A stretch of DNA of 64,000 nt from a virus: IMG/VR virus record IMGVR_UViG_3300005095_000173, positions 12,786-76,785 of that record. The stretch is one strand, 5' to 3'. Of the stretch, positions 1 through 64,000 are shown one piece after another; positions within the stretch are counted from its first letter, which is position 1; each line of letters starts with the position of its first letter. Under the pieces are notes generated by a model, which was not told the origin of the DNA, made no database searches, and saw only the letters and a list, made by a program, of their open reading frames with translations. The translations under genes were made by a program, and so were the position numbers.

Positions 1-3
1 GAG

Positions 4-32
4 ATAGCACGCTATTTAGCGTGCTATTTTTT
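4..32 (+). terminator. intrinsic terminator
   Basis: 10-bp perfect stem ATAGCACGCT/AGCGTGCTAT, 4-nt loop, followed by a T-run. Confidence 0.75.
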
Positions 33-469
33 ATTTAACTTACACTGCTTGCTATCTCCCGACTATATTAGCACACATGAGCAAATTTATTAATAACTTG
101 TGCAAGTTTTTGCAAGTATTGATTATGGTTAATCACGAAATTGCAAGAAAAGTATTATTATAAACGGGCGGTAAAAATGTTGAAAATTTTGGGGGAGAGT
201 GTGCGTCTAAACTTACAATCCCAAAACATCACTTACTCCCCTACGCCATAAATACTATATACATTCTACCATATACTACTACCCACTTATTTACCTATAT
301 TGCTATAATCTTTTATACTTACAGAACGATAATACTTACTTATTATTGTTAACTGCCCTTAGTGTATATATGACACTATCTACGGGTTAACTGGTGTCTT
401 TCTGGGCTTTTCTACATGTTTTGCCTACCCTGAGCCCAGATTTTCCCCCCGTCAACCCCCCGAAAACCC

Positions 470-498
470 TTGACGCCCTGGGCAGGTTGTGGTACACT
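470..498 (+). promoter_or_regulatory. sigma70-type promoter for the early block
   Basis: TTGACG-17 bp-TACACT with TGTGG extended -10; same layout as eight other promoters in the window. Confidence 0.7.
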
Positions 499-623
499 TT
501 TGTCGTAGGTAATCCAGCCCTGCAACGGGCTGAATTATACCATTTAAAACAATTATACTTTCAGTATTAATACTCACAAAAATAAAGAGTATTAATACAA
601 ATTAGAGTAACTGGAGCAAAAAG

Positions 624-854
624 ATGGAAGAACTACGATGTAAACATTGTGGTAACGCTGGAGTATCTATACTCCACAACCACGAATTTTATTGTTCAAA
701 GTGCTTTGAAGAGTTATTCTCTTCAAAGTATGATACTATTAAGCTTCCTATGATTGTTCCCACCGTTCGCACGCGCCCAAAGCGTTCGTGGCGAACGCGT
801 GCCAGCAAGTACGATTATATCAGAGATATTCCCATAGAAGCGATAGAGATCTAA
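624..854 (+). CDS. small Zn-ribbon hypothetical protein
   Basis: GGAG RBS; CxxC...CxxC. Confidence 0.55.
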   Translation: MEELRCKHCGNAGVSILHNHEFYCSKCFEELFSSKYDTIKLPMIVPTVRTRPKRSWRTRASKYDYIRDIPIEAIEI

Positions 855-951
855 TACACTCTATCGCTATTTGTCGTTTAAATAACTTTTGTTCCCAGCC
901 GTTTTTATAGGTTGGGAACAATTCTTTTAAGGAGAAGGGAGAGTTAAAATA

Positions 952-1329
952 ATGGTTAAAAATTATGAAGATTATATCGGTTTAGCATTTAGTGCAGCAC
1001 AAAAATTTACTGTAACGCCTGAATTATACGAAGAAATTCGGGCTGATGGTCTTGCAAGAGATTATCGCCAAGAGGTATTAACCGCCATTGTTGAATATTT
1101 ATCTAATGGCGGTGATATTGATAAAGATCAGAAAGCGTTTTTCCGATTCGTTAATCGGAAGATTTATCGCTTTCTGGTAAATTATGGATATAAGCGGCGA
1201 AGAAATTCGCCCAAATTTACCCGACCAGAAAAGACATTTACTGAGTACTTTAAAGAAGACAACAACAATGCTCGCTTAGAGCATTCTACATTATTATCAA
1301 CAGAAAGAAAGGAGAGTGAGGAATGGTAG
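952..1329 (+). CDS. hypothetical protein, weakly sigma-factor region 2-like
   Basis: strong RBS; helical DYRQEVLTAIVEY segment; function tentative. Confidence 0.5.
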   Translation: MVKNYEDYIGLAFSAAQKFTVTPELYEEIRADGLARDYRQEVLTAIVEYLSNGGDIDKDQKAFFRFVNRKIYRFLVNYGYKRRRNSPKFTRPEKTFTEYFKEDNNNARLEHSTLLSTERKESEEW

Positions 1330-1496
1330 TAGTTTTGAAAGATAAAAACAACATCACTATTGATCTTATAGAGATTAATAGTGAAGAAGAAACATTAACA
1401 CTTGAAGACTTAGCCGCATTATCAGCATTCGCTGAAGATGCAGGCTATAAAGAGGTTATTATTTATGAAAGGATTGAAAATGTTTCAGAAATATAA
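1323..1496 (+). CDS. small acidic hypothetical protein (57 aa, not in ORF track)
   Basis: ATG overlaps the upstream stop after GAGGA; MVVVLKDKNN...VSEI. Confidence 0.45.
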   Translation: MVVVLKDKNNITIDLIEINSEEETLTLEDLAALSAFAEDAGYKEVIIYERIENVSEI

Positions 1497-1659
1497 ATGT
1501 AAGTATGAATATATTATTAGCATTATAGACGGAATACTAATGATTATTGACGGTGTTATTACCGTCGTTAGTTTAGGAAGTGTCCATACAGGATTAAGTT
1601 ACAAATTTACTATTACTGTATGGGCAAGGGTACAAAAACATTGTGCGAAAAACAAATAA
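1438..1659 (+). CDS. small hypothetical protein (true start probably further 3')
   Basis: ORF track; hydrophobic core. Confidence 0.4.
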   Translation: MQAIKRLLFMKGLKMFQKYKCKYEYIISIIDGILMIIDGVITVVSLGSVHTGLSYKFTITVWARVQKHCAKNK

Positions 1660-1785
1660 AATTTCCACTACCAGTACATGAGTTTTTATTCTCATGTACT
1701 GATGTGGGGATTTTATTCCCCAAAATTACTCGCGATTGTGGTGGTATAAAACTACCACACAAATTTAAACCTGGAGGTTTGTAAA

Positions 1786-2139
1786 ATGTTTGTCAACGCT
1801 CAGAAAGCACAGAAGATTTTCCGCCTTTCTCCCCTCGCTGTTACAAAAGATGGTAATACTACCTATATTGAGGGGAATGAATTTGAATACAAAATTATTC
1901 ACAAAGATGATTCTTTCCAGATTTTCGCCCGCGAACTGGAGGGCGAAAATAAGAAGTGGAATCAATTATTTGTTGGTATCCGTGAATATGAGGATACCAA
2001 CGGCGATGTTTATCGTCTTTCTAATCCGTATTTTATGTTTGACACCGAAAAGTTGAACTACGTTATTTCCATCAGAAAACAGCGGATGGAAGGGCTGGAC
2101 TGGAAAACTGTACATTATTACAACTTTGAGATTAAATAA
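1786..2139 (+). CDS. hypothetical protein
   Basis: GGAGG RBS, 117-aa ORF. Confidence 0.7.
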   Translation: MFVNAQKAQKIFRLSPLAVTKDGNTTYIEGNEFEYKIIHKDDSFQIFARELEGENKKWNQLFVGIREYEDTNGDVYRLSNPYFMFDTEKLNYVISIRKQRMEGLDWKTVHYYNFEIK

Positions 2140-2222
2140 AGTTTGAGTGAATCACCTGCCCACTACTAAATAATAAAAGTAGTGGGCAGATATTTGCTCA
2201 AAGTATTATAGCCTCATTAAAT

Positions 2223-2272
2223 AAAGAGAGTAGCGATTATACTAAAAGTTAGTCGCTGCTCTCTTTTTATTT
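2223..2272 (+). terminator. intrinsic terminator-like hairpin
   Basis: 17-bp stem with G-U pairs, followed by a T-rich tract. Confidence 0.55.
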
Positions 2273-2297
2273 TAATCTAATTTCTTGGAGGAAGAAA

Positions 2298-3128
2298 ATG
2301 TTTGAAGTAACCGAAAGAGGTGAAGTTGAATTTAGTATTAGTGCTGTTGAATTACTTGAAACAGCAGGAAAAATACGCAATAATTATTCTGCTAAAGCAT
2401 TAGTTGATTTAGCATTAAATAGTGGGTGTATTTATGCTGAAGACTTGGTAAAATATTATACTGATTCTAACAACCTTGAGCGGGATGTTATTTACAATAG
2501 GGTATTTTCACCTGAACGTTTTAGCGTTCAGGAATTTGATAAAAGCCATAATTACAATGGAGGATATGAATTTATTCCGCTGGGAATTTATCATTTTATG
2601 AACAATTATAAAGTAATTAAAAGAGAACTTGGTATTATCCCTGAAAAAATGTCTTTTATTGATGTAGGTTGCGGAACTGGTAATATTTTGTTTGCGGCCA
2701 AGTATTTATTAGGATTTGAACAGGTAGCAGGAATTGAATTGTCTGAAAGATTATTATATATTGCTGATCGTATTTTAAGTTGTCTTGATGTTCCACATTA
2801 TAGAGTGTATGGTAATGAATTACTGAAATATAATGACCACATTACGATGAAAAGAGCGAATGCAATTAGTTTTGATTATTCTGGATTCAATATTATTAAT
2901 ATGTATCACCCATTAGAGTTTGACTATGAAATGATAAAATTATACAAACAAGTATTAGAAACAATGGATGTCGGTAGTATTATGGTTGATCATTATCGTT
3001 TTGATATTATTGAAAACATTACTGAGATTAAGTTTATTTATAACCATGCCCCCGTCGGATCTACTGGCGGGTTTGTCAAAAAGATTAATGAGAAAACTTT
3101 TGAATTATACTACTTTGATCATTTTTAA
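2298..3128 (+). CDS. class I SAM-dependent methyltransferase (DOT1-like)
   Basis: motif I FIDVGCGTGN, then GIELS, and ANAISFDYSGFNIINMYHP. Confidence 0.75.
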   Translation: MFEVTERGEVEFSISAVELLETAGKIRNNYSAKALVDLALNSGCIYAEDLVKYYTDSNNLERDVIYNRVFSPERFSVQEFDKSHNYNGGYEFIPLGIYHFMNNYKVIKRELGIIPEKMSFIDVGCGTGNILFAAKYLLGFEQVAGIELSERLLYIADRILSCLDVPHYRVYGNELLKYNDHITMKRANAISFDYSGFNIINMYHPLEFDYEMIKLYKQVLETMDVGSIMVDHYRFDIIENITEIKFIYNHAPVGSTGGFVKKINEKTFELYYFDHF

Positions 3129-3149
3129 AATATTCTTGAGGTAGGAATA

Positions 3150-3416
3150 ATGTACAAAAATATAAAGCACCATGGTAATGATATTCATATTAACGAACAT
3201 GAAGATTATACGCATATTGTAATGTCTATTAGTGATACAATTTATGATTGGCTTATTATTAGAGATGAAGTTACAAGAAATATTAAAGTAAATTACTATG
3301 AGGGAATGAGTAACCCCCCAATTAAAACTTATGAATTTAGTAATTATTCTTCAGCGTATAACTATGTTATTGAAATGGCAAAAGAGATTATTGAAAATTC
3401 CACGAAGGAGAAATAA
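3150..3416 (+). CDS. hypothetical protein
   Basis: RBS, 88-aa ORF in operon. Confidence 0.65.
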   Translation: MYKNIKHHGNDIHINEHEDYTHIVMSISDTIYDWLIIRDEVTRNIKVNYYEGMSNPPIKTYEFSNYSSAYNYVIEMAKEIIENSTKEK

Positions 3417-3417
3417 G

Positions 3418-3714
3418 ATGGAAAAGAAAAACTTTGACGAATTGATGCAAAGTATGGCAGAAGCCGCTAAAATTATCGCAGGGGAAGAAGAACCCTCGCG
3501 AGAATTTGAATTTACTGATAAAGATTTTTATGATATTCCTGATGAGTATTTTTACAATGAAGAAAACGAGGATATTATCAATGAAGAAAAATTAGAGCGG
3601 CGCAAGAATTACGAACGCCGCAAGAAAAACAAGAAGAAGAATAACCGTCGAAAACGTAACCAACAGAAACGGCGGATTAACTTCTACGAAGAAGGCGTAG
3701 AAGATGATTTTTAA
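3418..3714 (+). CDS. protein with HigA/NadS-like antitoxin N-terminal segment and charged tail
   Basis: AAGGAG RBS before ATG 3418; FDELMQSMAEAAKIIAGEEEPSREFEF. Confidence 0.6.
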   Translation: MEKKNFDELMQSMAEAAKIIAGEEEPSREFEFTDKDFYDIPDEYFYNEENEDIINEEKLERRKNYERRKKNKKKNNRRKRNQQKRRINFYEEGVEDDF

Positions 3715-3907
3715 ATATAAAATTACAAACTGGAAGAAAGTTAAAAAGCTGAAAATTATTAAATATTTCATAGACAAATTATCTAATAAATATTTTCTGC
3801 TTTATTACATCAATGGTCATAGTTTATATGTACACACAAATTCAGAATTAATTGCTAAACTTGTAATTAAGTTTCTTGGTTATAACTACAGGGAGGTTGA
3901 AGAATGA
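3704..3907 (+). CDS. hypothetical protein
   Basis: coupled ORF in operon. Confidence 0.5.
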   Translation: MIFKYKITNWKKVKKLKIIKYFIDKLSNKYFLLYYINGHSLYVHTNSELIAKLVIKFLGYNYREVEE

Positions 3908-4161
3908 CTATATATTTAGTTATTCTCATTATGATAATTTATATTGGGGGAGCAATGGAAATGAATTATCTTCTTTATTATAAGATTAAATGTGATCAGG
4001 ATTATGTTGGGGAATTTGAATCCCGTATGATTATTATTTCAGCCATTTTCTGGCCGATTACTTTTATCACTGTCTTTCTTGATATTATATTTTATGGTCT
4101 TATCTATATTATTGTTAAACACATTCTGAAAGGAGTAGAAAATGGACGACAAAATTCTTGA
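3904..4161 (+). CDS. small membrane protein
   Basis: two hydrophobic segments, xFWP motif. Confidence 0.6.
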   Translation: MTIYLVILIMIIYIGGAMEMNYLLYYKIKCDQDYVGEFESRMIIISAIFWPITFITVFLDIIFYGLIYIIVKHILKGVENGRQNS

Positions 4162-4504
4162 ACTGTTACTTGAGATTGAGAAAGCAGCGGAAAATCTTGC
4201 GCCACAGGCGTGGGAATTATTGGTTAAAAAACAGCAACTTTCTGGTATTATTGAATTGATCATGTTTGTTATTATTGCTTCTTTTGTTATTTATATTGCG
4301 TATCGGCTGAATAAATTTGCAGACAATTATGAATGTGAAGGTTATGCCTGCGTAAATGATATTAAGTATTTGTCAAAGGCAGTTGTATTTATTATTCTTC
4401 TGTTTGGCTCTATTATTTCCTGGGGAGTTGTTGAAAATATTATTATCAAAATTGTATTGCCGAAATACGCGGCAATTCAACAATTAATTTCTTGGATGAA
4501 ATAG
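4142..4504 (+). CDS. membrane protein (paralog of next gene)
   Basis: two TM segments; MDDKILELL...APQAWELLVKKQ. Confidence 0.7.
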   Translation: MDDKILELLLEIEKAAENLAPQAWELLVKKQQLSGIIELIMFVIIASFVIYIAYRLNKFADNYECEGYACVNDIKYLSKAVVFIILLFGSIISWGVVENIIIKIVLPKYAAIQQLISWMK

Positions 4505-4515
4505 GAGAGTTGAAA

Positions 4516-4863
4516 ATGGAAGAGAAAATTCTGGATCTTTTGAACGCACTTCAGAACGCCATCGTGAAAATGGCGCCTGAAGCATGGAGTATTATGATCA
4601 AACAACAAATTACAAAAGGCGCAGTTAGTGTTTTTATTGGAATTATTGTTATTATTTTTATTACTATTGGTGGGAATCATATTATTGACTTTGGAAATAA
4701 GTATTATGCAGACGAGGAAGAAAAAGCCTCCAACAAATTGATTATTCGCATACTTCAACTTGTGTTGGTTTTTATCGTTCTTCTTTGTATCAAAGATGAT
4801 ATTATCCGAATTATCAATCCCGCGTATTATGCAATGTTAGATATTGTGGAATGGATTAAATGA
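4516..4863 (+). CDS. membrane protein (paralog of previous gene)
   Basis: MEEKILDLL...APEAWSIMIKQQ; two TM segments. Confidence 0.7.
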   Translation: MEEKILDLLNALQNAIVKMAPEAWSIMIKQQITKGAVSVFIGIIVIIFITIGGNHIIDFGNKYYADEEEKASNKLIIRILQLVLVFIVLLCIKDDIIRIINPAYYAMLDIVEWIK

Positions 4864-5045
4864 CCCATAACATCGCGGCTTACATTGTTGGATTAATTCT
4901 TAGTACTGTTTATATTAACCAAGTTTTCAATGATTATAGCATGAAAGTCAAGATATTATTGTATATACTTTGGCCACTTGTATTAGTCTCTCTTGTTATT
5001 TGGGGATTCTTTTATCTAATATATGAATTAATTGTAAACTACTAA
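4860..5045 (+). CDS. small membrane protein
   Basis: hydrophobic, LWP motif. Confidence 0.55.
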   Translation: MTHNIAAYIVGLILSTVYINQVFNDYSMKVKILLYILWPLVLVSLVIWGFFYLIYELIVNY

Positions 5046-5059
5046 AGGAGAAAAGTAAA

Positions 5060-5713
5060 ATGGGTACTATTGCAGTTGTAACACTGCCTAATGGTAATGA
5101 ATTAATTGAAACTTTAGACGGATATAAATCTTACTTGGGTAATCTTTTACTTGATTATAAAGACGACCCTTATTGTCTTTACCACGTATTAGAACGTAAT
5201 GACCCACAATTCCCTATTGAATTTGTGGATTATTGGTACAAAATCGAAGACGGGAAAGTCTATATTAAATATCATGGAAATGATTCTTGGCACAAATTAA
5301 AACGCATTAAAACTAAATTTGTTAGACGATGCCCAATTTGTGGCGAAGAAAGATATTATATGTTCTTTAATGGTGACATTTATACTTATATTGGTTGTGA
5401 ACATCATGTTAGCAGCAATGTTAAAAAGGACGAGTCCATTTTTATTTATTCTGATGATGAACCACGATTACAAGTTGTAAAAGCAATTAGTGATTCTGAT
5501 TATTTTTATGCAACATGTCCGTACTGCAAAACAGAAAATAAAGTAGCGCGTGATTATGAATGGGAGTTTGAATTAATTAAAACTTGTGAACATTTTAATT
5601 CTGTAGAATACTATGGAGAATATATTAAACATGATAGTGGATATTTCTTTGGCTCTTATATCAAAAATGTTTGGATTACTTTCAAAGAGGTTGAAAAGGA
5701 GGAAGAAAAATGA
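5060..5713 (+). CDS. Zn-ribbon hypothetical protein
   Basis: AAGGAG RBS; two CPxC...CEH units. Confidence 0.7.
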   Translation: MGTIAVVTLPNGNELIETLDGYKSYLGNLLLDYKDDPYCLYHVLERNDPQFPIEFVDYWYKIEDGKVYIKYHGNDSWHKLKRIKTKFVRRCPICGEERYYMFFNGDIYTYIGCEHHVSSNVKKDESIFIYSDDEPRLQVVKAISDSDYFYATCPYCKTENKVARDYEWEFELIKTCEHFNSVEYYGEYIKHDSGYFFGSYIKNVWITFKEVEKEEEK

Positions 5714-6609
5714 ACGAATTTGTTCACATTGGTACAGACCCTGAATTCTTTGTCATTAGTACTGGAGAATTTGATTATATTCCTGAAGGTTATTCTATCC
5801 CGCCCGTTGTTTATCGCATTGAAAACCAACTTAAACTGAAGCGATTAATTGGTATTCGCCATTACGTGTTTTGGGAAAAGAACGGTTATATTATTCATGA
5901 AGATGGTGCAGCGTTTGAACTTACTACGCCGCCGTTTAATGATATTATTGAGATGAAGAATTCAGTATTAGGAATTTTGGGGGAAGCAGAAAAAGATCTC
6001 GGTCTTAAATTCACTATTATTCCAGCGGCAAAATTTATGATTCCAGATAAATTCAAGAATAATGAAAGTTTTATTACTGCATGTGAATTCGGATGCAACC
6101 CTGATATTGAGGGTTGCATGCCTGATATTAATCTTACTACTCGTACTATTAGAGCAGATGATATTCCTTATCGATTTGGTGGGGGACATATTACAATTGA
6201 GTTTAAGGAAGAACACAAAAACCTGTTTGTTAATTATCCTGACATTTTCAGCCAATTCATGGCTATTAATGTGGGTATTCCCATGATTGCATTTACTCGG
6301 TTTCCTCACCTTCTTAAAGAGCGTGCAAAATATTATGGTACTCCGTGCAAGTATCGTGATAATAAACTTCATAAAAACTTATTTGAATACCGAACACCAT
6401 CTAATGAATGGCTTCTATTTACAGATGAGCAATTAATGACAATTCAGAAAGGTATTAATACTGCAATTAAAATGTTTACTTCAAGGGATGAAACAGCGAG
6501 GAGTTTTCTTTCTCGCTATCTCCCTGAAGCGAAAGCAATTATTCTTAGCTCTGATGTTCGTGCTGCTAAATTAGTAATGAAAGAACTTACACAATACTTT
6601 GTGGAGTAA
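5710..6609 (+). CDS. phiEco32-like COOH-NH2 ligase type 2
   Basis: IGTDPEFF, EDGAAFE, FGCNPD, RFGGGHI, EYRTPSN motifs. Confidence 0.85.
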   Translation: MNEFVHIGTDPEFFVISTGEFDYIPEGYSIPPVVYRIENQLKLKRLIGIRHYVFWEKNGYIIHEDGAAFELTTPPFNDIIEMKNSVLGILGEAEKDLGLKFTIIPAAKFMIPDKFKNNESFITACEFGCNPDIEGCMPDINLTTRTIRADDIPYRFGGGHITIEFKEEHKNLFVNYPDIFSQFMAINVGIPMIAFTRFPHLLKERAKYYGTPCKYRDNKLHKNLFEYRTPSNEWLLFTDEQLMTIQKGINTAIKMFTSRDETARSFLSRYLPEAKAIILSSDVRAAKLVMKELTQYFVE

Positions 6610-6611
6610 AA

Positions 6612-7613
6612 ATGGCCAACACTTATAAGTTTGGGACGATGGGAATTGAAATTGAATTTACTGATATTCCGCAAAATATTATTATGTGTACGCATGATGC
6701 GTCCACAGAATACATATTACAATTTGACGGACGAAGTTCCCAACGTGTTGGTGGTGAATTAGTATCTCCCGTTCTTCAAAATTATTCTCACATGTATGAA
6801 TGGGTTACTAAAAGCGTCCGACGATTATTGCAATTGGGGGAAAATATTTATGATGAAAGTGGACGTGCTTCTATCCACTTTCATATTGGTTATCCTGCTA
6901 CTAATATCAGTCTATTGAAAAAGACGCTAAAATGGGCGGTCAAAGTTGACCCCCATCTCATGCGTCTTGGTGGAATGGGAAGCACTCCACGCGGTTATAT
7001 TAATGATTTTCTTTACTATCGTCCTATTATTAGCCCTCCCGTTGTTCAAACTCGCAACGGATACGGAAGAGTATTTATCGTAGATGATATTATGAAAATT
7101 AAAACGGAGCGGGGATTTTTTACCCGCTATGGCGATAGTTATAATGTAAGTGGACGTTATGTAGCACAACGATATGTTGGTATTAATTTTTATTCAATTA
7201 TTAGAAAAGGTACAATTGAGTTTCGTCACTTTAATAAACTACTAAATGTTCCGCTTATCGGTGCGATAGCGGAATTTCTTTCACGATCTATTATTACTAT
7301 CATTGATTCATCTGAAGCGAAAATTGATAAAATTAATTCATTTGAATCAGCATTAGACTTTTCTGGTATTGATAATAAAAAGAAAGATCTTCTTCTGGTA
7401 TATTATTATAAGTCAAAATTTAGCATGGAAGAATATTACAAAGTAGCTGGAAAGAATTTATTATGCCACCTGGCAGCACGTGGTAATCTTCCTACTTATT
7501 ATGAGAACACACGCTATTGCCCGCCAGCAATTGACGAAGATTATGTTGATTATCCTTTTATTAGTGATACCCACTCTGGAGAATTTAATATTAATATTGT
7601 TTCGCGGAGGTAA
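6612..7613 (+). CDS. putative amidoligase (Amidoligase_2 family)
   Basis: GIEIEF, HDAS, ELVSP, SIHFHIG, RYVGINF, GTIEFRHF. Confidence 0.85.
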   Translation: MANTYKFGTMGIEIEFTDIPQNIIMCTHDASTEYILQFDGRSSQRVGGELVSPVLQNYSHMYEWVTKSVRRLLQLGENIYDESGRASIHFHIGYPATNISLLKKTLKWAVKVDPHLMRLGGMGSTPRGYINDFLYYRPIISPPVVQTRNGYGRVFIVDDIMKIKTERGFFTRYGDSYNVSGRYVAQRYVGINFYSIIRKGTIEFRHFNKLLNVPLIGAIAEFLSRSIITIIDSSEAKIDKINSFESALDFSGIDNKKKDLLLVYYYKSKFSMEEYYKVAGKNLLCHLAARGNLPTYYENTRYCPPAIDEDYVDYPFISDTHSGEFNINIVSRR

Positions 7614-7616
7614 TCT

Positions 7617-8720
7617 ATGTGTCAATTGACGTTGGTAAAAACTGTGAATGCTGATCTTACTAAATTTATTAGCATTAATGCAGCAGTTATTAATCCATTG
7701 AAAGCGAAAATGGATGAAAAGACTGGCCATGTTGATGGTTATGGTCACTTTATTAATCGCTCCAGTCTGTGGAAAACAGAATTTTCTGGCCATGAAATTA
7801 ATTTTAGTTCGGTTAAATTCACAAATGATCCTGCTATTATTCATGTTCGACGTGTTTCTCGTGGTATTATTAGCAAAGAGAATGCGCATCCATTTGAATT
7901 TGATTATTTTGTAGCAGCACATAACGGTACATTATCTGGTGGTTTTCTTGACGTTAAAGAAACCACTACTGATAGTTATCAATTCTTTAAACATGCTAAT
8001 GATCTAATTAAAGAAAATCCAGAGCTGTCTGTATTAGAAGCATTCAAGAAGTCTTATGATGAAATTGACGGCGGAAAGTTCGCCTTCTTAGTGTTTGATA
8101 AACGTGACAATGTTTATTATGTTATTCGCGGAAAGGCCACCTTATTCGTTTCTTATATTAAGAGTAAAAATGACAAAACAGTTGGTATTATTGTTAATAC
8201 AGAACGTGATAGTTTATTGATGAATCTTTATCTTATTCGGGCACATTACGGGTATGCTTATACAGAGCCAGAATTATTGAGTGATAATACTATTTATAAA
8301 CTTAATGAAGAGGAAATTAAACTGGAAAAGGTACCTGGGATTGAAATTAAACAAAAAACTGTTACTTATCATACTGTAACACAAGCCACTACTACTGTTT
8401 ACGATAACACAACGACTTATGAATACAAATCTGGAAAACTCAAGCGCGACGCATTGCAGATTTTCTTTAATACGAAGGTAGTAGGTTATCAGTTGACCGC
8501 AAGAGACGCTTATGCCGCATATTTGTATGCTATTATTAATGGATACGAAGACCCAATTAAACTTCTTCCAGAATTAGAAGCAAAGATTGCTAATAAAACA
8601 TATGATCCTATTATTCCGTATGCACTGCAATTCTTTATGGAAGACTTTGAACGCGAACCTGGTTATAAAGAGTTTATTGATAATATTACTATCAAACCGA
8701 AAGGAGGAAAAGAAAAATGA
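7617..8720 (+). CDS. class II (Ntn) glutamine amidotransferase
   Basis: N-terminal Met-Cys, HVRRVS, NAHPF, HNGTL, TDS. Confidence 0.85.
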   Translation: MCQLTLVKTVNADLTKFISINAAVINPLKAKMDEKTGHVDGYGHFINRSSLWKTEFSGHEINFSSVKFTNDPAIIHVRRVSRGIISKENAHPFEFDYFVAAHNGTLSGGFLDVKETTTDSYQFFKHANDLIKENPELSVLEAFKKSYDEIDGGKFAFLVFDKRDNVYYVIRGKATLFVSYIKSKNDKTVGIIVNTERDSLLMNLYLIRAHYGYAYTEPELLSDNTIYKLNEEEIKLEKVPGIEIKQKTVTYHTVTQATTTVYDNTTTYEYKSGKLKRDALQIFFNTKVVGYQLTARDAYAAYLYAIINGYEDPIKLLPELEAKIANKTYDPIIPYALQFFMEDFEREPGYKEFIDNITIKPKGGKEK

Positions 8721-9487
8721 TCTATTACATTACTACGCTTCCGAAGTACTTCCCTGTTTCGGATATTATCCGAAACGCATTAGTAGAAAAGACTGGAAAA
8801 CGAATTCTTATTTCTCGTAATCCAAAAGCGATTAGTCGATTCGGTAAGATTATCTTGAATGTTGGAACCACTTATCCTTTCGTTAAAGATCTAGCCATTA
8901 ATTCTAAAGTAATTAATCTTCCCATTACCTGCGCTATTAGTGGGGATAAAAATCGTACTTATCGCATGTTCAAAGATTATGTTAATGCTATTGAAATTAA
9001 GTATGGGTTTCCGACTAATTACCCAGTAGTAAAACGCGAAGACATTAATTCTTTTCATGGTAAGGGAATTAAACTTTGCAATTCCTCAGAAGACTTTGGG
9101 GAATTTCCTGGGTACTATTCTGATTTCATTAATTTTAATGCGGAGTACCGCGTATTTATCGCTGTATATAACGGAGAATTAAAACTTCAACGTGTATTTA
9201 GGAAAGATTTAAAGCCTGAGTTTGAAGGGCAATTTGTTCCTAAAAATGCAGAACATTGCAAATATTATCACATCTCTAAACCTAAAATTAGCGCTCTTCC
9301 TGATTTCGTTGACGGTATTATTCAAGCAATGGTGAATAAAGGTATTTATAATTTCTATTTCGGTTTAGATGTAGGTCGTGTAGAAAGAGAATTAATTCTC
9401 ATCGAAACTAACTCAGCTCCAGGAATGAATAGTATTAGTATTGACGCGTTTACTAATTTGTTGATCGAGGAGGTTCTCTATGGGTAA
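8717..9487 (+). CDS. ATP-grasp ligase (RimK/YheCD-like)
   Basis: HGKGI, EYRVFI, FGLDV, ETNSAPG. Confidence 0.85.
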   Translation: MIYYITTLPKYFPVSDIIRNALVEKTGKRILISRNPKAISRFGKIILNVGTTYPFVKDLAINSKVINLPITCAISGDKNRTYRMFKDYVNAIEIKYGFPTNYPVVKREDINSFHGKGIKLCNSSEDFGEFPGYYSDFINFNAEYRVFIAVYNGELKLQRVFRKDLKPEFEGQFVPKNAEHCKYYHISKPKISALPDFVDGIIQAMVNKGIYNFYFGLDVGRVERELILIETNSAPGMNSISIDAFTNLLIEEVLYG

Positions 9488-10073
9488 AAAGAATAATACT
9501 GTAACTACATATGATTACAAAAAAGACATTATTAAATATACAAAAGAATTTATTGATTATCTATTTGACGGGGTTAATGCAGACAAATTTAGCATTATGC
9601 ACCCGACTAATGTTGTTTATAAAACATTCAATGTTATTAGTCGAGGTCGTTACGAAATTCGCATTAAACGCGAAGACGGCACTGTTAGTAGTTATACTTA
9701 TAGCGCTGGTTATTTCTTTGTGGCACAATTATTTGTTCATGCATTTGCATTATCTATCGCTTCATTTGATGGGCTGGATTTTGTTAACGTTGAGCCTAAT
9801 AAAAGCATTGGGCTTGCAAAAACTATTTTCAAATTAGCTGGTGGTACTTCCCCTGACGATGTTATTATTTCCGCAGTTATGAAGTATTTGGATCATAAGA
9901 TTACAGAAGTAAATAAATTAGACTCGGAGGATACTAAGAAATTAGGAATTGAAATTCTTCAGCGAATTGACTTCCCTGTTCCAATTATGGAATTATACGG
10001 ATACGCATTATTTGGTTGTGACAAATATCTTATTAATTGCAGTTATTTCATCCCCGAACAAGGAGGTAACTAA
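9480..10073 (+). CDS. hypothetical protein in amidoligase cluster
   Basis: GAGGAGG RBS, coupled ORF. Confidence 0.7.
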   Translation: MGKKNNTVTTYDYKKDIIKYTKEFIDYLFDGVNADKFSIMHPTNVVYKTFNVISRGRYEIRIKREDGTVSSYTYSAGYFFVAQLFVHAFALSIASFDGLDFVNVEPNKSIGLAKTIFKLAGGTSPDDVIISAVMKYLDHKITEVNKLDSEDTKKLGIEILQRIDFPVPIMELYGYALFGCDKYLINCSYFIPEQGGN

Positions 10074-10075
10074 TA

Positions 10076-10444
10076 ATGTTGTACTGCAAAAATTGTGACG
10101 TCCCCGTAAAAGCAAAGCTTATCATTGATGTCCACGATGTTGGGTTTTATCAGATTCGCAATTATAATCGTGCAGGAATTACTGTTTCTCCACGCCGTGC
10201 TTTTCAGGCGTGGTCTAATGGTAATTATAAAATTGAAATTGATGTTGACCAGCATCGTGGGCACAAATTAATTACTACTTGTTATGAATGCGGTCGCCAT
10301 ATTAATGTAACTATTACTTCCGACAATGTTGTTATTCCAGTTGGTGGTAAGATTATCCCGTCGAGTGGAGTATTTGTGTGTGAACGGTGCTTTAATAAAT
10401 ACTATGAAGGTATTAATTATGAGGATGAAGAAGATGAATTATAA
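10076..10444 (+). CDS. Zn-finger protein
   Basis: three CxxC pairs. Confidence 0.7.
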   Translation: MLYCKNCDVPVKAKLIIDVHDVGFYQIRNYNRAGITVSPRRAFQAWSNGNYKIEIDVDQHRGHKLITTCYECGRHINVTITSDNVVIPVGGKIIPSSGVFVCERCFNKYYEGINYEDEEDEL

Positions 10445-11202
10445 TGAATATTATTGGACAGGACAAAGCAAAAACAATTATTGAATCATTGATTAAATAT
10501 AATATTATTAATAATCGACTTACACATATATTATTGGTTGCTCCATCTGGGCACGGTAAAACACTACTTGGTAGATACACAGGAAAACTGTTATCTGCTG
10601 TTAAAAGAAAAAAGGTATTATATTTTAGCAGTGGTAGCATGTTTTACGATTATTTTACTAAAAACCCGCGGTATTCGTGGGAAAAATTTATTCTCTTTAT
10701 TGATGAGATACATACGTTACCACATGAGGAAGAAATTTTTCCTCTATTTGAAAAAACAGATATTATTGCTGCTACTAATATTATGGGGTTACCTGAAGCC
10801 CTAAAACAACGATTTAGAATTATAACACTTCAACGGTATAAAGATGAAGATTTAAAGAAGATTTTTAAATTGTATTATGGAAAAGATGTTGACGATGAAG
10901 TAGTTAATAGAATGATTAAACTAACAAGGGCACCAAGGTTATTAAAAGAATACGCACACTTTTATGCCGCATTAGGTGAAGATTTTTGGAAATTAATGGT
11001 AGCAGAAGACGGGCTTACCCAAGAAGAATTTGAGTATTTATCTGCACTAAAAATATTAGGTGGTATTGCTTCCTTTAATAGAATTAGGACATATCTTGGG
11101 TATTCTCCAAGATATGTTACAGAAATAGAAACGCGATTAGTAGCTAAAGGAAAAATTCAAATTACAAATCGTGGTAGGGAATTAGTTGAAATAGAAATAT
11201 AG
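10444..11202 (+). CDS. ruvB: RuvB-like AAA+ ATPase
   Basis: IIGQ N-terminus, Walker A APSGHGKT, Walker B LFIDEIH, AATN, RuvB-type C-terminal wHTH (DGL...IETRL...IQITNRGR). Confidence 0.75.
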   Translation: MNIIGQDKAKTIIESLIKYNIINNRLTHILLVAPSGHGKTLLGRYTGKLLSAVKRKKVLYFSSGSMFYDYFTKNPRYSWEKFILFIDEIHTLPHEEEIFPLFEKTDIIAATNIMGLPEALKQRFRIITLQRYKDEDLKKIFKLYYGKDVDDEVVNRMIKLTRAPRLLKEYAHFYAALGEDFWKLMVAEDGLTQEEFEYLSALKILGGIASFNRIRTYLGYSPRYVTEIETRLVAKGKIQITNRGRELVEIEI

Positions 11203-11215
11203 AGGAGGAAATAAT

Positions 11216-11929
11216 ATGCCTGGATTCAACGCAGATGTATTAGCAGTTATTAATGGAGGAATTGTATTAATGACAACTGGATGTCGTGAATCAATGGTGA
11301 CAATTACGGCTAATCACAAATATTTTGTATCTGACCAAATTAATGCTGTGTTTTATTTAGATAATGATCGATATGTTATTACAAAAAAGTGGTTTAATGA
11401 TCAAACTCTTTATCCTTGGAAGATAGATTTCTCACCAGTTCCAGGAGCAATGCGTATTAATTATGGTAAATCTGCTGGTGGTATTTATCAATTCTTAAAA
11501 TATTACATCAATTGGGATCGCTATAATTATAATAGTATTTCTCATTGGTCGGAAATATTTTACGAACTTGTGGGTGATATTCCTTGGGATTATAGTTTAG
11601 ATGATTCATGGGAATCTGAATTCGGAGAAAGGGATGACGTCTTTGATCGCGTTCAGATGGCGATTTATGAAACAATGTTTACATATGCACTTACTGAACT
11701 GCATATTAATCCATTTACTAATTATAATTCTTTAAAGTATGGTAGTTATTATGCTTGCAATAGTATTTATAAACCGTGGAGTGAATTTCTTGGAGAAGAA
11801 AAACTGAAAAATCTCTACAATACACTTATTGAAGAATATGAAGATTATGAAGATTTCATTACTGCTGCGATTGAACCAATTATTAATACACGAGCATGCG
11901 TATTAGTGTCTGAAAACAAGAGGTGGTAA
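11216..11929 (+). CDS. hypothetical protein (GCR-motif paralog 1)
   Basis: TGCRES, INWDRY, NPFTNY shared with next gene. Confidence 0.75.
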   Translation: MPGFNADVLAVINGGIVLMTTGCRESMVTITANHKYFVSDQINAVFYLDNDRYVITKKWFNDQTLYPWKIDFSPVPGAMRINYGKSAGGIYQFLKYYINWDRYNYNSISHWSEIFYELVGDIPWDYSLDDSWESEFGERDDVFDRVQMAIYETMFTYALTELHINPFTNYNSLKYGSYYACNSIYKPWSEFLGEEKLKNLYNTLIEEYEDYEDFITAAIEPIINTRACVLVSENKRW

Positions 11930-11930
11930 A

Positions 11931-12701
11931 ATGCTGAAATTGAACGTGAATGGAGCCCAATTCTTTTATACCTCTGGATGCCGAGATTCATTGACTAAAG
12001 ATCTCGGTGTTAGAGAATTAGCAGGAAAACAAGAAGGGATTGCAGTTATTACAAATATATCAAGATATTTCGGTGTATACATTCCTCTTATTAAAATCAG
12101 GTATTCGGATTCACCTACAATTACACGCGTTCGCCATCTTGGGAATGATGACCGTGGAGAACACGTGGTTACATTTAATTACTCATCTCGTGCTGGACTA
12201 TTGAAAATGTTTAAGTGGCTTACAAATAAAGATCGTTATGGAAATTATATTGAAGATTATAACCCAGAATTCCATACTATGCTATATTATAGAAAGCAAA
12301 TGGAGTATATTACGGAAGCGGTTGAAACTGCTAACGAAGCATATGATATTAGTGCATTAGTCAATGATTATGCTATTAGATTCCACTTTGGAGAAGTGGA
12401 CACAGTTATTACCAGAATGAAAACGGTTTTACTTGAAACTTTATTTGACTATCTACTGTTTTATTTAAATAAAAATCCATTCACTAACTTTACTGATAAT
12501 TATTTTTATACTGCAAAATATTTTATCCACCATAATCTACATACTTCTTGGGAAGAATTTACTGGTAAAGACGAGTTTAAAAAGTTCGTTCAGATTACTG
12601 AACAAGAAACCCCTCCTGAACTCAAGCAACATTTTAATCGTGCAATTGATTATTATATTAGGGATAAGTATGTCCTTCGGAAAGGAGAAGAAGAGTGGTA
12701 G
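11931..12701 (+). CDS. hypothetical protein (GCR-motif paralog 2)
   Basis: SGCRDS, TNKDRY, NPFTNF. Confidence 0.75.
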   Translation: MLKLNVNGAQFFYTSGCRDSLTKDLGVRELAGKQEGIAVITNISRYFGVYIPLIKIRYSDSPTITRVRHLGNDDRGEHVVTFNYSSRAGLLKMFKWLTNKDRYGNYIEDYNPEFHTMLYYRKQMEYITEAVETANEAYDISALVNDYAIRFHFGEVDTVITRMKTVLLETLFDYLLFYLNKNPFTNFTDNYFYTAKYFIHHNLHTSWEEFTGKDEFKKFVQITEQETPPELKQHFNRAIDYYIRDKYVLRKGEEEW

Positions 12702-13282
12702 ATATTTTTGTAACACCAGGTGCGTTCTATCAATCTATTATTGATAAAGTAATTATTAGTGGCAATGAAGTTGCTGAAGATTATACTGAGGCAGATATGA
12801 TTATTTTCTCTGGAGGTGAAGATATTTCACCATCTATTTATAACGAAGAGAACCGACACTCTTATTTTAATCCAGAGCGCGACATGTATGAAATTAATGT
12901 GTACAAGCACGCAATTAGTAACGGGCTTCCGATGTTAGGTATTTGTCGTGGGCATCAATTACTGTTAGCATTAAATGGTGCAAAATTAGTACAAGATATT
13001 TCAATTGAACTTGGGTTTAGTCACCCAGGATTTCATAAAATTGAAGTAGAAAAGCTTAATAGTATCATTCCTGTATATGTTAATTCACTTCATCATCAGG
13101 GAGTATTAGTTAAAGACATTCCAGATACTTTTGAATTAGTTGCTTATGAGCCAAATACTATGATTGCTGAAGCTACTTACAATGAAACGCTTGGAATCTT
13201 TACAGTGCAATTCCATCCAGAAATTCTTAGCGACGATACATTTATTAATATCATTCACTTTTTGGAGGATAACCATGAGTAG
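12695..13282 (+). CDS. class I glutamine amidotransferase / peptidase C26 (PuuD-like)
   Basis: SGGEDI, GICRGHQ nucleophile elbow, VNSLHHQ, QFHPE. Confidence 0.9.
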   Translation: MVDIFVTPGAFYQSIIDKVIISGNEVAEDYTEADMIIFSGGEDISPSIYNEENRHSYFNPERDMYEINVYKHAISNGLPMLGICRGHQLLLALNGAKLVQDISIELGFSHPGFHKIEVEKLNSIIPVYVNSLHHQGVLVKDIPDTFELVAYEPNTMIAEATYNETLGIFTVQFHPEILSDDTFINIIHFLEDNHE

Positions 13283-13940
13283 CCCGTTTGAAGTCGAAGT
13301 ATTCAGTAAAAAAGAAGACCGAACATTCTATCGTGATTCCTTGGGATGCCGAACTGTAGGTATTCCAGGGTGTGAAGGCTGTACTATTGATACTCTTACT
13401 ATTTCAAACAGTAAACGAATTAGCTCAACGGAGCTTATTGTCGCTAAAATTAAGGCATCATTTTATTCTGGATTATTTGATAATATTGGGGTATCTTCAG
13501 ATGGAAATTGGATTGAATTAAAGTTTAAACCAGATCTTCCTGTACTTACAGTTAAACCTTTGATTACATTTATTCGCGTATATATTTATGGGCATGAAGA
13601 TATTATTCCATACATTCGAGAGCTATTTTACCATCGTGGGATTAAGCGAGATTCGTGGGTGTTTTTACCCACTGGGGCTTCTGGCAATGGCAGCGAGCAA
13701 TTTGCATTATATTTTTATGAGTGGGAAATGTTTAAAAACCCAGATTATTTCTTTGAATTTATTGATCACGCAAGGAACAAATGTATTGGATGTAATAATT
13801 ATTCCATGATTAAATTTCCTAAAATTAGTAATCTTGACGATGAACTGGAAACCTATCGAAAATTAACTCGTCGGAGAAAGAATTCTTTTTATGATGTTGT
13901 AACGGCAGTTTACAAATATCAATACAACGGAGAGTGGTAA
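13275..13940 (+). CDS. hypothetical protein (N-terminal GCR motif)
   Basis: GGAGG RBS before ATG 13275; DSLGCRT. Confidence 0.65.
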   Translation: MSSPFEVEVFSKKEDRTFYRDSLGCRTVGIPGCEGCTIDTLTISNSKRISSTELIVAKIKASFYSGLFDNIGVSSDGNWIELKFKPDLPVLTVKPLITFIRVYIYGHEDIIPYIRELFYHRGIKRDSWVFLPTGASGNGSEQFALYFYEWEMFKNPDYFFEFIDHARNKCIGCNNYSMIKFPKISNLDDELETYRKLTRRRKNSFYDVVTAVYKYQYNGEW

Positions 13941-13941
13941 A

Positions 13942-16158
13942 ATGCGACATCTGTTTCTTCTTGCTGGAGAACCTGCTGTTGGAAAATCTTCTTGGATTAA
14001 AGAAAACGCACTTGAGACTTTTACACTTTCAGCTGATCAAATTCGATTAATGATGGAAGGGCCGCGAGTAAGTCCTGATGGTGGCCGTTATATTTCCCAG
14101 AAGAATGATAAAAAAGTTTGGGAATTATTAATAAGTATTTTAGAAGAACGAATGAAACGTGGAGAAACTGTATTCATTGACGCAACGCATTCTCGCGCTC
14201 GTTCTATTAATCGTTATCGTAAATTAGCTAAAAAATATCGTTATCGAGTAACAGTTATTAACTTTCATGGGCGTAAAACTATTGATCAACTACTTGAAGA
14301 TAATAATACACGTGGTTACCGAGCCGTTCCTGAAAAGGTTATTTATAATATTTATCACCGACTAGAAACAATGGAGTTTCCTGGTTGGGTAAATGTAATT
14401 ACTCCAGAAGAATATAATGACGATATTAGACACGACTGGACCGATAGATTCGATCATATTGCTGTTATTGGTGATATTCATGGAAATTATTATACTCTAC
14501 TTAAACTTATAGAACAAATGCAAAAAGAACTCACAGGGGAAACCGCATGGGTGTTTCTTGGTGATTATTTTGATCGTGGAAAATTTAATGCTGAAGTCTT
14601 CAGATTTATGCAAAAATTTATTGATAATAACTTTGTTATTCCTTTGACTGGTAACCATGATTTTAAATGGTTACCCAGGTATGAGGAGTTTATTAATGGA
14701 AAGTTTGAAGGTCGTCGTCCCCCGCAACACACTGTAAATACTTTTATCCAATTCAAAAAAGCTGGGATTACTGTAAAAGAAGTAAAGAATTTTTATAATA
14801 AATTGGCACAATTAGTATTTGTTAAATTTGGAAGGGACTATTATGTTATGACTCATGGAGGTATTCCTATTCTTCCTTCTATTTATAGTACTACTGAAGA
14901 CTTTATTTTTGGTGTAGGTACTTATGAAGATTCTGAATTAGTTGATGAAACCTTTTCTGAAAAGTGGAACAGCAAATATCTTGATTATTGTTTCTTTAGT
15001 ATCCACGGGCACCGTAATATTTTTGGTGTTGATATTCATAATACTAAGTTTACTTATAATCTTAATGGAGATGCGGAATATTTAGGTGGAGAACTTCGTG
15101 GTATTATTATTCATAAGCACGGTACCATTAACGAATTTCGTCAGAAAGGACTAAATCCAATGTACGCAAGTAAGAAAAGAAAGTCCAACGAAGAGATTAC
15201 TATTGATAATATATTAGATAAAATGACAGAACACAACTTCGTTAAAGTGAAGGATCTTGGAAACAATACTTATGCTATTAATTTTACCAACAAAGCATTT
15301 AGGAAAAAGAAGTGGGACGACCTTACTGTTAAAGCGCGTGGTTTGTTTATTGCCAAAGACGAAAATGGCAATAATTTTGTATTAGCACGTAGCTATGAAA
15401 AGTTTTTCAATCTTAATGAACGAGAAGAGACCAAGCAGCGTAACCTTGTATTAGCAGAATACCCCGCCGTTGCTTATAAAAAATATAATGGTTTCCTTGG
15501 ATTACTTTCTGTTGATCCACGAACAAATGAATTTTTTATCACTACAAAAGGTAGCAACAAGGGTGACTATGTTGATATGTTTAAGGAAGTTATCTCTCCG
15601 TATCTAACTGATGAGTTAAAGAATTTCTTATCTAAATCGAACACTACTATGGTATTTGAAGTTATACATAAAAACGATCCTCACATTGTTGATTATGGTG
15701 GAAACAATTTTGTTGTACTTCTTGATATTGTCTTTAATGAATTAAAAGAACGAAAATTTAAGTACAGTAATCTTGTTGGTATTGGAAAGAAGTTTGGATT
15801 TAATGTAAAAGAAATTTATTCAGAAATCAACTCTTATGATGAATTAGTAAATCTTATTGATGAGTTACATAGTTTTGATATTATGACTAATGAAGGTATC
15901 GAAGGCGTTGTGGTAGAATTTACTGATGGATTCAAAGTAAAAATTAAAAGTAACTGGTATATTTTCTGGAAAATCTGGCGTGGTCGAAGATACTTCATTG
16001 ATAAGCTTAATGGAGACAAAGGTAAAATTAACCAGTTTAAAGAATCTTTACACTCAGGTGAGGATTTTATTGTGTTGGACTTTATGCTTAATGCAGACAT
16101 TGATTTGAAAGAGACGGATATTATTTCCATTCGTAAAATGATACTTGAGGAAATATAG
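13942..16158 (+). CDS. polynucleotide kinase-phosphoesterase-RNA ligase fusion (Pnkp/Rnl1-type)
   Basis: P-loop GEPAVGKS plus IDAT kinase; GDIHG/GDYFDRG/GNHD/HGH metallophosphoesterase; ARGL, YEKFFN, KYNG, EGVV, KIK ligase motifs. Confidence 0.9.
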   Translation: MRHLFLLAGEPAVGKSSWIKENALETFTLSADQIRLMMEGPRVSPDGGRYISQKNDKKVWELLISILEERMKRGETVFIDATHSRARSINRYRKLAKKYRYRVTVINFHGRKTIDQLLEDNNTRGYRAVPEKVIYNIYHRLETMEFPGWVNVITPEEYNDDIRHDWTDRFDHIAVIGDIHGNYYTLLKLIEQMQKELTGETAWVFLGDYFDRGKFNAEVFRFMQKFIDNNFVIPLTGNHDFKWLPRYEEFINGKFEGRRPPQHTVNTFIQFKKAGITVKEVKNFYNKLAQLVFVKFGRDYYVMTHGGIPILPSIYSTTEDFIFGVGTYEDSELVDETFSEKWNSKYLDYCFFSIHGHRNIFGVDIHNTKFTYNLNGDAEYLGGELRGIIIHKHGTINEFRQKGLNPMYASKKRKSNEEITIDNILDKMTEHNFVKVKDLGNNTYAINFTNKAFRKKKWDDLTVKARGLFIAKDENGNNFVLARSYEKFFNLNEREETKQRNLVLAEYPAVAYKKYNGFLGLLSVDPRTNEFFITTKGSNKGDYVDMFKEVISPYLTDELKNFLSKSNTTMVFEVIHKNDPHIVDYGGNNFVVLLDIVFNELKERKFKYSNLVGIGKKFGFNVKEIYSEINSYDELVNLIDELHSFDIMTNEGIEGVVVEFTDGFKVKIKSNWYIFWKIWRGRRYFIDKLNGDKGKINQFKESLHSGEDFIVLDFMLNADIDLKETDIISIRKMILEEI

Positions 16159-16159
16159 C

Positions 16160-16348
16160 ATGTTTTGTATCTTAATATTTCTACTTCTTGTAATATATTT
16201 TCTTACATTTGCTATTAATTTGACTATAGAAATTATTAGTAGTAAGAAATATGTGGACTTAATTACAACAGTTCCTCTTTATGCCATTGCAATTTATATC
16301 TTCTATAGTATGGTTACACACTGGAATGAAATTATTTATATGCACTAA
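16160..16348 (+). CDS. small membrane protein (paralog of next)
   Basis: INLTIE.IS.K.YV...T.PLYAIA shared. Confidence 0.6.
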   Translation: MFCILIFLLLVIYFLTFAINLTIEIISSKKYVDLITTVPLYAIAIYIFYSMVTHWNEIIYMH

Positions 16349-16362
16349 GAGGAGCGATAAAT

Positions 16363-16560
16363 ATGCTACTAGATTTGATTCTATTCTTTTTTGCTATTTA
16401 TATTATAATATTGACAATTAATTTAACAATAGAACTTATTTCAAAAAAACAATATGTGTATATAATTGCGACAATCCCATTGTATGCTATTGCTGTTTAT
16501 ATTATTTATCATATAATTATCTATTACAATGTATTAAGTAAAATCATTTACCTATTCTAA
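16363..16560 (+). CDS. small membrane protein (paralog of previous)
   Basis: GAGGAG RBS; same motif. Confidence 0.6.
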   Translation: MLLDLILFFFAIYIIILTINLTIELISKKQYVYIIATIPLYAIAVYIIYHIIIYYNVLSKIIYLF

Positions 16561-16574
16561 AGGAGATATATATA

Positions 16575-16931
16575 ATGAAAATCAAAGAAGAAATCTGTCC
16601 AATTTGTGGAGAAACGAATTACATTAAAATCTCTGGTACTGAACTTATCGAAAATTTAGTGTGTAAACACTTTACTGGCGCAACAATTTCAACAAAATTT
16701 ATTAAAGGCGGTACAGCATTAGTCACAACAGTGAAAATGGATTTTAATTACACCCATGAAGAACAAAAGCTTTACATTTTATATAAAGCCATTAAAGATC
16801 TTATTGTTATTAAAGATGTTGATTATTGTCCTGTATGTGGAGAGCATTTACCAAATCACAAACATAACTGCTTTCTTAAAGAATTAGATTGTACATTTAA
16901 ACTTGTAAATGAAAGGAGTAAACATGTCTGA
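16575..16931 (+). CDS. Zn-ribbon hypothetical protein
   Basis: CPICG, CKH, CPVCG...HxxxC. Confidence 0.65.
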   Translation: MKIKEEICPICGETNYIKISGTELIENLVCKHFTGATISTKFIKGGTALVTTVKMDFNYTHEEQKLYILYKAIKDLIVIKDVDYCPVCGEHLPNHKHNCFLKELDCTFKLVNERSKHV

Positions 16932-17061
16932 TAAAATCATGGATCCAAATAATGAAGAGGAATATTATTGGGATGAAGATCTTGACTTAGACGAACTCAT
17001 TGAGGAAACTCTTGGAGGAAGTAATGACTACAGTTTTAGTGAAGAACAAATCTACGAATAA
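16924..17061 (+). CDS. 45-aa highly acidic peptide (not in ORF track)
   Basis: AAGGAG RBS; MSDKIMDPNNEEEYYWDEDLDLDELIEETLGGSNDYSFSEEQIYE. Confidence 0.55.
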   Translation: MSDKIMDPNNEEEYYWDEDLDLDELIEETLGGSNDYSFSEEQIYE

Positions 17062-17215
17062 AATTGAATACGTTTTTTCGGAGGTATATCGAGCCAGCTG
17101 TATATATAACCCACGAACATTTACTACTAATGTTATAGTTATAGATAAATTTGGGAAAATATCTGATATTAATCTTGATGGTGAATATGTCATTGAAGTT
17201 GTAGGAAAGGAGTAG
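17024..17215 (+). CDS. hypothetical protein
   Basis: GGAGG RBS before ATG 17024. Confidence 0.55.
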   Translation: MTTVLVKNKSTNKIEYVFSEVYRASCIYNPRTFTTNVIVIDKFGKISDINLDGEYVIEVVGKE

Positions 17216-17220
17216 ATAAC

Positions 17221-17460
17221 ATGATTGTTGTAATCAAATGCAAAAGAGAAGACCGAAAAGAAGGTTATGAATCCAAAATTGCAATTAGTGATGTGAGCCG
17301 TGTCTCACGTAAAGTTAAAAAGACGGAAACAGTTACAGATGGTTGGACTGTAGTTGATTATACAACTATCTTTGAAATTTATTATAATGAAGAAAGTGAA
17401 AGTAGTTACGAAAAATTTAAATTTAATGATTATTGTATTTTTGAGGTACTGCCAGAATGA
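17221..17460 (+). CDS. hypothetical protein
   Basis: AAGGAG RBS. Confidence 0.6.
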   Translation: MIVVIKCKREDRKEGYESKIAISDVSRVSRKVKKTETVTDGWTVVDYTTIFEIYYNEESESSYEKFKFNDYCIFEVLPE

Positions 17461-17657
17461 ATGTTGACATCTTAAATTTTGCAATTAGCACCTTACTTGT
17501 TTCTACTGCGGTCACAATTGTCCTAATTATTAAAAGTAAAAACTATTTTGATACTATAGAAATTATTTTTGTAATTATGTTAAGTGTTATTATTGGAGTG
17601 TTTATTGGTATCAGTTGCCTGTTAATTTACATTGTCCAGCAACTACTTTGCGTATAA
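17457..17657 (+). CDS. small membrane protein
   Basis: two TM segments, ATGA overlap. Confidence 0.55.
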   Translation: MNVDILNFAISTLLVSTAVTIVLIIKSKNYFDTIEIIFVIMLSVIIGVFIGISCLLIYIVQQLLCV

Positions 17658-17668
17658 GGAGGAATAAA

Positions 17669-17959
17669 ATGTATTTTGGATTTTCTATTCTTGACTCCAA
17701 TATTAGTAGACGAACAGATAATAAAGAAAATTATTTTGGATTTTGGTTAGCTATTCTTGATGTATTCTTTGGAGATACATCATTAAGTTTGTTCTCCATT
17801 CACATTGAGAAAGACTGGGTTAACTTGTCTATTTTTATTCGGTTCTTGTTTATTTTCATGATAACTAATAAACCAAAAGACGAAGCCTATTTAGAAAAAA
17901 GTTTGATTAATTTTTATAATGTATTTGGAAAACAATATGGTGTTGAAGAAAAGGACTAG
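17669..17959 (+). CDS. hypothetical protein
   Basis: AGGAGG RBS before ATG 17669. Confidence 0.6.
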   Translation: MYFGFSILDSNISRRTDNKENYFGFWLAILDVFFGDTSLSLFSIHIEKDWVNLSIFIRFLFIFMITNKPKDEAYLEKSLINFYNVFGKQYGVEEKD

Positions 17960-17964
17960 ATAAG

Positions 17965-18231
17965 ATGTTTATATGTAAAAACTGCGGAAGAGAGTTGTCA
18001 TTAAAGGTAGTAGCAGAATACACTCCATTTACAAAAGCACAGTTTTTACAATCTATAAAAGAAGGGGACTTTTCAACAATTATGAGTGAAAGCGATGATT
18101 ATGTCTTAGTAACCTGCTATGCCTGTGGACACCCTGCTTTATCTAAAAAAGATTATAAATTGCTAAACGAGTATTTTACTATTATAGGTAATTACTTTCC
18201 TTCAGACAAAGAAATTGAAGTTAAAAACTGA
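17965..18231 (+). CDS. Zn-ribbon protein
   Basis: CKNCG...CYACG. Confidence 0.6.
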   Translation: MFICKNCGRELSLKVVAEYTPFTKAQFLQSIKEGDFSTIMSESDDYVLVTCYACGHPALSKKDYKLLNEYFTIIGNYFPSDKEIEVKN

Positions 18232-18232
18232 T

Positions 18233-18424
18233 ATGGAGAAACAGATATACAGGTTACTTGCGGAATTAGAGCAAGACAAAAAACTTTTAGAATTTTTCAG
18301 AACTAATTTACAAGAGTATATAAATCCATTAGATGGTAATATTGATATATGGACTTTTATTAGTGATATTGACAATAACTCAATTAATTTAGAGGAAATA
18401 TTAGAGTTATTAACGAAAATTTAG
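18233..18424 (+). CDS. hypothetical protein
   Basis: last ORF before the convergent terminator. Confidence 0.5.
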   Translation: MEKQIYRLLAELEQDKKLLEFFRTNLQEYINPLDGNIDIWTFISDIDNNSINLEEILELLTKI

Positions 18425-18443
18425 AGACATCAACAGAACAAAC

Positions 18444-18479
18444 AAAGCCCCTACCTAAATTGGTAGGGGCTTTTTTATT
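18444..18479. terminator. bidirectional terminator between convergent blocks
   Basis: AAAGCCCCTACC/GGTAGGGGCTTT stem flanked by A- and T-tracts. Confidence 0.85.
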
Positions 18480-18490
18480 TAATTACGCAT

Positions 18491-20773
18491 TTACATTAGT
18501 ACCTGTGTAATCTTACTCTTATCTCTGTAAATTGTTCCACCCTTTAATCTATATTCCCACATAAGCATAAATGCTTTTTCAACATCTTCAATAGTCGCTT
18601 CATGTGGCATATTGATTGTTTTACTAACAGAATTGCTGATATACTTCTGCCAAGCGGCCTGCATTTTAATGTGTTCTTCTGGTGTAAGTTCTTTTGAAGT
18701 AATAAATACTTTCTGTAATTTCTCTGGAACGTGGGGGGCATCTTTAAGTGTTCCATTCTCCAATACATATTCTTTCACTTCTTCAATTTGTTCTTCTGTA
18801 AGACCATACTTTCTTAATTTACTTTCAAGTAAGTCATTCATTATAATTACAGTCTTGATTGCATCATTTTCTCCAAGAGAGATATTTCGCTTATACGCTA
18901 AGGCGAAGAAAGGTTCAATGGCAGAATTTACTTCACCAATTAATGCAATACTTCCAGTAGGTTGAATTGCCGTCCAAGATACATTCCGTAGAGGACGCTT
19001 CACATTATAGTTAACTCCATCACGGTTCATTACCTTCTCTATAAATGCAAAGTTTACTTTTTCAGAATCATATAACTCAAATGCTCCCTTTTCCTCGCCT
19101 AAGTTATATGATTCATCAATTGCAATTGCGGTAATAAACCAACTTAGATACTCCGCTAATTTATAGGCTTCCTCGCTATTGTATGGAATCTCTAACAGGG
19201 CGAGTAAATCTGCCCATCCCATTACGCCTAAACCCATTCTCCGTAAACTTCTTACGACTTTATTAATATCTTCTAATGGAGTTTTGGAGACAGTAATTAC
19301 ATCGTCCAAAAATCGTATAGAAATTCTTATCACTTCTTCTAACAATGGAAAGTTAATTGAATTTGTTTCTTCTTCATAAAACTTAGGTAAATTAATGGCA
19401 CCTAAATTACAGGCTTCTTTGTCAAATAGGAAAATTTCTCCACAGTTATGAATTACAAAACCATTAGCGATAGATTCAGGTTCTCCTTCTTTTACTTTGA
19501 AGTCAAATACATCTACTGGTTCTTCATGCTCGACAATCTCTATAATGACATCCTCTGAAATAGTATTGTTATCGTAAACAATGACAGTCTCGTTTAATAA
19601 ATACTGTGCTTCTCTCCATTCACCATTTGAAAGTTTTACTAAATGGTCTGGAGTAAGAGTAATTTCTTTTCCAAATTTTGTTTTTAGAGTAATTACTTTC
19701 TTTTTACCCGTCCACCAAATTAATTTATCACCAGCATCATATACTCTAGATAAAATACCATTCTCTAATTTAGTATAAAATGGAGTCGCCTGAAATTTAT
19801 CTAAATCTCCAATTCTATAGTAACAGTCTTCGTGGTTACATTTGTTATTTTTTAATATCGTATCACCAATAATACATGGATTTGACCCTCTTAATGCTCC
19901 ATAATAAGGGACAATATTATCTTCGTTTACTCTATCTAAAAATATAACTCCAGGGTCTCCACTTTCCCACGCTCTTGCCGCCATTAGTTTTAACAAACCT
20001 TTAGCCTTTACTTTCTTCTTTACTTTACCGTCTAAAGGTGATACTAATTCCCATTCTTTATCTTCTTTTACTGCTTTCATAAAATCATCTAAAACACCCA
20101 CAGAAATATTGAAATGCGTCATCTGAGTATCTCTCAGTACTTCTGCAATTGTTTTTTGAACATTATCTGCTAATTTCTCTCCTTCTCGCTTTTCAAATAA
20201 CTTCTTTACAGTAGCAATAAATTGCTTTGACTTCTCAGACAAAGTAGATTTCATATTAATGAATTCTATAATATCTGGGTGGTCAACATTTAGAATTGCC
20301 ATTTGAGCGCCTCTTCGTGAGGCTTGCTCAATTACCTCACCTGTAGTATCAAATAATTCCATGAATGAAACTGGCCCACTTGCTTTACCACCAGTACCTT
20401 TAATATATGCTCCCTTTTCTCTTAGTTGAGAAAAGTTATAACCTAATCCACCACCATGTGCAAAGATTTCAGCCGCATTCTTTAGTGTTTCATAAATACC
20501 TTGGCGGCTATCTTCAATATCCATATAAAAACAGTTCATCAGATTCTCGATTTCTGTTCCAGCATTAGCAAGAATTCTACCACCAGGAATAAAGTATCGT
20601 TCATAAATAATTTGATAAAACTTTCTCATCCAATAGTTCTGTAACTCTTCTGTTTCTTCTGCCTTGGCTACATGTGATACCACACGTAATACTGTATCTT
20701 CCCAACCATTTTCACCTGGTTTTTGATATTTACTCTTGTAAACAAAATTTGCGACGTCGCTCTTGAAAGTCAT
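18491..20773 (-). CDS. nrdJ: class II (B12-dependent) ribonucleotide reductase with mini-intein
   Basis: FIPGGRILANAG, NCF, RRGAQM, HPDI, NPC/CGEI split by intein, CNLGAINL, QPTGS, SVSKTIN, KGGTIYRD. Confidence 0.9.
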   Translation of the reverse strand: MTFKSDVANFVYKSKYQKPGENGWEDTVLRVVSHVAKAEETEELQNYWMRKFYQIIYERYFIPGGRILANAGTEIENLMNCFYMDIEDSRQGIYETLKNAAEIFAHGGGLGYNFSQLREKGAYIKGTGGKASGPVSFMELFDTTGEVIEQASRRGAQMAILNVDHPDIIEFINMKSTLSEKSKQFIATVKKLFEKREGEKLADNVQKTIAEVLRDTQMTHFNISVGVLDDFMKAVKEDKEWELVSPLDGKVKKKVKAKGLLKLMAARAWESGDPGVIFLDRVNEDNIVPYYGALRGSNPCIIGDTILKNNKCNHEDCYYRIGDLDKFQATPFYTKLENGILSRVYDAGDKLIWWTGKKKVITLKTKFGKEITLTPDHLVKLSNGEWREAQYLLNETVIVYDNNTISEDVIIEIVEHEEPVDVFDFKVKEGEPESIANGFVIHNCGEIFLFDKEACNLGAINLPKFYEEETNSINFPLLEEVIRISIRFLDDVITVSKTPLEDINKVVRSLRRMGLGVMGWADLLALLEIPYNSEEAYKLAEYLSWFITAIAIDESYNLGEEKGAFELYDSEKVNFAFIEKVMNRDGVNYNVKRPLRNVSWTAIQPTGSIALIGEVNSAIEPFFALAYKRNISLGENDAIKTVIIMNDLLESKLRKYGLTEEQIEEVKEYVLENGTLKDAPHVPEKLQKVFITSKELTPEEHIKMQAAWQKYISNSVSKTINMPHEATIEDVEKAFMLMWEYRLKGGTIYRDKSKITQVLM
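19445..19876 (-). mobile_element. mini-intein (144 aa) in NrdJ
   Basis: starts CIIGDT after NP, block B TPDH, ends VFDF...IHN before Cys; no endonuclease domain. Confidence 0.88.
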
Positions 20774-20792
20774 ACTGCCTCCTTCTCATAAT

Positions 20793-20832
20793 GTAAAATA
20801 AAAGGGGCAGACTTAAACTTCATCTGCCCCTT
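20793..20832 (-). terminator. terminator-like hairpin just upstream of nrdJ
   Basis: AAGGGGCAGA/TCTGCCCCTT stem followed by TTATTTT on the minus strand. Confidence 0.55.
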
Positions 20833-20857
20833 GAAAGTCCTAGGGGTTTTATATTAA

Positions 20858-21103
20858 TTATACCACGAAACGCTTAAATCGTTTCCCAGCATTTTTTATC
20901 AAATCAGAGAGTTCCTTCTTCGACAAGTTTATTCCGCCAATCCCTTGCACACATTCTCCTTCACATGCAAACATAACTACAGCGTTAAATCCACCAACAT
21001 TTGCCTTATAAAGAGTCAATGACTTAGCCCAATCAGGCTTATCCATCCTTTTATATGCTACATTATCTTTAGAAATCCAGAAAAATATTACACACTCAGG
21101 CAT
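20858..21103 (-). CDS. hypothetical protein
   Basis: GAGGAG RBS. Confidence 0.6.
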   Translation of the reverse strand: MPECVIFFWISKDNVAYKRMDKPDWAKSLTLYKANVGGFNAVVMFACEGECVQGIGGINLSKKELSDLIKNAGKRFKRFVV

Positions 21104-21148
21104 AACTCCTCTACCAATCTTAAGAATTGTTTAAAAACTAATACCATC

Positions 21149-21613
21149 TTACCAGTCCTCTAATTCTTCTTCTGTAATTGCTTCGGCTTTAGTTACCTGA
21201 GTTACAATACCGCCTTTTCCTGAACGTTCAGACTTTGCTTCCAACTCTTTCACTTCTACAATCTCGGGTGTAGCAATCTTTACAAATACCCCCTGACCAA
21301 TTGGGTCTCCATGCTTAATAGCAATTGGTCGGTCAAAAATATTGAAAATCTTAAACATAATCTCACCAGGTTCATAGTAAGCATCAACTACACCTGCACC
21401 AATTAACCAGTTGTTTTTCCCCTTTGGTTTCAATAATAGCATATATCCCTCTGGAATTTCTACAGAAACCCCAGTTTTTACAATCTTGAAACCATGTGGC
21501 TCAATAATATAATTCCCATGAGCATAAAAATCCATCCCTGCATCAGTAGGGTTTTTACGTGTTGGAATTAGGGCATCTTCTTTTAGTTTAGTAGCCTTGA
21601 CTTCATTTAGCAT
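21149..21613 (-). CDS. dut: trimeric dUTPase
   Basis: DAGMD, TGV, GVVDAYY.GE, GQ, RSGKGG motifs. Confidence 0.88.
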   Translation of the reverse strand: MLNEVKATKLKEDALIPTRKNPTDAGMDFYAHGNYIIEPHGFKIVKTGVSVEIPEGYMLLLKPKGKNNWLIGAGVVDAYYEPGEIMFKIFNIFDRPIAIKHGDPIGQGVFVKIATPEIVEVKELEAKSERSGKGGIVTQVTKAEAITEEELEDW

Positions 21614-21624
21614 TATCTTCCTCC

Positions 21625-22164
21625 TTATACCAAATGTCTATATCCGAAGTAAAATCCATCAAATGGATTTCTAAATCTTGGTTCTGTTACATCAGGATGA
21701 GAAAAACTCTGAACGCAAACTGCAATTGTATTTCTATGATTTACTAAATTCTCTAATCTGTCATCTAATAAAATATTAACATCATTTTCTTCACAGAATC
21801 GCTGTTTGTTATTTGTAAAGAATACTGCTTCTGGAGCGGGGAAATCCTTCAACCACTGCTTTGTAGTAAACTCTACCTCTTTTGGACGAGAAGTTAGATA
21901 AATAATTTCTACTGGGTATTCTTCATATATTCTCCAAACACTTGCGATAATATCAGGATTAGGAAGCCGTCTTCCGTAAATCTCAGGAATTCGCATAATA
22001 TTTTCTATAAAACGGGCGTTCTTATTTCTCAAGAATTTGAACGCCTCTTTTACCGTTGTCCCTTTTGGAAGCATTCCCTTATCTACTGCCCAATCTCGGA
22101 ATACTTCATGGTAAGGGTAAAGTACTCCGTCTAAATCAATTGCCATAAGAAAAGGCTTCATCAA
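21625..22164 (-). CDS. HAD-family 5'(3')-nucleotidase-like
   Basis: DLDGVL, LTSRP, K, LDDR. Confidence 0.8.
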   Translation of the reverse strand: MMKPFLMAIDLDGVLYPYHEVFRDWAVDKGMLPKGTTVKEAFKFLRNKNARFIENIMRIPEIYGRRLPNPDIIASVWRIYEEYPVEIIYLTSRPKEVEFTTKQWLKDFPAPEAVFFTNNKQRFCEENDVNILLDDRLENLVNHRNTIAVCVQSFSHPDVTEPRFRNPFDGFYFGYRHLV

Positions 22165-22369
22165 TTATCTCCTGCTCAAGAATAGATAGTTTTTCCATGT
22201 ACACTTTTAGTTCTCGGTCAACATTTTCTAAAGTAACATCACCAAGAATTCGTTGGAATAAAACCTCATCAAATTCTTTCATATCGTTTAGTGCATAATA
22301 AACATTTTCTAGTTTCTCAACGATATTTCTATGGCGTTTTAATTCGTTGTATAAATTTCTCATTACCAA
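22136..22369 (-). CDS. hypothetical protein
   Basis: coupled ORF. Confidence 0.55.
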   Translation of the reverse strand: MVMRNLYNELKRHRNIVEKLENVYYALNDMKEFDEVLFQRILGDVTLENVDRELKVYMEKLSILEQEIIDEAFSYGN

Positions 22370-22821
22370 TCCTCCTCATCAGGTTTAGGACATACTCGCT
22401 TAGCAATATTAATTACTCCATTTGTTAATCTTTCTTCTAATTCAGATAAACTACCGAATTCATGTTGTACGCCACCTGGTGGGTTTGATAACCAGGTAAA
22501 CACATAAGACAATGCCACATTTCCTTCAACAGTAAGTGGGTCATAACTCTTTCCGTAATAGTCATTTGTTTGGTAAATTCCCTGTTCAAGAATGTCCCAT
22601 AACTTTCTTGCATACCATTCTAATACTGCTTTCTTAAGTGTGTCATTCAACGGTAAGTCATCAATGCTACTGTAAACATTATTTAGTTCTTCTCCCTCAG
22701 CAAATTTCAACGCCTTCTTCAATACCTCTGGAGAGTATACAGAACCTAAAGTTTTCACTAACTCATCTTCAGGAATTTGATACTTCAATCGGTTGAAAAT
22801 GGATTTCTTACTCATTACCAT
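22363..22821 (-). CDS. hypothetical protein
   Basis: coupled ORF with RBS. Confidence 0.65.
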   Translation of the reverse strand: MVMSKKSIFNRLKYQIPEDELVKTLGSVYSPEVLKKALKFAEGEELNNVYSSIDDLPLNDTLKKAVLEWYARKLWDILEQGIYQTNDYYGKSYDPLTVEGNVALSYVFTWLSNPPGGVQHEFGSLSELEERLTNGVINIAKRVCPKPDEEDW

Positions 22822-24593
22822 GCTCCTCGGTTTTTTGCGTTTCTCCAGGCATAAAACACATGAGGGTAAATACTTTCTAAAATCTTCTCAACACCTTGGG
22901 CTACCTCTCTTGCTTCATATTGTGCGTGTTCAGATAGCCGTAAATCAAGAAAATGTAGCCAGTTTCGGATATTAGCAGTCATGTAAAACTTTGTCATCAT
23001 GCTTACAGGTAATAATGCACGTGCCTGCTCTTTTACAACTCCTAATTCCAATGCTCTCTTGTATTTATTGAGAGAACTATTATAATTATCTACTAACATT
23101 TCAATATATTCTTCAGCCGCCTCTTCACTAATATATTCTGGAGATACAAATCTAACTTGTTCTTTTGGTGGAAACCAAAATTTAATTTCTGATTTCGTGT
23201 ACCTACGACTAATTTCATTGTAAGAATTATGGGTAATAATTCCATTACCAATAAAATTGTGATAAGGCCCTTCCACAACAATATCATAAGTGTCTTCCAC
23301 ACCAACAAACGAAATTCTCCTTACTTTCACAGGTTTGGCTCCAAATTTTTTTGCTGGCTTTGGTCTCTTATACGTTCCTAATTGTTTGTGAAGTTTCTTA
23401 TGGCATTCTTCACATACAGAAATTAGATTATTAAAATCATATGCCAATTCTGGGTATTCTACAACGGGCTTAATATGATGAGCATGTAATTTACCTCCAA
23501 GTTTTCCGCATACCTGACAAGTATAATCATATTTTTTATGCACTTTATGCGCTATTTGAGTAGTCCAACGTGCTATTTTCTGTCTTTCAGTAGAAACTCC
23601 TCCTCTCCAAAAATTTGATTTTGGTCCACTTCTTGCTTCTCGTATCTTTTGCTTCTGTTCTTCAGTTACTATTCGATTAATTTTATACCCTTTTAGCCCT
23701 TTATTCCAAGGTGGTTTTCCATTTACTCCCAATAAATTCTGTAAAGGATCAAATTGTAATCCAAACTTTTTGAGATATTTTCTAATCGTAGAATAACTAC
23801 ACCCAGCCGCATCCGCCATCTGTTGAACAGACCATCCTTTTTCTCTTTTATCCTTCAACCACAGTTTATTTCTATAAAGTGGTTCTCCATTAGTAAGAAA
23901 CCAACAATCTTTAGTCATGGCCCAAGTATTCCCTTTTTTAACTAATCCAACAGCATCTTCTAAACGCTCCCAACCATTCATAGTAAGAAATTTATGGTCT
24001 TTAGTCGCTTTTATACTCTTGCCGTCTTCTAACTCGACTAAAAATACTTCTTTTTTACCACTATAGATAATATCTTGAATATGTCCAACTGTAAATTCTT
24101 TATTTTCTTCATCATAAACTCTCAATAACTTATTCTGTATTCTTTTCTTACTAAATTCATTTTTGTGAAACCTATTATATAATTCTTTAATAGTATGAAG
24201 TCCAGGTCTAGATTCGTCCTGAGCAACATTATGTCCGTATTTTCTGTACCTATCTGGTCTAACAAATGTTATTTTTGTGTCCCCAGATAAGCAAAAAGTT
24301 CTATGTCGCATAATCTGACGGGCAATAAAGATTGGCGTTTCAATTAGTACAGTAGCAGAAATATGCTCAAATGGGCCTAAGTGCCCATCATTCATTAATC
24401 TCTGTAGCAATTCAAAATCTTTTTCATACCCTTTACTACGATCATTAAGATTATAACTTACTCGTGCAGCTTCAACTACACGATAACTGTTTCCCATATA
24501 ATCAACAAGTACAATCGTAGTTCCGTCTACAAAACTATGAAATTTAATAACATCATTCTCACATACTGAATAGAAACACTTTTCAGATAGCAT
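22815..24593 (-). CDS. thyX: flavin-dependent thymidylate synthase with intein
   Basis: AARVSY, GHLGPFEH, RQIMRHRTF|intein|SYNEISRRY, EQARALLP, HAQYE. Confidence 0.92.
   Translation of the reverse strand: MLSEKCFYSVCENDVIKFHSFVDGTTIVLVDYMGNSYRVVEAARVSYNLNDRSKGYEKDFELLQRLMNDGHLGPFEHISATVLIETPIFIARQIMRHRTFCLSGDTKITFVRPDRYRKYGHNVAQDESRPGLHTIKELYNRFHKNEFSKKRIQNKLLRVYDEENKEFTVGHIQDIIYSGKKEVFLVELEDGKSIKATKDHKFLTMNGWERLEDAVGLVKKGNTWAMTKDCWFLTNGEPLYRNKLWLKDKREKGWSVQQMADAAGCSYSTIRKYLKKFGLQFDPLQNLLGVNGKPPWNKGLKGYKINRIVTEEQKQKIREARSGPKSNFWRGGVSTERQKIARWTTQIAHKVHKKYDYTCQVCGKLGGKLHAHHIKPVVEYPELAYDFNNLISVCEECHKKLHKQLGTYKRPKPAKKFGAKPVKVRRISFVGVEDTYDIVVEGPYHNFIGNGIITHNSYNEISRRYTKSEIKFWFPPKEQVRFVSPEYISEEAAEEYIEMLVDNYNSSLNKYKRALELGVVKEQARALLPVSMMTKFYMTANIRNWLHFLDLRLSEHAQYEAREVAQGVEKILESIYPHVFYAWRNAKNRGAW
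23226..24293 (-). mobile_element. intein (356 aa) with HTH-NUMOD3-HNH homing endonuclease
   Basis: CLSGDT start, ATKDH block B, TYDI...THN end before Ser; internal CQVC...HAHHI...NL...CEECH. Confidence 0.9.
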
Positions 24594-24813
24594 TCTCTTT
24601 TACCTCTTCATAATATGGATAGAGTAAATTTACAATGTCCTCTTTACTATCAGGGAGACCGCACCAGCCACACGCCATTGAATCTGAATATGCTCTCCAC
24701 AGTTTATACGCCGTCCATTTATCAATAATTGTGTTTTCGATAACAGCAAATGCCAAGCAAATTTGTTTAATATCTTCTTCATATTCATTGAATTCTTCTA
24801 GTACAGGGTTCAT
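24583..24813 (-). CDS. small acidic hypothetical protein
   Basis: RBS; WRAYSDSMACGW motif. Confidence 0.6.
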   Translation of the reverse strand: MNPVLEEFNEYEEDIKQICLAFAVIENTIIDKWTAYKLWRAYSDSMACGWCGLPDSKEDIVNLLYPYYEEVKENAI

Positions 24814-25229
24814 TGCTCCACCTTTTGTTCCAATGTTAAAGTAACTTTAACATTATCATTCTCAATAATGTATTCTGTCTTCCCAGGTTTCATAAGAATA
24901 TTCACATTATTAGACCCTATTGCTCCAATTATATTGTCAACAGCCTTAGAGATACCTACAATAAAATCGTCATCGAATGTAATGCGCTTGCCTGGGTGCA
25001 ACTTACTATGAAGTAAATCTGCAACTTTCTTTTCTTCCATTTTTGTATAATCAATCCAGTCCACATAACTATCACCAGAAACTTTAACCCAAGCGTCTCT
25101 AATTTCATGTACTGTAGGCGAATCATGGAGATAATACTTTTTATAAATATATAACATATCAATTGCTTGTTGCATTTGTGTCCAAATTTTTGCACTCAAG
25201 TACTCATAACTTTCCAGGTAATCTTTCAT
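24810..25229 (-). CDS. hypothetical protein
   Basis: GAGAGG RBS before MKDYLES. Confidence 0.6.
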   Translation of the reverse strand: MKDYLESYEYLSAKIWTQMQQAIDMLYIYKKYYLHDSPTVHEIRDAWVKVSGDSYVDWIDYTKMEEKKVADLLHSKLHPGKRITFDDDFIVGISKAVDNIIGAIGSNNVNILMKPGKTEYIIENDNVKVTLTLEQKVEQ

Positions 25230-25242
25230 TTTACCTCTCCTT

Positions 25243-26118
25243 TTATTCAATCATATAGTAATTGTTGGATATATAATCTAAAAATTCCTTGTCAGTTTTT
25301 CCGTCTCTAAACCAATCTACAATATCATACTTATCTCTAAACCCGTCGAATGTGATAATTCTACACCGATTTGCTCCTAATTTCCTGGCTAATCTCTTAG
25401 CACCTTTTCTCCCAGCATCATCATTATCAAAGACAATATAAATCAATTCTTGGCGAATGAATTTCACCAGGAAGTCTTCTCTCCATCCACCACTGCCTGC
25501 ATCAGTAGTAATAGATGGAATATTATATTGTCTAAGTAGAATAGCGTCTACAAGTCCTTCTGTAAACACTACCCAATTACTATCTTTTAGTACATCATCT
25601 CCCCAAAGAGAAACTCCAGTACCAGAATACCATTTAGTAATTTTTTTCTCAGGGAAGTCTCTTCGCATCTGAATGTTCTTTAATGTATATTCTTCAAAGA
25701 CTGGAACCGTAAACCAACCATCAAAAAATCCCAGTCTAAACTTATCAATAGTTTCATCTGTTAGGCAACGAGTGTACCAATACTCTCTAAATGCCTTCCC
25801 ATTCTCCCAGAATATGTCTACAAGTCTTGGGTAAGTAACTACTGTATTTCCCTTTTGAAACTGCACATGATAATTACTTGGGTATCTCTTTGATAGCTCT
25901 TCTAATACTTTTACTGCGTTGTTGTGAGAAAGACTCTCTACCCTTGTGAGCCACTTATAGGGGCCGCCGTAGATACCCTCGCTATTCCAGAAGAAGGTGC
26001 CATCCTCAAGATTAAGAACCAAGCTATCATGCTCCTTCGTCCTTGCCCACCTATCACTATCTCTTACAACCGTAAATTTCCTGCCTACGACGGCCTCTAT
26101 GAGTGTTTTCATTTCCAC
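25243..26118 (-). CDS. DNA primase (TOPRIM)
   Basis: TEGLVDA, FDNDDAG, KYDIVDW. Confidence 0.85.
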   Translation of the reverse strand: MEMKTLIEAVVGRKFTVVRDSDRWARTKEHDSLVLNLEDGTFFWNSEGIYGGPYKWLTRVESLSHNNAVKVLEELSKRYPSNYHVQFQKGNTVVTYPRLVDIFWENGKAFREYWYTRCLTDETIDKFRLGFFDGWFTVPVFEEYTLKNIQMRRDFPEKKITKWYSGTGVSLWGDDVLKDSNWVVFTEGLVDAILLRQYNIPSITTDAGSGGWREDFLVKFIRQELIYIVFDNDDAGRKGAKRLARKLGANRCRIITFDGFRDKYDIVDWFRDGKTDKEFLDYISNNYYMIE

Positions 26119-26124
26119 TCCTCC

Positions 26125-26295
26125 TTACAATTCTAGTTTTAGATATTCGTCAACATACACACTAAAATACTCTTCAGGTAAATCAAGAATGATAGCATCC
26201 ACAAAACTCTCACTTGGCTTTGCAGTGAATAGAAACTCACGCCAATCGTCAACAGTCTCGATTTCATATTCCTTATTTTTATGTTGTACTAGCAT
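26125..26295 (-). CDS. small acidic hypothetical protein (56 aa, not in ORF track)
   Basis: AGGAGG RBS; fills the gap between deaminase and primase. Confidence 0.55.
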   Translation of the reverse strand: MLVQHKNKEYEIETVDDWREFLFTAKPSESFVDAIILDLPEEYFSVYVDEYLKLEL

Positions 26296-26305
26296 ATATC
26301 CTCCT

Positions 26306-26725
26306 TTATAGATAGATTACACCATATTCATCAGTATCAGTAGTGTAAACTGCTTTTTTAACTCCAGCCTTTCTAAGTAATTCTTGACATACTTCGCAGG
26401 GTTTTGACATTCCTTTTACAACTTCATGTGTTACATCATCTATTTTTTCACGATACAAATAAATAGTAGCTCCAGTAAGATCTGTTCTTGCCGCGATTAG
26501 CGCCGACATTTCAGCGTGTATAGACCTAATATGATGCGTCTTCTTAGACCTTACACTGTAGATAATAGGGTGCGTTTTTGAATCTTTATTAAAACCCATT
26601 GATACTACATTACCATTCTTTACAATAACAGCACCTATTTTTGCACGATGGTGCGTAGAATGTGTGCTAACAGTAGCCGCTAATTTCAAAAGACTTTTGT
26701 CCTTATTAGACGGCTCATACTTCAT
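26306..26725 (-). CDS. cytidine/dCMP deaminase family protein
   Basis: GAVIV, GFN, HAE, PCEVC. Confidence 0.85.
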   Translation of the reverse strand: MKYEPSNKDKSLLKLAATVSTHSTHHRAKIGAVIVKNGNVVSMGFNKDSKTHPIIYSVRSKKTHHIRSIHAEMSALIAARTDLTGATIYLYREKIDDVTHEVVKGMSKPCEVCQELLRKAGVKKAVYTTDTDEYGVIYL

Positions 26726-27041
26726 AGTATTCCTCCAGAGTAATTGGATCTTCTTCTCCTGGAAGATAGATAACTACATTTCCATACTGGTCAACAACAT
26801 GTACTGTAGCATCAGAAGGACATAACTCAAGCAATTCTTCAAGATTTGTGGATACAATTTGACCTGTTGCCTTTGACTGATCAACCACAGGAATAACTCC
26901 AGAATTTCGTACTGTAACAACAAGTCCAATACCGTCTAATTGTGATAGTAATTGTTTATCTTCCAACGCAATAGGCTCAACAGGGAGTAATGCAGAAGTT
27001 AATGCATATTTATCTCCGCTCCAGTAGATGATACAGTCCAT
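26715..27041 (-). CDS. hypothetical protein
   Basis: coupled ORF. Confidence 0.6.
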   Translation of the reverse strand: MDCIIYWSGDKYALTSALLPVEPIALEDKQLLSQLDGIGLVVTVRNSGVIPVVDQSKATGQIVSTNLEELLELCPSDATVHVVDQYGNVVIYLPGEEDPITLEEYYEV

Positions 27042-27367
27042 TATTTATCCTCCATAGGAATTGGGGTCTTAAGAGATGCATACATATCTCCAATAGAATA
27101 TTGAGAAAACTTTTCATAAGGAACTTCAAACTTTCCTAAAATACCTTTATCATCACATACGACTAAGTACCAAGTATCTGGAATAATATGTACCGATGTA
27201 ACCTTCTTCTGCTCTCCTCCAACAAATACAGTATAATATGTATCTACATAATGTTCAGGTACAAATTGTTTGTCGCATACAACATAAGTTTCTTTCTTGC
27301 TGGTAAGAGCTCCAAGCATAGCAATAAGAAGTAGAAAAGTTAGAAATATTAATTTCTTCATTTGCAC
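27041..27367 (-). CDS. N-terminally anchored hypothetical protein
   Basis: signal/TM segment at N-terminus. Confidence 0.6.
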   Translation of the reverse strand: MQMKKLIFLTFLLLIAMLGALTSKKETYVVCDKQFVPEHYVDTYYTVFVGGEQKKVTSVHIIPDTWYLVVCDDKGILGKFEVPYEKFSQYSIGDMYASLKTPIPMEDK

Positions 27368-27687
27368 TCTCCAGTTAAAATTGCTGGAAGGGTAAAGATA
27401 AGATTAATTGGTTCGCTGTCTTTAAGAGTGTAGACACTAGCGTTTACCAGCACAGAACATAAAGAACTTCGCTTTACAGTAAATCCAGGGTAAATATTGA
27501 CATTTCCCGTAAGCTCATAAATAAAGTCATATATGCTCGCTGGTAACTGAACATCAGCAATAATCTTATCATAAATAAAGACGCTATGATCTCTACCAAG
27601 ATTTAGGTGGATTTTTGATAAGATTGATGCTGAAATACCACGTTTAATATTTTCTGCGTCATTGTACAACTTGGTATACAGGTTCAC
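27358..27687 (-). CDS. hypothetical protein
   Basis: AGGAGG RBS, GTG start. Confidence 0.6.
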   Translation of the reverse strand: MNLYTKLYNDAENIKRGISASILSKIHLNLGRDHSVFIYDKIIADVQLPASIYDFIYELTGNVNIYPGFTVKRSSLCSVLVNASVYTLKDSEPINLIFTLPAILTGECK

Positions 27688-27728
27688 TTATACCCTCCTT
27701 TCAGGAATATTTGTTATTAGTCTACAAG

Positions 27729-27801
27729 AGCCCTGGGTGGGATTTGAACCCACACACTGATGCTTAGAGGGCACCTGCTCTGTCCGTTGAGCTACCAGGG
27801 C
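27729..27801 (-). tRNA. tRNA-Arg(UCU), atypical C33, no encoded CCA
   Basis: acceptor GCCCTGG/CCAGGGC, D-loop with A20, anticodon arm GGTGC-CCTCTAA-GCATC, T-arm GTGGG-TTCAAAT-CCCAC. Confidence 0.85.
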
Positions 27802-27807
27802 ATGGAA

Positions 27808-27868
27808 CAGGGGCACTTTTACTAAAATTTTCAAGAATTTAGTATAAATGTATTGCGGAAGTGCCCCT
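27808..27868 (-). ncRNA. UUCMGCAA structured RNA element, copy E
   Basis: AGGGGCAC/GTGCCCCT closing stem, TTCCGCAA, inner hairpin with loop CTTGAAA. Confidence 0.7.
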
Positions 27869-27906
27869 TATAGCCGCTCTTTCTCTTCTACTCAAGGAGG
27901 TGAAAG

Positions 27907-29385
27907 CTAAAAGTCGTAACGTGGATTACCAATAACCTTCAACATCAACATAATAGGATTGAATAAACTCTCATCTAATTCCATTACTTGTTTCATAATC
28001 TCAGTAGAGTACCCAGAAATAAGCACTGCACCACTTTCATGCTCCCTTACTGGAAGATTTCCAGTGCTCCGAGACATAACATTCCAGTAAATAATTTTTG
28101 GCATTTCGTACCCAGCCGCCAAGAATTTTTGTTTCATTACTTCATGATTAGTTTTATCCCATTTGAAGGTAACTCGGTTACTGAAATAAGAATACCCAAA
28201 TGTTGCCACATCAAACTCCATATCGGAGATAATTAGCAGATACTTTGGCATTTCTTCTTGTTTAAGATTATGTTCTTTAGCATAAGATAGAATTAAGTCG
28301 AATGCCGCCTGCAAGTTGGTGTTTGCTACTTCTGCGTTCTCCAATAATGTTTTCACCTTCTGGTAAACATTTCCAGGAATGTGCAGTAACCGTGGGTTCT
28401 CGCTGAAAGTAAGAACAATATCATTCCAAGGTGCAGGTTGCTTATCCGCAATATACACACCAAGAGAAACTGCAACGTCAAGAGCCGAAAGATTGCCACT
28501 AATCTTTGACTTCATGCTTCCAGATAAATCAACCATTGGTAGAATAAACCCATCTGTTTTCTCTAATGTGTTAGGTAATTGTTCCCACTGCGTCAATAAT
28601 ACATTTAGTTCATCTGTAGTTAGTCGTGAGTCCATCATCTGAGAAGTAATGTGGTAAGGAAATGCTACCGATAAGTTCATTTTCTCTTCGCCACGTTTTA
28701 CTTTTTCAATGTATTCACGATAACGATATTCATCATGGCGGAGAAAAGCATTTCGGTAACGAATCCCAGCAATAGATGGGACTTGAGAATAATTGATTTT
28801 ATCCCATTCATTAGCAGACATCTGTTGTTCAACAGTCTTAGACAAACTCGAGATTAGCTTACGGTATTCTCGCATTGTTAATCCAAGATTGCGTGCGATT
28901 ACTTTGGCCAACCCAGGCCACTTCTTTGACTTCTCCCGTGGAAGCCATTTTGCTAAAAGTCCATCTTGTAGCTCAAGACCACGTTGTACTTTCCAAAACC
29001 ACTTGTCAGGAAACAGTACAAACATATCATCCCAACGCCCAATCTCAGGGATCTTATCAATAATGCGATAAAAAACATCTTCAGTAATAGCATTATTAAT
29101 CTCAAGCCACTTTAGAAACTCTCGGAATACTCGACGCTCACCAGCACCGCCGCGGGCATCACGCACCCATAGCATTACACGAATAGTAAGATAGGGATCA
29201 TCTTTCCATGCCCGATCAAACATCTCCCATAATTTATCTACTTCCGCGGAGCGCATTGCTGGAATTTTGAAAAACAGATCTAGAACATGGTTGCCCGTAG
29301 AATTATAGGTTAGGGCGCCGTTCTCGGTTCGTCCAAATCCATTACGAATACGGTCTGTACTTTCGCTTTTGATTTCATTCCACAT
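27907..29385 (-). CDS. DUF2828 / TROVE(Ro60)-like protein with C-terminal vWA domain
   Basis: TENGA..YNSTG..LDLF N-terminus, RDARGGAGER, GRWDD, AKWLPRE, MIDAS DLSGSM, NTN, ISDMEFD, YWNV, SGYS. Confidence 0.85.
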   Translation of the reverse strand: MWNEIKSESTDRIRNGFGRTENGALTYNSTGNHVLDLFFKIPAMRSAEVDKLWEMFDRAWKDDPYLTIRVMLWVRDARGGAGERRVFREFLKWLEINNAITEDVFYRIIDKIPEIGRWDDMFVLFPDKWFWKVQRGLELQDGLLAKWLPREKSKKWPGLAKVIARNLGLTMREYRKLISSLSKTVEQQMSANEWDKINYSQVPSIAGIRYRNAFLRHDEYRYREYIEKVKRGEEKMNLSVAFPYHITSQMMDSRLTTDELNVLLTQWEQLPNTLEKTDGFILPMVDLSGSMKSKISGNLSALDVAVSLGVYIADKQPAPWNDIVLTFSENPRLLHIPGNVYQKVKTLLENAEVANTNLQAAFDLILSYAKEHNLKQEEMPKYLLIISDMEFDVATFGYSYFSNRVTFKWDKTNHEVMKQKFLAAGYEMPKIIYWNVMSRSTGNLPVREHESGAVLISGYSTEIMKQVMELDESLFNPIMLMLKVIGNPRYDF

Positions 29386-29387
29386 AT

Positions 29388-29449
29388 CAGTACCTCCTTT
29401 GCTCTACCACAAGCAATATGTTGGTTATAATAATTGCTGAAAAGGTACT
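29388..29449 (-). ncRNA. UUCMGCAA structured RNA element, copy D (overlaps RBS)
   Basis: AGTACCT/AGGTACT stem, TTCAGCAA, inner TTGCT/AGCAA hairpin. Confidence 0.65.
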
Positions 29450-29469
29450 TACAAAGTACTAAAACTATA

Positions 29470-29526
29470 CAGTGCCGCAAGTCCATTATGCCAGGAAGGG
29501 CGAGATGTTTGCTGAAATGCGGCACT
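29470..29526 (-). ncRNA. UUCMGCAA structured RNA element, copy C
   Basis: AGTGCCGCA/TGCGGCACT stem, TTCAGCAA, inner GCC-CTTCCT-GGC. Confidence 0.68.
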
Positions 29527-29546
29527 AATTATATATCTTCAATCTA

Positions 29547-29612
29547 CTGGAGCACAATTAGCGGGGTTGGTTTACAATACCAATGCTTTATAATATTTGC
29601 GGAAGTGCCCCA
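29547..29612 (-). ncRNA. UUCMGCAA structured RNA element, copy B
   Basis: TGGGGCAC/GTGCTCCA stem, TTCCGCAA, inner TTGGT-ATTGTAA-ACCAA. Confidence 0.7.
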
Positions 29613-29635
29613 TAGTCTATTTATAATCTATTTAC

Positions 29636-29697
29636 CAGCACCACATGATTTGCACTTCTGCCATAGAAATGTTTTTATTGCTTGCGGAAGTGGTGCT
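29636..29697 (-). ncRNA. UUCMGCAA structured RNA element, copy A
   Basis: AGCACCAC/GTGGTGCT stem, TTCCGCAA, inner CATTTCT-ATGGC-AGAAGTG. Confidence 0.7.
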
Positions 29698-29715
29698 TCT
29701 ATTATTGTAACTTCA

Positions 29716-29744
29716 ATTATAACACGCTCTCTCTAATTTGTCAA
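29716..29744 (-). promoter_or_regulatory. sigma70 promoter for the RNA array and DUF2828 gene
   Basis: TTGACA-17 bp-TATAAT. Confidence 0.85.
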
Positions 29745-29762
29745 GGATTTTTATAAAACTTG

Positions 29763-29835
29763 CTCCGAGGGCAGGACTTGAACCTGCAACCCAGCGGTTA
29801 ACAGCCGCCTGCACTGCCTGTTGTGCTACCTCAGA
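29763..29835 (-). tRNA. tRNA-Asn(GUU)
   Basis: TCTGAGG/CCTCGGA acceptor, G73, GGCGG-CTGTTAA-CCGCT, GCAGG-TTCAAGT-CCTGC. Confidence 0.92.
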
Positions 29836-29881
29836 GTGAAAGGTTCGTCGAGAGGGATTTGCACCACCAACTACATTTGCA

Positions 29882-29910
29882 ATTATACCACAACCTATCC
29901 GCTTTGTCAA
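29882..29910 (-). promoter_or_regulatory. sigma70 promoter upstream of tRNA-Asn
   Basis: TTGACA-17 bp-TATAAT with TGTGG. Confidence 0.85.
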
Positions 29911-29919
29911 GGGTTTTAG

Positions 29920-29994
29920 CTCCAGGGGTGGGACTTGAACCCACATCTTTCCGCTTACAAGGCGGGGACACTGTTCCAATTGTGCTACCCTGGA
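29920..29994 (-). tRNA. tRNA-Thr(UGU) with Asn-like acceptor end
   Basis: TCCAGGG/CCCTGGA acceptor, G73, CCGC-CTTGTAA-GCGG, GTGGG-TTCAAGT-CCCAC. Confidence 0.88.
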
Positions 29995-30005
29995 TTGTTG
30001 CAAAC

Positions 30006-30034
30006 ATTATACTACACTTCGTCCAGATTGTCAA
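30006..30034 (-). promoter_or_regulatory. sigma70 promoter upstream of tRNA-Thr
   Basis: TTGACA-17 bp-TATAAT inside the 3' end of a small ORF. Confidence 0.85.
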
Positions 30035-30185
30035 GGATTTCATCAATCTTTCTCATAATCTCTCCCAAGTACAACGCATCGCCCAGCCCCATAGATTGAC
30101 CGTCTTTTCTTTTAATAGAATACTCACCATCAGGAGACAATGCTTCACGTAATTTTTTGATTTCATTTACCAGCTCATTACACAT
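30012..30185 (-). CDS. 57-aa hypothetical protein (not in ORF track)
   Basis: GAGGAGG RBS; MCNELVNEIKKLRE...ILDNLDEV. Confidence 0.6.
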   Translation of the reverse strand: MCNELVNEIKKLREALSPDGEYSIKRKDGQSMGLGDALYLGEIMRKIDEILDNLDEV

Positions 30186-30198
30186 TTACTACCTCCTC

Positions 30199-30237
30199 AA
30201 ACAAAATATGGCGCAAGTTTCTCACCTGCGCCATATT
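30199..30237 (-). terminator. terminator after the endolysin
   Basis: AATATGGCGCA/TGCGCCATATT stem followed by TTGTTT. Confidence 0.65.
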
Positions 30238-30263
30238 CTACCACACTATCCTAAAATTGTCAA
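30235..30263 (-). promoter_or_regulatory. sigma70 promoter overlapping the endolysin stop and terminator
   Basis: TTGACA-17 bp-TAGAAT with TGTGG. Confidence 0.75.
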
Positions 30264-31048
30264 GCATTTGGGCAACACTTAGCCACAATTTCTTCAAGTC
30301 TTCGTAGTCTTTCCTCTATTGTAAGGCTTGGTTCCTGTGGTGGTTCTTCACCCTGCGTACCATGTTCAAACGCCCAGTTATTATAAACTATGTTTACATC
30401 TACATCTCTATAATTTGCAAGAATGGCGTTTGTATGACCAAATTGCCACATGATAACTTCTTTCCAATTACCTTCTGGAACAGACCAGTAATTTGTACCA
30501 CCCTCAATCAGTTCAAGATAGTATTCAAATTTGGCTTTATCTAATATCTCATTTGTGAAGTAAACAGCAACCCATAGGTATTTATCTGTTAGGTAATTAT
30601 ATTCTTTTCTGTATCTAAGTATTTCATAACTTCCAAAATATGCTTCCCACTTTGTCTTAGAAGTGTAGATATATGTTGGCTGTTTTAGTTCGTCATCTAA
30701 CTTTGTAGCCATTTCATACAAACGTTTAATCGCCGTACCTCTACCAACAATTGCTACACCTTTATTATCTTCTACATCTAAACAAACAGTTGGCTGATAA
30801 CCTAAAGTCTTTGTTGCTTTTTCAACAGCGTCCATTACAAGACTAATTTGAGCATCTACATTATAATTTGCTCTAGTATAGTGATATAAAGAAATAGGAT
30901 ACTCTTTGTATGTAACTAAATTTTCTTCAAATAGTGGGTCAACATAAACGCCATCTGAAGTTCTAATTACAACTCCAGCGATTTCATCCTTTCTATTTAC
31001 TATAGGCTGAGCACCTTGCCATTTAGAAACATCTAATGCTAGTTTCAT
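30260..31048 (-). CDS. endolysin, GH25 muramidase
   Basis: LDVSKWQG, YHY, LDVE, YIYTS, LWVA.Y, WQF, DVDVN. Confidence 0.88.
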   Translation of the reverse strand: MKLALDVSKWQGAQPIVNRKDEIAGVVIRTSDGVYVDPLFEENLVTYKEYPISLYHYTRANYNVDAQISLVMDAVEKATKTLGYQPTVCLDVEDNKGVAIVGRGTAIKRLYEMATKLDDELKQPTYIYTSKTKWEAYFGSYEILRYRKEYNYLTDKYLWVAVYFTNEILDKAKFEYYLELIEGGTNYWSVPEGNWKEVIMWQFGHTNAILANYRDVDVNIVYNNWAFEHGTQGEEPPQEPSLTIEERLRRLEEIVAKCCPNA

Positions 31049-31686
31049 TTTATTGCCTCCTCCAATGTCATTTTTGGAAATACGTCTAATTTGCTTTCTG
31101 GAGTAGCATTTATAATTTCCCTTCCATGTTTCGTATAATATTCGAGGGCTAATTTATATGCTAACTCACTTCTTTCTAAATTTGGTAAGTGCCATTTAGT
31201 TCCCTTACCAAAATAATTTTTGTCAAAATGGTCTATATCTTCACTATTAGATATGACTAATTTATTATTTGGTTTTCCTTTGGCTCTAGGGTAATTGTGG
31301 TCTAATCCAATAAGAATGACTTTTTCAAATCCCATCCAGTAAGCAATTTGTAGAGTAACATAGGTTACTGTGTGTCCTTGCCAAATTGGTTTAGTTATAT
31401 CAGGTTGGAAACTTGGAATATCTGGAGTAAACTTTAGAGGAAATACTTTCTCATGCCTTCCAATACAAGGGCAGGAGAAAATCTTTTCTACTGGTTGGGA
31501 TAATATTTCATCCTTGAATTGTTTTATGACTAAATCATTTACTACTACTAGCCATTTTGGCTTTAGTTCTTTCTTCAAATACCCCCTGTTCATAATAAAT
31601 AATGGAAACTTATTTACTAAATCATAATTATATTTGTTTAAAGATGGACCATTAGCCGCAATTATACACGTTTTTGTTTCCAGCAT
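31045..31686 (-). CDS. DUF115/Maf/CstII-fold putative glycosyl (sialyl-like) transferase
   Basis: IIAANGPSL, TVTYVTLQIAYWMGFEKVILIGLD, DHF, IINAT. Confidence 0.75.
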   Translation of the reverse strand: MLETKTCIIAANGPSLNKYNYDLVNKFPLFIMNRGYLKKELKPKWLVVVNDLVIKQFKDEILSQPVEKIFSCPCIGRHEKVFPLKFTPDIPSFQPDITKPIWQGHTVTYVTLQIAYWMGFEKVILIGLDHNYPRAKGKPNNKLVISNSEDIDHFDKNYFGKGTKWHLPNLERSELAYKLALEYYTKHGREIINATPESKLDVFPKMTLEEAIK

Positions 31687-32576
31687 TTTATAATCCTTTC
31701 CTCGTAAATTCTATCATCTATCTTTAGTTTTGGTGGTATAAAGACACCACACATTATATTTTGTTTTCCATTAAATGGCAACGTATAAGTTTCTTTGCCA
31801 GGCTCTCCACCCCATTTTTCTTTATAATATTTCTTATTCAATGGAAAATAAAAATCATTTTCTTGTTTTTTCTCTACGTCCTCTTTTATTGTTCTACTCC
31901 AGAAATGAAAATACTTTGCTCGCTGGAGTTGATACATTTTCATTCCCAATAACTGCCCCCTACGGGCGTAGTCATTGTCTTCAAAATATGCTGGATAAAA
32001 ATTCACATCTACGTATCCAACACTATTAAACCAATTTCTACTAAATAAAGATAGATTATGCGTATCTCCAATTATTTTATAATTACTTAGATTATACGCC
32101 ATATCTGTAATTGGAGGTTTATAGTCCATAAATTCTGGAAAGTCATCTTTCAAAAATTTCTTTCCATACCCAAACAATCTCTGTGTGTAGGGTAATTCTC
32201 GTTTTATCTTGTCTATGCTGATTTCTTGAGAGGATACATAATCACTTTTTGTTTTTTCAGCATGTTCAACTAAATAATCAATAGCATTTGGATAAGGTAA
32301 AACATCATTTCCCATAATTATTACATAGTCATAATCATTCTGGACAAACCCATATTCATATATATCATTCAAAGAAGCAGGAAAACCCTTATTTTCGCTA
32401 TGTATGATATATATCAAATCATTATCTCTAAATAATTCTATTGTATCTGTATCCCCTGGTTTTCCTACTACACCTATGAAATCAAATTCCGTATTTGTAT
32501 TTTGGTATAAGTATTTTAATGCCATTCTTGTATATTTTACCTGTCCATAAGTTACCATTCCTACAAGTAATTTCAT
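31662..32576 (-). CDS. family 2 glycosyltransferase
   Basis: ENKGFPASLN, IMGNDV, GYVDVNFYPAYFEDNDY, KWGG. Confidence 0.85.
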   Translation of the reverse strand: MKLLVGMVTYGQVKYTRMALKYLYQNTNTEFDFIGVVGKPGDTDTIELFRDNDLIYIIHSENKGFPASLNDIYEYGFVQNDYDYVIIMGNDVLPYPNAIDYLVEHAEKTKSDYVSSQEISIDKIKRELPYTQRLFGYGKKFLKDDFPEFMDYKPPITDMAYNLSNYKIIGDTHNLSLFSRNWFNSVGYVDVNFYPAYFEDNDYARRGQLLGMKMYQLQRAKYFHFWSRTIKEDVEKKQENDFYFPLNKKYYKEKWGGEPGKETYTLPFNGKQNIMCGVFIPPKLKIDDRIYEERIIKCWKQKRV

Positions 32577-32587
32577 AAATTACTCCT

Positions 32588-33550
32588 TTACATCCCGTAA
32601 ACTATAAATGTACTTCCAGCAACAATATCACCATTATTACCATAAAATCTCATGTGAGTTACTGGGGCATCTTGACCTGTAGTAGCGCCCTCCATATACA
32701 ATAAGTAATAATTTGCACCAAAAGATGATACTACTATTTTTCCATAATTCCCGATAACAACATGAGTAGCACCAAATTGCCCATTGGCACCAGACATAAA
32801 TTTTGCACCTGTTAGTGTATCTGCTCCAGTATATTCACCGCTTGAGTTTCTATCCCAATATCTATGGTTAACAATGGAACTAGTATTTCCATTAAATTCT
32901 AACACTATAGTGTCATAATTAGCAGATGTTCTAGTAGTTGCGGCATAGGAATATAGATGAATTATTTTATAATCTGATGTATCAATATCAAATTCAATAG
33001 AAGAAGCATTTTCTGTAAGCGTTATTTCATATAATTTCACCATCCCATTACCAGTATTAGATAATCTACTATCACTACCCAATACTAATTCGTTATCAGC
33101 GGCATCGCCACTTGCGGGTGGTGCATATCCTCTAACCGTATCCGCATCTAAACCACTACCTTCACCATCAACATTTTTAATTTTTGCAAGGACATCTTCA
33201 TCATCATAGTCTACAACTTTCACAAAGTCAATACTTTGCAACCCATCTAATGTATCTGCGTCAAGTCCGCTTCCATCTCCATCAACATTCTTTATCTTTG
33301 TAAGAATATCACTGTCAGATACATTACTCAAATCAACATTAGCAAAATCACTTGCTTGTTTGCCATCTACTAAATCAGCATCTAATCCACTGTCAGTACC
33401 ATCTACATTTTTCACTTTATCTAATACAGTGCTGTCTTCTACATTGGATAAATCAGTTAGCGCTAGATTATCTTTATCAGCAGAATAGATTGGGTCAGTC
33501 TCTTCTACTACTCCACCACCGTTTGAAGGGGGTCTAACTATTTGGCTCAT
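32588..33550 (-). CDS. tail fibre / receptor-binding protein
   Basis: three NVDGxxSGLDADxxxG repeats; C-terminal GSTFIVYG beta-sandwich. Confidence 0.75.
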   Translation of the reverse strand: MSQIVRPPSNGGGVVEETDPIYSADKDNLALTDLSNVEDSTVLDKVKNVDGTDSGLDADLVDGKQASDFANVDLSNVSDSDILTKIKNVDGDGSGLDADTLDGLQSIDFVKVVDYDDEDVLAKIKNVDGEGSGLDADTVRGYAPPASGDAADNELVLGSDSRLSNTGNGMVKLYEITLTENASSIEFDIDTSDYKIIHLYSYAATTRTSANYDTIVLEFNGNTSSIVNHRYWDRNSSGEYTGADTLTGAKFMSGANGQFGATHVVIGNYGKIVVSSFGANYYLLYMEGATTGQDAPVTHMRFYGNNGDIVAGSTFIVYGM

Positions 33551-33563
33551 GTCTCACTCTCCT

Positions 33564-33845
33564 TTACTTTAGAACTGTTACATGAATAATAGTATTTCCG
33601 TTTAGTGTTATAATGTTTGTATTAGAAATATCAAGAATTAATGTACTACCAGAAGCAACTATAATATTTTGTAAGTCTTGGCTACCAAAACTAAAAGTAT
33701 CGTCACCTTGAATAAATACCTCTATGCACTCTTCATTAGGTAACGTATAAGTACCATTTAGAGTTACATCATAAGAATGTATCTCATCGGCCTTTTCAAT
33801 TGCTACTGGAGCATTTCCGTAAACATCTTTGTAAATAATAGTCAT
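33564..33845 (-). CDS. hypothetical virion protein
   Basis: beta-rich ORF in tail region. Confidence 0.55.
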   Translation of the reverse strand: MTIIYKDVYGNAPVAIEKADEIHSYDVTLNGTYTLPNEECIEVFIQGDDTFSFGSQDLQNIIVASGSTLILDISNTNIITLNGNTIIHVTVLK

Positions 33846-34150
33846 TTCTCTTCTCCTCTATGAATAGATTTTATTGCTTTATGTCTTGCGGCTCTATTCA
33901 GTAAAATTCCAGCAAATATCGAAACTGAAAATAGTAAAGCATAACTAAGTGTTATCAATACCAATATATATTCATATTGTGGTAATGAAAAGTTTTTTGT
34001 TATTTCTATTACTATAATAAATATAAATGTGCAAACTAATGCTAAAGCAATTTTCATACGTTTCTCATCTACTAGTATTCCAACTAGAATACCAATTATA
34101 ATGAGATAGAACATGCTATCTGCAAAGTTATTCATCGTCTTTCTCCTCAC
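33842..34150 (-). CDS. membrane protein (3 TM), possible lysis accessory
   Basis: hydrophobic segments. Confidence 0.55.
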   Translation of the reverse strand: MRRKTMNNFADSMFYLIIIGILVGILVDEKRMKIALALVCTFIFIIVIEITKNFSLPQYEYILVLITLSYALLFSVSIFAGILLNRAARHKAIKSIHRGEEK

Positions 34151-34361
34151 CGAACACGATTTTCTTAGGTAGATTATCTCTTAAAATAATCCCCTGCGTC
34201 TTTGAAATGTAACTCAACATTACTTTCATCTCTTTTAGTAACTCTTCAATCTTCTTTAGTTCAACTAAGAGAATGTAGATAAGGACGATTGCCACTATCA
34301 CAGCAAACGCCTCGTTTGATTTTGTTACTTCATGTAATACTTCTATGAAAAAATTGTCCAT
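34128..34361 (-). CDS. single-TM coiled-coil protein, holin-like
   Basis: TM plus coiled coil near the lysis region. Confidence 0.5.
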   Translation of the reverse strand: MDNFFIEVLHEVTKSNEAFAVIVAIVLIYILLVELKKIEELLKEMKVMLSYISKTQGIILRDNLPKKIVFGEEKDDE

Positions 34362-34374
34362 TATCTACCTCTTA

Positions 34375-35208
34375 TTATTTATAAGTATAAGATATTTCAG
34401 GGTCACAATTTACCCTAAACGTTTTTACCAAAATTTTTATTGGTGATATTTCTCCACTATTGTCAACAGTAATTGCGGCAATACCTACATGCGTAGGATA
34501 GTTCTCCATATAGGGCATATCTTCATAACTATTTGGAGTTGGTTCATTATTCCATAATTCTCCAGTATGTGACCCAGCAACAGATAAATAATAGTTACCA
34601 TCATCAATTAGTTTTCCACGTATATTTGGAGAATCGTAAAATAGATACCAACTTATATAATCTTGTTCTATTGCATCTCCGCTGTATCCGCCAGCAACGA
34701 GTAAAACATTTTCATATTCGGTAAGAACAAATCCTGCTACCCAAAGTTCACCCGTATTTTCATTAAAGAATGCTGGACCAATCGCTACTTCTGAACCAGT
34801 TGCATCTAATTCTTTTCTATCGGACATTACTTGTATATGTGTGACAATAGTAATATCTCCAGAAGTTTGTGATAGAGGATACAATATTCCCCCATGTGTC
34901 CAGTTATCTGTTCCTACATTACCACCAAGCCCACTTACCGTAATTAGAATTCCTCTAGAATTCAAATACTCATAAGTTACTTCAGTACCACTTGCTAAAA
35001 TTATACCATCAAATATTTCATTTGGATAATATTCCTTTACTATATCACAGTTATCATTTGGTGCTAGTAAAGGATTACAAGCATAAATATCATTTAGATA
35101 ATCGGCAGAATTATCCAATGTATCCAAGTTATTATTAAACGTATCCCCCCAATTCTCCTCACCAATTGCTGGTTTATAGAGAGATAATCTTGTGGTGTTT
35201 TCACCCAT
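34375..35208 (-). CDS. minor tail/fibre protein
   Basis: TTRLSLYKPAIGEENWGDTFNNNLDTLD phage fibre-type N-terminus. Confidence 0.7.
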   Translation of the reverse strand: MGENTTRLSLYKPAIGEENWGDTFNNNLDTLDNSADYLNDIYACNPLLAPNDNCDIVKEYYPNEIFDGIILASGTEVTYEYLNSRGILITVSGLGGNVGTDNWTHGGILYPLSQTSGDITIVTHIQVMSDRKELDATGSEVAIGPAFFNENTGELWVAGFVLTEYENVLLVAGGYSGDAIEQDYISWYLFYDSPNIRGKLIDDGNYYLSVAGSHTGELWNNEPTPNSYEDMPYMENYPTHVGIAAITVDNSGEISPIKILVKTFRVNCDPEISYTYK

Positions 35209-35218
35209 TTATTTCCTC

Positions 35219-35950
35219 CTACAACCCGTATGGATTAGTACCGTAAGGTGAAGTACCATATCCAACAGCAGTATCTTTCATTGCAAAGTAATTTATTATA
35301 AATACGTCTGTATCTGTATAATCAACGTCCAATAAAACTGTGCTTCCAGAATAAGTTACATCATCACCAGGTAACAACATAATTCCATTTTTATAAACTC
35401 CAGCAAGTTTATAAATTTCCCGCTGTAGTTCTATATTATCAGAAGTCAATCCAGAATAAATTTCTTGCGTGAACTCTGGAGAATACACATAAGCATTATC
35501 ACCAGCAACAGTAACTACTACATCTCCAGAAAAATCAATGTTACGAATACCTGAGCCAATTACTTCCCCATTGAAAGAAATGGATTCAATTCCCCCTATT
35601 CCATTGTCTTCTATATAAGTAATTCTTGTATCTAAATTATCAATGTCTGTATTGATATTAGAAATATCTGAATGTATATCTAATATAGAATTCTCATTAG
35701 ATTTTATTCTGTAACGAATTCTATTAAGATTTGTAAGTAAACTGTTGCCAGATTCAAGTACAGTATTATCTTCTGCTTCGGTAGTATCAAAGGCTACTCT
35801 TGTTTGTGGTAATTGCCCTATAAATCCGCCTGGAGGGCCACCAATACCACCATCTTCACCCGATACTCCACCAAGAAATAATGGCCTCGCAAGTATTTCT
35901 CGTTTTACATTATCAATCAGTTGTGGTATTACGGATTCTAAATTTCTCAT
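35219..35950 (-). CDS. minor tail protein
   Basis: coiled coil; C-terminal YGTSPYGTNPYG. Confidence 0.65.
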   Translation of the reverse strand: MRNLESVIPQLIDNVKREILARPLFLGGVSGEDGGIGGPPGGFIGQLPQTRVAFDTTEAEDNTVLESGNSLLTNLNRIRYRIKSNENSILDIHSDISNINTDIDNLDTRITYIEDNGIGGIESISFNGEVIGSGIRNIDFSGDVVVTVAGDNAYVYSPEFTQEIYSGLTSDNIELQREIYKLAGVYKNGIMLLPGDDVTYSGSTVLLDVDYTDTDVFIINYFAMKDTAVGYGTSPYGTNPYGL

Positions 35951-38900
35951 AAGTCATCATCCACTGCTATATAGTATATTGTATCAAATTCAAAATCTAA
36001 AAGATTTTCTGTTACATCATCAAAACTTGTGAGACCAAGATAATTTTCATACACGACGTCTTTCCCGTTGCTTAGGAACATCTTTGGATAAGTTTCATTG
36101 TATTTCATGGTGTAATTAGTAACTTCTAATACCAGCCCAGAAATTGGTATTTCAACTGTTCCGCTGGCTATTGTATAGTATTCATTATTAATTATATCAT
36201 AAGTATCTGCTACCGTGAGAATTTCATTATTAGATGCAATAGCAAATGTCTTTCTCTGGAAAGTTTCTTCATCAGAATTTATTTCACTTTCTCTTGGAAA
36301 AGTTACTAGATTGAAATTGTTATTTACAACGGTCTCATTGTTCACTGAATTAGTACCATAATAAGTTGGACTTGGTTCTTCTGGATATAGATAGATTGCT
36401 GATTTCCCAGCGACTACGTGATAGGGTCCTGGAAGAGATAATAATTTAGTTACTTCTTTACTTTCTGAGTCAACATGATATAACTTCCAACCAGAATCAC
36501 CAAGACATTGAAATTTTGATGGGATAATTATTTGCATCCTCCAATTACCATAGTAATATCCATACTTAATCATTCCATCTATAAATTTATAAAAACTGCC
36601 CCTAATAACTGGAACTTGTATCCCAGTTCCAATCGCTGTAAGATAGTAATTTCCATTTTCGTCTGTGTCTAAATATAATATTTTGTCTGTATCAAATCCT
36701 TTAACATCTTTATAATCTTCTGAGTCTATTCCACCATGTTCAAAAATTACATTCCCAGATTTGTCGTATATTTTAGTGAAACCGTCTTTGCATATCACTT
36801 CTATATAGACCTTGCCGTCAGATGTATATACATTGAAAAGAGAAATATTTTCTGAACTGCATGTTGATTCAAGAGCATTTGTCAACCATACCATGTTATC
36901 TTCATGTAGTTGACCTGTGTTTAAATCTAGAGTAAATCCGCGGTCATCTGTAATTATCAAACTATTTATAACATGTAATTTATTATTATCTCTATCGAAT
37001 ACAGCATTATCCACATAATTCATGAGATATTCATTTACATATGAAAGTCTATATGAACCATCTCTATTGAAATAGTCAATTATGAAGTGATTATCTCCGT
37101 CACCTCCGACATCCATGTATCCAACCCAAGCAATAAAATGACCATTTTTTCCACCAATTCCACAGCCATCAGTTCCATAGGCATCATCATCTGCACGGGC
37201 AATCTCATTTTGATATTTTATTTCCATCCAATCAACATCTATCAGATAATATTCATAAACAATTTCATCAGTAATTGAAGTCTCTGAAATAATCCCTATC
37301 TCGTTTCCTTGCATAGTTGATTTTATTTGATAAGATACTTTTGATTGTATTTCAATACTATCAACAATTTCCAAATTCTCTGTGTTTACTTTATATAAAA
37401 TAGCAACGTCATTGTTTGTAATTATTGGGTATACATATTGTCCAGTTTTAGATAAATGAACATTTACAACCGTGTATCCACTATCAGTAGTTAGTGTTAC
37501 ACTTTCTACTGTTCCATCATTTCCTTTTCTATATAATACATTACCAAGAACATAATAATGATAACCACAATATGAAGCAACAACCATAGATGGGATGGAA
37601 ATAGTTATATAATCAACATCACGAGAATAAGTTGAAATAAAATTAGACCTTGGAGACCAACGGTTACCCGTAAGCATATAATCGCCATCTTGTGGGAGTT
37701 CACCAAATAACCACCCAAATATTGGGGAATAAACACTTTCTGAATCATCTCTTGCCACATAAGCAACATAATCTAAAGCATCTAAATCAAATACCTCACC
37801 GCCACTCGCAGTTATTACTGTATTGAGATTTCCCCAGACATCATATTCTACTATTTGATATTCTTCTTCATCCTCAAAATTATATGCTACATAAATATTT
37901 CCGTTAGAAATACCAGTAGAAATTGCTTTACCACTATAAGTAATTGGCGTCCAATAGTTATAAATTACTTGCGTATGATAAGCATTTCCACCAGAAGTTA
38001 CAGTAGTAAGTATTCCATTGCTAACTTTAACCTGTAGAGTATCTCTATCATCTTCTGGTAGCCCAGCATTATAATCATACCATTGATAAGGGTCTCCAGA
38101 ATTTGTAATCATTAATTTTCTATAAATTCCATTATTTGTTGCTACATAAACATAATCTGTACCCCAACCCCAGTATGCAAATAATCTTGGGCAAAATTCG
38201 TCAAATATCAGAGTTTCAATAGCACCTTTTTGAGATACTTCCTTAGTATAGGAAGTTAACATTGCAAATCCTTTATAGAATGGTAAATCTATAAAGGCTG
38301 TGTCTCCCAGTTTCATTCCACTTACCCCATCATAGGTAAGTGTCTTTGTGTCTAATATATGAGAAAATTCATCTAGGGCTTTAGTAGCAATGCTGTATGC
38401 TGTTCCAACAGTTGGAATATTTGAGTTTGCTATTACAACAGTTCTTTTATCTCTACCATCAATATCCCAATTTGTAGGCTTACTAACATCAGCATATACC
38501 CACAATTGTCTTTCTGGGATTGTACTCCCCCACACAACAACTCTATTTCTAAGAATAGAATCATCCTTATTTCTTGTGAAACTAAGTGCTCTGTTTATAT
38601 GTTTGTAATTTGTTCTACTGGCTTCGAGAGAACCTATAACAATATTTCCTACTTCGTCTGTTCTCATATACCAGCCAGCAAGTTGTAGCAAGGAAACTAA
38701 TTGCTCCTTTAGCGTTGTCATCCCTAAAGAAGTATTATTAGATAAATACCCACCACTATCTGGAGTAGTAAATACTACTGTACCCCCCGCTTCAGTAATA
38801 AATTTCTCAATCCAATACCTGGGAGTAGATGGATAATCTACGATATAGTTATCAGCAATGAAGTAATCTCTAATTCGCTTCATATCAGAAGCGGTTACAT

Positions 38901-39138
38901 TTAGTGTATCATTTGGTACTGAACGAGAGATACTATCTATATAAAATGTTTTTACTAAATTTCCATACTCATATATCTTGATTGTATCAAAGATATTAAA
39001 ACTACTATACTCAACTACTTCTAAATTTATCGTTTCCTCGCCATCACAGATAGAAGCAGTCCTCGAAAATGATATTACATGCTTTGTAATATCAATATCA
39101 TTATGTAGAATTTTATAAGCCTCTCCTATTATTAACAT
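35947..39138 (-). CDS. baseplate hub-like tail protein with long beta-rich C-terminus
   Basis: N-terminal ~320 aa similar to the upstream hub gene (LRNRVVVWG); acidic beta-rich remainder. Confidence 0.7.
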   Translation of the reverse strand: MLIIGEAYKILHNDIDITKHVISFSRTASICDGEETINLEVVEYSSFNIFDTIKIYEYGNLVKTFYIDSISRSVPNDTLNVTASDMKRIRDYFIADNYIVDYPSTPRYWIEKFITEAGGTVVFTTPDSGGYLSNNTSLGMTTLKEQLVSLLQLAGWYMRTDEVGNIVIGSLEASRTNYKHINRALSFTRNKDDSILRNRVVVWGSTIPERQLWVYADVSKPTNWDIDGRDKRTVVIANSNIPTVGTAYSIATKALDEFSHILDTKTLTYDGVSGMKLGDTAFIDLPFYKGFAMLTSYTKEVSQKGAIETLIFDEFCPRLFAYWGWGTDYVYVATNNGIYRKLMITNSGDPYQWYDYNAGLPEDDRDTLQVKVSNGILTTVTSGGNAYHTQVIYNYWTPITYSGKAISTGISNGNIYVAYNFEDEEEYQIVEYDVWGNLNTVITASGGEVFDLDALDYVAYVARDDSESVYSPIFGWLFGELPQDGDYMLTGNRWSPRSNFISTYSRDVDYITISIPSMVVASYCGYHYYVLGNVLYRKGNDGTVESVTLTTDSGYTVVNVHLSKTGQYVYPIITNNDVAILYKVNTENLEIVDSIEIQSKVSYQIKSTMQGNEIGIISETSITDEIVYEYYLIDVDWMEIKYQNEIARADDDAYGTDGCGIGGKNGHFIAWVGYMDVGGDGDNHFIIDYFNRDGSYRLSYVNEYLMNYVDNAVFDRDNNKLHVINSLIITDDRGFTLDLNTGQLHEDNMVWLTNALESTCSSENISLFNVYTSDGKVYIEVICKDGFTKIYDKSGNVIFEHGGIDSEDYKDVKGFDTDKILYLDTDENGNYYLTAIGTGIQVPVIRGSFYKFIDGMIKYGYYYGNWRMQIIIPSKFQCLGDSGWKLYHVDSESKEVTKLLSLPGPYHVVAGKSAIYLYPEEPSPTYYGTNSVNNETVVNNNFNLVTFPRESEINSDEETFQRKTFAIASNNEILTVADTYDIINNEYYTIASGTVEIPISGLVLEVTNYTMKYNETYPKMFLSNGKDVVYENYLGLTSFDDVTENLLDFEFDTIYYIAVDDDL

Positions 39139-39140
39139 GT

Positions 39141-40103
39141 TTATCTCCTCAAGGTTACGTCTTGGATAAACCCTGTATTACCAAATCGTGTTTCCATTGC
39201 ATACACCAGCCATTTTGAATTTAGTTCATCTGGTAGATTTGGATTATTTAGTTCAATTACATCCAATGGATACAACTCTGGTATTCCCTCAATTGTTATC
39301 ATTAGTTCTTCTGTAAGTTTGTTTAGTTTATCAAGGTTATAGTCAGCAGACTTTTGTGCAAAAGTTTGATCATCAATATATGGACTTGATAGAACAACAG
39401 ACTTATAAAACCCAGTAGGAAGATATGGTGAATCTGCCTTCGCCTCAGCATACACACCATTTCCATAAACTACAATTCTATTACGCAAGTCCCTATCTGA
39501 AATAGTATAAGGACTAACAGCCAATACAGTATTTCCTATTGTTAACTTTGCTACATCATCATCTACGATATAAGGTTTTCTATCTACAAACCAAACTTTT
39601 CCGTCTTTATCAGCATAGATATGCCAAGCAAGCAAATCAGCAATCCCGTGGACAAAATCATACGCCCCTGTGAGATTTACTTCTCCCTCACCATTTACAC
39701 CAAAAGTAAAATAAGTAGTCTCATACCCATAGTTAGTAATCCCAGCCATAGAAAGAACATCACCAACTAAGGCTTCTGCTGAAATGTTTTTTATCTTGTA
39801 TGCTGTATCTGGAGTAGACGAAGCAATAAAATAATCCACCGCTCTTATTAGTTCATCATACAAGGTAATTGTATAAGTTCTACTTGGAATATTGAATGAA
39901 ATTTGTTTTACGTATCCTGTAAATACTCTCTCAAGATTTCCATCATACCCAGCACGAACTTCTATTTTATTCCCAATTGAAAGATTGTGGTCAATACATT
40001 CAAAGGAGAGTGTATATGCACCCCCATCATACCCTCCTGAGAATGTATAAGAAATTATTGAATCAACGTAATCAGCTTCTAATTCCAAATGTTTTACAGT
40101 CAT
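39141..40103 (-). CDS. baseplate hub / tail tip protein
   Basis: VFTGYV, WHIYADKDGKVWF, LRNRIVVYG; position after the distal tail gene. Confidence 0.7.
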   Translation of the reverse strand: MTVKHLELEADYVDSIISYTFSGGYDGGAYTLSFECIDHNLSIGNKIEVRAGYDGNLERVFTGYVKQISFNIPSRTYTITLYDELIRAVDYFIASSTPDTAYKIKNISAEALVGDVLSMAGITNYGYETTYFTFGVNGEGEVNLTGAYDFVHGIADLLAWHIYADKDGKVWFVDRKPYIVDDDVAKLTIGNTVLAVSPYTISDRDLRNRIVVYGNGVYAEAKADSPYLPTGFYKSVVLSSPYIDDQTFAQKSADYNLDKLNKLTEELMITIEGIPELYPLDVIELNNPNLPDELNSKWLVYAMETRFGNTGFIQDVTLRR

Positions 40104-40459
40104 TGCTCTATAGCCTCAAATGAAAATTTGAATACTGGGTCAGTACAATCATGTGTTGGATCAAAAGTTTGGGCAATTGTATTCTCCCAATCGTATTCAA
40201 AATTCTGAACTAACACATTTCTAACAAATCCTTGATTTCCAGATAGCAAAACTGGAAGCCCAGAATTTACTACATTAACTAATGCTTCTTCAGTGTCCAA
40301 GCCAACAAATCTTCCAGTTATGGAATATTTTCTAGACTTGGCTCCAAACACATGCACAGTAGATTCTGTGTTACCAATTGGATTTAGTTCAGCAGATATT
40401 AGTTCTTTCTTTGGTTTTACACCGTCAACAAAAATTCTTATTCCATTTAGTGTCCACAT
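40100..40459 (-). CDS. distal tail-like protein
   Basis: position immediately after the tape measure. Confidence 0.55.
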   Translation of the reverse strand: MWTLNGIRIFVDGVKPKKELISAELNPIGNTESTVHVFGAKSRKYSITGRFVGLDTEEALVNVVNSGLPVLLSGNQGFVRNVLVQNFEYDWENTIAQTFDPTHDCTDPVFKFSFEAIEQ

Positions 40460-40460
40460 A

Positions 40461-43400
40461 CTATATCACCTCTACTGATTTATTAATGCTTCCGCCTCTT
40501 GAACTAATTAGCAACTCATTACCTAAGTATTTAGATACAACTTGTGCTAATACAGCACCATCTAACATTATTGTTTGTTTTGAAGTCAATTCTAGATTAA
40601 AGTTAACTTCAGCAGTTTTGTCTAGATCATATAGTTTTTCAAACATTTTCTGGCTAGATTTTGGTTCTAGTTCATTAAGGTTTCCACCATAATTATTTGG
40701 AAGAATATTTGTTAGTGATAATAATACACCATTTCCAAGTAATCCTAATATTCTTTCAATTAGTGAATTTGTTGTTTCATATTCACCTGTTACATCTTTC
40801 TTTGACTCATAAGGTTCAATAGGCAATTTAGATGTGTCAACTGCTTCTTTCTTAGGAACTAAAATGAAATCTGAAGGCATTCTATCCCATTCAGGTATTC
40901 CAGATAATTCAGATAAAGCATTTTCTATCTCAGCATTATCTTTCTGAACCTCTTTTACTACAGTTTCAGTATCAGTGCTTGTAGCAGAAACGTTTGGAAG
41001 TCCACCACCTCCACCTTGTGCATTGAACTGCATTGCCCAAGCCTGATATGGAACATAGAAACTTGAACCTTGTGGTAGATTATAAATACCATCAAGCTGT
41101 TTCTGTTCTATCTCCAACATCTTATTTAATGCCATTTGAATAGCAAGATTATCAGCATGCAATACATCCGTAACATAATCTTGATAGATTATACCAACAT
41201 CCTGTGGGTTTAATTTATATTCTGGAAAGTTTGTTTTCAAATAATTCTCAAAATAAGTTACTAGTGATTGAAACTCTCCAGCTCTTGCAGAAGTAAAATC
41301 AACGCTCTGAATATTGAACTGGCTTGTTGAGGAAGTTTTTATCTTCCCCATATCTTCCATTTCTTGAATTGAAGAATCCCAAGCCCAGCGTTCAATTCCT
41401 TTTAGTCTTAATAGGCCATCATTGAACTCAGCAAACATGTCTTGAAGATTATTTACATAGGCAATCCACTCATCCATTGTAAGAGCGCCAACTTCTTCTA
41501 GCTTCTTACCTTTCTCCTCCATTTTCTTCTTTGCTAGTTCGTATGCTTCCATAGCCTGTTCTTCTGTAAGATCGGTAGCTTTGATTATTTGAGGAGATTT
41601 AAAGTTTCTTACATGAATATTTTCTAGTGTTCTATTTGTATAGTCAATTACTTGTTGTTTCAGGTCTTTCTCCTGCATTTTTAGTTCCACAGGTATAGAA
41701 AGTCCTTGTTTATTCATTTCCAGAATTTTATTTTCTACTTCTTCGAGCTCTCCAATTAGAGTTGTAAGACCTTCCTTCTCGTCTTCAGTTCCTTTGATAT
41801 ATACTTCAGACAATTTCTTCAAACCTTCCATTGAGGTCTTTGTATCAAATCCAACTTGCTTTAGTTGATCACCTAAAACTGTGTAGTAGAAAGGAAGGCT
41901 TTCAGATAGATTTGAAATACTTTCTAATTCTTTCTTATACTGAGCAGCACTAATAGTTCCAGCGTTGAAGGCTTGCTTAGTCTCTTTTTCTAATTCAGCA
42001 GTAAGAGAACTAAACTCTTTACTATTAGCATCTTTAGTTATACGAGCTTTTACTTCAAGTTCAGTTTGTGGGTTCTCTATTCGTATTTTATCTGACTTGA
42101 ATTCAGAAGATTCAACTCTTGCGGCCTCCAATACCTCTAAAGCAAGTCTTTGTTTTTCCTCGCCAAAAGCACCTTGAGCAGCAAGATCTAATAGACCATA
42201 TCTGTAACTTCCACCAGCATTCCATTTTCTTACTAAGTCTTCATCTCCGAATAATTTACCAAAAGTATTTACGCTGAGTTGAAGTGTCTTACCTAACAAT
42301 CTAGTTCCAAAACTGTCGAAAAATTTTTCTTCGGCAGATTTAGCAGAATCTTTGGAAGTTTCTTCTTCTTGTTTATTTTTATCAGATAAGTAATTCTGAT
42401 ATTCAGCTATTGATTCAGCAATACTCTTACCTTGTTCATTTACAGTCTTTACAAAAGCATTACCAATAGCAGAGCCAGCACTCATTAGAATTGGGGCGGC
42501 TTCTGGAGACCCAAAAGCAAATGCTAACAGTGCTCCAGCTCCCATTCCAACCGTACTACCAATTGCTTGTTCTTTTTGATACTCATCCCCTGTAGCATAC
42601 TGATAAGCATTACCAGCTAATAATGCTGCTCCAGTTACCCCAGTCATTACCATGTTTGGAGTAATCTTATATTTTGGCTGTTCAACCCAACCTTCAGACG
42701 TATATACCTTACCAGAAGTTCCAAATCTTTTTCCAAGATAAGAATTCAAAGGAGCAACAAATCCACCAAGTCTACCGCTTCTATTTAAATACCCTAGCAT
42801 GGGAAGCAAGGTCATCATTGCTACCCCAGCTTTACCTGTATAACTTACAAATGAATCCATAAGTTTTACAATTTCTGTTAGGGCGTCCGTCATCAATGTA
42901 AATAGACTTAATACCCCACCATCATCCCCCATTGTTTCAGCCAAAACTTGAAACGCATTACTTAATTCTACAATTGAAGACTTGGCCGTTTGAAGTTTTG
43001 TATCTAATGCTTTTTGAGATTCTCCAAAAGCGGCTGAAGAAACTTCTGCTGTTTGTAATGCTTTTCCATATTGAGTAACCATTGTAATAAATGGAGCAGA
43101 TCTTCTTGAACCACCAGCTAAAGTTCTTGATAGTTCCTTTAATTTATCATCACTTATCAACCCAGCAGAGTATTTTGAAGCAATCTCATCAAGAATATCA
43201 GAGAAGTCTCTAAACTCACCTGTTGTAAGATTTCTTACTGAAATGCCAAGTTCATTTAGTTGTCTTTGTGCTTCATCAGTTTGTATATTTGAAATGAAAG
43301 TTCTTAGAATGTTACCAACTTCTTTACCAGAATATGTGGTTGATTCAACTAGAGTTGCTATAATACCATTTAGTTTATCAATATCAAAACCTGAATTTAT

Positions 43401-46214
43401 AGCCGCTGAACCTACGACAGAGTATGCTTCAGCAAGATCATTTATTCCTACCTGTGAGTTCTTACTGACAGCAATCCATTTATCTAGAATCTCTGTTGAT
43501 TTATCTAGTGGAATATTAGCTTGTCTTAGAGCACCTACAAGAATATCTATTGCTTCTGCCTGATCAATCGCCGCTAACTTAGATAAAGTAAGAGAAGATT
43601 TTAGTAAATCAAGTGCTACTGAAGTTCTCTTTGCTTGATCGCCCAGTCCAGCAGTAGAGCGATATGCCGCTGAGAATCCTTCCAAGGCTTCATTTAATGG
43701 TGTAGCAGTAGAGCTTGCAACCTCGGCTACATCTCTAAATACTCCCCCCATATCTTTCATTTCCATATTTAGACCAATAGCAATATCAGCAAGCTTCGAC
43801 TGATTATCAATAGAAGTTTCAAGTAATTCATTTAGTTTTTGAAGTGGTGCGTAAGTTAGCTGAATTGCTACTGCCCATTTAGCGGCCTCCATTGTATTAC
43901 GCATTACTCCATCTAAGAAGCCTTGGTATTTTCTTTGTACATCTCTAAGAACATTACCATATTTATCAATAGCAACTGTGAGCGTCTTTAACTCCCCAGC
44001 TTCCCCACGCATTGCAAAAGTAAGTCTTGTTATTCCAGTAGAAGCCTCAATGTGTACTTTCTTTAGATGCTCAAGTCTATATCCATACTCTTCTGCTTTT
44101 TTAATCGCTGGGTCGTAGGCTTCTGCAATAAACTTCATGTCTTGCTCAGAAAAACCTTTTCCACCCAAATCCTGTTTACTATAACCAACTCTTCCAGCCT
44201 CATCAGTAAACAGAGACATTTCTTTTATATTTCCGTTATAATCTTTTATAGCAAATACTAATTCTGTAATACCAGTCTTTTCATCTTTTATTACTTTAGT
44301 AAGATTTGATAAACCAGCTCCAAATTGTTCAGCTGCATCAAATGCTTGCTTATAAGTATAAGCTAATTGCATTGTTTCTTCTGCACTTAATTGAGAAGCC
44401 AGTCTATAATCATCAACTATTCTTCCTTGAGCATCACCATATAGTTTTCTAGTTACATTTCTTCCAGCTTCTTCATCATAAGCACTAAACTGAATCTCAG
44501 TAATATTACCACGTTTATTTATCTTAGTAATATTTTCTAGAGTTGCACCATACTTCTCAAGCTCAGAGTTTAAATCTCTGTATTTATTTGCTAGAGCCTC
44601 AAGAGAAGAAGTTGGTATTTGGTTTTTCATCCCTCTAAGAGTAGTACTTACTCTGTCTAGATTATCAGCGTATAGAGTAAGTTTACCAAGGTCTTGATTA
44701 TTTAATGTTACTTTTACAACATTACCACCCTCGAGCTTTTCTATCTTCTTTATATCTTCAAGACTGTATCCATAATCAAAAACCTTTTGTCTTAGTTTTT
44801 GATACTCAGCCGCAAGGGCACCAATTTCATCTCTAGAAACTCTTGATACATTATTTAGGTTCTCTTGAACTTTACCTAGTTTATCAATATATACAGTAAG
44901 TTTCTGTACTTCTCCATTTACTTCTTTATACCCAGAAACTTTGAATATCCCATCATTTAATTTTCGTATACTTAGAGTATTTGTGTTTCCAAAAGTATTG
45001 AATAGTTGAGAATCAATATTTGGATAAGCAGATTTCATTTCATTATAATAAGCACGTGACTGCTCATCCATTTTATTTTTACTTCTATCTACTACTCTAC
45101 CATTTTCGTCTAGACTTAGATTTAGTTTTTCTATTACACCATTAGCATCCTTAGCCACAAATGAAAATTCAGTTACACCCTTTGCTGCATCTTTATATGC
45201 TTTACGTAAATTCTCTACTGTAAGGTTATGTTGTTCTACAAATTTATTTAATTCTGGGTATGTCTTAAGTAAATTATTGAATTGTTCTGGAGAGAATTGT
45301 TTCTCAAATTGTGCCTGTGTAAAACCATATCGTCCGCTTTGATCTACAAATACATCTTTTCTAAATCCAGACTTTTCATCACCAAGACGAACTTTGAGAA
45401 CATCTTCTCCAAGATCTGGTCTTTTAGAATAAGATAGAATATTCTCTTCAGTTAGACTTAGAGATTCTAATACTTTTTGTAGGCTTTTGTATTTCTCAAT
45501 TAGATCGTCAATTTCTGACTTTGATAGTTTGGAAGCATAAGCTAAGTTATTATGTGCATTTCCAAGTTTGTCAATATAGAATGCAACCTTCTTAGCTTCT
45601 TGGCCTTCTTCGCCAATTTGCTCAGCTACAACCCTATAAATTCCATTACCAACATGTTTTGGCTCTTCAAGAATTTGTGATATATTATATTTTTCTTTTA
45701 ACTTATTCATTATACCAGGAATTTTTCTTTCCAATTCCTGGGCATAAACATCAAAATCATCAATTCCTTGATTTGGGTTTGTTATCTCAATTATTTCCTG
45801 TGGCCTACCTTTAGCACCGATATTCCTCAAACCCTTTTCAAGATCATCTAATTCTTTTTTACTTTTAGTAGCTGCGTCAATAAGAGACTGTAATACATCA
45901 CCTGTTACTTTTGTTTTTGAAAGTCGTTCTGTATCTGTAAGAACTTCTTTTAAAGCAGTAGATACAGTAGTCAAATCAGCTACTGTTTCTTTAGAAATAT
46001 TTAATATTGGTTGGTCGCCGCTGGATAATTTTTGGATAGTAGCAACATAATGATCTAACATTGAAATAAAATTCTTCAGTCCTTTTTCAGACGAAGTAAA
46101 ACTCTTTGCCATATTTGCTAGGCTATTAGTTAGATCATATATTGCTGGATTTACTTTCTCAACGGCGGCAGCTATTTCATTTAGAATAGAAACAAATTGT
46201 TCTAATTCATTCAT
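40461..46214 (-). CDS. tape measure protein
   Basis: 1917 aa after the chaperone pair; TP901-like core (SGKEVGNILRT, LNELGISV, FRDFSDILDEI); central hydrophobic segments. Confidence 0.9.
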   Translation of the reverse strand: MNELEQFVSILNEIAAAVEKVNPAIYDLTNSLANMAKSFTSSEKGLKNFISMLDHYVATIQKLSSGDQPILNISKETVADLTTVSTALKEVLTDTERLSKTKVTGDVLQSLIDAATKSKKELDDLEKGLRNIGAKGRPQEIIEITNPNQGIDDFDVYAQELERKIPGIMNKLKEKYNISQILEEPKHVGNGIYRVVAEQIGEEGQEAKKVAFYIDKLGNAHNNLAYASKLSKSEIDDLIEKYKSLQKVLESLSLTEENILSYSKRPDLGEDVLKVRLGDEKSGFRKDVFVDQSGRYGFTQAQFEKQFSPEQFNNLLKTYPELNKFVEQHNLTVENLRKAYKDAAKGVTEFSFVAKDANGVIEKLNLSLDENGRVVDRSKNKMDEQSRAYYNEMKSAYPNIDSQLFNTFGNTNTLSIRKLNDGIFKVSGYKEVNGEVQKLTVYIDKLGKVQENLNNVSRVSRDEIGALAAEYQKLRQKVFDYGYSLEDIKKIEKLEGGNVVKVTLNNQDLGKLTLYADNLDRVSTTLRGMKNQIPTSSLEALANKYRDLNSELEKYGATLENITKINKRGNITEIQFSAYDEEAGRNVTRKLYGDAQGRIVDDYRLASQLSAEETMQLAYTYKQAFDAAEQFGAGLSNLTKVIKDEKTGITELVFAIKDYNGNIKEMSLFTDEAGRVGYSKQDLGGKGFSEQDMKFIAEAYDPAIKKAEEYGYRLEHLKKVHIEASTGITRLTFAMRGEAGELKTLTVAIDKYGNVLRDVQRKYQGFLDGVMRNTMEAAKWAVAIQLTYAPLQKLNELLETSIDNQSKLADIAIGLNMEMKDMGGVFRDVAEVASSTATPLNEALEGFSAAYRSTAGLGDQAKRTSVALDLLKSSLTLSKLAAIDQAEAIDILVGALRQANIPLDKSTEILDKWIAVSKNSQVGINDLAEAYSVVGSAAINSGFDIDKLNGIIATLVESTTYSGKEVGNILRTFISNIQTDEAQRQLNELGISVRNLTTGEFRDFSDILDEIASKYSAGLISDDKLKELSRTLAGGSRRSAPFITMVTQYGKALQTAEVSSAAFGESQKALDTKLQTAKSSIVELSNAFQVLAETMGDDGGVLSLFTLMTDALTEIVKLMDSFVSYTGKAGVAMMTLLPMLGYLNRSGRLGGFVAPLNSYLGKRFGTSGKVYTSEGWVEQPKYKITPNMVMTGVTGAALLAGNAYQYATGDEYQKEQAIGSTVGMGAGALLAFAFGSPEAAPILMSAGSAIGNAFVKTVNEQGKSIAESIAEYQNYLSDKNKQEEETSKDSAKSAEEKFFDSFGTRLLGKTLQLSVNTFGKLFGDEDLVRKWNAGGSYRYGLLDLAAQGAFGEEKQRLALEVLEAARVESSEFKSDKIRIENPQTELEVKARITKDANSKEFSSLTAELEKETKQAFNAGTISAAQYKKELESISNLSESLPFYYTVLGDQLKQVGFDTKTSMEGLKKLSEVYIKGTEDEKEGLTTLIGELEEVENKILEMNKQGLSIPVELKMQEKDLKQQVIDYTNRTLENIHVRNFKSPQIIKATDLTEEQAMEAYELAKKKMEEKGKKLEEVGALTMDEWIAYVNNLQDMFAEFNDGLLRLKGIERWAWDSSIQEMEDMGKIKTSSTSQFNIQSVDFTSARAGEFQSLVTYFENYLKTNFPEYKLNPQDVGIIYQDYVTDVLHADNLAIQMALNKMLEIEQKQLDGIYNLPQGSSFYVPYQAWAMQFNAQGGGGGLPNVSATSTDTETVVKEVQKDNAEIENALSELSGIPEWDRMPSDFILVPKKEAVDTSKLPIEPYESKKDVTGEYETTNSLIERILGLLGNGVLLSLTNILPNNYGGNLNELEPKSSQKMFEKLYDLDKTAEVNFNLELTSKQTIMLDGAVLAQVVSKYLGNELLISSRGGSINKSVEVI

Positions 46215-46217
46215 AGT

Positions 46218-46496
46218 TTACTCCACTAAATCTAAGTCTATAACAATTCCGTCATTTATGCTTTTATTTGCTTTCTTCTTTGTATTTTCAAATACAGTAT
46301 CAAACCATTCATCTATTTCTTTTGAAGTTCCATCCCAGATTAGTTTCTCTGGTGGTCGTTTTTCTTTTGGAAGTTCATTATATGAATCTACCTGCATTCT
46401 TTTTCTTAGAACATAAGATATTGTATATGGCATATAATTCATATCTTTTAGTTTTACATCTAAAGGATAGCGCAACGCTTTAGACACTGCCCACAT
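46218..46496 (-). CDS. tail assembly chaperone, frameshifted C-terminal part
   Basis: continuous in the -1 frame from the slippery site in the upstream gene. Confidence 0.7.
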   Translation of the reverse strand: MWAVSKALRYPLDVKLKDMNYMPYTISYVLRKRMQVDSYNELPKEKRPPEKLIWDGTSKEIDEWFDTVFENTKKKANKSINDGIVIDLDLVE

Positions 46497-46501
46497 AGAC
46501 G

Positions 46502-47230
46502 CTAAAGCGTTGCTCCTCGCAATTTTTTTAATTCCTCCATAGGAATATCTATTGCCATATATGCAGATATAAATTGATCTCTAATTTTTACTGGTAACTG
46601 TGTTACTTGCTCTGGAGATTTGAAAACTCTCTTTGTATATTCTGGATCTTGAAATGTTCCATAATAAACACAAGCGTCAAGAAATCTTTCTTCTAACTCT
46701 TTGGAAACAACTACTTCTGTAACTCTATTTTCAAGAAGACGTTTTAGATCTTCCTTTGTCATCTTGCTTAATTCTAGACGACGCAGTTTTACTTCTGTAT
46801 TCAATCTTTCATTTATTGCTTCAGCTAATTTCTTTGGATATTCATCAATTTGTTTCTGATACTCTACCCACTCAATTGTACTTGCGTCTTCATCAGGTTC
46901 TTTTGGAAATGGAACATTAGTTTCACGAGTTGCTATTTTCTGAAGATTAGGAAGTTCATACATCAATATCATATTTATAATATCTTCTTTTTTAGCTTTA
47001 TTTATATTTGGCATATATGCTGTATGTAAGTCAGAGTTCTTTCTATATAATTCTTCTTTAATGATGTTTGCTTTTCTAAGAGCATACACCCGTGCTTTAT
47101 TCATTTCTTCATCAGATACAACCCGCACATATACATCCATAGAATTTCCACCAGGTAATGTTATCGTGAACACATCTCCCCAGTGAAATAATTTTGTAAC
47201 ATCAACATCATTCTTTTCTGGTGTTATCAT
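46502..47230 (-). CDS. tail assembly chaperone
   Basis: between major tail protein and tape measure; RBS before MITPEK; ends ELKKL at the slippery site. Confidence 0.75.
   Translation of the reverse strand: MITPEKNDVDVTKLFHWGDVFTITLPGGNSMDVYVRVVSDEEMNKARVYALRKANIIKEELYRKNSDLHTAYMPNINKAKKEDIINMILMYELPNLQKIATRETNVPFPKEPDEDASTIEWVEYQKQIDEYPKKLAEAINERLNTEVKLRRLELSKMTKEDLKRLLENRVTEVVVSKELEERFLDACVYYGTFQDPEYTKRVFKSPEQVTQLPVKIRDQFISAYMAIDIPMEELKKLRGATL
46523..46529 (-). other. -1 programmed frameshift site A AAA AAA
   Basis: TTA AAA AAA TTG; -1 frame reads KKIARSNALASMWAV into the next ORF. Confidence 0.75.
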
Positions 47231-47263
47231 TTTTCCTTTCCTCCTCATAAGTTTAATTAAATA

Positions 47264-47302
47264 GAGGCTAACACACATAGACATTACTTGCGTGTTAGCC
47301 CC
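47264..47302 (-). terminator. hairpin after the major tail gene
   Basis: GGGGCTAACAC.../...GTGTTAGCCTC stem. Confidence 0.55.
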
Positions 47303-47335
47303 TCAAAAAATCCCTTAATGCTAATCTATGATATT

Positions 47336-48541
47336 TTATTCACGAGCACCACTGTAAACAATTACTTTGGCATCGGTGGAGCGGAATTGAAATTCAACCA
47401 CACCGTTCTCGTTTACATTATAAGTATTGGTATCACCAACAATTTCAATACTTGGTAAGTAGTAAGTCTTTAGAACAGTACCACTTGCAGTAGTATCGCA
47501 TGGGTCGTAAAGTTTTATTTCTAGATCTAGACCAGCGGCAGAACAACCTTCACCTACGCTCCACTCAACATCACCAGAGTTTACACTACCAGATAATAGC
47601 AGGTCAATTAATTCAGTATCAGTATCAAGTACACGAATTCTACCATCTACTGAAGGAACCTGTCGTTGATAACCAACAACAGAACGAGTACCCATTTCAC
47701 GTACTTCTTGTACCTGCATGTTACCATTAATTGTAACTGATTGTACTCTTGGAATATTATTGGAGCTAATTACGATGCCAATATCGCCACCTTTAATTGC
47801 AGCGGGCATTGTGTCATCACTAATATCAACCCAGTTATCGCCAGAAGGATCTGCACGATAAACAATTAGAATTTGTGAAGTTAGCGCATCGTAAGTATTT
47901 ACAGTATTGTTTGAACTGTCGTAACTGTACTCACCTGGATTCATATTAGCAGGATCATCTGCCTTTACTAGATAAGTACCATCAAGAATTACTGATAGAA
48001 TATAATCGCCATTCTTTAGTTGAGTTGGTGTTTCACTTAGTGCAAATGAAGTAGCACCAACATCAGTAAACTTATCTACGATAACATCATTCTTGAAATA
48101 CCGCTTTTCAGAGCCAACAGCAGTGTAACTTTCTTCAGCTTCACCATCTACTGAGAAGTTATAAGTGAAGTCACGAATCTGCATTCTCTTGGTGTGAATG
48201 CTCTTTACATAATCGCTTTCACGAGCATCTTTAATATAGAGAATAAAATCAGCTTCACCAAGTTCCTGTGTAGATACACCTTCAGCTGGATAGTTATTTG
48301 CATCAACGCCAGTTAGTACTGAAAATAGTTTAATGCCAGTATCCAGTACAGTAAAGCTGAAAGTAGAGGTTTTAGGATCCTTTGAAATACCAGCGTGGTT
48401 TGGATTACCTAATTCGTCTACATCATTTACAGGAACATTTTCTTCAGCAGATACACGCTGAACTCTTGGAATGAAAGCAGCGTCACGAGGCCCAACAATT
48501 CGTAAGGCAACCTCTTTAGAGGCAACTGCTAATCTTGTCAT
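47336..48541 (-). CDS. major tail protein
   Basis: position, strong RBS; tube-like segments (VDELGN, VREMGT). Confidence 0.75.
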   Translation of the reverse strand: MTRLAVASKEVALRIVGPRDAAFIPRVQRVSAEENVPVNDVDELGNPNHAGISKDPKTSTFSFTVLDTGIKLFSVLTGVDANNYPAEGVSTQELGEADFILYIKDARESDYVKSIHTKRMQIRDFTYNFSVDGEAEESYTAVGSEKRYFKNDVIVDKFTDVGATSFALSETPTQLKNGDYILSVILDGTYLVKADDPANMNPGEYSYDSSNNTVNTYDALTSQILIVYRADPSGDNWVDISDDTMPAAIKGGDIGIVISSNNIPRVQSVTINGNMQVQEVREMGTRSVVGYQRQVPSVDGRIRVLDTDTELIDLLLSGSVNSGDVEWSVGEGCSAAGLDLEIKLYDPCDTTASGTVLKTYYLPSIEIVGDTNTYNVNENGVVEFQFRSTDAKVIVYSGARE

Positions 48542-48553
48542 TTCATTTCCTCC

Positions 48554-49015
48554 TTAGTCACTCTTATAAGTTGCAGAATAGTAAATATCTGCAATTCTAT
48601 ATAACATACTAACCTGGCTTGGATCGATTTGAGGAATTTTTATTGATACACGTTTTGGTTCAAGGCACCCAATTTGATCTGGGTCTACATCTGGTGGAAA
48701 TCCTTGATTATAATCATATACAGGAACTTTATTCTTGAATAAATTGCCACCAACTAAATATGCTAAGTGGTCTCTTTGGGTTTTATTCTTAGCATAAACA
48801 TAAATGATCCAGCCTCTTGTTACTATGCTAACATTCGTTCCTAACTCTAGTCTGTTAAATTCAGCAGTTCTATTTTCAACTGCGATTATTGGAATATCTT
48901 TTTCGGTTATTGGTTTTTCTGGAAATCCATCAACAACCTTTACTGAATCAGGAACTATTTCTTTTATGTAATTAACTACAGAAATATCTTGTAGTCTTTC
49001 CACCAACATTGTCAT
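48554..49015 (-). CDS. tail terminator / completion protein
   Basis: position; VVDGFP, YVYAKNKTQRD. Confidence 0.65.
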   Translation of the reverse strand: MTMLVERLQDISVVNYIKEIVPDSVKVVDGFPEKPITEKDIPIIAVENRTAEFNRLELGTNVSIVTRGWIIYVYAKNKTQRDHLAYLVGGNLFKNKVPVYDYNQGFPPDVDPDQIGCLEPKRVSIKIPQIDPSQVSMLYRIADIYYSATYKSD

Positions 49016-50019
49016 AATCGTTTCCTTCCATTTCTTTGGAGAGAGTATCTCAGTCCTAATTTCCCGCTTTTGGTTTTGACAACCTCATAATATCTCTCTC
49101 CTATATTAATTATAACACCAATAGACTTATTTATGTTAGTTCTTGCTCCTCTAGAAGCAATATTCTCTAGTTCATCAACTGTAACTTTCTCTAAAGCTTT
49201 AGATAAACTATCAGTTAGTTGTATTCCATATTTACTAAATATTACATCTAATGAATTTTTATACTCATCATAAGCTTTTCTGAAAATAGAATCAATAATA
49301 GAGGATAATGCTTCTGTTAACCTATCTGCAAGCTCTACTGTATAAATTCCCTTTGACCCATAACTTGGATGGGGGAAACCTCCCTCAGAGACGTCTCCCC
49401 ACTGTCCACCACCAGTACCTTGCTCCAACGCAAAAATAAACGCGGCGGAATCAATAGGTAGTTCATCAAGTCTCATTTGAGCAGTTTCATCATACAAGTC
49501 AGAATCATATACTACATTTTTCCAGTATTCAGATCTTAGTTTTGGTAATATCTTCAAATACCCAGAATTATCTTTATACTTTGGATTTGGATCTTTTCTA
49601 ACTCTATCTCTTACAGCTAGAATGGCTACTTTCCAGTCACTAAATGTACCAAGAGCATCATCAGCAATCTCTATAGAACTGAGTAAAGTTCCTGAAATTC
49701 CATCAGATAAAATAATATCAAAATAAAATTCTCCAAGATCCATTACCTGTTCTATTCTGTATGGATACCCTTCATAGTGATCAAATTCAGTACCAGTAGC
49801 TAAATCTTTAAATACTGACTTCCCTAACTCTTTCGTGAGCGTATATAATTTCTCATCAGGATCATTATATAAATATTCTATTGTTTTGTCTCTTGCGAGA
49901 TTATATAGTGCAGTATCAATATTGCCATCAATCTTTAATTTTGAGACTGATGGCAATACTTCTCTAGTAACAGCAGTTTCTATATCACTTAGTATCTTCT
50001 GAACTTCGGTAATCTTCAT
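49012..50019 (-). CDS. neck / tail-completion protein
   Basis: position; ALEQGT motif. Confidence 0.5.
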   Translation of the reverse strand: MKITEVQKILSDIETAVTREVLPSVSKLKIDGNIDTALYNLARDKTIEYLYNDPDEKLYTLTKELGKSVFKDLATGTEFDHYEGYPYRIEQVMDLGEFYFDIILSDGISGTLLSSIEIADDALGTFSDWKVAILAVRDRVRKDPNPKYKDNSGYLKILPKLRSEYWKNVVYDSDLYDETAQMRLDELPIDSAAFIFALEQGTGGGQWGDVSEGGFPHPSYGSKGIYTVELADRLTEALSSIIDSIFRKAYDEYKNSLDVIFSKYGIQLTDSLSKALEKVTVDELENIASRGARTNINKSIGVIINIGERYYEVVKTKSGKLGLRYSLQRNGRKRL

Positions 50020-50242
50020 CGTTTAGGAATACTCTCACAAGAGTTCTTGATAAATCATTGAATCCATCTAATATATATTTTCTGATTAATTTATATTTTT
50101 CATCTTCTGATAAATTGTTGTCCTTTTGGACACGTTCAATATTATTCAATGTAATTTTGATGTATTGTCTATTTATTTTATCTATTGCGTTTATAAGCCC
50201 TAATACATCAATGCCTTGAATTGTGACTGAATAATTTCCCAT
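49985..50242 (-). CDS. hypothetical protein
   Basis: IRKYILDGFND; in head-tail region. Confidence 0.6.
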   Translation of the reverse strand: MGNYSVTIQGIDVLGLINAIDKINRQYIKITLNNIERVQKDNNLSEDEKYKLIRKYILDGFNDLSRTLVRVFLNDEDYRSSEDTK

Positions 50243-50245
50243 CCT

Positions 50246-50695
50246 TTAGTCCTCCTCTGATTCATATTCTTGAAGAACCAGAATAACTCTATTTATTTCT
50301 GGAACTCCTCTGTAAATTGTTTTCTTCAATTCAAATTTATTTCCATCAACAAGAATGTATTTAGTTGAATCTAATATTTCTTCCATGTTCCCAGAGTATT
50401 CTATCTGAGCAGTAACATCAGCATCCAATACTGTACCAGCAGGAAGCCAATCAACTTCTTGACCGCTTTTCCAAAATACGTGTGCTTTCTTAACAAGTCC
50501 GCTTTCAATTGGTATCCAATAATTACCAGAACACACAGGACAAAATGGATCCGTAGAAGTATTATTCACTGGGTCAAGAGAACACACTGGGCATTCTGTA
50601 ACTCCAGCACTGTACACAATAGTAATATCTCTACCGATTGCCTCTCTTATAGCGTTTATTACATCTCTTGTATTTGATGGAAATGTTATTCTCAT
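50246..50695 (-). CDS. head closure protein with Zn-finger
   Basis: CPVC...CPVCSG insertion; position. Confidence 0.6.
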   Translation of the reverse strand: MRITFPSNTRDVINAIREAIGRDITIVYSAGVTECPVCSLDPVNNTSTDPFCPVCSGNYWIPIESGLVKKAHVFWKSGQEVDWLPAGTVLDADVTAQIEYSGNMEEILDSTKYILVDGNKFELKKTIYRGVPEINRVILVLQEYESEED

Positions 50696-50697
50696 TT

Positions 50698-51825
50698 CTA
50701 AAATCTACTCCAAAATTGATTGGCTATTCTATCCCAATCAAAATAATCAGAATTAAATTTGTTCTCTGTATCCTTAGCTACTTTATCATAAAAATGTTTA
50801 TCTGAGTATAACTTATTCATTGCCTCTGCAACATCATTTGGATGTACTAGACTAAATTCAGTATTTGTTACTGGAGCTGCAATTTCCAATACTGGGTCAA
50901 CAGTAACACCAATATCACCAAACAATTCTCCACTCGCTGAATTATTAGGAACAATTTGTGGAACACCCAGTTTTCCCATTTCGATAGCTGTAAGACCAAA
51001 ACCCTCTCCCTCAGAAGTATTAACTCCAACATCAGCTATATTGAATATTTGGTTTAATACTTCATCTGGGACTGTTTGAATTCCTGGAGACATACTCGTA
51101 AGTATTAGTTTATCTTCTATCCCATATCTCTTGGCTAGTTTTACTAAATCCCAGCCAGAATCTTTTACTCCCATGTGGAGATACAATCTTACATCGTCTT
51201 TATCTTTAGCAAAAATGCTAAAGGCTTTCATTGTAATATCAATGCGCTTTCGTGGTTGATTTCTATTTGCGTTTAGAATTACAAAGTAATCCCCACCAGC
51301 AATTTGTTTCTTAAGCTCAGATACATTATCCAACTTATGAAAATGTGTATCTACACCATGAGGTAAAATTTCAATCTTACCAATATCGTATACTTTCTTA
51401 GTCTCTCGTAAAGCAAATTCAGTATATGTAAAAATATGATCTACATATTTTGGAAATAAAGAGAAATATTCTGGATCCAAATATTTTGAATCTACAGGAT
51501 AATATACATATACTGGTATTCCTTCTATATTATTTTGTAATAATGCAGTCAGATATTTGCTAATTACATTAATATCATTGAATAAAAATATGACATCTGG
51601 CTTTATCTTTTTTACTAACTTTGGTAATCTTCCAATCCCATAAAAGTCACCACCTGGATATGCTGGATACATTCTATGTTTGAAATTATGTGGATCGCCA
51701 TAATAATTAATAGCCAGATGATGAACTTCAATGTCATCTGGCACTCTATCAATAAGATTATGGGCTACACGAGAAAACCCAGTTGGAACATATCCGTCTG
51801 AAACCCATAGTACCTTTTTCATCAT
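50698..51825 (-). CDS. GT-B family 4 glycosyltransferase
   Basis: TGFSRV, PHGVD, NRNQPRKRID, EGFGLTAIE. Confidence 0.9.
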   Translation of the reverse strand: MMKKVLWVSDGYVPTGFSRVAHNLIDRVPDDIEVHHLAINYYGDPHNFKHRMYPAYPGGDFYGIGRLPKLVKKIKPDVIFLFNDINVISKYLTALLQNNIEGIPVYVYYPVDSKYLDPEYFSLFPKYVDHIFTYTEFALRETKKVYDIGKIEILPHGVDTHFHKLDNVSELKKQIAGGDYFVILNANRNQPRKRIDITMKAFSIFAKDKDDVRLYLHMGVKDSGWDLVKLAKRYGIEDKLILTSMSPGIQTVPDEVLNQIFNIADVGVNTSEGEGFGLTAIEMGKLGVPQIVPNNSASGELFGDIGVTVDPVLEIAAPVTNTEFSLVHPNDVAEAMNKLYSDKHFYDKVAKDTENKFNSDYFDWDRIANQFWSRF

Positions 51826-51855
51826 TCCTCTCCTTTTATTGTAGTCTGCTATGTA

Positions 51856-52125
51856 CTAATTAGTTGTCCATTTCTTACCTAAATCATATAAGCCGCAAGC
51901 AGTCATGCCGCCTACTAATACAATAAATGCTCCCTGAATATAAATTTGAGTAGCTGGGAAAGCTACATAAGCCCAAGCCATCAAAGCAATTACAGCGCCA
52001 ACTACAAACGAAGCGGCGGTCAGCTTTTCACCGTCTAAACCAAATTTCTTTAGAAACTCTACCATGCCCATGATAACAGGAACTACTGCTACTACTGGTA
52101 GAATTAAGTCGTTTAGATTTAACAT
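51856..52125 (-). CDS. holin-like membrane protein
   Basis: VEFLKK, 2-3 TM, GMTACGLYD. Confidence 0.65.
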   Translation of the reverse strand: MLNLNDLILPVVAVVPVIMGMVEFLKKFGLDGEKLTAASFVVGAVIALMAWAYVAFPATQIYIQGAFIVLVGGMTACGLYDLGKKWTTN

Positions 52126-52137
52126 TGTCTTCCTCCT

Positions 52138-52689
52138 TTAGTTATCCTTCCAAGGTTCGTCTTTAGGATTCATCTCTAAATCATTTCTAAATCCTGTTAG
52201 TAATACACCTTTTCCTCTGCGTGCTTTGAATGCAACTCTTTGAGAAGGTGGTTTCAGATAATACATTAGTAATTCCCAATCTCTTTTCAAAGATTCTACT
52301 GCTGCCTTGCTTCCTTCTGTATTAGAATAATAAATCTCTGCGTCTCTCCAAGTACCTACATTCCAAACATTATTTTGAATAACACCGCTCTTTATTATAA
52401 TAGAAGCCATAATAACAATAATAAAATCATCTCCAGGTTCTATTACTGGTGGTTCTTCAAACTTATAGGTTTTTACATAATTCTCATTTCTAATTATATT
52501 GCAATCTTCATCCAAAAGATATTTAAAGTTCCACCATCTAGCTAATGAATTTACAGAAGAAGCGAGTGCATTAAGCAACCATTGGTCAGTATATTGATAG
52601 GCTTCCGAATTCATATCGCCTATATACTGACGCAATTGTGGTATGAGTTCACTGAGATTGGATTCTAATGGTACTTGTGAGCAAGTCAT
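52138..52689 (-). CDS. head-tail adaptor
   Basis: LRQYIGD...YTDQWL gp6/gp15-like N-terminus. Confidence 0.65.
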   Translation of the reverse strand: MTCSQVPLESNLSELIPQLRQYIGDMNSEAYQYTDQWLLNALASSVNSLARWWNFKYLLDEDCNIIRNENYVKTYKFEEPPVIEPGDDFIIVIMASIIIKSGVIQNNVWNVGTWRDAEIYYSNTEGSKAAVESLKRDWELLMYYLKPPSQRVAFKARRGKGVLLTGFRNDLEMNPKDEPWKDN

Positions 52690-53246
52690 TCTTTCTTAGT
52701 TCCCTTCTTCTTTTTAGTAGTAGGTTTCTTGTATTCTTCTTCTGGTTCTGGTTCTTGTGGTGTTCTTGCAATTGCAAGAGATTCAATTCTACCATTGATT
52801 GCCTTGATATAAGATTGTGGTGCGTCAATCTCTTTACCTACTTCAATCAGGTCAGTAAGAAATTCAATATCATTTACACGATTGATAAAAGATCTAAATG
52901 CCATAAATGAACGATCAAATAATTCAATCTTATCTTTCTTTGTATAATTTGCGTAGATACCGCGTTCCTTATTCAGCTCTACCTCTTCACGAGAAATCTC
53001 ATGAATCCATCCAGTACTAATAAGCCGCTTATTCATTTTTTCAAAATATGAAATTTGCTTATCATCCCATAAATCAACAAAACAAGTCTCTTCGTACTTT
53101 CTTGGATCACCTTCAAGAATTACTTCCTCTGGTTTTTCATCAAAAGGATTTAATACCTTTACAACTACTTTACCTAATTGAGACTTGATATATGTTTTCT
53201 TTGGACGCTCAGTTTGCATAGCGGCATAAACTTGTAAATCACCCAT
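52686..53246 (-). CDS. hypothetical protein after the capsid gene
   Basis: RBS; basic C-terminal tail. Confidence 0.65.
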   Translation of the reverse strand: MGDLQVYAAMQTERPKKTYIKSQLGKVVVKVLNPFDEKPEEVILEGDPRKYEETCFVDLWDDKQISYFEKMNKRLISTGWIHEISREEVELNKERGIYANYTKKDKIELFDRSFMAFRSFINRVNDIEFLTDLIEVGKEIDAPQSYIKAINGRIESLAIARTPQEPEPEEEYKKPTTKKKKGTKKE

Positions 53247-53264
53247 TCCTTTTTCCTCCTTATG

Positions 53265-53298
53265 AAAAATACAGGGGGAGGAGAAATTTCCTCCCCCT
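53265..53298 (-). terminator. terminator after the major capsid gene
   Basis: AGGGGGAGGA/TCCTCCCCCT stem followed by GTATTTTT. Confidence 0.75.
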
Positions 53299-53313
53299 TT
53301 ATCTAACTAAAAC

Positions 53314-54225
53314 TTATGGAGTTACTTCGATTACGTGAATACCCATAGCTTTGTCAATAATTAGACCAAACTGTTGGTACACACGTAGATACCATTGAGG
53401 TGGAATCTTCTGACGTTCAGTCCACTCGTCCCATTTGGGATCACCGAAAGTAATAAAGTCACCAACATTCTCACCAATTACTAGAACATAGTTATCAGGA
53501 ATTAGAGCATTGTAATCTTCAGGGTTATCATATTCCTGTGGGATAGCAACAATAGGTGCACCGTAATAATTACCTAAGAAGCCAGTGCTCATAAGTTCAC
53601 GAATGTTGTCATCTACACCCCATACATTGGAACCGTCTGATACAAATGCACCAAACTTAGTAATAGGAGTTAGAGCGGAACGAGTACCTACTACTGCACG
53701 TACACTACCAACAGTGTTGTTAATATTCTGAATAGCATCTTCAAGAGCAGTTGCAGTTAGTGGGCCACCAACATTAGTATAGTTGGATGGAGTATTAGTA
53801 GCATTCCATACACTGGAAAGAGCAGTAAATACTTTACCAAGATAAAAGTCACGAAGACGTGCTTGCATCTCAGAACGAATTTCCTGTACTGTACCAATAT
53901 CGCCTTTTTCAAGTTCCCATTCATTAGCGGTTACTTGAATATAAGCACCATCTAACTGCCAATTTACACGCTCGTTTACAACGAGTTCTTCAGAAAGAGT
54001 ATCAGTACCAGGTACAAGTGTACGTACTTTCTTTACGCCCTTGCGGACTTTCTTTACTAAAGCATCACCAGGTTTTAGTTGGCGAGTATTTAGCAATAGG
54101 CCGACAAAATCTGTAGTAATATGAGAAGGATTTACATATTCTACAATAAGTTCGGCGAACTTAGTTTTATCCTGTTTAGCTACCTCGGCTAATGCCTTAT
54201 AGACTTCTAAATCTTTATTTTCCAT
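53314..54225 (-). CDS. major capsid protein (HK97 fold)
   Basis: position after protease and decoration genes; GFLGNYYGAPIV motif; 303 aa. Confidence 0.85.
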   Translation of the reverse strand: MENKDLEVYKALAEVAKQDKTKFAELIVEYVNPSHITTDFVGLLLNTRQLKPGDALVKKVRKGVKKVRTLVPGTDTLSEELVVNERVNWQLDGAYIQVTANEWELEKGDIGTVQEIRSEMQARLRDFYLGKVFTALSSVWNATNTPSNYTNVGGPLTATALEDAIQNINNTVGSVRAVVGTRSALTPITKFGAFVSDGSNVWGVDDNIRELMSTGFLGNYYGAPIVAIPQEYDNPEDYNALIPDNYVLVIGENVGDFITFGDPKWDEWTERQKIPPQWYLRVYQQFGLIIDKAMGIHVIEVTP

Positions 54226-54251
54226 AATCTTTATCTCCTCCGATTATTTTA

Positions 54252-54797
54252 TTATCCATAGATACGTAGGGTTAGAGTGCCGTCTTCATTCTTACGTACT
54301 ACCTGGAATTGAGTAGCAGTAGAAAGACCTACGCCCACAAACTTACCATCAGAATCTACGCTTAGATAAGAACCAGGTTTAATCTCAGTAGAATCTACAT
54401 AAGCATCAGTACCGACGGTAATAATTGAATCAGGACCTAAAGCAACAGCAAGTGTACCAGAAGGAACAACCTGAGTACCTTCTACTACTGCAGGATCAGT
54501 TAGATATACAGTAGCTTGGAAAGGAGCATTAGCAGGTTGATCAAAACCACCACGAAGTGCCCAGTCATAACGAGGGATTGGCTGGAATAGTGGATATTCA
54601 CGGTTGTCTGGTGCAAACATAATTACAAAAGCCATTAGGCTACCTTCACCAGCTTTTACAACCTTGGGAACATCACCACGAGAACCAAAGTCCCAATCCT
54701 CAGCATATTCACCAGTAAAAGTAATTGGGCTACCTTCGGGAATATCTTCATCAGTAATTACTGGAAGAGCAGTACCAAATTTGTTAACTTCTAACAT
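54252..54797 (-). CDS. head decoration protein
   Basis: position; IKPGSYLSVDSDGKF. Confidence 0.65.
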   Translation of the reverse strand: MLEVNKFGTALPVITDEDIPEGSPITFTGEYAEDWDFGSRGDVPKVVKAGEGSLMAFVIMFAPDNREYPLFQPIPRYDWALRGGFDQPANAPFQATVYLTDPAVVEGTQVVPSGTLAVALGPDSIITVGTDAYVDSTEIKPGSYLSVDSDGKFVGVGLSTATQFQVVRKNEDGTLTLRIYG

Positions 54798-54815
54798 TGT
54801 TTCCTCCTATATAAT

Positions 54816-56039
54816 TCATTTACCACGAATTAGTAGCCGAGCACGTTCTACTGGGTCATCTACACGATTTCCAGTTGGAACATCAAATACACCAGCAGAT
54901 GTTTGACGTTCACCTTCATCAGTCTCTTTTGCCTTCTCTTTTAGTTCGGCAAGAGCGGCTACCATTTCCTGTAACATGAAATCAAGAGCATCTTCGCTCA
55001 TAGCAAGTAGCTTTTCACGATTCTCTTCAAAATATTCATCAGGCTTTTCAATGCCTGCTTCAATAAACTTTTCTTTGATTGCTTTGAACCGAGCAATCTC
55101 AGCCTCTCGACGCTCTACTTCTTCTTTGTAGGCGCGAAGACTTTCTAATTCAGCCTCATATTCCTTCAGTTTATCTTCAAGTTCTTGAATTTTATTTAAG
55201 GCTTCGGCTAGTTTTTCTTCTTCCATCTCGGATTCCTCCTTAAGTTTTTCTAATAACTTTTTTGCCTTTTCAAGCAATTTCTTTCTTAGCTCTTCAGTCA
55301 ACCAGCCCTTGCCAGTATTTTCTTGGCTAAGTCTCTGAATAGCATTAACAAGATGAGCTCTATCAATCTTCCCATCTTTATCTTTATAAGGCAAATGTCG
55401 TAATCTTCGTGGAGTTGTTTTCCCTTCGTCATCTTTCTTTCCACCAGGTTCAATATACAAGAAAGCTGAATCTGGTAAATCATTAATATATTTTCTACTC
55501 CACTTTTCTGATTCTACGGTATCCTCAGCTACAGATAATACGGGTGTTCTACCTTGATATGCTGGAATATCTACGATAGTAGTTCCAAGAAGGGCTGTGC
55601 CTTTAAGTACTTCAGTGCCGTCCTCTTCAATCTCACTATCAGTATAAGCAATTTCCCAAGATAAGTCTATTTGTTCTCCGTTTTCAAATCGCTTAACAAT
55701 TTCTTTTACATCTTCTGGATGTTCAGTTTCCCACAAAGCTGCAAGACCTAAAATCTTATCGTCTTCTATCTTTAGATGAGTAATAGTACCAATTGGTCTT
55801 GCATTAAAATGTCTTCGTTCTGGACCATTCATTTCAGCCGTTTTTATTGGCATGTAATGACCAGTACGAATAAGATTAGGAAACTCTTCACGTGGGATAC
55901 GATTTCCATTAGCATTTGGTTTATCGTCAGTAAGAACGAACTTCATCCAGCGTACTAATGGATTTAGATTTAATCCAGCATATGCTTTATCATCTGAATT
56001 AGGATCTATTAATGATACATCTTTACACTTCAGTAACAT
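54816..56039 (-). CDS. prohead protease-scaffold fusion
   Basis: PNANG, H, LSWE, IPAY protease motifs; C-terminal coiled coil. Confidence 0.8.
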   Translation of the reverse strand: MLLKCKDVSLIDPNSDDKAYAGLNLNPLVRWMKFVLTDDKPNANGNRIPREEFPNLIRTGHYMPIKTAEMNGPERRHFNARPIGTITHLKIEDDKILGLAALWETEHPEDVKEIVKRFENGEQIDLSWEIAYTDSEIEEDGTEVLKGTALLGTTIVDIPAYQGRTPVLSVAEDTVESEKWSRKYINDLPDSAFLYIEPGGKKDDEGKTTPRRLRHLPYKDKDGKIDRAHLVNAIQRLSQENTGKGWLTEELRKKLLEKAKKLLEKLKEESEMEEEKLAEALNKIQELEDKLKEYEAELESLRAYKEEVERREAEIARFKAIKEKFIEAGIEKPDEYFEENREKLLAMSEDALDFMLQEMVAALAELKEKAKETDEGERQTSAGVFDVPTGNRVDDPVERARLLIRGK

Positions 56040-57481
56040 TATTCCTCCTCGTCAGTTACAGTTTCCATCGCCCCCATTAGTGGAGGTTCATTGGAATGAG
56101 GAGTTGGTGGAAATGCGGTTAACTCATATTTAGCCATTAGCTTATCTTCATCACGGCGTCTTTCTAATTCATTCCTCAAATCAAACCCAAATTTAGAGAC
56201 CACTGATTCTCTTGAAAGTCCACCAGTATCATATAAGAACCGTAGTAATTCAATTAGATCCTTAGTGGATTCAAATGTTATAGGCTCAAAGCGAATATTT
56301 CCAGGTTCGCCTCGAAACCTATTCATATTAATTATATCATATATAATCTTATTTATGGTAAGAAGCAATTCATTGCGAATAGGATCAAGAATTATTTTTG
56401 GAATTTGAGTAGCTGCTAAATCACTTTTAGTATTGCTTCTCAAGCTTTCACCAATAATTGCGGATGGTGGAAATCCCATACCATATAAGATTTCTTGATT
56501 TATTGGGTCGTACTTCTTATCATCAAGAAGAGCGTCAGTTGGGGGATAAACCCATTCAATATTCAAAGTATGATCCGCAAATAACTGAATTACTCTTTCA
56601 AATTCAACAGTGCTCGTACTGCCAGATACACTCTGTGCTCTTAATTGCATTTCAATGTTATCAAATGCGTCCTCATCCTCTTCAGTAAGAGGGAATTTAT
56701 CACTACCAATCTTGACAAGCATTATAGCAGTAATAACTCTTGAAGCCAGCGCATAATCCATTCTTCGCAAGTTACGTTTAAACGCAGCGTGTTCAATTAC
56801 TGGTGTGAGATATGGAACTGGATAGTATGAATTTGGATGAATCTCTTTTCTAATAACCCCATACTTTGGTGTTATATTTATTGAATATTCCCCCTTCTTT
56901 ACTTTCTCAACAATATCTGGATATTCTTTTAGAATTCTTTCATACAATTCTTTATCTTCGGTGCCGTCATCATATTTACCTTCATTGTTTATAAATGCTA
57001 TAAATGTATCAGGTAGCTTAATATAATAACGAGCATCAGAAGAATTCAACCCAGGTTTAATCTCAATTAGATCTGGGTTTCTAAGCCAAATCTTATCTGG
57101 TAGAACCATTGAATTATAGTTTTTTATTCCTAGAAGTCTAAGTTCTTGTTTGTTGTATCTTTTGAAATCTACCTCTGGATACACAAGACCAGATATTAGA
57201 ACTTCTCTAACAGCATTACGTACAAATTCTTTTAGCATTGGAATTACAGCATTCAGTGCTTTCCATTCATTTTTTCTAAGTGTACCCTTTTCAATGATTA
57301 TATCTGTGGCAGACATGTCTGATAATCTATTGATAACAGCAGCAATTAATGGATCTTTTTTATAATAAAAACGGCATGCCTGTATAAGCTGATGATAGTC
57401 CTCAATATCAATATCAAATTTATCTACTTTAGCAAAATTTGATAATGCTGATTTAGCAATCTTTTTTGGTATTCTATTCAT
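56039..57481 (-). CDS. portal protein
   Basis: 480 aa between terminase and protease; CRFYY..DPL; GLSRES. Confidence 0.82.
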   Translation of the reverse strand: MNRIPKKIAKSALSNFAKVDKFDIDIEDYHQLIQACRFYYKKDPLIAAVINRLSDMSATDIIIEKGTLRKNEWKALNAVIPMLKEFVRNAVREVLISGLVYPEVDFKRYNKQELRLLGIKNYNSMVLPDKIWLRNPDLIEIKPGLNSSDARYYIKLPDTFIAFINNEGKYDDGTEDKELYERILKEYPDIVEKVKKGEYSINITPKYGVIRKEIHPNSYYPVPYLTPVIEHAAFKRNLRRMDYALASRVITAIMLVKIGSDKFPLTEEDEDAFDNIEMQLRAQSVSGSTSTVEFERVIQLFADHTLNIEWVYPPTDALLDDKKYDPINQEILYGMGFPPSAIIGESLRSNTKSDLAATQIPKIILDPIRNELLLTINKIIYDIINMNRFRGEPGNIRFEPITFESTKDLIELLRFLYDTGGLSRESVVSKFGFDLRNELERRRDEDKLMAKYELTAFPPTPHSNEPPLMGAMETVTDEEE

Positions 57482-57489
57482 ATCTACTC

Positions 57490-59052
57490 CTATAATATTA
57501 CCAATTTAGTTCTATGGCGTATTAATTTCTTCTTATGAAAATTAGCTAATACATTTCTTGAATATAGACCATAAGCGAAACAAAGTAAAGCCGCTGTAAA
57601 GTGATCTTCACCGCTAACTCTTATTGCCCCTGTAGAACTTATTACCCTAAATACAATGTCTCCGTTTGGTTTTTTCACATAAGTCATTCTTTCAAGTTCT
57701 GATATAGTATCATTATCAGTAGACGAGAATATAAGAACATGATTGTTTACTAGATTTTGTAGCTGTTCCATTGCTGCAATTTTAAGTCTCTGCTTTATTA
57801 CTTTACCATCAATCTCTCCGAGAACAATACTTTCACCAAAAGCAATAGGAATTATTCTATTCTTATAATCTCTGTCACTAAATTCCTCACCCATTTGTAG
57901 GTTTTGAATTACAGATCTGCCTGAGCTACCTTCGTCTATGGCAATAAATATTGGATCATATCTTTTATCAAGATAATAAATTATTTGTTGCTGAATTGGA
58001 TATTGTACTTTTGTTAGCTTTATTTTTACATGAAATCTATACTTACCTTCTTTATCTTCCCATAATACAAATATAGCTGTTGGTTCAGTATAACCTAAGT
58101 CAATACCCATATAAGTTCTAATGGCTTTATCTGGAACTGGTGGAAGAAGATTTAACTTTGATAGATAATCATTTATCTCGGTTCCCATCTTTAATCCATT
58201 TAGAGATATATTATAAACTGGATAGTCTTCTATTTCCATCACTTCACGATCAAACAAAGCATAAGATGGGTTACCGTGTTCACCTAATACAAAGTGAATG
58301 TAATCATCACTATCTTTTCCACCATAAGCTTCAATGTCTCTTTGGTGTTGCTCTTCTGTGTATCTTGGGTTATCAAAAGCATTAAATTTGTGCTTATTGA
58401 AATTTTCGGATTCTACTGTTGCAAAGAACAATACATTCTTTTCGCGTAATCCAGTAGGAACACCAGATACCATCAATTGATAACCAGGCATCCAGTAATT
58501 CAACGTAGGTAGTAATTCAGTCCATGTTCCCCAAGGATATACACCAGCTTCATCAACGATTACACAAGGTGTATGCAAACCAATTACATTGACGCCATTT
58601 CCAGCTGTGCCCGCAATACGACAAAATAGACGTGAGCCCATTTTAGTCTCTAATTGGTGTGAAGAAGAGTTTACTCCTCTACCCTTGTCAATAAAATGCT
58701 GTAAAAATGGATGACGTCTAAATGATGAAACTAAATTATTCCATACAGGTTCAAGATGAACTTTATTTGGAACTGTATAAACAATATATTCTCCAGGATA
58801 TAAATCCCATACTAAAGTCCAAATAATTTTCTTAGTTAACGTAAATGTTTTACCAGAAGCACGAGATGCTTGTATTGCAACCTGATTTCCAAAATCTGTA
58901 ATAATATCAATTTGATATTGATATGGATAACTTCTTTCCTCTACTGGAATATTCTCCTGCTCATAATCTGTTAGTAGCATCCAGAATAAAACTGGATTGC
59001 GTAATACCTCATATAGCTTTAATTCTTCATCAGTTAATTTTGATCTAATCAT
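57490..59052 (-). CDS. terL: terminase large subunit
   Basis: SRASGKT Walker A, IVDEA Walker B, GIDLG and DH nuclease residues. Confidence 0.92.
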   Translation of the reverse strand: MIRSKLTDEELKLYEVLRNPVLFWMLLTDYEQENIPVEERSYPYQYQIDIITDFGNQVAIQASRASGKTFTLTKKIIWTLVWDLYPGEYIVYTVPNKVHLEPVWNNLVSSFRRHPFLQHFIDKGRGVNSSSHQLETKMGSRLFCRIAGTAGNGVNVIGLHTPCVIVDEAGVYPWGTWTELLPTLNYWMPGYQLMVSGVPTGLREKNVLFFATVESENFNKHKFNAFDNPRYTEEQHQRDIEAYGGKDSDDYIHFVLGEHGNPSYALFDREVMEIEDYPVYNISLNGLKMGTEINDYLSKLNLLPPVPDKAIRTYMGIDLGYTEPTAIFVLWEDKEGKYRFHVKIKLTKVQYPIQQQIIYYLDKRYDPIFIAIDEGSSGRSVIQNLQMGEEFSDRDYKNRIIPIAFGESIVLGEIDGKVIKQRLKIAAMEQLQNLVNNHVLIFSSTDNDTISELERMTYVKKPNGDIVFRVISSTGAIRVSGEDHFTAALLCFAYGLYSRNVLANFHKKKLIRHRTKLVIL

Positions 59053-59597
59053 AATCCCTCTGGAACGTTATCTGAAGAATTTCGTTTCTTTTTCTTTGCA
59101 AGAGAAGCTGGGTTATAGAAATGATGCTTGTTGCAATCATGGCACCATAACTGTACTTTGTGCTGTCCTTGTTTATTAGCTATCCACATCGTTCCAAGTA
59201 ATTTATTTGTCTCTGGGCAAAATAGATAAATCATCTCTCTATCATATAATTCTGAAGCTCTTTTCTTCAAATCTTTTATAAATTCAACAACGCTACTTTC
59301 CGTACTACTCTTTCTTGACTTTCTTGAAATTCCAAGTCCGTCTTGTAATTTAAGAATATCTGCTCTAATTGAACTTGCAAGTTTTTGTAATTCACGATGT
59401 TCTGATACTTTACCTTCTTTTATTGCTGAAAATAATTTTAGTTCAACATCTTCTAATTGTACCATAAGAAAAGCTAACTGATTTAACATTTCAAGATCAT
59501 TAGCTTTCATTTCATCAAAATCATAATCTTTCTTCAATGCCCTAATTTTCTCTTTTACTCTCTTTTGTTTTTCTGTTTCTAAATTATATTTTGGCAT
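59049..59597 (-). CDS. terS: terminase small subunit
   Basis: directly upstream of terL; LGISRKSR helix; C-terminal Cys pairs. Confidence 0.6.
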   Translation of the reverse strand: MPKYNLETEKQKRVKEKIRALKKDYDFDEMKANDLEMLNQLAFLMVQLEDVELKLFSAIKEGKVSEHRELQKLASSIRADILKLQDGLGISRKSRKSSTESSVVEFIKDLKKRASELYDREMIYLFCPETNKLLGTMWIANKQGQHKVQLWCHDCNKHHFYNPASLAKKKKRNSSDNVPEGL

Positions 59598-59600
59598 AGA

Positions 59601-59759
59601 TTAATCTTCTTCCTCCTCAACACTCAAAAGAATATCGAGAATGCTTTCTTGTGTATCAACATCTTTATCTTCACACTTAGAATAACCGCAAGCGATGCAA
59701 GTAGAACAATGACTTTCACGAACTAAAGTTTCATTTCCACAAACAGGACAGGTTTCCAT
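59601..59759 (-). CDS. 52-aa Zn-ribbon resembling the NrdJ C-terminal domain (not in ORF track)
   Basis: GGAGAG RBS; METCPVCGNETLVRESHCSTCIACGYSKCEDKD... Confidence 0.7.
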   Translation of the reverse strand: METCPVCGNETLVRESHCSTCIACGYSKCEDKDVDTQESILDILLSVEEEED

Positions 59760-59761
59760 TT

Positions 59762-60196
59762 TCAACTCTCCGCAATTAGTTTAATATGAGCATTTCGTTC
59801 TTCTTCATCGAATGAAATAAGAGTCATTAGAAAAATAATGATAGCTAAAGTATCAATCAAAGTTGTTTCAGTAACAAAATAAGAATTTAAAATCTCATCC
59901 CAATCAGTATAATCAACGCTATAAAATCTAGTATGTCCTGGTCTAATCAAAACAGCGTCAACATAATAATTTGGACGGTGTAAATTATAAACTCTTGTAG
60001 AAACAATAGCATCTGTTTTGAATTTTTTGTCTACTCTTTCAGAAAGAATGTAATCATAAAAATCTAAAAACTGAGCCCGCTCATCTTCGTTTACAAGATC
60101 AAACATATCAAAAATTCTTTCAATAACTTGTTCTTTTCTATCACTAAACCGTACAAATAAATCCTTAACCTTGTTTATCATCCTTAGCCTCCTCAA
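59762..60196 (-). CDS. hypothetical protein
   Basis: coupled ORF. Confidence 0.6.
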   Translation of the reverse strand: MRRLRMINKVKDLFVRFSDRKEQVIERIFDMFDLVNEDERAQFLDFYDYILSERVDKKFKTDAIVSTRVYNLHRPNYYVDAVLIRPGHTRFYSVDYTDWDEILNSYFVTETTLIDTLAIIIFLMTLISFDEEERNAHIKLIAES

Positions 60197-60383
60197 GTAT
60201 CAATTCACCTTTACAAAGTTTCAAGGCTGTGGTATAATCTACATCATAAGACCTAAATGTCTTGACACAGCCCTTGTGTACAAATAAGTTACAATATGGT
60301 CTTTCTATTGGTATCATAAAATAATTATATTTAGTAACAGTATCACCACAAACAGGACAAATCTTTGGAAATTTCAATTTCAA
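60165..60383 (-). CDS. small Zn-binding protein
   Basis: CPVC...HKGC. Confidence 0.55.
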   Translation of the reverse strand: MKLKFPKICPVCGDTVTKYNYFMIPIERPYCNLFVHKGCVKTFRSYDVDYTTALKLCKGELILEEAKDDKQG

Positions 60384-60640
60384 ACTCCAATATTAGAACT
60401 GATTAATTTTCCTACCATGAAGAAATCATATAGTTCTCTTGGTGCTTTCAAACCTTCTGGACTAGAAAGAAACTGTTGTATAATCATAAGGTCTTCTTGC
60501 GTAACTGGAACTAACACTGCTTGATGTTCTGTGATATAATGATTTCTATAATCTGTAAGTGTTGCAAGTCTTTCACCACACTTTTGACAGACAAATTGTT
60601 TTTGTCTTCGTCTTACAAACCGTTGAATTCTTTTTGACAC
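60380..60640 (-). CDS. C2H2 zinc-finger protein
   Basis: FVCQKCGERLATLTDYRNHYITEH; first gene after the minus-strand promoter. Confidence 0.65.
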   Translation of the reverse strand: MSKRIQRFVRRRQKQFVCQKCGERLATLTDYRNHYITEHQAVLVPVTQEDLMIIQQFLSSPEGLKAPRELYDFFMVGKLISSNIGV

Positions 60641-60720
60641 TTTTTACCTCACTTTCGCACAGATTTGCAGGAATTATCCTGTTCTATAATCATTATAGCA
60701 CATTTCAGCAGTTATGTGTT

Positions 60721-60749
60721 ATTATACCACAAAAGACAAATTCTGTCAA
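60721..60749 (-). promoter_or_regulatory. sigma70 promoter for the leftward block
   Basis: TTGACA-17 bp-TATAAT with TGTGG. Confidence 0.85.
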
Positions 60750-60788
60750 GGGTATCAGACAAACCAAGAACGAGTTTCCACAAAAACC

Positions 60789-60817
60789 TTGACAAATTAG
60801 ACAAAGTGTGGTATAAT
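60789..60817 (+). promoter_or_regulatory. sigma70 promoter (divergent)
   Basis: TTGACA-17 bp-TATAAT with TGTGG. Confidence 0.85.
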
Positions 60818-60846
60818 CATTTACGAAGTAAAAAACAAGGGAGCCC

Positions 60847-60929
60847 TTAATTAATTAACTTAATTAAGTACTTAATTAATTAATATTTAATTAACAGAGA
60901 ATAAGTAGTTTTAACTACTTATTCTCTGT
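60847..60929. repeat. TTAATTAA palindrome cluster plus 17-bp inverted repeat
   Basis: six overlapping TTAATTAA copies, then ACAGAGAATAAGTAGTT-TT-AACTACTTATTCTCTGT. Confidence 0.8.
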
Positions 60930-60972
60930 ATAGAACCCAGATTTTTTTTGAAGGCCAACTTCATGAAAATCC

Positions 60973-61001
60973 TTGACAAATCATTCAGTCTGTGGTAGAA
61001 T
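60973..61001 (+). promoter_or_regulatory. sigma70 promoter for the DNA polymerase
   Basis: TTGACA-17 bp-TAGAAT with TGTGG. Confidence 0.82.
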
Positions 61002-61032
61002 ACATCTCAACACTTTACGAAAGGAGATGTTG

Positions 61033-62916
61033 ATGGACTATGTAATAAAAAGTCATAAGGAATTGGGAAGTTTCTTTGAGTCATTAAAGACAACTGATGT
61101 TATTGGTTTTGATATTGAAGCTACTGGATTAGATTTTATTTCAGATAGTATTTTGTCTTTACAAGTATCAACACCAAATGATACATTTGTATTCACAAAT
61201 AAAGAAATGTTTAAATACATTTCTTCTCTTATTTCTGGTAAAGAAATTATTGGCCACAATCTTAAATTTGATATGCGGTTTATTTATTATAAATATGGTG
61301 TATTATTTAACAGAGTATATGATACTATGATTATCAATGCTGTTCTTAATGCTGGAATTAATGGATTTAGTTATTCAAGTCTTAATAATTTACTTGAAAA
61401 ATATTTTGACGTTACTCTTGATAAAGATATTAGAGATAAGTTTATTAACGCAAATGAATTAGATAGCGAAATGATTAAATACGCTTCAGAAGATGTTAAA
61501 TATTTGATACCTTTATATCACGCTATGAATGAAAAATTAGCAGAGAATAAACTTATTAACATTGCTGAGTTAGAAATGAAATTATTACCAGTAGTTGTGG
61601 TAATGGAAACAATCGGTATTAATCTTGATATTGATAGTTGGCTTTCTATTGCGGAAAATAAACAAAAAGCTTATGTCGAAACAGAACAAAAGCTGAAGAA
61701 ATTGTTAGTACCAAGAGCGTTATCTAAAATTAGTTATAATAATCTTTATGATGCACTTACTAAGTTTGGAATAAATATTAAAACAAAAAGAGATACAAAT
61801 TTTTATAAGTCTATTGAACCAACAGATCCACAATTTTTCGAGTTATTATACGCAAATATTAATATGGCAAGTAATAAGCAATTACTTACTATTCTTAGTA
61901 TTCTTGGGTTTGAATTGACATCAACATCTAAAACTGCACTTAATGAATTTGAAACAAAAAATAAACTTACTGATTTTCAAAAAGAAGTTATTGAATTAAT
62001 TAGAGATTTCAGAGAAAATTATAAACGAGCAAATTCTTTTGGTCAAAAATATATTGATAAGTATGTGAAATCTGATGGTAAACTTCATGCAGAGTTTAAC
62101 CAAATGGGAACTGCTACTGGAAGATTTAGCTCTTCAAACCCAAATCTTCAACAAGTACCTCATACACAAGATTACAGAAGTTGTTTTGTTGCTTCTCCAG
62201 GCTATAAAATGATTACAGCAGATTATTCTCAAATGGAATTGAGAATTATGGCAGCAGTTTCAAACGAAACAAAAATGATTGAAGCATATAAAAATGGTGA
62301 AGACCTTCATAAACTTACTGCTTCTATTATTTTTTCAAAACCAGTTGATGAAATTACTAAAGAAGAACGTAATGCTGGTAAAAGAATTAATTTCGCAGTT
62401 ATTTATGGAGCTGGTGCTTATAGAATTGCTAACACGCTTGATATTCCTTTAGATGAGGCCGAAAGAATTTATAACAAGCTTCATGAAGGATATAATAACA
62501 TGTATTCTTTTATTGAGCTTGCTGGAGAAAAGATTTATGAACTAGGATTTTCAAAAACAATTCTTGGAAGAAAACGATTCTTTACTAAACCATTGCTGTA
62601 CCAAGACAACCGAGAACGAAAGAAGATTGAAAGTTCAATCAAACGAGAAGGAGTAAATCATATTATTCAGGGAACTGGTGCTGACATTGTTAAACTTGCA
62701 ATGATAGAAATGTTTTATAATAATCCTTGGGGAACTGATAAATTTAGAATTTTATTACAAGTTCACGATGAAGTTGTTGTTGAGGTGTCTGAAGACATAG
62801 CTAAAGAAGCTAAGGAATATATCGTGAATGTTATGAAAAATGCAGAGTGCAAAGTACTTAACAATAAGGTTCCATGCGAGGTAGACAGTCATTTGGAAGA
62901 TTATTGGGTAAAATAG
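61033..62916 (+). CDS. polA: family A DNA polymerase with 3'-5' exonuclease
   Basis: GFDIEATG, GHNLKFD, YASED exo motifs; TGRFSSSNPNLQ, DYSQMELR, KRINFAVIYG, QVHDE; start reassigned by AAGGAG RBS. Confidence 0.95.
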   Translation: MDYVIKSHKELGSFFESLKTTDVIGFDIEATGLDFISDSILSLQVSTPNDTFVFTNKEMFKYISSLISGKEIIGHNLKFDMRFIYYKYGVLFNRVYDTMIINAVLNAGINGFSYSSLNNLLEKYFDVTLDKDIRDKFINANELDSEMIKYASEDVKYLIPLYHAMNEKLAENKLINIAELEMKLLPVVVVMETIGINLDIDSWLSIAENKQKAYVETEQKLKKLLVPRALSKISYNNLYDALTKFGINIKTKRDTNFYKSIEPTDPQFFELLYANINMASNKQLLTILSILGFELTSTSKTALNEFETKNKLTDFQKEVIELIRDFRENYKRANSFGQKYIDKYVKSDGKLHAEFNQMGTATGRFSSSNPNLQQVPHTQDYRSCFVASPGYKMITADYSQMELRIMAAVSNETKMIEAYKNGEDLHKLTASIIFSKPVDEITKEERNAGKRINFAVIYGAGAYRIANTLDIPLDEAERIYNKLHEGYNNMYSFIELAGEKIYELGFSKTILGRKRFFTKPLLYQDNRERKKIESSIKREGVNHIIQGTGADIVKLAMIEMFYNNPWGTDKFRILLQVHDEVVVEVSEDIAKEAKEYIVNVMKNAECKVLNNKVPCEVDSHLEDYWVK

Positions 62917-62922
62917 GAGGAA

Positions 62923-63927
62923 TTGATGGTAGATATTAGTGACTTTGTTAATAAGCTTGTGAAAGAATATGGAGAAAAAGTAGTAGTAGATTTTAATAAA
63001 AAAGAAGATTTAATTGTAATTCCAACGAGTTCAGTTGGTCTTAATATCGCAACTCGTGTTGGAGGAATTCCACTGAGAACAATATCGGAAATTTATGGTA
63101 GAGAAGGATCAGGAAAGTCAACACTCAGTTTAGATATTATTAAAAACTTTTTAAAAAAGTTTGATGATAGATACGTAATGTATGTTGATGTTGAAAACAT
63201 GATGAGCACAGAGTACGTAAAGAATATTGTTGGTGAAGAATATTTGGATAGATTTATTTTAACCCAACCACTCACGAGCGAAGACGCTCTGACTGTAGCG
63301 GAAAGTGCAATTGATAATGGTAATTTTGGGGTTGTGGTTGTTGATTCAATTGGAGCTTTATCCCCAAAGAAAGAAGTTGAAAGCCCATTAGATAAGGACA
63401 GCTACTCTGGCTCGGCAAAATTAATTGCTAGATTTTTACGTAGAGTAGTACCAAAAATTAATCATAACAATGTAGCATTGGTTTTAATTAACCAAGTCAG
63501 AGATCCTGTTGGCTCGTATGTAAGTGCTCTAACTACTCCTGGTGGGCACTCAATTAAGCATTTCGCGTCATTACGTATTATGTTATCTGATACACAAAAA
63601 ATAAAAAGTGGAAATGATATTATTGGCAATGTTGTTAAATATATTATCAAAAAGAATAAGTTAGGAGAACCATTCCATTCTGGTGAATTTCCACTTATTT
63701 TCGGTAAGGGAATTGATTATTATCAAGATTTGATTCAGACTGCTACTAAACTCGGGGTACTAATTAGAAAGGGCGCATATTATTATTTTGAAGGAGAACA
63801 ACTTGGTCAAGGTATAGAGAATACGATCAATACCCTTATGAGTTCTCCAGAAATCCTTGACAAGATAGAAGAGATGTGTTATAATGTTGGCATACCTACA
63901 CAAAAGGAGGAAGATAGTGGAAACTAA
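62923..63927 (+). CDS. recA: RecA/UvsX recombinase
   Basis: EIYGREGSGKST, VVVDSI, INQVR, TPGG, KKNK. Confidence 0.92.
   Translation: MMVDISDFVNKLVKEYGEKVVVDFNKKEDLIVIPTSSVGLNIATRVGGIPLRTISEIYGREGSGKSTLSLDIIKNFLKKFDDRYVMYVDVENMMSTEYVKNIVGEEYLDRFILTQPLTSEDALTVAESAIDNGNFGVVVVDSIGALSPKKEVESPLDKDSYSGSAKLIARFLRRVVPKINHNNVALVLINQVRDPVGSYVSALTTPGGHSIKHFASLRIMLSDTQKIKSGNDIIGNVVKYIIKKNKLGEPFHSGEFPLIFGKGIDYYQDLIQTATKLGVLIRKGAYYYFEGEQLGQGIENTINTLMSSPEILDKIEEMCYNVGIPTQKEEDSGN
63857..63885 (+). promoter_or_regulatory. sigma70 promoter inside the recA 3' end
   Basis: TTGACA-17 bp-TATAAT with TGTG. Confidence 0.75.
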
Positions 63928-64000
63928 TACCTATGTTGAACGTACGTATAATGTTGGTCAATATCAGTCATTAAAGATCTTTACTTCATTCAATGTAGAT

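What the first reader, a model, noticed from the sequence alone, without database searches (positions are those of the whole stretch)
27808..29697. Inner hairpins of the array resemble different tRNA anticodon arms (decoy library?)
Seen: copy B has a perfect 5-bp stem with 7-nt loop AU-UGU-AA (Thr; the neighbouring tRNA-Thr loop is CU-UGU-AA). Copy E has loop CU-UGA-AA (canonical Ser-UGA) on an extended stem. Weaker cases: D contains UU-GUG-G (His-like, 8-nt loop), C has CU-UCC-U (Gly-like, 6-nt loop) and A has UA-UGG-CA (Pro-like). Inference: each RNA displays a different anticodon loop as a decoy or competitive inhibitor of anticodon nucleases or tRNA-sensing defences. Alternatively, the variable parts act as base-pairing guides.
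Basis: partly seen in the sequence, partly recalled or inferred. Interest (0 to 1): 0.78.

Follow-up and report, generated by a model that had tools for sequence, protein, structure and literature searches.

The report
Phage Ro60-like protein's small partner RNAs
Five small hairpin RNAs around a phage gene for a Ro60-shaped ring protein belong to a large RNA family that I found in no paper or RNA catalogue; about one short member in six carries a near-perfect copy of a tRNA anticodon arm, but only one or two of the five here do.

Summary
The hairpins are real. All five share one "handle": a 7-10 bp closing helix followed on the 5' strand by UUC(C/A)GCAA. They flank, on the same strand, a 492-aa protein whose predicted fold is Ro60 (HEAT ring plus vWA/MIDAS).

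The same handle lies beside this gene in phages of Campylobacter, Listeria, Staphylococcus, Bacillus, Aeromonas, Escherichia and Mycobacterium. In 74 loci not used to build the model, all 81 model hits lie on the gene's strand.

The anticodon-arm claim holds only in part for this window:
- B is clean (5 bp plus AUUGUAA).
- E is close (CUUGAAA, with a U·U mismatch in the stem).
- A, C and D fail.
- The window alone is not significant (P about 0.14-0.36).

Across the family the pre-stated test passes twice. CU-NNN-AA 7-nt loops on stems of 4 bp or more number 16 against 1.1 expected, and 15 against 0.6 in an independent set, with at least 14 different anticodons. Long members carry YrlA-like T/D tRNA mimics.

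Best reading: these are Y-RNA-like partner RNAs whose variable part displays tRNA pieces. A decoy role against anticodon nucleases is plausible but untested.

This scan has already noted the same protein-RNA pairing on many other genomes.

The parts
29716..29744 (-). Sigma-70-type promoter (TTGACA, 17-nt spacer, TATAAT, with extended -10 TG) at the head of the RNA-protein operon
   Evidence: 12 of 12 consensus match. It is one of four such promoters in a repeated 38-nt family.
Closing helix AGCACCAC/GUGGUGCU, handle UUCCGCAA, inner 6-bp stem with loop UAUGGCA. Not anticodon-like.
   Evidence: Covariance model R1: 28 bits, E 6e-4. The element was in the seed alignment.
Closing helix (U)GGGGCAC/GUGCUCC(A), handle UUCCGCAA. 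The inner hairpin at 29583-29567 is 5 bp plus the 7-nt loop AUUGUAA (loop at 29578-29572), which looks like a Thr-UGU anticodon arm.
   Evidence: R1: 26.6 bits.
10-bp closing helix, handle UUUCAGCAA, inner GCC/GGC stem with the 6-nt loop CUUCCU. Not anticodon-like.
   Evidence: (z -3.3). R1 gives only 10.4 bits, because the longer stem is out of register in the seed alignment.
Closing helix AGUACCUU/GAGGUACU, handle UUCAGCAA. The 3' arm (29396-29389) overlaps the Shine-Dalgarno AGGAGG (29398-29393) of the Ro-like gene, whose ATG is at 29385.
   Evidence: R1: 38 bits, E 2e-6. Rfam Dicty_Class_I_RNA: 19.7 bits, below threshold.
27907..29385 (-). 492-aa Ro60-fold protein: a HEAT-repeat ring plus a vWA domain with a MIDAS motif. 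Pfam DUF2828 + DUF7788 + VWA_2; PHROG 850 'RNA-binding protein'.
   Evidence: AlphaFold2 with a 36-sequence alignment: pLDDT 87, pTM 0.87. The top 13 Foldseek PDB hits are all Ro60/TROVE. The MIDAS residues D286, S288, S290, T356 and D388 are invariant.
Closing helix AGGGGCACUU/AAGUGCCCCU, handle CCGCAA. The inner hairpin at 27844-27820 carries the loop CUUGAAA (27835-27829), which looks like a Ser-UGA loop, with a U.U mismatch in the stem. The element ends 7 nt before tRNA-Arg.
   Evidence: (z -4.4). R1: 37.6 bits. The same loop occurs on a different stem downstream of the gene in L005.
27728..27801 (-). tRNA-Arg(UCU), co-oriented and directly downstream of el5. RNase P cleavage at its 5' end would release el5.

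Best explanation
**What the stretch is.** It is one phage operon, read on the minus strand:
1. a strong sigma-70 promoter;
2. three small hairpin RNAs (el1-el3);
3. a fourth hairpin (el4) whose 3' arm covers the ribosome-binding site;
4. a Ro60-fold ring protein;
5. a fifth hairpin (el5);
6. tRNA-Arg.

**What the hairpins are.** They are miniature Y-RNA-like partner RNAs of that protein. Their shared 'handle' is a 7-10 bp terminal helix beginning (A)GG, then UUC(A/C)GCAA on the 5' strand, and a 3' end CUG. The handle is the presumed docking site for the ring. It corresponds to the conserved helix and 5'-strand motif of Y RNAs.

**The variable interior.** This is the cargo or effector module. 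Across the family it is often a tRNA part:
- an anticodon-arm look-alike in about one short member in six;
- a YrlA-type T-arm, closed acceptor and D-arm mimic in about one long member in five.

**Proposed role.** The particle would bring the Ro-like ring together with proteins that recognise tRNA. The candidates are host tRNA-cleaving defence nucleases, tRNA repair enzymes or tRNA-processing enzymes.

**Shown versus inferred.**
- Shown: the fold of the protein; the family, its strand and position linkage to the gene, and covariation in the closing helix; the enrichment of anticodon-type and T-type loops.
- Inferred: that the protein binds the handle; that the RNAs are cut out of the transcript (RNase P at tRNA-Arg for el5); that the cargo engages tRNA-binding proteins; that el4 couples protein level to its own translation.
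For: **Protein**
- The model is confident (pLDDT 87, pTM 0.87).
- The top 13 PDB matches are all Ro60/TROVE structures over the full length. They include phage phiLo Ro60 (9KOP, E 2e-9), Xenopus Ro60 (1YVP, TM 0.60) and Rsr (2NVO).
- The MIDAS motif is invariant.

**RNA family**
- The exact 11-mer CACUUCCGCAA occurs three times in the 76.8-kb genome, all at this locus.
- The fixed-register consensus is A-G-G-W-U-N-N-N-U-W-C-A/C-G-C-A-A.
- In intergenic DNA of 166 homologous loci the motif occurs 253 times on the gene strand and 47 times on the other strand. A perfect 7-bp stem in register accompanies 62% of the former and 2% of the latter.
- The covariance model finds 19 of 19 hits next to, and co-oriented with, the Ro-like gene in five complete phage genomes.
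- It finds 81 of 81 hits on the gene strand in 74 loci not used to build it.
- All 7 helix pairs covary.
- The handle is present in phages of Campylobacter, Listeria, Staphylococcus, Bacillus, Fusobacterium, Aeromonas, Felix-O1-type Escherichia and Mycobacterium.

**tRNA-like cargo**
- Anticodon-type loops are enriched in a discovery set and in a replication set.
- An unbiased logo of 7-nt loops shows C at position 1, U at position 2 and A at positions 6-7.
- The same loop sits on different stems: CUGUUAA on 5 stems, plus CUUGAAA, CUUCUAA and CUCAUAA.
- T-loops number 10 against 0.12 expected, and 12 against 0.14.
- Long members hit Rfam YrlA below threshold, at 30-42 bits.

**Context from papers**
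- Y RNAs are encoded within 4 kb of Ro60 on the same strand (PMC4201824).
- Phage phiLo Ro60 binds adjacent Y-like RNAs (PMC12135203).
- The Felix-O1-type phage Bas63 protein gp130 is Ro60-like, lies next to tRNA genes and counters the Ppl defence system (PMC11482910).
Against: - There is no binding or expression data for any member. No sequencing run was listed for this phage.
- The handle differs from the established Ro60-binding motifs (GGUCCGA, GNCGAA, CGAA).
- The protein does not match Pfam TROVE by sequence.
- Many homologous loci at 28-30% protein identity show no handle. The Stenotrophomonas DLP_6 and Erwinia jumbo-phage loci show none either.
- Most short members, and three of the five here, carry no recognisable tRNA part.
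- The sets used for pair counts were selected or fitted for the helix. The strand and position controls carry the weight, not the pair counts.
Confidence: 0.65

Rival explanations
1. Each RNA displays a different anticodon loop and acts as a decoy, sponge or competitive inhibitor for anticodon nucleases or other tRNA-sensing defences, alone or held by the Ro-like ring.
For: - The family-level enrichment of canonical anticodon arms was replicated.
- At least 14 anticodons occur, including Lys-UUU, Asn-GUU, Tyr-GUA, Arg-UCU and Met-CAU.
- Members of one array carry different anticodons.
- Some hairpins repeat the tRNA-Lys-type arm UUUGA-CUUUUAA-UCAAA (L099 and L086).
- Defence nucleases are known to recognise the anticodon stem-loop: AriB of the PARIS system does (PMC11464382).
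- A homologous protein counters a defence system (PMC11482910).
- This phage's own tRNA-Arg has an unusual C33.
Against: - Only about 16% of short members fit.
- In this window only one element is clean and one is near, which is not beyond chance on its own.
- No nuclease assay exists.
- Ppl, the one defence system linked to a homolog, is not known to cut tRNA.
- Mimic anticodons and neighbouring phage tRNA genes show no clear rule.
- Real anticodon nucleases often need modified bases or the whole tRNA body. This point rests on established knowledge and was not tested here.
Confidence: 0.17
2. The tRNA likeness reflects ancestry rather than present function. On this view the handle was grafted onto tRNA genes or fragments in phage tRNA arrays. 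The anticodon-type and T-type loops are leftovers, and the RNAs serve the Ro-like protein in some way that has nothing to do with tRNA recognition.
For: - The elements sit inside tRNA arrays.
- Some handles enclose whole ARAGORN-detectable tRNAs: L213 1375-1467 with tRNA-Glu, and L180 396-518 with tRNA-Ile.
- Most members have lost any tRNA look.
Against: - Identical loops are kept on stems that differ by paired changes. Examples are L111 versus L113 for CUUGUAA, and five different stems for CUGUUAA. That points to selection on the arm.
- The enrichment is about 15-fold or more in two independent sets.
Confidence: 0.12
3. The hairpins are ordinary operon punctuation, such as terminators, RNase processing or stability elements, or a translational operator. 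They are not stand-alone RNAs.
For: - The 3' arm of el4 overlaps the Shine-Dalgarno sequence.
- el5 abuts a tRNA.
- The downstream element of L005 is followed by a U run.
Against: - The five hairpins in the window have no U tract after them.
- A 16-nt sequence-specific handle kept from Mycobacterium phages to Campylobacter phages, in arrays of up to nine copies, is not what punctuation looks like.
Confidence: 0.05
4. The variable parts are base-pairing guides that direct the ring protein to target RNAs.
For: The interiors are variable, largely unpaired and A-rich.
Against: The longest complements to either strand of the 64-kb window are 10-13 nt, the same as for shuffled interiors. The host genome is unknown, so host targets could not be tested.
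Confidence: 0.03

Closest known systems
Ro60 (Rsr/TROVE2) with Y RNAs: bacterial and phage YrlA/YrlB (Rfam RF02553; Chen et al. 2014, PMC4201824) and Thermus phage phiLo Ro60-Yrl1/2 (PMC12135203)
   Same: - A ring protein with the Ro60 fold and a vWA/MIDAS domain.
- Small RNAs encoded within about 2 kb on the same strand.
- The 5' and 3' ends form a helix, with a conserved 5'-strand motif next to it and a variable second module.
- Long relatives carry the YrlA T-arm, closed acceptor and D-arm core.
- The short ones resemble YrlB in lacking that core.
   Different: - The protein belongs to Pfam DUF2828/DUF7788, not TROVE, by sequence.
- The handle is AGG..UUC(A/C)GCAA, not GGUCCGA, GNCGAA or CGAA.
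- No window element reaches any Rfam threshold.
- Arrays hold 3-9 copies.
- The cargo can be an anticodon arm, which YrlA lacks.
Class I RNAs of dictyostelid social amoebae (Rfam RF01414; Kjellin et al. 2021, PMC7919456)
   Same: - About 60 nt long, with a 6-7 bp terminal stem that covaries.
- The conserved motif CCUUACAGCAA lies directly after the 5' arm.
- The rest is variable and A-rich, the start is AAG-like and the 3' end is CUG(U).
- Six elements of Aeromonas phage LAh_6 and window el4 align full-length to the model.
   Different: - The scores are below the gathering value of 41.5 bits (19.6-29.6 bits).
- The Class I RNAs are eukaryotic genes with a DUSE promoter.
- Their known binder is the RRM protein Rnp1A.
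- The paper reports them as unique to Dictyostelia.
- Whether dictyostelids encode a DUF2828 protein was not tested here.
tRNA anticodon stem-loop
   Same: - el2 has 5 bp plus a 7-nt loop with U33, A37 and A38.
- el5 has the loop CUUGAAA.
- Relatives carry exact CU-NNN-AA loops on 4-6 bp stems.
   Different: There is no D arm, T arm or acceptor, so these are not tRNAs. el2 has A32, el5 has a U.U mismatch in its stem, and el1, el3 and el4 do not fit.
Phage tRNA-based counter-defence (T5 tRNA-Lys against PARIS, PMC11464382)
   Same: Both sit in phage tRNA-array neighbourhoods. In both, the anticodon stem-loop is the feature that matters.
   Different: Those are working replacement tRNAs with altered arms. 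These are mini-RNAs that cannot be charged, and they are tied to a Ro-like protein.

Membership tests
Ro60/TROVE protein family | HEAT-repeat ring followed by a vWA domain (overall Ro60 fold) | tested here: met
   The model has pLDDT 87. The top 13 Foldseek PDB hits are Ro60 structures aligned over about 520-570 columns, TM 0.38-0.62.
Ro60/TROVE protein family | MIDAS motif (DxSxS...T...D) in the vWA domain | tested here: met
   D286, S288, S290, T356 and D388 are invariant in 13- and 36-sequence alignments.
Ro60/TROVE protein family | Sequence match to Pfam TROVE (PF05731) | tested here: not met
   Only DUF2828, DUF7788 and VWA_2 match. vWA_Ro60 is marginal, in 6 of 36 members. A profile search against PDB hits phage Ro60 only over the vWA start, E 1e-3.
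Ro60/TROVE protein family | Binds Y RNA on the outer surface of the ring | not testable with these tools
   No binding assay and no RNA-protein modelling tool were available.
Y RNA / YrlA (Rfam RF02553) | 5' and 3' ends pair into a terminal helix, and the RNA is encoded near Ro60 on the same strand | tested here: met
Y RNA / YrlA (Rfam RF02553) | Ro60-binding motif GGUCCGA / GNCGAA(N)G near the 5' end | tested here: not met
   The handle reads UUC(C/A)GCAA. In the LeBron YrlA-like element the Rfam alignment starts after CAGCAA and does not place it on the model's CGAA.
Y RNA / YrlA (Rfam RF02553) | tRNA-like T-arm, closed acceptor and D-arm core | tested here: not met
   None of the five window elements has it. 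Long relatives do, at 30-42 bits against a gathering value of 69.
Dictyostelid Class I RNA (Rfam RF01414) | Short terminal stem plus the 11-nt motif CCUUACAGCAA next to the 5' arm, and a 3' CUG | tested here: inconclusive
   The architecture and the CAGCAA core are shared. Window el4 scores 19.7 bits and the best relative 29.6 bits, against a gathering value of 41.5. el1, el2 and el5 have CCGCAA.
tRNA anticodon arm (mimicry, not membership) | 5-bp stem closing a 7-nt loop with Y32, U33 and R37 | tested here: inconclusive
   In the window, el2 meets all but Y32, el5 meets the loop but not the stem, and el1, el3 and el4 fail. In the family the feature is enriched about 15-fold or more in two sets.

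The most novel reading that the evidence does not exclude
Phage Ro60-like rings carry interchangeable sets of anticodon-arm and tRNA-elbow look-alikes on a common handle. They use them as decoys or adaptors against host enzymes that cut or sense tRNA, with each phage holding its own anticodon set. The same handle in the orphan Class I RNAs of social amoebae would then mark a eukaryotic branch of this particle, bound by a DUF2828 protein.
Probability: 0.15. Interest if true: 0.9.

Novelty: new variant of a known kind. Interest (0 to 1): 0.74.

Why it matters
**Ro60 biology.** What Ro60-Y RNA particles do in bacteria and phages is still unclear. This branch is found in 711 of 50,697 phage records. 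It has a simple, recognisable handle and cargo that is often a tRNA piece. That makes the question testable in laboratory phages such as Bas63 and other Felix-O1 types, Listeria P100 and Campylobacter Fletchervirus.

**Testable prediction.** The replicated anticodon-arm enrichment gives a concrete prediction for the contest between phages and tRNA-cutting defences.

**Annotation.** None of the 11 public records inspected annotates these RNAs.

**Amoebae.** The match to the handle of dictyostelid Class I RNAs could give those unexplained RNAs a candidate protein partner.

Tried and rejected
- **No close relative.** Megablast of the locus against phage records found nothing. No relative exceeds about 43% protein identity, so orthologous copies of the five elements could not be compared.
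- **Poor first model.** Single-sequence AlphaFold2 gave pLDDT 45 and was discarded.
- **False lead.** The first motif lead, TCCGCAA on the opposite strand downstream of distant homologs, turned out to be a conserved coding segment of a convergent gene.
- **Distant homologs.** Homologs at 28-30% identity showed no handle under my scan.
- **Guide hypothesis.** Complementarity was at chance level.
- **RNA repair.** The phage has no RtcB, Rnl-type ligase or CCA-adding enzyme. An RNA-repair role would therefore depend on host enzymes.
- **Expression.** For sequencing runs, none was listed and no RNA holder was listed.
- **Single-protein locus search.** The Bacillus phage protein gave only 2 loci.
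- **Papers.** The supplement of PMC4201824 and the review PMC10870794 were not held. Seven full-text searches found no description of these RNAs.
- **Mimic versus tRNA anticodons.** Comparing mimic anticodons with neighbouring phage tRNA genes gave no rule. About 3 of 20 coincide, and the flanks are incomplete.
- **Recollection not used.** My memory that PARIS also depletes tRNA-Asn and tRNA-Thr was not borne out by the paper text searched, so it is not used.
Full report
**What is there**

The window is 64 kb of a complete 76.8-kb phage genome with terminal repeats. Genes around the finding run on the minus strand. Four perfect sigma-70 promoters (TTGACA, 17-nt spacer, TATAAT) drive, in order, a small gene, tRNA-Thr(UGU), tRNA-Asn(GUU) and the locus of interest.

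From the promoter at 29744-29716 the transcript would contain, in order:
- el1 (29697-29637)
- el2 (29612-29548)
- el3 (29527-29470)
- el4 (29449-29389)
- a 492-aa ORF (29385-27907)
- el5 (27868-27809)
- after 7 nt, tRNA-Arg(UCU) (27801-27728)

All five elements have a closing helix of 8-10 bp, directly followed on the 5' strand by UUCCGCAA, UUCAGCAA or CCGCAA. The exact 11-mer CACUUCCGCAA occurs three times in the genome, all at this locus.

**The observation itself**

- B/el2 is as described: 5 bp close AUUGUAA.
- E/el5 has the loop CUUGAAA, but a U.U mismatch lies next to the closing pair.
- A/el1 has a 6-bp stem with a 7-nt loop UAUGGCA. It has A at position 33 and C at position 37.
- C/el3 has a 6-nt loop.
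- D/el4 has no comparable hairpin.

Shuffles of the five interiors give at least one NU-NNN-RN arm in 14-36% of trials. The window by itself therefore proves nothing.

**The protein**

Pfam gives DUF2828, DUF7788 and VWA_2. PHROG 850 is named 'RNA-binding protein'. A single-sequence fold was poor.

With a 36-sequence alignment the model reached pLDDT 87 and pTM 0.87. Its 13 best PDB matches are all Ro60/TROVE structures over the full length: phage phiLo Ro60, Xenopus and human Ro60, and Deinococcus Rsr. The MIDAS residues are invariant.

By sequence alone it does not reach Pfam TROVE. The profile touches phage Ro60 only at the vWA start.

Homologs occur in 711 phage records. Some are annotated 'Ro-like RNA binding protein'. 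They often sit next to tRNA genes, and in two of the loci inspected (Listeria P100plus and an Erwinia jumbo phage) next to RNA ligase genes.

**The RNA family**

Relatives at 33-41% protein identity carry the same kind of hairpin on the same strand. So do annotated phages of Campylobacter, Listeria, Staphylococcus, Bacillus, Fusobacterium, Aeromonas, Felix-O1-type Escherichia and Mycobacterium. None of these records annotates the hairpins.

Anchored on the motif, the consensus is A-G-G-W-U-N-N-N-U-W-C-A/C-G-C-A-A in a fixed register. All five window elements fit it.

Controls:
- In intergenic DNA of 166 loci the motif is 253 on the gene strand and 47 on the other. A perfect 7-bp stem at positions -10 to -4 accompanies 62% and 2% respectively.
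- Pattern hits are 195 on the gene strand, 17 on the opposite strand and 14 in reversed sequence.
- A covariance model built from 59 short members separates the window's elements (26.6-38 bits; el3 is misaligned at 10.4) from background of at most 15.5 bits. Those elements were in the seed.
- On unseen sequence the model gives 19 of 19 hits beside the gene in five complete phage genomes.
- It gives 81 of 81 hits on the gene strand in 74 new loci, 43 of which have at least one hit.
- All seven helix pairs covary. These sets were chosen or fitted for the helix, so the strand and position controls are the stronger evidence.

**Two kinds of cargo**

Long members (over 75 nt) often hold a T-arm, a closed acceptor-like hairpin and a D-arm in the permuted order of YrlA. 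Rfam's YrlA model matches them at 30-42 bits, against a gathering value of 69. T-loops number 10 against 0.12 expected, and 12 against 0.14. In mycobacteriophage LeBron the Rfam alignment covers the tRNA-like core but not the CAGCAA handle.

Short members, such as the five in this window, hold one small hairpin.

I counted hairpins with a 7-nt loop of the form CU-NNN-AA, with T-loops removed.

| Set | Elements | Stem | Observed | Shuffle mean | Shuffle maximum (of 300) |
|---|---|---|---|---|---|
| Discovery | 147 non-redundant | 4 bp or more | 16 | 1.12 | 5 |
| Discovery | 147 non-redundant | 5 bp or more | 12 | 0.43 | 4 |
| Replication | 95 new, under 80% similar to any in the first set | 4 bp or more | 15 | 0.62 | 3 |
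| Replication | 95 new | 5 bp or more | 13 | 0.28 | 2 |

- The replication loci were fetched afterwards.
- One of the 15 replication hits is a whole tRNA enclosed by a handle.
- Swapped or reversed patterns are not enriched.
- Seven nucleotides is the commonest loop size. The unbiased loop logo shows C at position 1, U at position 2 and A at positions 6-7.
- 22 of 134 short members have the strict form.
- Fourteen anticodons occur: GUU, GCU, UUU, GAA, GUA, UGA, UGU, GAU and others.
- The same loop sits on stems that differ by paired changes. CUGUUAA is on five stems. CUUGUAA is on UUUGA/UCAAA in L111 and on UUCAA/UUGAA in L113.
- CUUGAAA closes the element downstream of the gene both here and in L005, on unrelated stems.
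- Arrays with two such members carry two different anticodons.

The feature still marks a minority of members, including a minority of the five here.

**What it most likely does**

By analogy with Ro60-Y RNA particles, the handle would dock on the ring and the variable module would engage another factor. That analogy rests on two published points: the RNAs are encoded beside the gene on the same strand (PMC4201824), and phiLo Ro60 binds its adjacent Y-like RNAs and host PNPase (PMC12135203).

Here the variable module is often a tRNA piece. tRNA-recognising proteins are therefore the natural candidates.

For a phage, the most attractive candidates are tRNA-cutting defences. AriB reads the anticodon stem-loop (PMC11464382). 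A homolog, Bas63 gp130, counters the Ppl defence and lies next to tRNA genes (PMC11482910). This step is inference.

This phage has no RtcB, Rnl-type ligase or CCA-adding enzyme. A repair role would need host enzymes. A guide role finds no support within the phage.

**Closest known RNA by sequence**

The handle matches that of dictyostelid Class I RNAs. The Rfam consensus has a 6-bp stem, then CCUUACAGCAAU, an A-rich body, the 3' stem and CUG. Six Aeromonas-phage elements (19.6-29.6 bits) and window el4 (19.7 bits) align full-length below the gathering value of 41.5. The published description agrees on every architectural point (PMC7919456).

DUF2828 proteins occur in eukaryotes, bacteria and viruses. 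I could not check dictyostelids.

**Prior notes of this scan**

The same protein-RNA pairing has been reported on many other genomes. My tests were run independently and agree with those notes.

I found no paper or Rfam family that defines these RNAs.

**Verdict**

- The hairpins and their kinship are real.
- They are best read as a new variant of Y RNA tied to a Ro60-fold protein.
- Anticodon-arm mimicry is a genuine, replicated property of part of the family.
- It is weakly represented in this window.
- The decoy function remains a hypothesis.

Noticed in passing
window 27728-27801 (-): The phage tRNA-Arg(UCU) has the anticodon loop CCUCUAA, with C instead of the near-universal U at position 33, on a regular 5-bp stem GGUGC/GCAUC. 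tRNA-Asn and tRNA-Thr have normal CU...AA loops.
   Followed up: partly
window 29389-29398 (-): The 3' arm of el4 (GAGGUACU) overlaps the Shine-Dalgarno AGGAGG of the Ro-like gene, 3 nt before the ATG. Binding or folding of this element could set the protein's own translation. In most relatives the nearest element ends 25-30 nt before the start codon, so this overlap is particular to this phage.
   Followed up: partly
window 30263-30235, 30034-30006, 29910-29882, 29744-29716 (-): There are four near-identical promoter cassettes (a 38-nt repeat family with TTGACA, 17-nt spacer, TATAAT). Each tRNA and the RNA-protein operon has its own.
   Followed up: no
L213 1375-1467; L180 396-518; L128 850-996: In some relatives the handle helix encloses a complete ARAGORN-detectable tRNA (Glu-UUC, Ile-GAU, a Sec-like one). 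These are tRNAs carrying the handle rather than mimics.
   Followed up: partly
L253 3375-3733 (Mycobacterium phage LeBron, downstream of gp53): Three unannotated handle RNAs lie in a 360-nt 'empty' gap. One carries a 5-bp stem with loop AUGGUAA (Thr-GGU-like, with A32 as in window el2). One is YrlA-like (Rfam 39.8 bits). One is a short hairpin.
   Followed up: partly
L086 180-1180 (Aeromonas phage LAh_6) and window 29388-29448: Rfam's Dictyostelium Class I RNA model aligns full-length, below threshold, to these phage RNAs. The shared features are the stem, CUUACAGCAA, an A-rich body and a 3' CUG.
   Followed up: partly
window 22815-24593 (-): A 592-aa ORF joins an HNH endonuclease segment (residues about 250-415) to a thymidylate-synthase segment (residues about 455-585). 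This may be a homing-endonuclease insertion or a fusion.
   Followed up: no
L081 2870-2915 (Stenotrophomonas phage DLP_6, downstream of its Ro-like gene): No CAGCAA handle is present. A terminator-like hairpin there carries UUGGUCCGAGU in its loop, which contains the vertebrate Y-RNA motif GGUCCGA. This may be coincidence.
   Followed up: no

What the first reader, a model, noticed from the sequence alone, without database searches (positions are those of the whole stretch)
29383..29449. Last array copy sequesters the RBS of the DUF2828 gene (autoregulation)
Seen: the 3' strand of copy D reads AGG-AGGTACT-G-AT-ATG. The AGGAGG Shine-Dalgarno (29393-29398) is half buried in the closing stem, 7 nt before the start codon. 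Inference: the protein binds copy D and represses its own translation, so protein level is titrated to the number of free RNA elements. This independently supports the elements being ligands of this protein.
Basis: partly seen in the sequence, partly recalled or inferred. Interest (0 to 1): 0.7.

Follow-up and report, generated by a model that had tools for sequence, protein, structure and literature searches.

The report
Partner-RNA handle hides Ro60-like gene's RBS
In this phage the ribosome-binding site of a Ro60-shaped RNA-binding protein gene lies inside the closing stem of one of the small RNAs that this protein family probably binds, so the protein may well limit its own synthesis, although no binding or repression has been shown.

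Summary
Copy D (29449-29389, minus strand) is a 61-nt hairpin. Its 3' arm contains the AGGAGG Shine-Dalgarno (SD, 29398-29393), 7 nt before the ATG (29385) of a DUF2828/vWA gene whose predicted fold matches Ro60.

D belongs to a widespread RNA family: closing stem, then UUCAGCAA/UACAGCAA, then a 3' G. A covariance model built only from other phages' loci ranks D first in the 64-kb window (30.9 bits). It finds 124 copies in 75 homologous loci, all on the gene's strand.

Literal SD-in-stem overlap is not conserved: none of the 124 copies carries a strong SD in its 3' part. Close juxtaposition is conserved: in 43 of 59 loci with hits, the last handle ends 11-31 nt before the start codon. The window is the extreme case: SD unpaired probability is 0.02, against a median of 0.57 in homologs.

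Autogenous translational control through a ligand-like leader is the best reading (about 0.5). Protein-independent attenuation, processing coupling and activation are not excluded.

This scan has noted the RNA family, and handles in DUF2828 leaders, on other DNA before. I found no Rfam family for these RNAs and no paper on Ro60 autoregulation; two papers only speculate that Y RNAs lie near homologous genes.

The parts
29716..29744 (-). Consensus sigma-70-type promoter (TTGACA, 17 nt, TATAAT) that drives the array A-D, the DUF2828 gene, copy E and tRNA-Arg
   Evidence: 12 of 12 match with TG extension, and no terminator-like site on the minus strand between this promoter and the gene's start codon
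29636..29697 (-). Copy A: stem AGCACCAC/GUGGUGCU followed by UUCCGCAA
   Evidence: Sequence; R1 18.1 bits
29549..29611 (-). Copy B: stem GGGGCAC/GUGCUCC followed by UUCCGCAA
   Evidence: Sequence; R1 15.0 bits with filters off
29471..29526 (-). Copy C: stem AGUGCCGCA/UGCGGCACU followed by UUUCAGCAA
   Evidence: Sequence; R1 10.7 bits with filters off
29445..29459 (-). Mini-hairpin GUACUU-UGU-AAGUAC that competes for D's 5' arm; a possible kinetic anti-sequestor
   Evidence: MFE of the nascent transcript before the 3' arm exists; -3.8 kcal/mol. Inference only.
29389..29449 (-). Copy D: handle hairpin, with UUCAGCAA at 29441-29434, that forms the 5' UTR of the DUF2828 gene
   Evidence: Best R1 hit in the window at 30.9 bits; -18.9 kcal/mol, z -4.0
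29393..29398 (-). Shine-Dalgarno AGGAGG inside D's 3' arm
   Evidence: Sequence; unpaired probability about 0.02
27907..29385 (-). DUF2828 + DUF7788/vWA gene, 492 aa, with a predicted Ro60-like ring fold
   Evidence: Pfam; phrog_850 'RNA-binding protein'; AF2 model pLDDT 88.4; top 13 PDB matches are all Ro60 structures
27809..27868 (-). Copy E: stem AGGGGCACUU/AAGUGCCCCU followed by CCGCAA, 38 nt after the stop codon and 7 nt before tRNA-Arg
   Evidence: R1 27.9 bits
27728..27801 (-). tRNA-Arg(UCU), last gene of the unit
   Evidence: ARAGORN; Rfam tRNA 63.7 bits

Best explanation
Copy D is a cis-acting copy of the 'handle' shared by the phage's Y-RNA-like small RNAs. The handle is a closing stem, then UUCAGCAA just after the 5' arm, then a 3' G. 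These RNAs are the likely ligands of the Ro60-shaped DUF2828 protein.

The gene is transcribed from the promoter at 29744-29716 through copies A-D, so D is its 5' UTR. D's closing helix contains the SD, so the folded handle blocks 30S binding. A protein molecule that clamps the handle would hold the gene off. Protein not occupied by the free RNAs would then repress its own mRNA, by the logic of ribosomal-protein and phage RegA/coat-protein operators.

The window is the extreme form of a common layout in which the last handle ends just before the SD.

Shown here: the structure, family membership, co-transcription geometry, adjacency in homologs, and the Ro60-like fold. Inferred: that the protein binds the handle, that binding stabilises rather than opens the helix, and that translation responds to it.
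For: - D is the best match in the window to a model built only from other phages' loci. All five copies outrank the noise.
- In 75 homologous loci, 124 of 124 hits lie on the gene's strand.
- All 7 stem pairs show changes on both sides. The training copies were chosen for having a stem, so the high paired fraction is partly circular.
- The last handle's 3' arm ends 11-31 nt before the DUF2828 start in 43 of 59 loci.
- Of the 44 handles that abut an RBS, 42 abut the DUF2828 RBS.
- The SD unpaired probability is 0.02, and freeing it costs about 10 kcal/mol.
- There is no strong promoter or terminator between the array promoter and the gene.
- The predicted structure matches Xenopus, human, Deinococcus and Thermus-phage Ro60 over the full length.
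- Canonical Ro60 recognises a short motif on the 5' strand next to the terminal stem (PMC4201824). The Thermus phage phiLo Ro60 binds two Yrl RNAs encoded just upstream of its gene (PMC12135203).
- In a P100-like Listeria phage, abundant ncRNAs lie upstream of the homologous gene (PMC12282133).
Against: - No binding or repression data exist.
- The SD-in-stem feature is unique to this window: 0 of 124 homologous copies have it. Homolog SDs are mostly accessible.
- Adjacency could simply reflect tight packing. Spacers between handles are also short, and 26 handles are followed by the next handle within 35 nt.
- In FelixO1-like phages and Staphylococcus phage S-CoN_Ph9 the handles lie downstream of the gene.
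- Xenopus Ro60 is reported to separate the Y RNA helix (PMC12135203). That would free the SD rather than hide it.
- Comparable predicted SD occlusion occurs in 3 other genes of this phage.
- The closest accessible relative, L082 (47% identity), has a different layout: handle, then U9, then a free SD.
Confidence: 0.5

Rival explanations
1. Protein-independent attenuation. The stable hairpin simply keeps translation of the gene low, or limits it to a short co-transcriptional window, so that few protein molecules are made per burst of RNA. There is no feedback.
For: The hairpin is -18.9 kcal/mol and freeing the SD costs about 10 kcal/mol. A mini-hairpin on the 5' arm could give a brief open window before the 3' arm is made. 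Other genes of the phage also have predicted occluded SDs.
Against: This does not explain why the occluding hairpin is the best-scoring handle copy in the window, with an intact UUCAGCAA and 3' G. It also does not explain why handles abut this gene's RBS across lineages.
Confidence: 0.2
2. Processing coupling. The handles are cut out of the precursor at their conserved ends (U-AG...CU-G). In most phages this leaves a short leader that still carries the SD. Here, release of D would take the SD with it, so each transcript yields either mature D RNA or a translatable mRNA.
For: The flanks are conserved across the family: UUUU before the stem and G(UUG) after it. The copies are packed among tRNAs that must themselves be processed. 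In the window the conserved 3' G (29388) is only 2 nt from the ATG (alignment).
Against: No processing sites have been mapped and no nuclease is identified. The conserved flanks could instead be protein contacts.
Confidence: 0.12
3. Activation. The protein grips the 5' strand and motif and pries the helix open, as reported for Xenopus Ro60 on Y RNA. This frees the SD, so the gene is switched on by its own product, possibly by protein delivered in the virion.
For: Ro60 contacts mainly the 5' strand and separates the helix (PMC4201824; PMC12135203). A 10 kcal/mol barrier suggests some opener is needed for any expression. The Listeria phage homolog was detected in purified virions (PMC12282133).
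Against: The stem covaries strongly across the family, which argues that the paired form is the functional one. There is no evidence on how DUF2828 proteins bind RNA.
Confidence: 0.08
4. No regulatory meaning. The overlap is a by-product of genome compaction in one lineage and the SD still works well enough.
For: Literal overlap is not conserved. No close relatives are available to show that it is maintained.
Against: An SD paired with probability about 0.98 in a -19 kcal/mol helix must affect initiation, by established knowledge of SD accessibility. D keeps every family feature while also encoding a perfect AGGAGG at optimal spacing, which looks selected.
Confidence: 0.1

Closest known systems
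Ro60 (Rsr/TROVE2) with Y RNAs, including bacterial and mycobacteriophage YrlA/YrlB and Thermus phage phiLo Ro60 with Yrl1/Yrl2 (PMC4201824, PMC12135203)
   Same: A ring-shaped HEAT-repeat plus vWA protein (fold match). Small RNAs are encoded next to the gene on the same strand. Each has a terminal stem with a short conserved motif on the 5' strand. They are associated with tRNAs, and long family members carry tRNA-like inserts.
   Different: Pfam assigns the protein to DUF2828/DUF7788, not TROVE. The motif is (U/A)(U/A)C(A/C)GCAA, not GNCGAA/GGUCCGA. No Rfam Y_RNA or YrlA match was found. I found no report of autoregulation through a Y-like leader for Ro60.
Autogenous translational operators that mimic the protein's main RNA ligand: E. 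coli ribosomal proteins L1, S8, S15 and L20, T4 RegA and gp32, and MS2 coat protein (established knowledge, not tested here)
   Same: A copy of the ligand structure sits on the RBS of the protein's own mRNA, so excess protein would shut off its own synthesis.
   Different: Here binding is only inferred. The operator is a full-scoring family member rather than a degenerate mimic, and it lies at the end of a tandem array of the ligand genes in the same transcript.
Dictyostelium Class I RNAs (Rfam RF01414)
   Same: A short terminal stem is followed at once by CUUACAGCAAUUA, and the 3' end is ...CUG. Copy D aligns over the whole model.
   Different: The score is 19.7 bits against a gathering score of 41.5. 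The host is eukaryotic. No link to DUF2828 was tested here.
SD-sequestering RNA thermometers (fourU, ROSE; established knowledge)
   Same: A U-run pairs with the purines of the SD.
   Different: D is far more stable (-18.9 kcal/mol). It carries a conserved family motif and belongs to an array. No temperature logic is evident.

Membership tests
CAGCAA-handle RNAs that accompany DUF2828 genes (unnamed; not in Rfam 15) | A 7-10 bp closing stem joins the 5' and 3' ends, and its sequence differs between copies | tested here: met
   D has AGUACCU/AGGUACU, which extends to 10 bp. The stems of A-E all differ but stay complementary. In the family all 7 pairs show changes on both sides.
CAGCAA-handle RNAs that accompany DUF2828 genes (unnamed; not in Rfam 15) | The motif (U/A)(U/A)C(A/C)GCAA lies 0-2 nt after the 5' arm, and a conserved G follows the 3' arm | tested here: met
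   D has UUCAGCAA at 29441-29434 and G at 29388 (alignment)
CAGCAA-handle RNAs that accompany DUF2828 genes (unnamed; not in Rfam 15) | A significant score against a covariance model built from other genomes | tested here: met
   30.9 bits, E 2.4e-5 over 64 kb, rank 1
CAGCAA-handle RNAs that accompany DUF2828 genes (unnamed; not in Rfam 15) | Lies on the same strand as, and next to, a DUF2828 gene or tRNA cluster | tested here: met
   124 of 124 hits on the gene's strand in homologous loci
Ro60/TROVE-Y RNA ribonucleoprotein | The protein is a HEAT-repeat ring plus a vWA domain | tested here: met
   AF2 model with pLDDT 88.4 and pTM 0.89. The top 13 PDB matches are all Ro60, with TM 0.34-0.60, most 0.5-0.6. 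This rests on a predicted structure only.
Ro60/TROVE-Y RNA ribonucleoprotein | Sequence membership in the TROVE domain (PF05731) | tested here: not met
   Pfam reports DUF7788, DUF2828 and VWA_2, with no TROVE match at E <= 0.001. A sequence search of PDB finds no Ro60.
Ro60/TROVE-Y RNA ribonucleoprotein | The RNA carries the GNCGAA/GGUCCGA Ro-binding motif, or matches Rfam Y_RNA or YrlA | tested here: not met
   The motif is CAGCAA/CCGCAA. No Y RNA family appears even at E <= 10.
Ro60/TROVE-Y RNA ribonucleoprotein | Direct binding of the protein to the RNA | not testable with these tools
   Needs gel shift, co-immunoprecipitation or CLIP
Autogenous translational operator | The operator overlaps or abuts the RBS of the regulator's own gene | tested here: met
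   In the window the SD lies inside the 3' arm. In 43 of 59 homologous loci the stem ends 11-31 nt before the start.
Autogenous translational operator | The operator resembles the regulator's main RNA ligand | tested here: inconclusive
   D is a full family member, but it has not been shown that the family is the protein's ligand
Autogenous translational operator | The protein represses its own translation | not testable with these tools
   Needs a reporter assay
Dictyostelium Class I RNA (RF01414) | A score at or above the Rfam gathering threshold | tested here: not met
   19.7 bits against 41.5

The most novel reading that the evidence does not exclude
The handle in the leader is a two-state switch read by the Ro60-like protein in the activating direction. 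The nascent 5' arm is first held in the mini-hairpin at 29459-29445. The mature handle then locks the SD away. Only the protein, perhaps brought in with the virion as in the Listeria phage, can pry the helix open, as Xenopus Ro60 does on Y RNA. The gene would then be turned on by its own product and turned off when the free Y-like RNAs titrate the protein away.
Probability: 0.08. Interest if true: 0.75.

Novelty: new variant of a known kind. Interest (0 to 1): 0.5.

Why it matters
DUF2828 proteins occur in more than 700 sequenced phages. One homolog counters the Ppl defence system (PMC11482910). Their RNA partners and their control are still undescribed.

A handle copy that physically contains the SD gives the simplest genetic assay for the whole system. 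One reporter construct would test three things: whether the protein recognises the CAGCAA handle, which nucleotides matter, and whether Ro60-type proteins can set their own level against their RNA pool. I found no report of such autogenous control for the Ro60 family.

If the assay is negative, the window is just an unusually tight leader and the finding is ordinary.

Tried and rejected
The contigs of the closest homologs (P0002, 52%; P0004 and P0005, 47-48%) could not be fetched, so conservation of the SD-in-stem layout in the immediate clade is untested.
- IMG/VR scans with P0002 and P0005 gave no close relative.
- Megablast of the locus against GenBank phages gave no match.
- The look-up of sequencing runs listed no run, and no RNA holder was listed.
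- A sequence search of PDB gave only chance hits. NCBIfam gave nothing.
- Rfam gave only tRNAs, plus a sub-threshold Class I RNA match.
- The exact 8-mer UUC[A/C]GCAA was not found near distant homologs. The motif had to be relaxed.
- My first start-codon calls wrongly chose TTG inside the handle flank in six loci. They were corrected.
- The R1 hit at 40376-40448(+), at 18.3 bits with two broken pairs, was judged to be chance.
- A whole-leader fold is not more stable than shuffles (z -0.75). The signal lies in the individual hairpins.
- Complex prediction was not used because it takes no RNA chain.

Full report
**What is there.** The window is part of a complete 76.8-kb virus record with terminal repeats. 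On the minus strand a 492-aa gene (29385-27907) carries Pfam DUF2828 and DUF7788/vWA and phrog_850 'RNA-binding protein'. An AlphaFold model built on 57 homologs (pLDDT 88.4, pTM 0.89) has Ro60 structures as its 13 best PDB matches. These are from Xenopus, human, Deinococcus Rsr and Thermus phage phiLo, over about 510-560 aligned columns (E about 1e-7 to 6e-6; TM 0.34-0.60, most 0.5-0.6). By sequence it is not a TROVE-domain protein.

Upstream lie four consensus promoters. They drive a small ORF, tRNA-Thr, tRNA-Asn and, from 29744-29716, the hairpin array and the gene. No strong promoter or terminator lies between this last promoter and the gene.

**The observation.** Four hairpins precede the gene: A 29697-29636, B 29611-29549, C 29526-29471 and D 29449-29389. 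A fifth, E (27868-27809), follows it, 7 nt before tRNA-Arg. Each has a closing stem of a different sequence, followed at once by UUCCGCAA or UUCAGCAA and ending ...CU-G.

In D the 3' arm reads AAAGGAGGUACU. D folds at -18.9 kcal/mol (z -4.0). The SD is unpaired with probability about 0.02 in every context tried. Freeing the 3' arm costs about 10 kcal/mol. There is no alternative in-frame start, and the N-terminus aligns with the closest homologs.

**D is a real member of a widespread RNA family.** The same design flanks homologous genes in these phages:
- Listeria phage P100plus (three copies upstream);
- Bacillus phage KoopaTroopa (copies upstream and among the tRNAs);
- Staphylococcus phage S-CoN_Ph9 (three copies downstream, annotated as tiny ORFs);
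- FelixO1-like phage radambza (copies among the tRNAs downstream);
- IMG/VR and metagenome contigs.

I aligned 58 short copies, none from the window (A3). All 7 stem pairs show changes on both sides and 97% of cells pair. The copies were picked for having a stem, so the paired fraction is partly circular.

The covariance model R1 ranks D first in the whole 64-kb window (30.9 bits, E 2.4e-5). E comes next (27.9 bits) and then A (18.1 bits), essentially tied with the discounted hit at 40376-40448 (18.3 bits). With filters off, B (15.0) and C (10.7) complete the top five in 27600-30300, and the best noise hit scores 6.6. In 75 homologous loci (384 kb, both strands) R1 finds 124 hits at E <= 0.01, and all 124 are on the gene's strand.

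Rfam 15 has no family for these RNAs. Only the Dictyostelium Class I RNA model aligns to D, below threshold at 19.7 against 41.5 bits. Its consensus has the same plan: stem, CUUACAGCAAUUA, stem, UG.

**Is the element/RBS overlap conserved?** Literal overlap is not. None of the 124 homologous copies has GGAGG, AGGAG, AAGGAG or GAGGT in its last 16 nt. In 40 distinct loci where a handle precedes the gene, the SD is mostly accessible: median unpaired probability is 0.57, and one locus is below 0.1. Only L001/L003 (39% identity) have a cargo-less mini-handle whose arm covers the first bases of GAGGAGGG.

Adjacency is conserved. In 43 of the 59 loci with R1 hits, the last handle's 3' arm ends 11-31 nt before the start codon. 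The SD begins 0-19 nt after the stem, typically straight after the conserved GUUG flank. Several apparent exceptions have a long handle with a tRNA-like insert ending at the same place, which the short-form model misses (rows for L110, L113, L116, L141 and L144).

Of the 44 handles that abut an RBS, 42 abut the DUF2828 RBS. The loci were centred on that gene, so this count is biased. There is no room for a promoter between handle and gene, so the gene's leader is the handle. The window is the extreme of this series: everything is shifted about 13 nt, so the start codon sits where other loci place the spacer before the SD.

**Mechanism.** The best reading is autogenous translational control (confidence about 0.5). 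The Ro60-like protein binds handles. A handle on its own RBS lets protein that is not engaged with free RNAs shut off its own mRNA. In this window the helix itself hides the SD, so binding would clamp an already closed gate.

Support by analogy comes from three sources:
- Canonical Ro60 recognises a short motif on the 5' strand beside the terminal stem (PMC4201824).
- phiLo Ro60 binds two Yrl RNAs encoded just upstream of its gene (PMC12135203).
- A P100-like Listeria phage makes abundant unexplained ncRNAs upstream of its homolog, which HHpred matches to Rsr (PMC12282133).

The Bas63 homolog gp130 counters the Ppl defence system and sits by tRNAs (PMC11482910). None of these papers describes the CAGCAA handle or autoregulation, and a search for Ro60 autoregulation found nothing relevant.

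**Rivals.**
- Protein-independent attenuation (0.2). A mini-hairpin, GUACUU-UGU-AAGUAC (29459-29445), occupies D's 5' arm in the nascent RNA and could give a short open window.
- Processing coupling (0.12). If handles are excised at their conserved ends, releasing D removes the SD from the mRNA.
- Activation (0.08). Xenopus Ro60 is reported to separate the Y RNA helix, which here would expose the SD.
- No function (0.1).

**Limits.**
- The SD-in-stem form is seen only here.
- The closest accessible relative, L082 (47% identity), has handle, U9, then a free SD instead.
- This gene's SD occlusion ranks 4th of 49 in the phage, so it is not unique.
- In some lineages the handles lie downstream of the gene.

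**Relation to earlier notes of this scan.** The scan has already recorded the CAGCAA-handle family next to DUF2828 genes in many genomes. It has also recorded handles in DUF2828 leaders in several genomes, with follow-up verdicts of 'partly supported'. My analysis was done on loci fetched here and reaches the same position. It adds that literal SD burial is a lineage-specific extreme, and that D is the top-scoring handle in its genome.

**Verdict.** This is a new variant of a known regulatory logic, applied to an undescribed Ro60-like RNP. It is of moderate interest, mainly because it gives a one-construct test of the protein-RNA pairing.

Noticed in passing
A3 alignment; e.g. L095:930-998, L157:665-731, L108:2237-2302, L103:1239-1300: The inner hairpins of many short family members have 5-bp stems and 7-nt loops such as CUUGUAA, CUUGAAA and CUGCAAA. 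These look like anticodon arms.
   Followed up: partly
L095:800-930, L104:560-690, L084:2342-2464: Long family members carry a T arm, acceptor halves and a D arm in permuted order, like YrlA-type tRNA mimics.
   Followed up: partly
L082:2358-2445: In the closest accessible relative (47% identity) the last handle is followed by G plus U9 and then a free SD 17 nt later. The layout is terminator-like and could attenuate transcription rather than translation.
   Followed up: partly
window 29459-29453 with 29362-29356: GUACUUU upstream of D can pair with AAAGUAC inside the coding region, enclosing D and the start codon in the MFE fold. The direct repeat AGUACUUU / AGUACCUUUU looks like a duplicated 5' arm.
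   Followed up: partly
window 29716-30263, minus strand: Four consensus or near-consensus TTGACA-17-TATAAT promoters lie within 550 nt. Each drives a single short product: a 57-aa ORF, tRNA-Thr, tRNA-Asn, and the array.
   Followed up: no
L078:395-1000 (Listeria phage P100plus): An unannotated stretch of about 550 nt, driven by a promoter, lies between tRNA-Pro and the next CDS. It has no Rfam family at gathering score. It may correspond to the most highly transcribed region reported for phage CKA15.
   Followed up: no
L004:2798-2937: A tRNA match spans 140 nt (53.8 bits) and ends 34 nt before the DUF2828 start (2971). ARAGORN missed it. It has a long insertion in the anticodon region that contains CAGCAG.
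   Followed up: no
window 40376-40448 (+): A weak R1 hit (18.3 bits, E 0.039) contains UUCAGCAG and has two non-standard pairs. It is probably chance.
   Followed up: partly
literature; L078 gene 1986-3506: The Listeria phage homolog CKA15_055 was detected in purified virions at 57% coverage. Two GenBank records call homologs 'structural protein'. The protein may be packaged.
   Followed up: no
L006-L076 (IMG/VR GVMAG contigs): Many DUF2828 homologs (27-33% identity) sit on giant-virus-type contigs without SD sequences. There the handle scan shows no excess over shuffles.
   Followed up: partly
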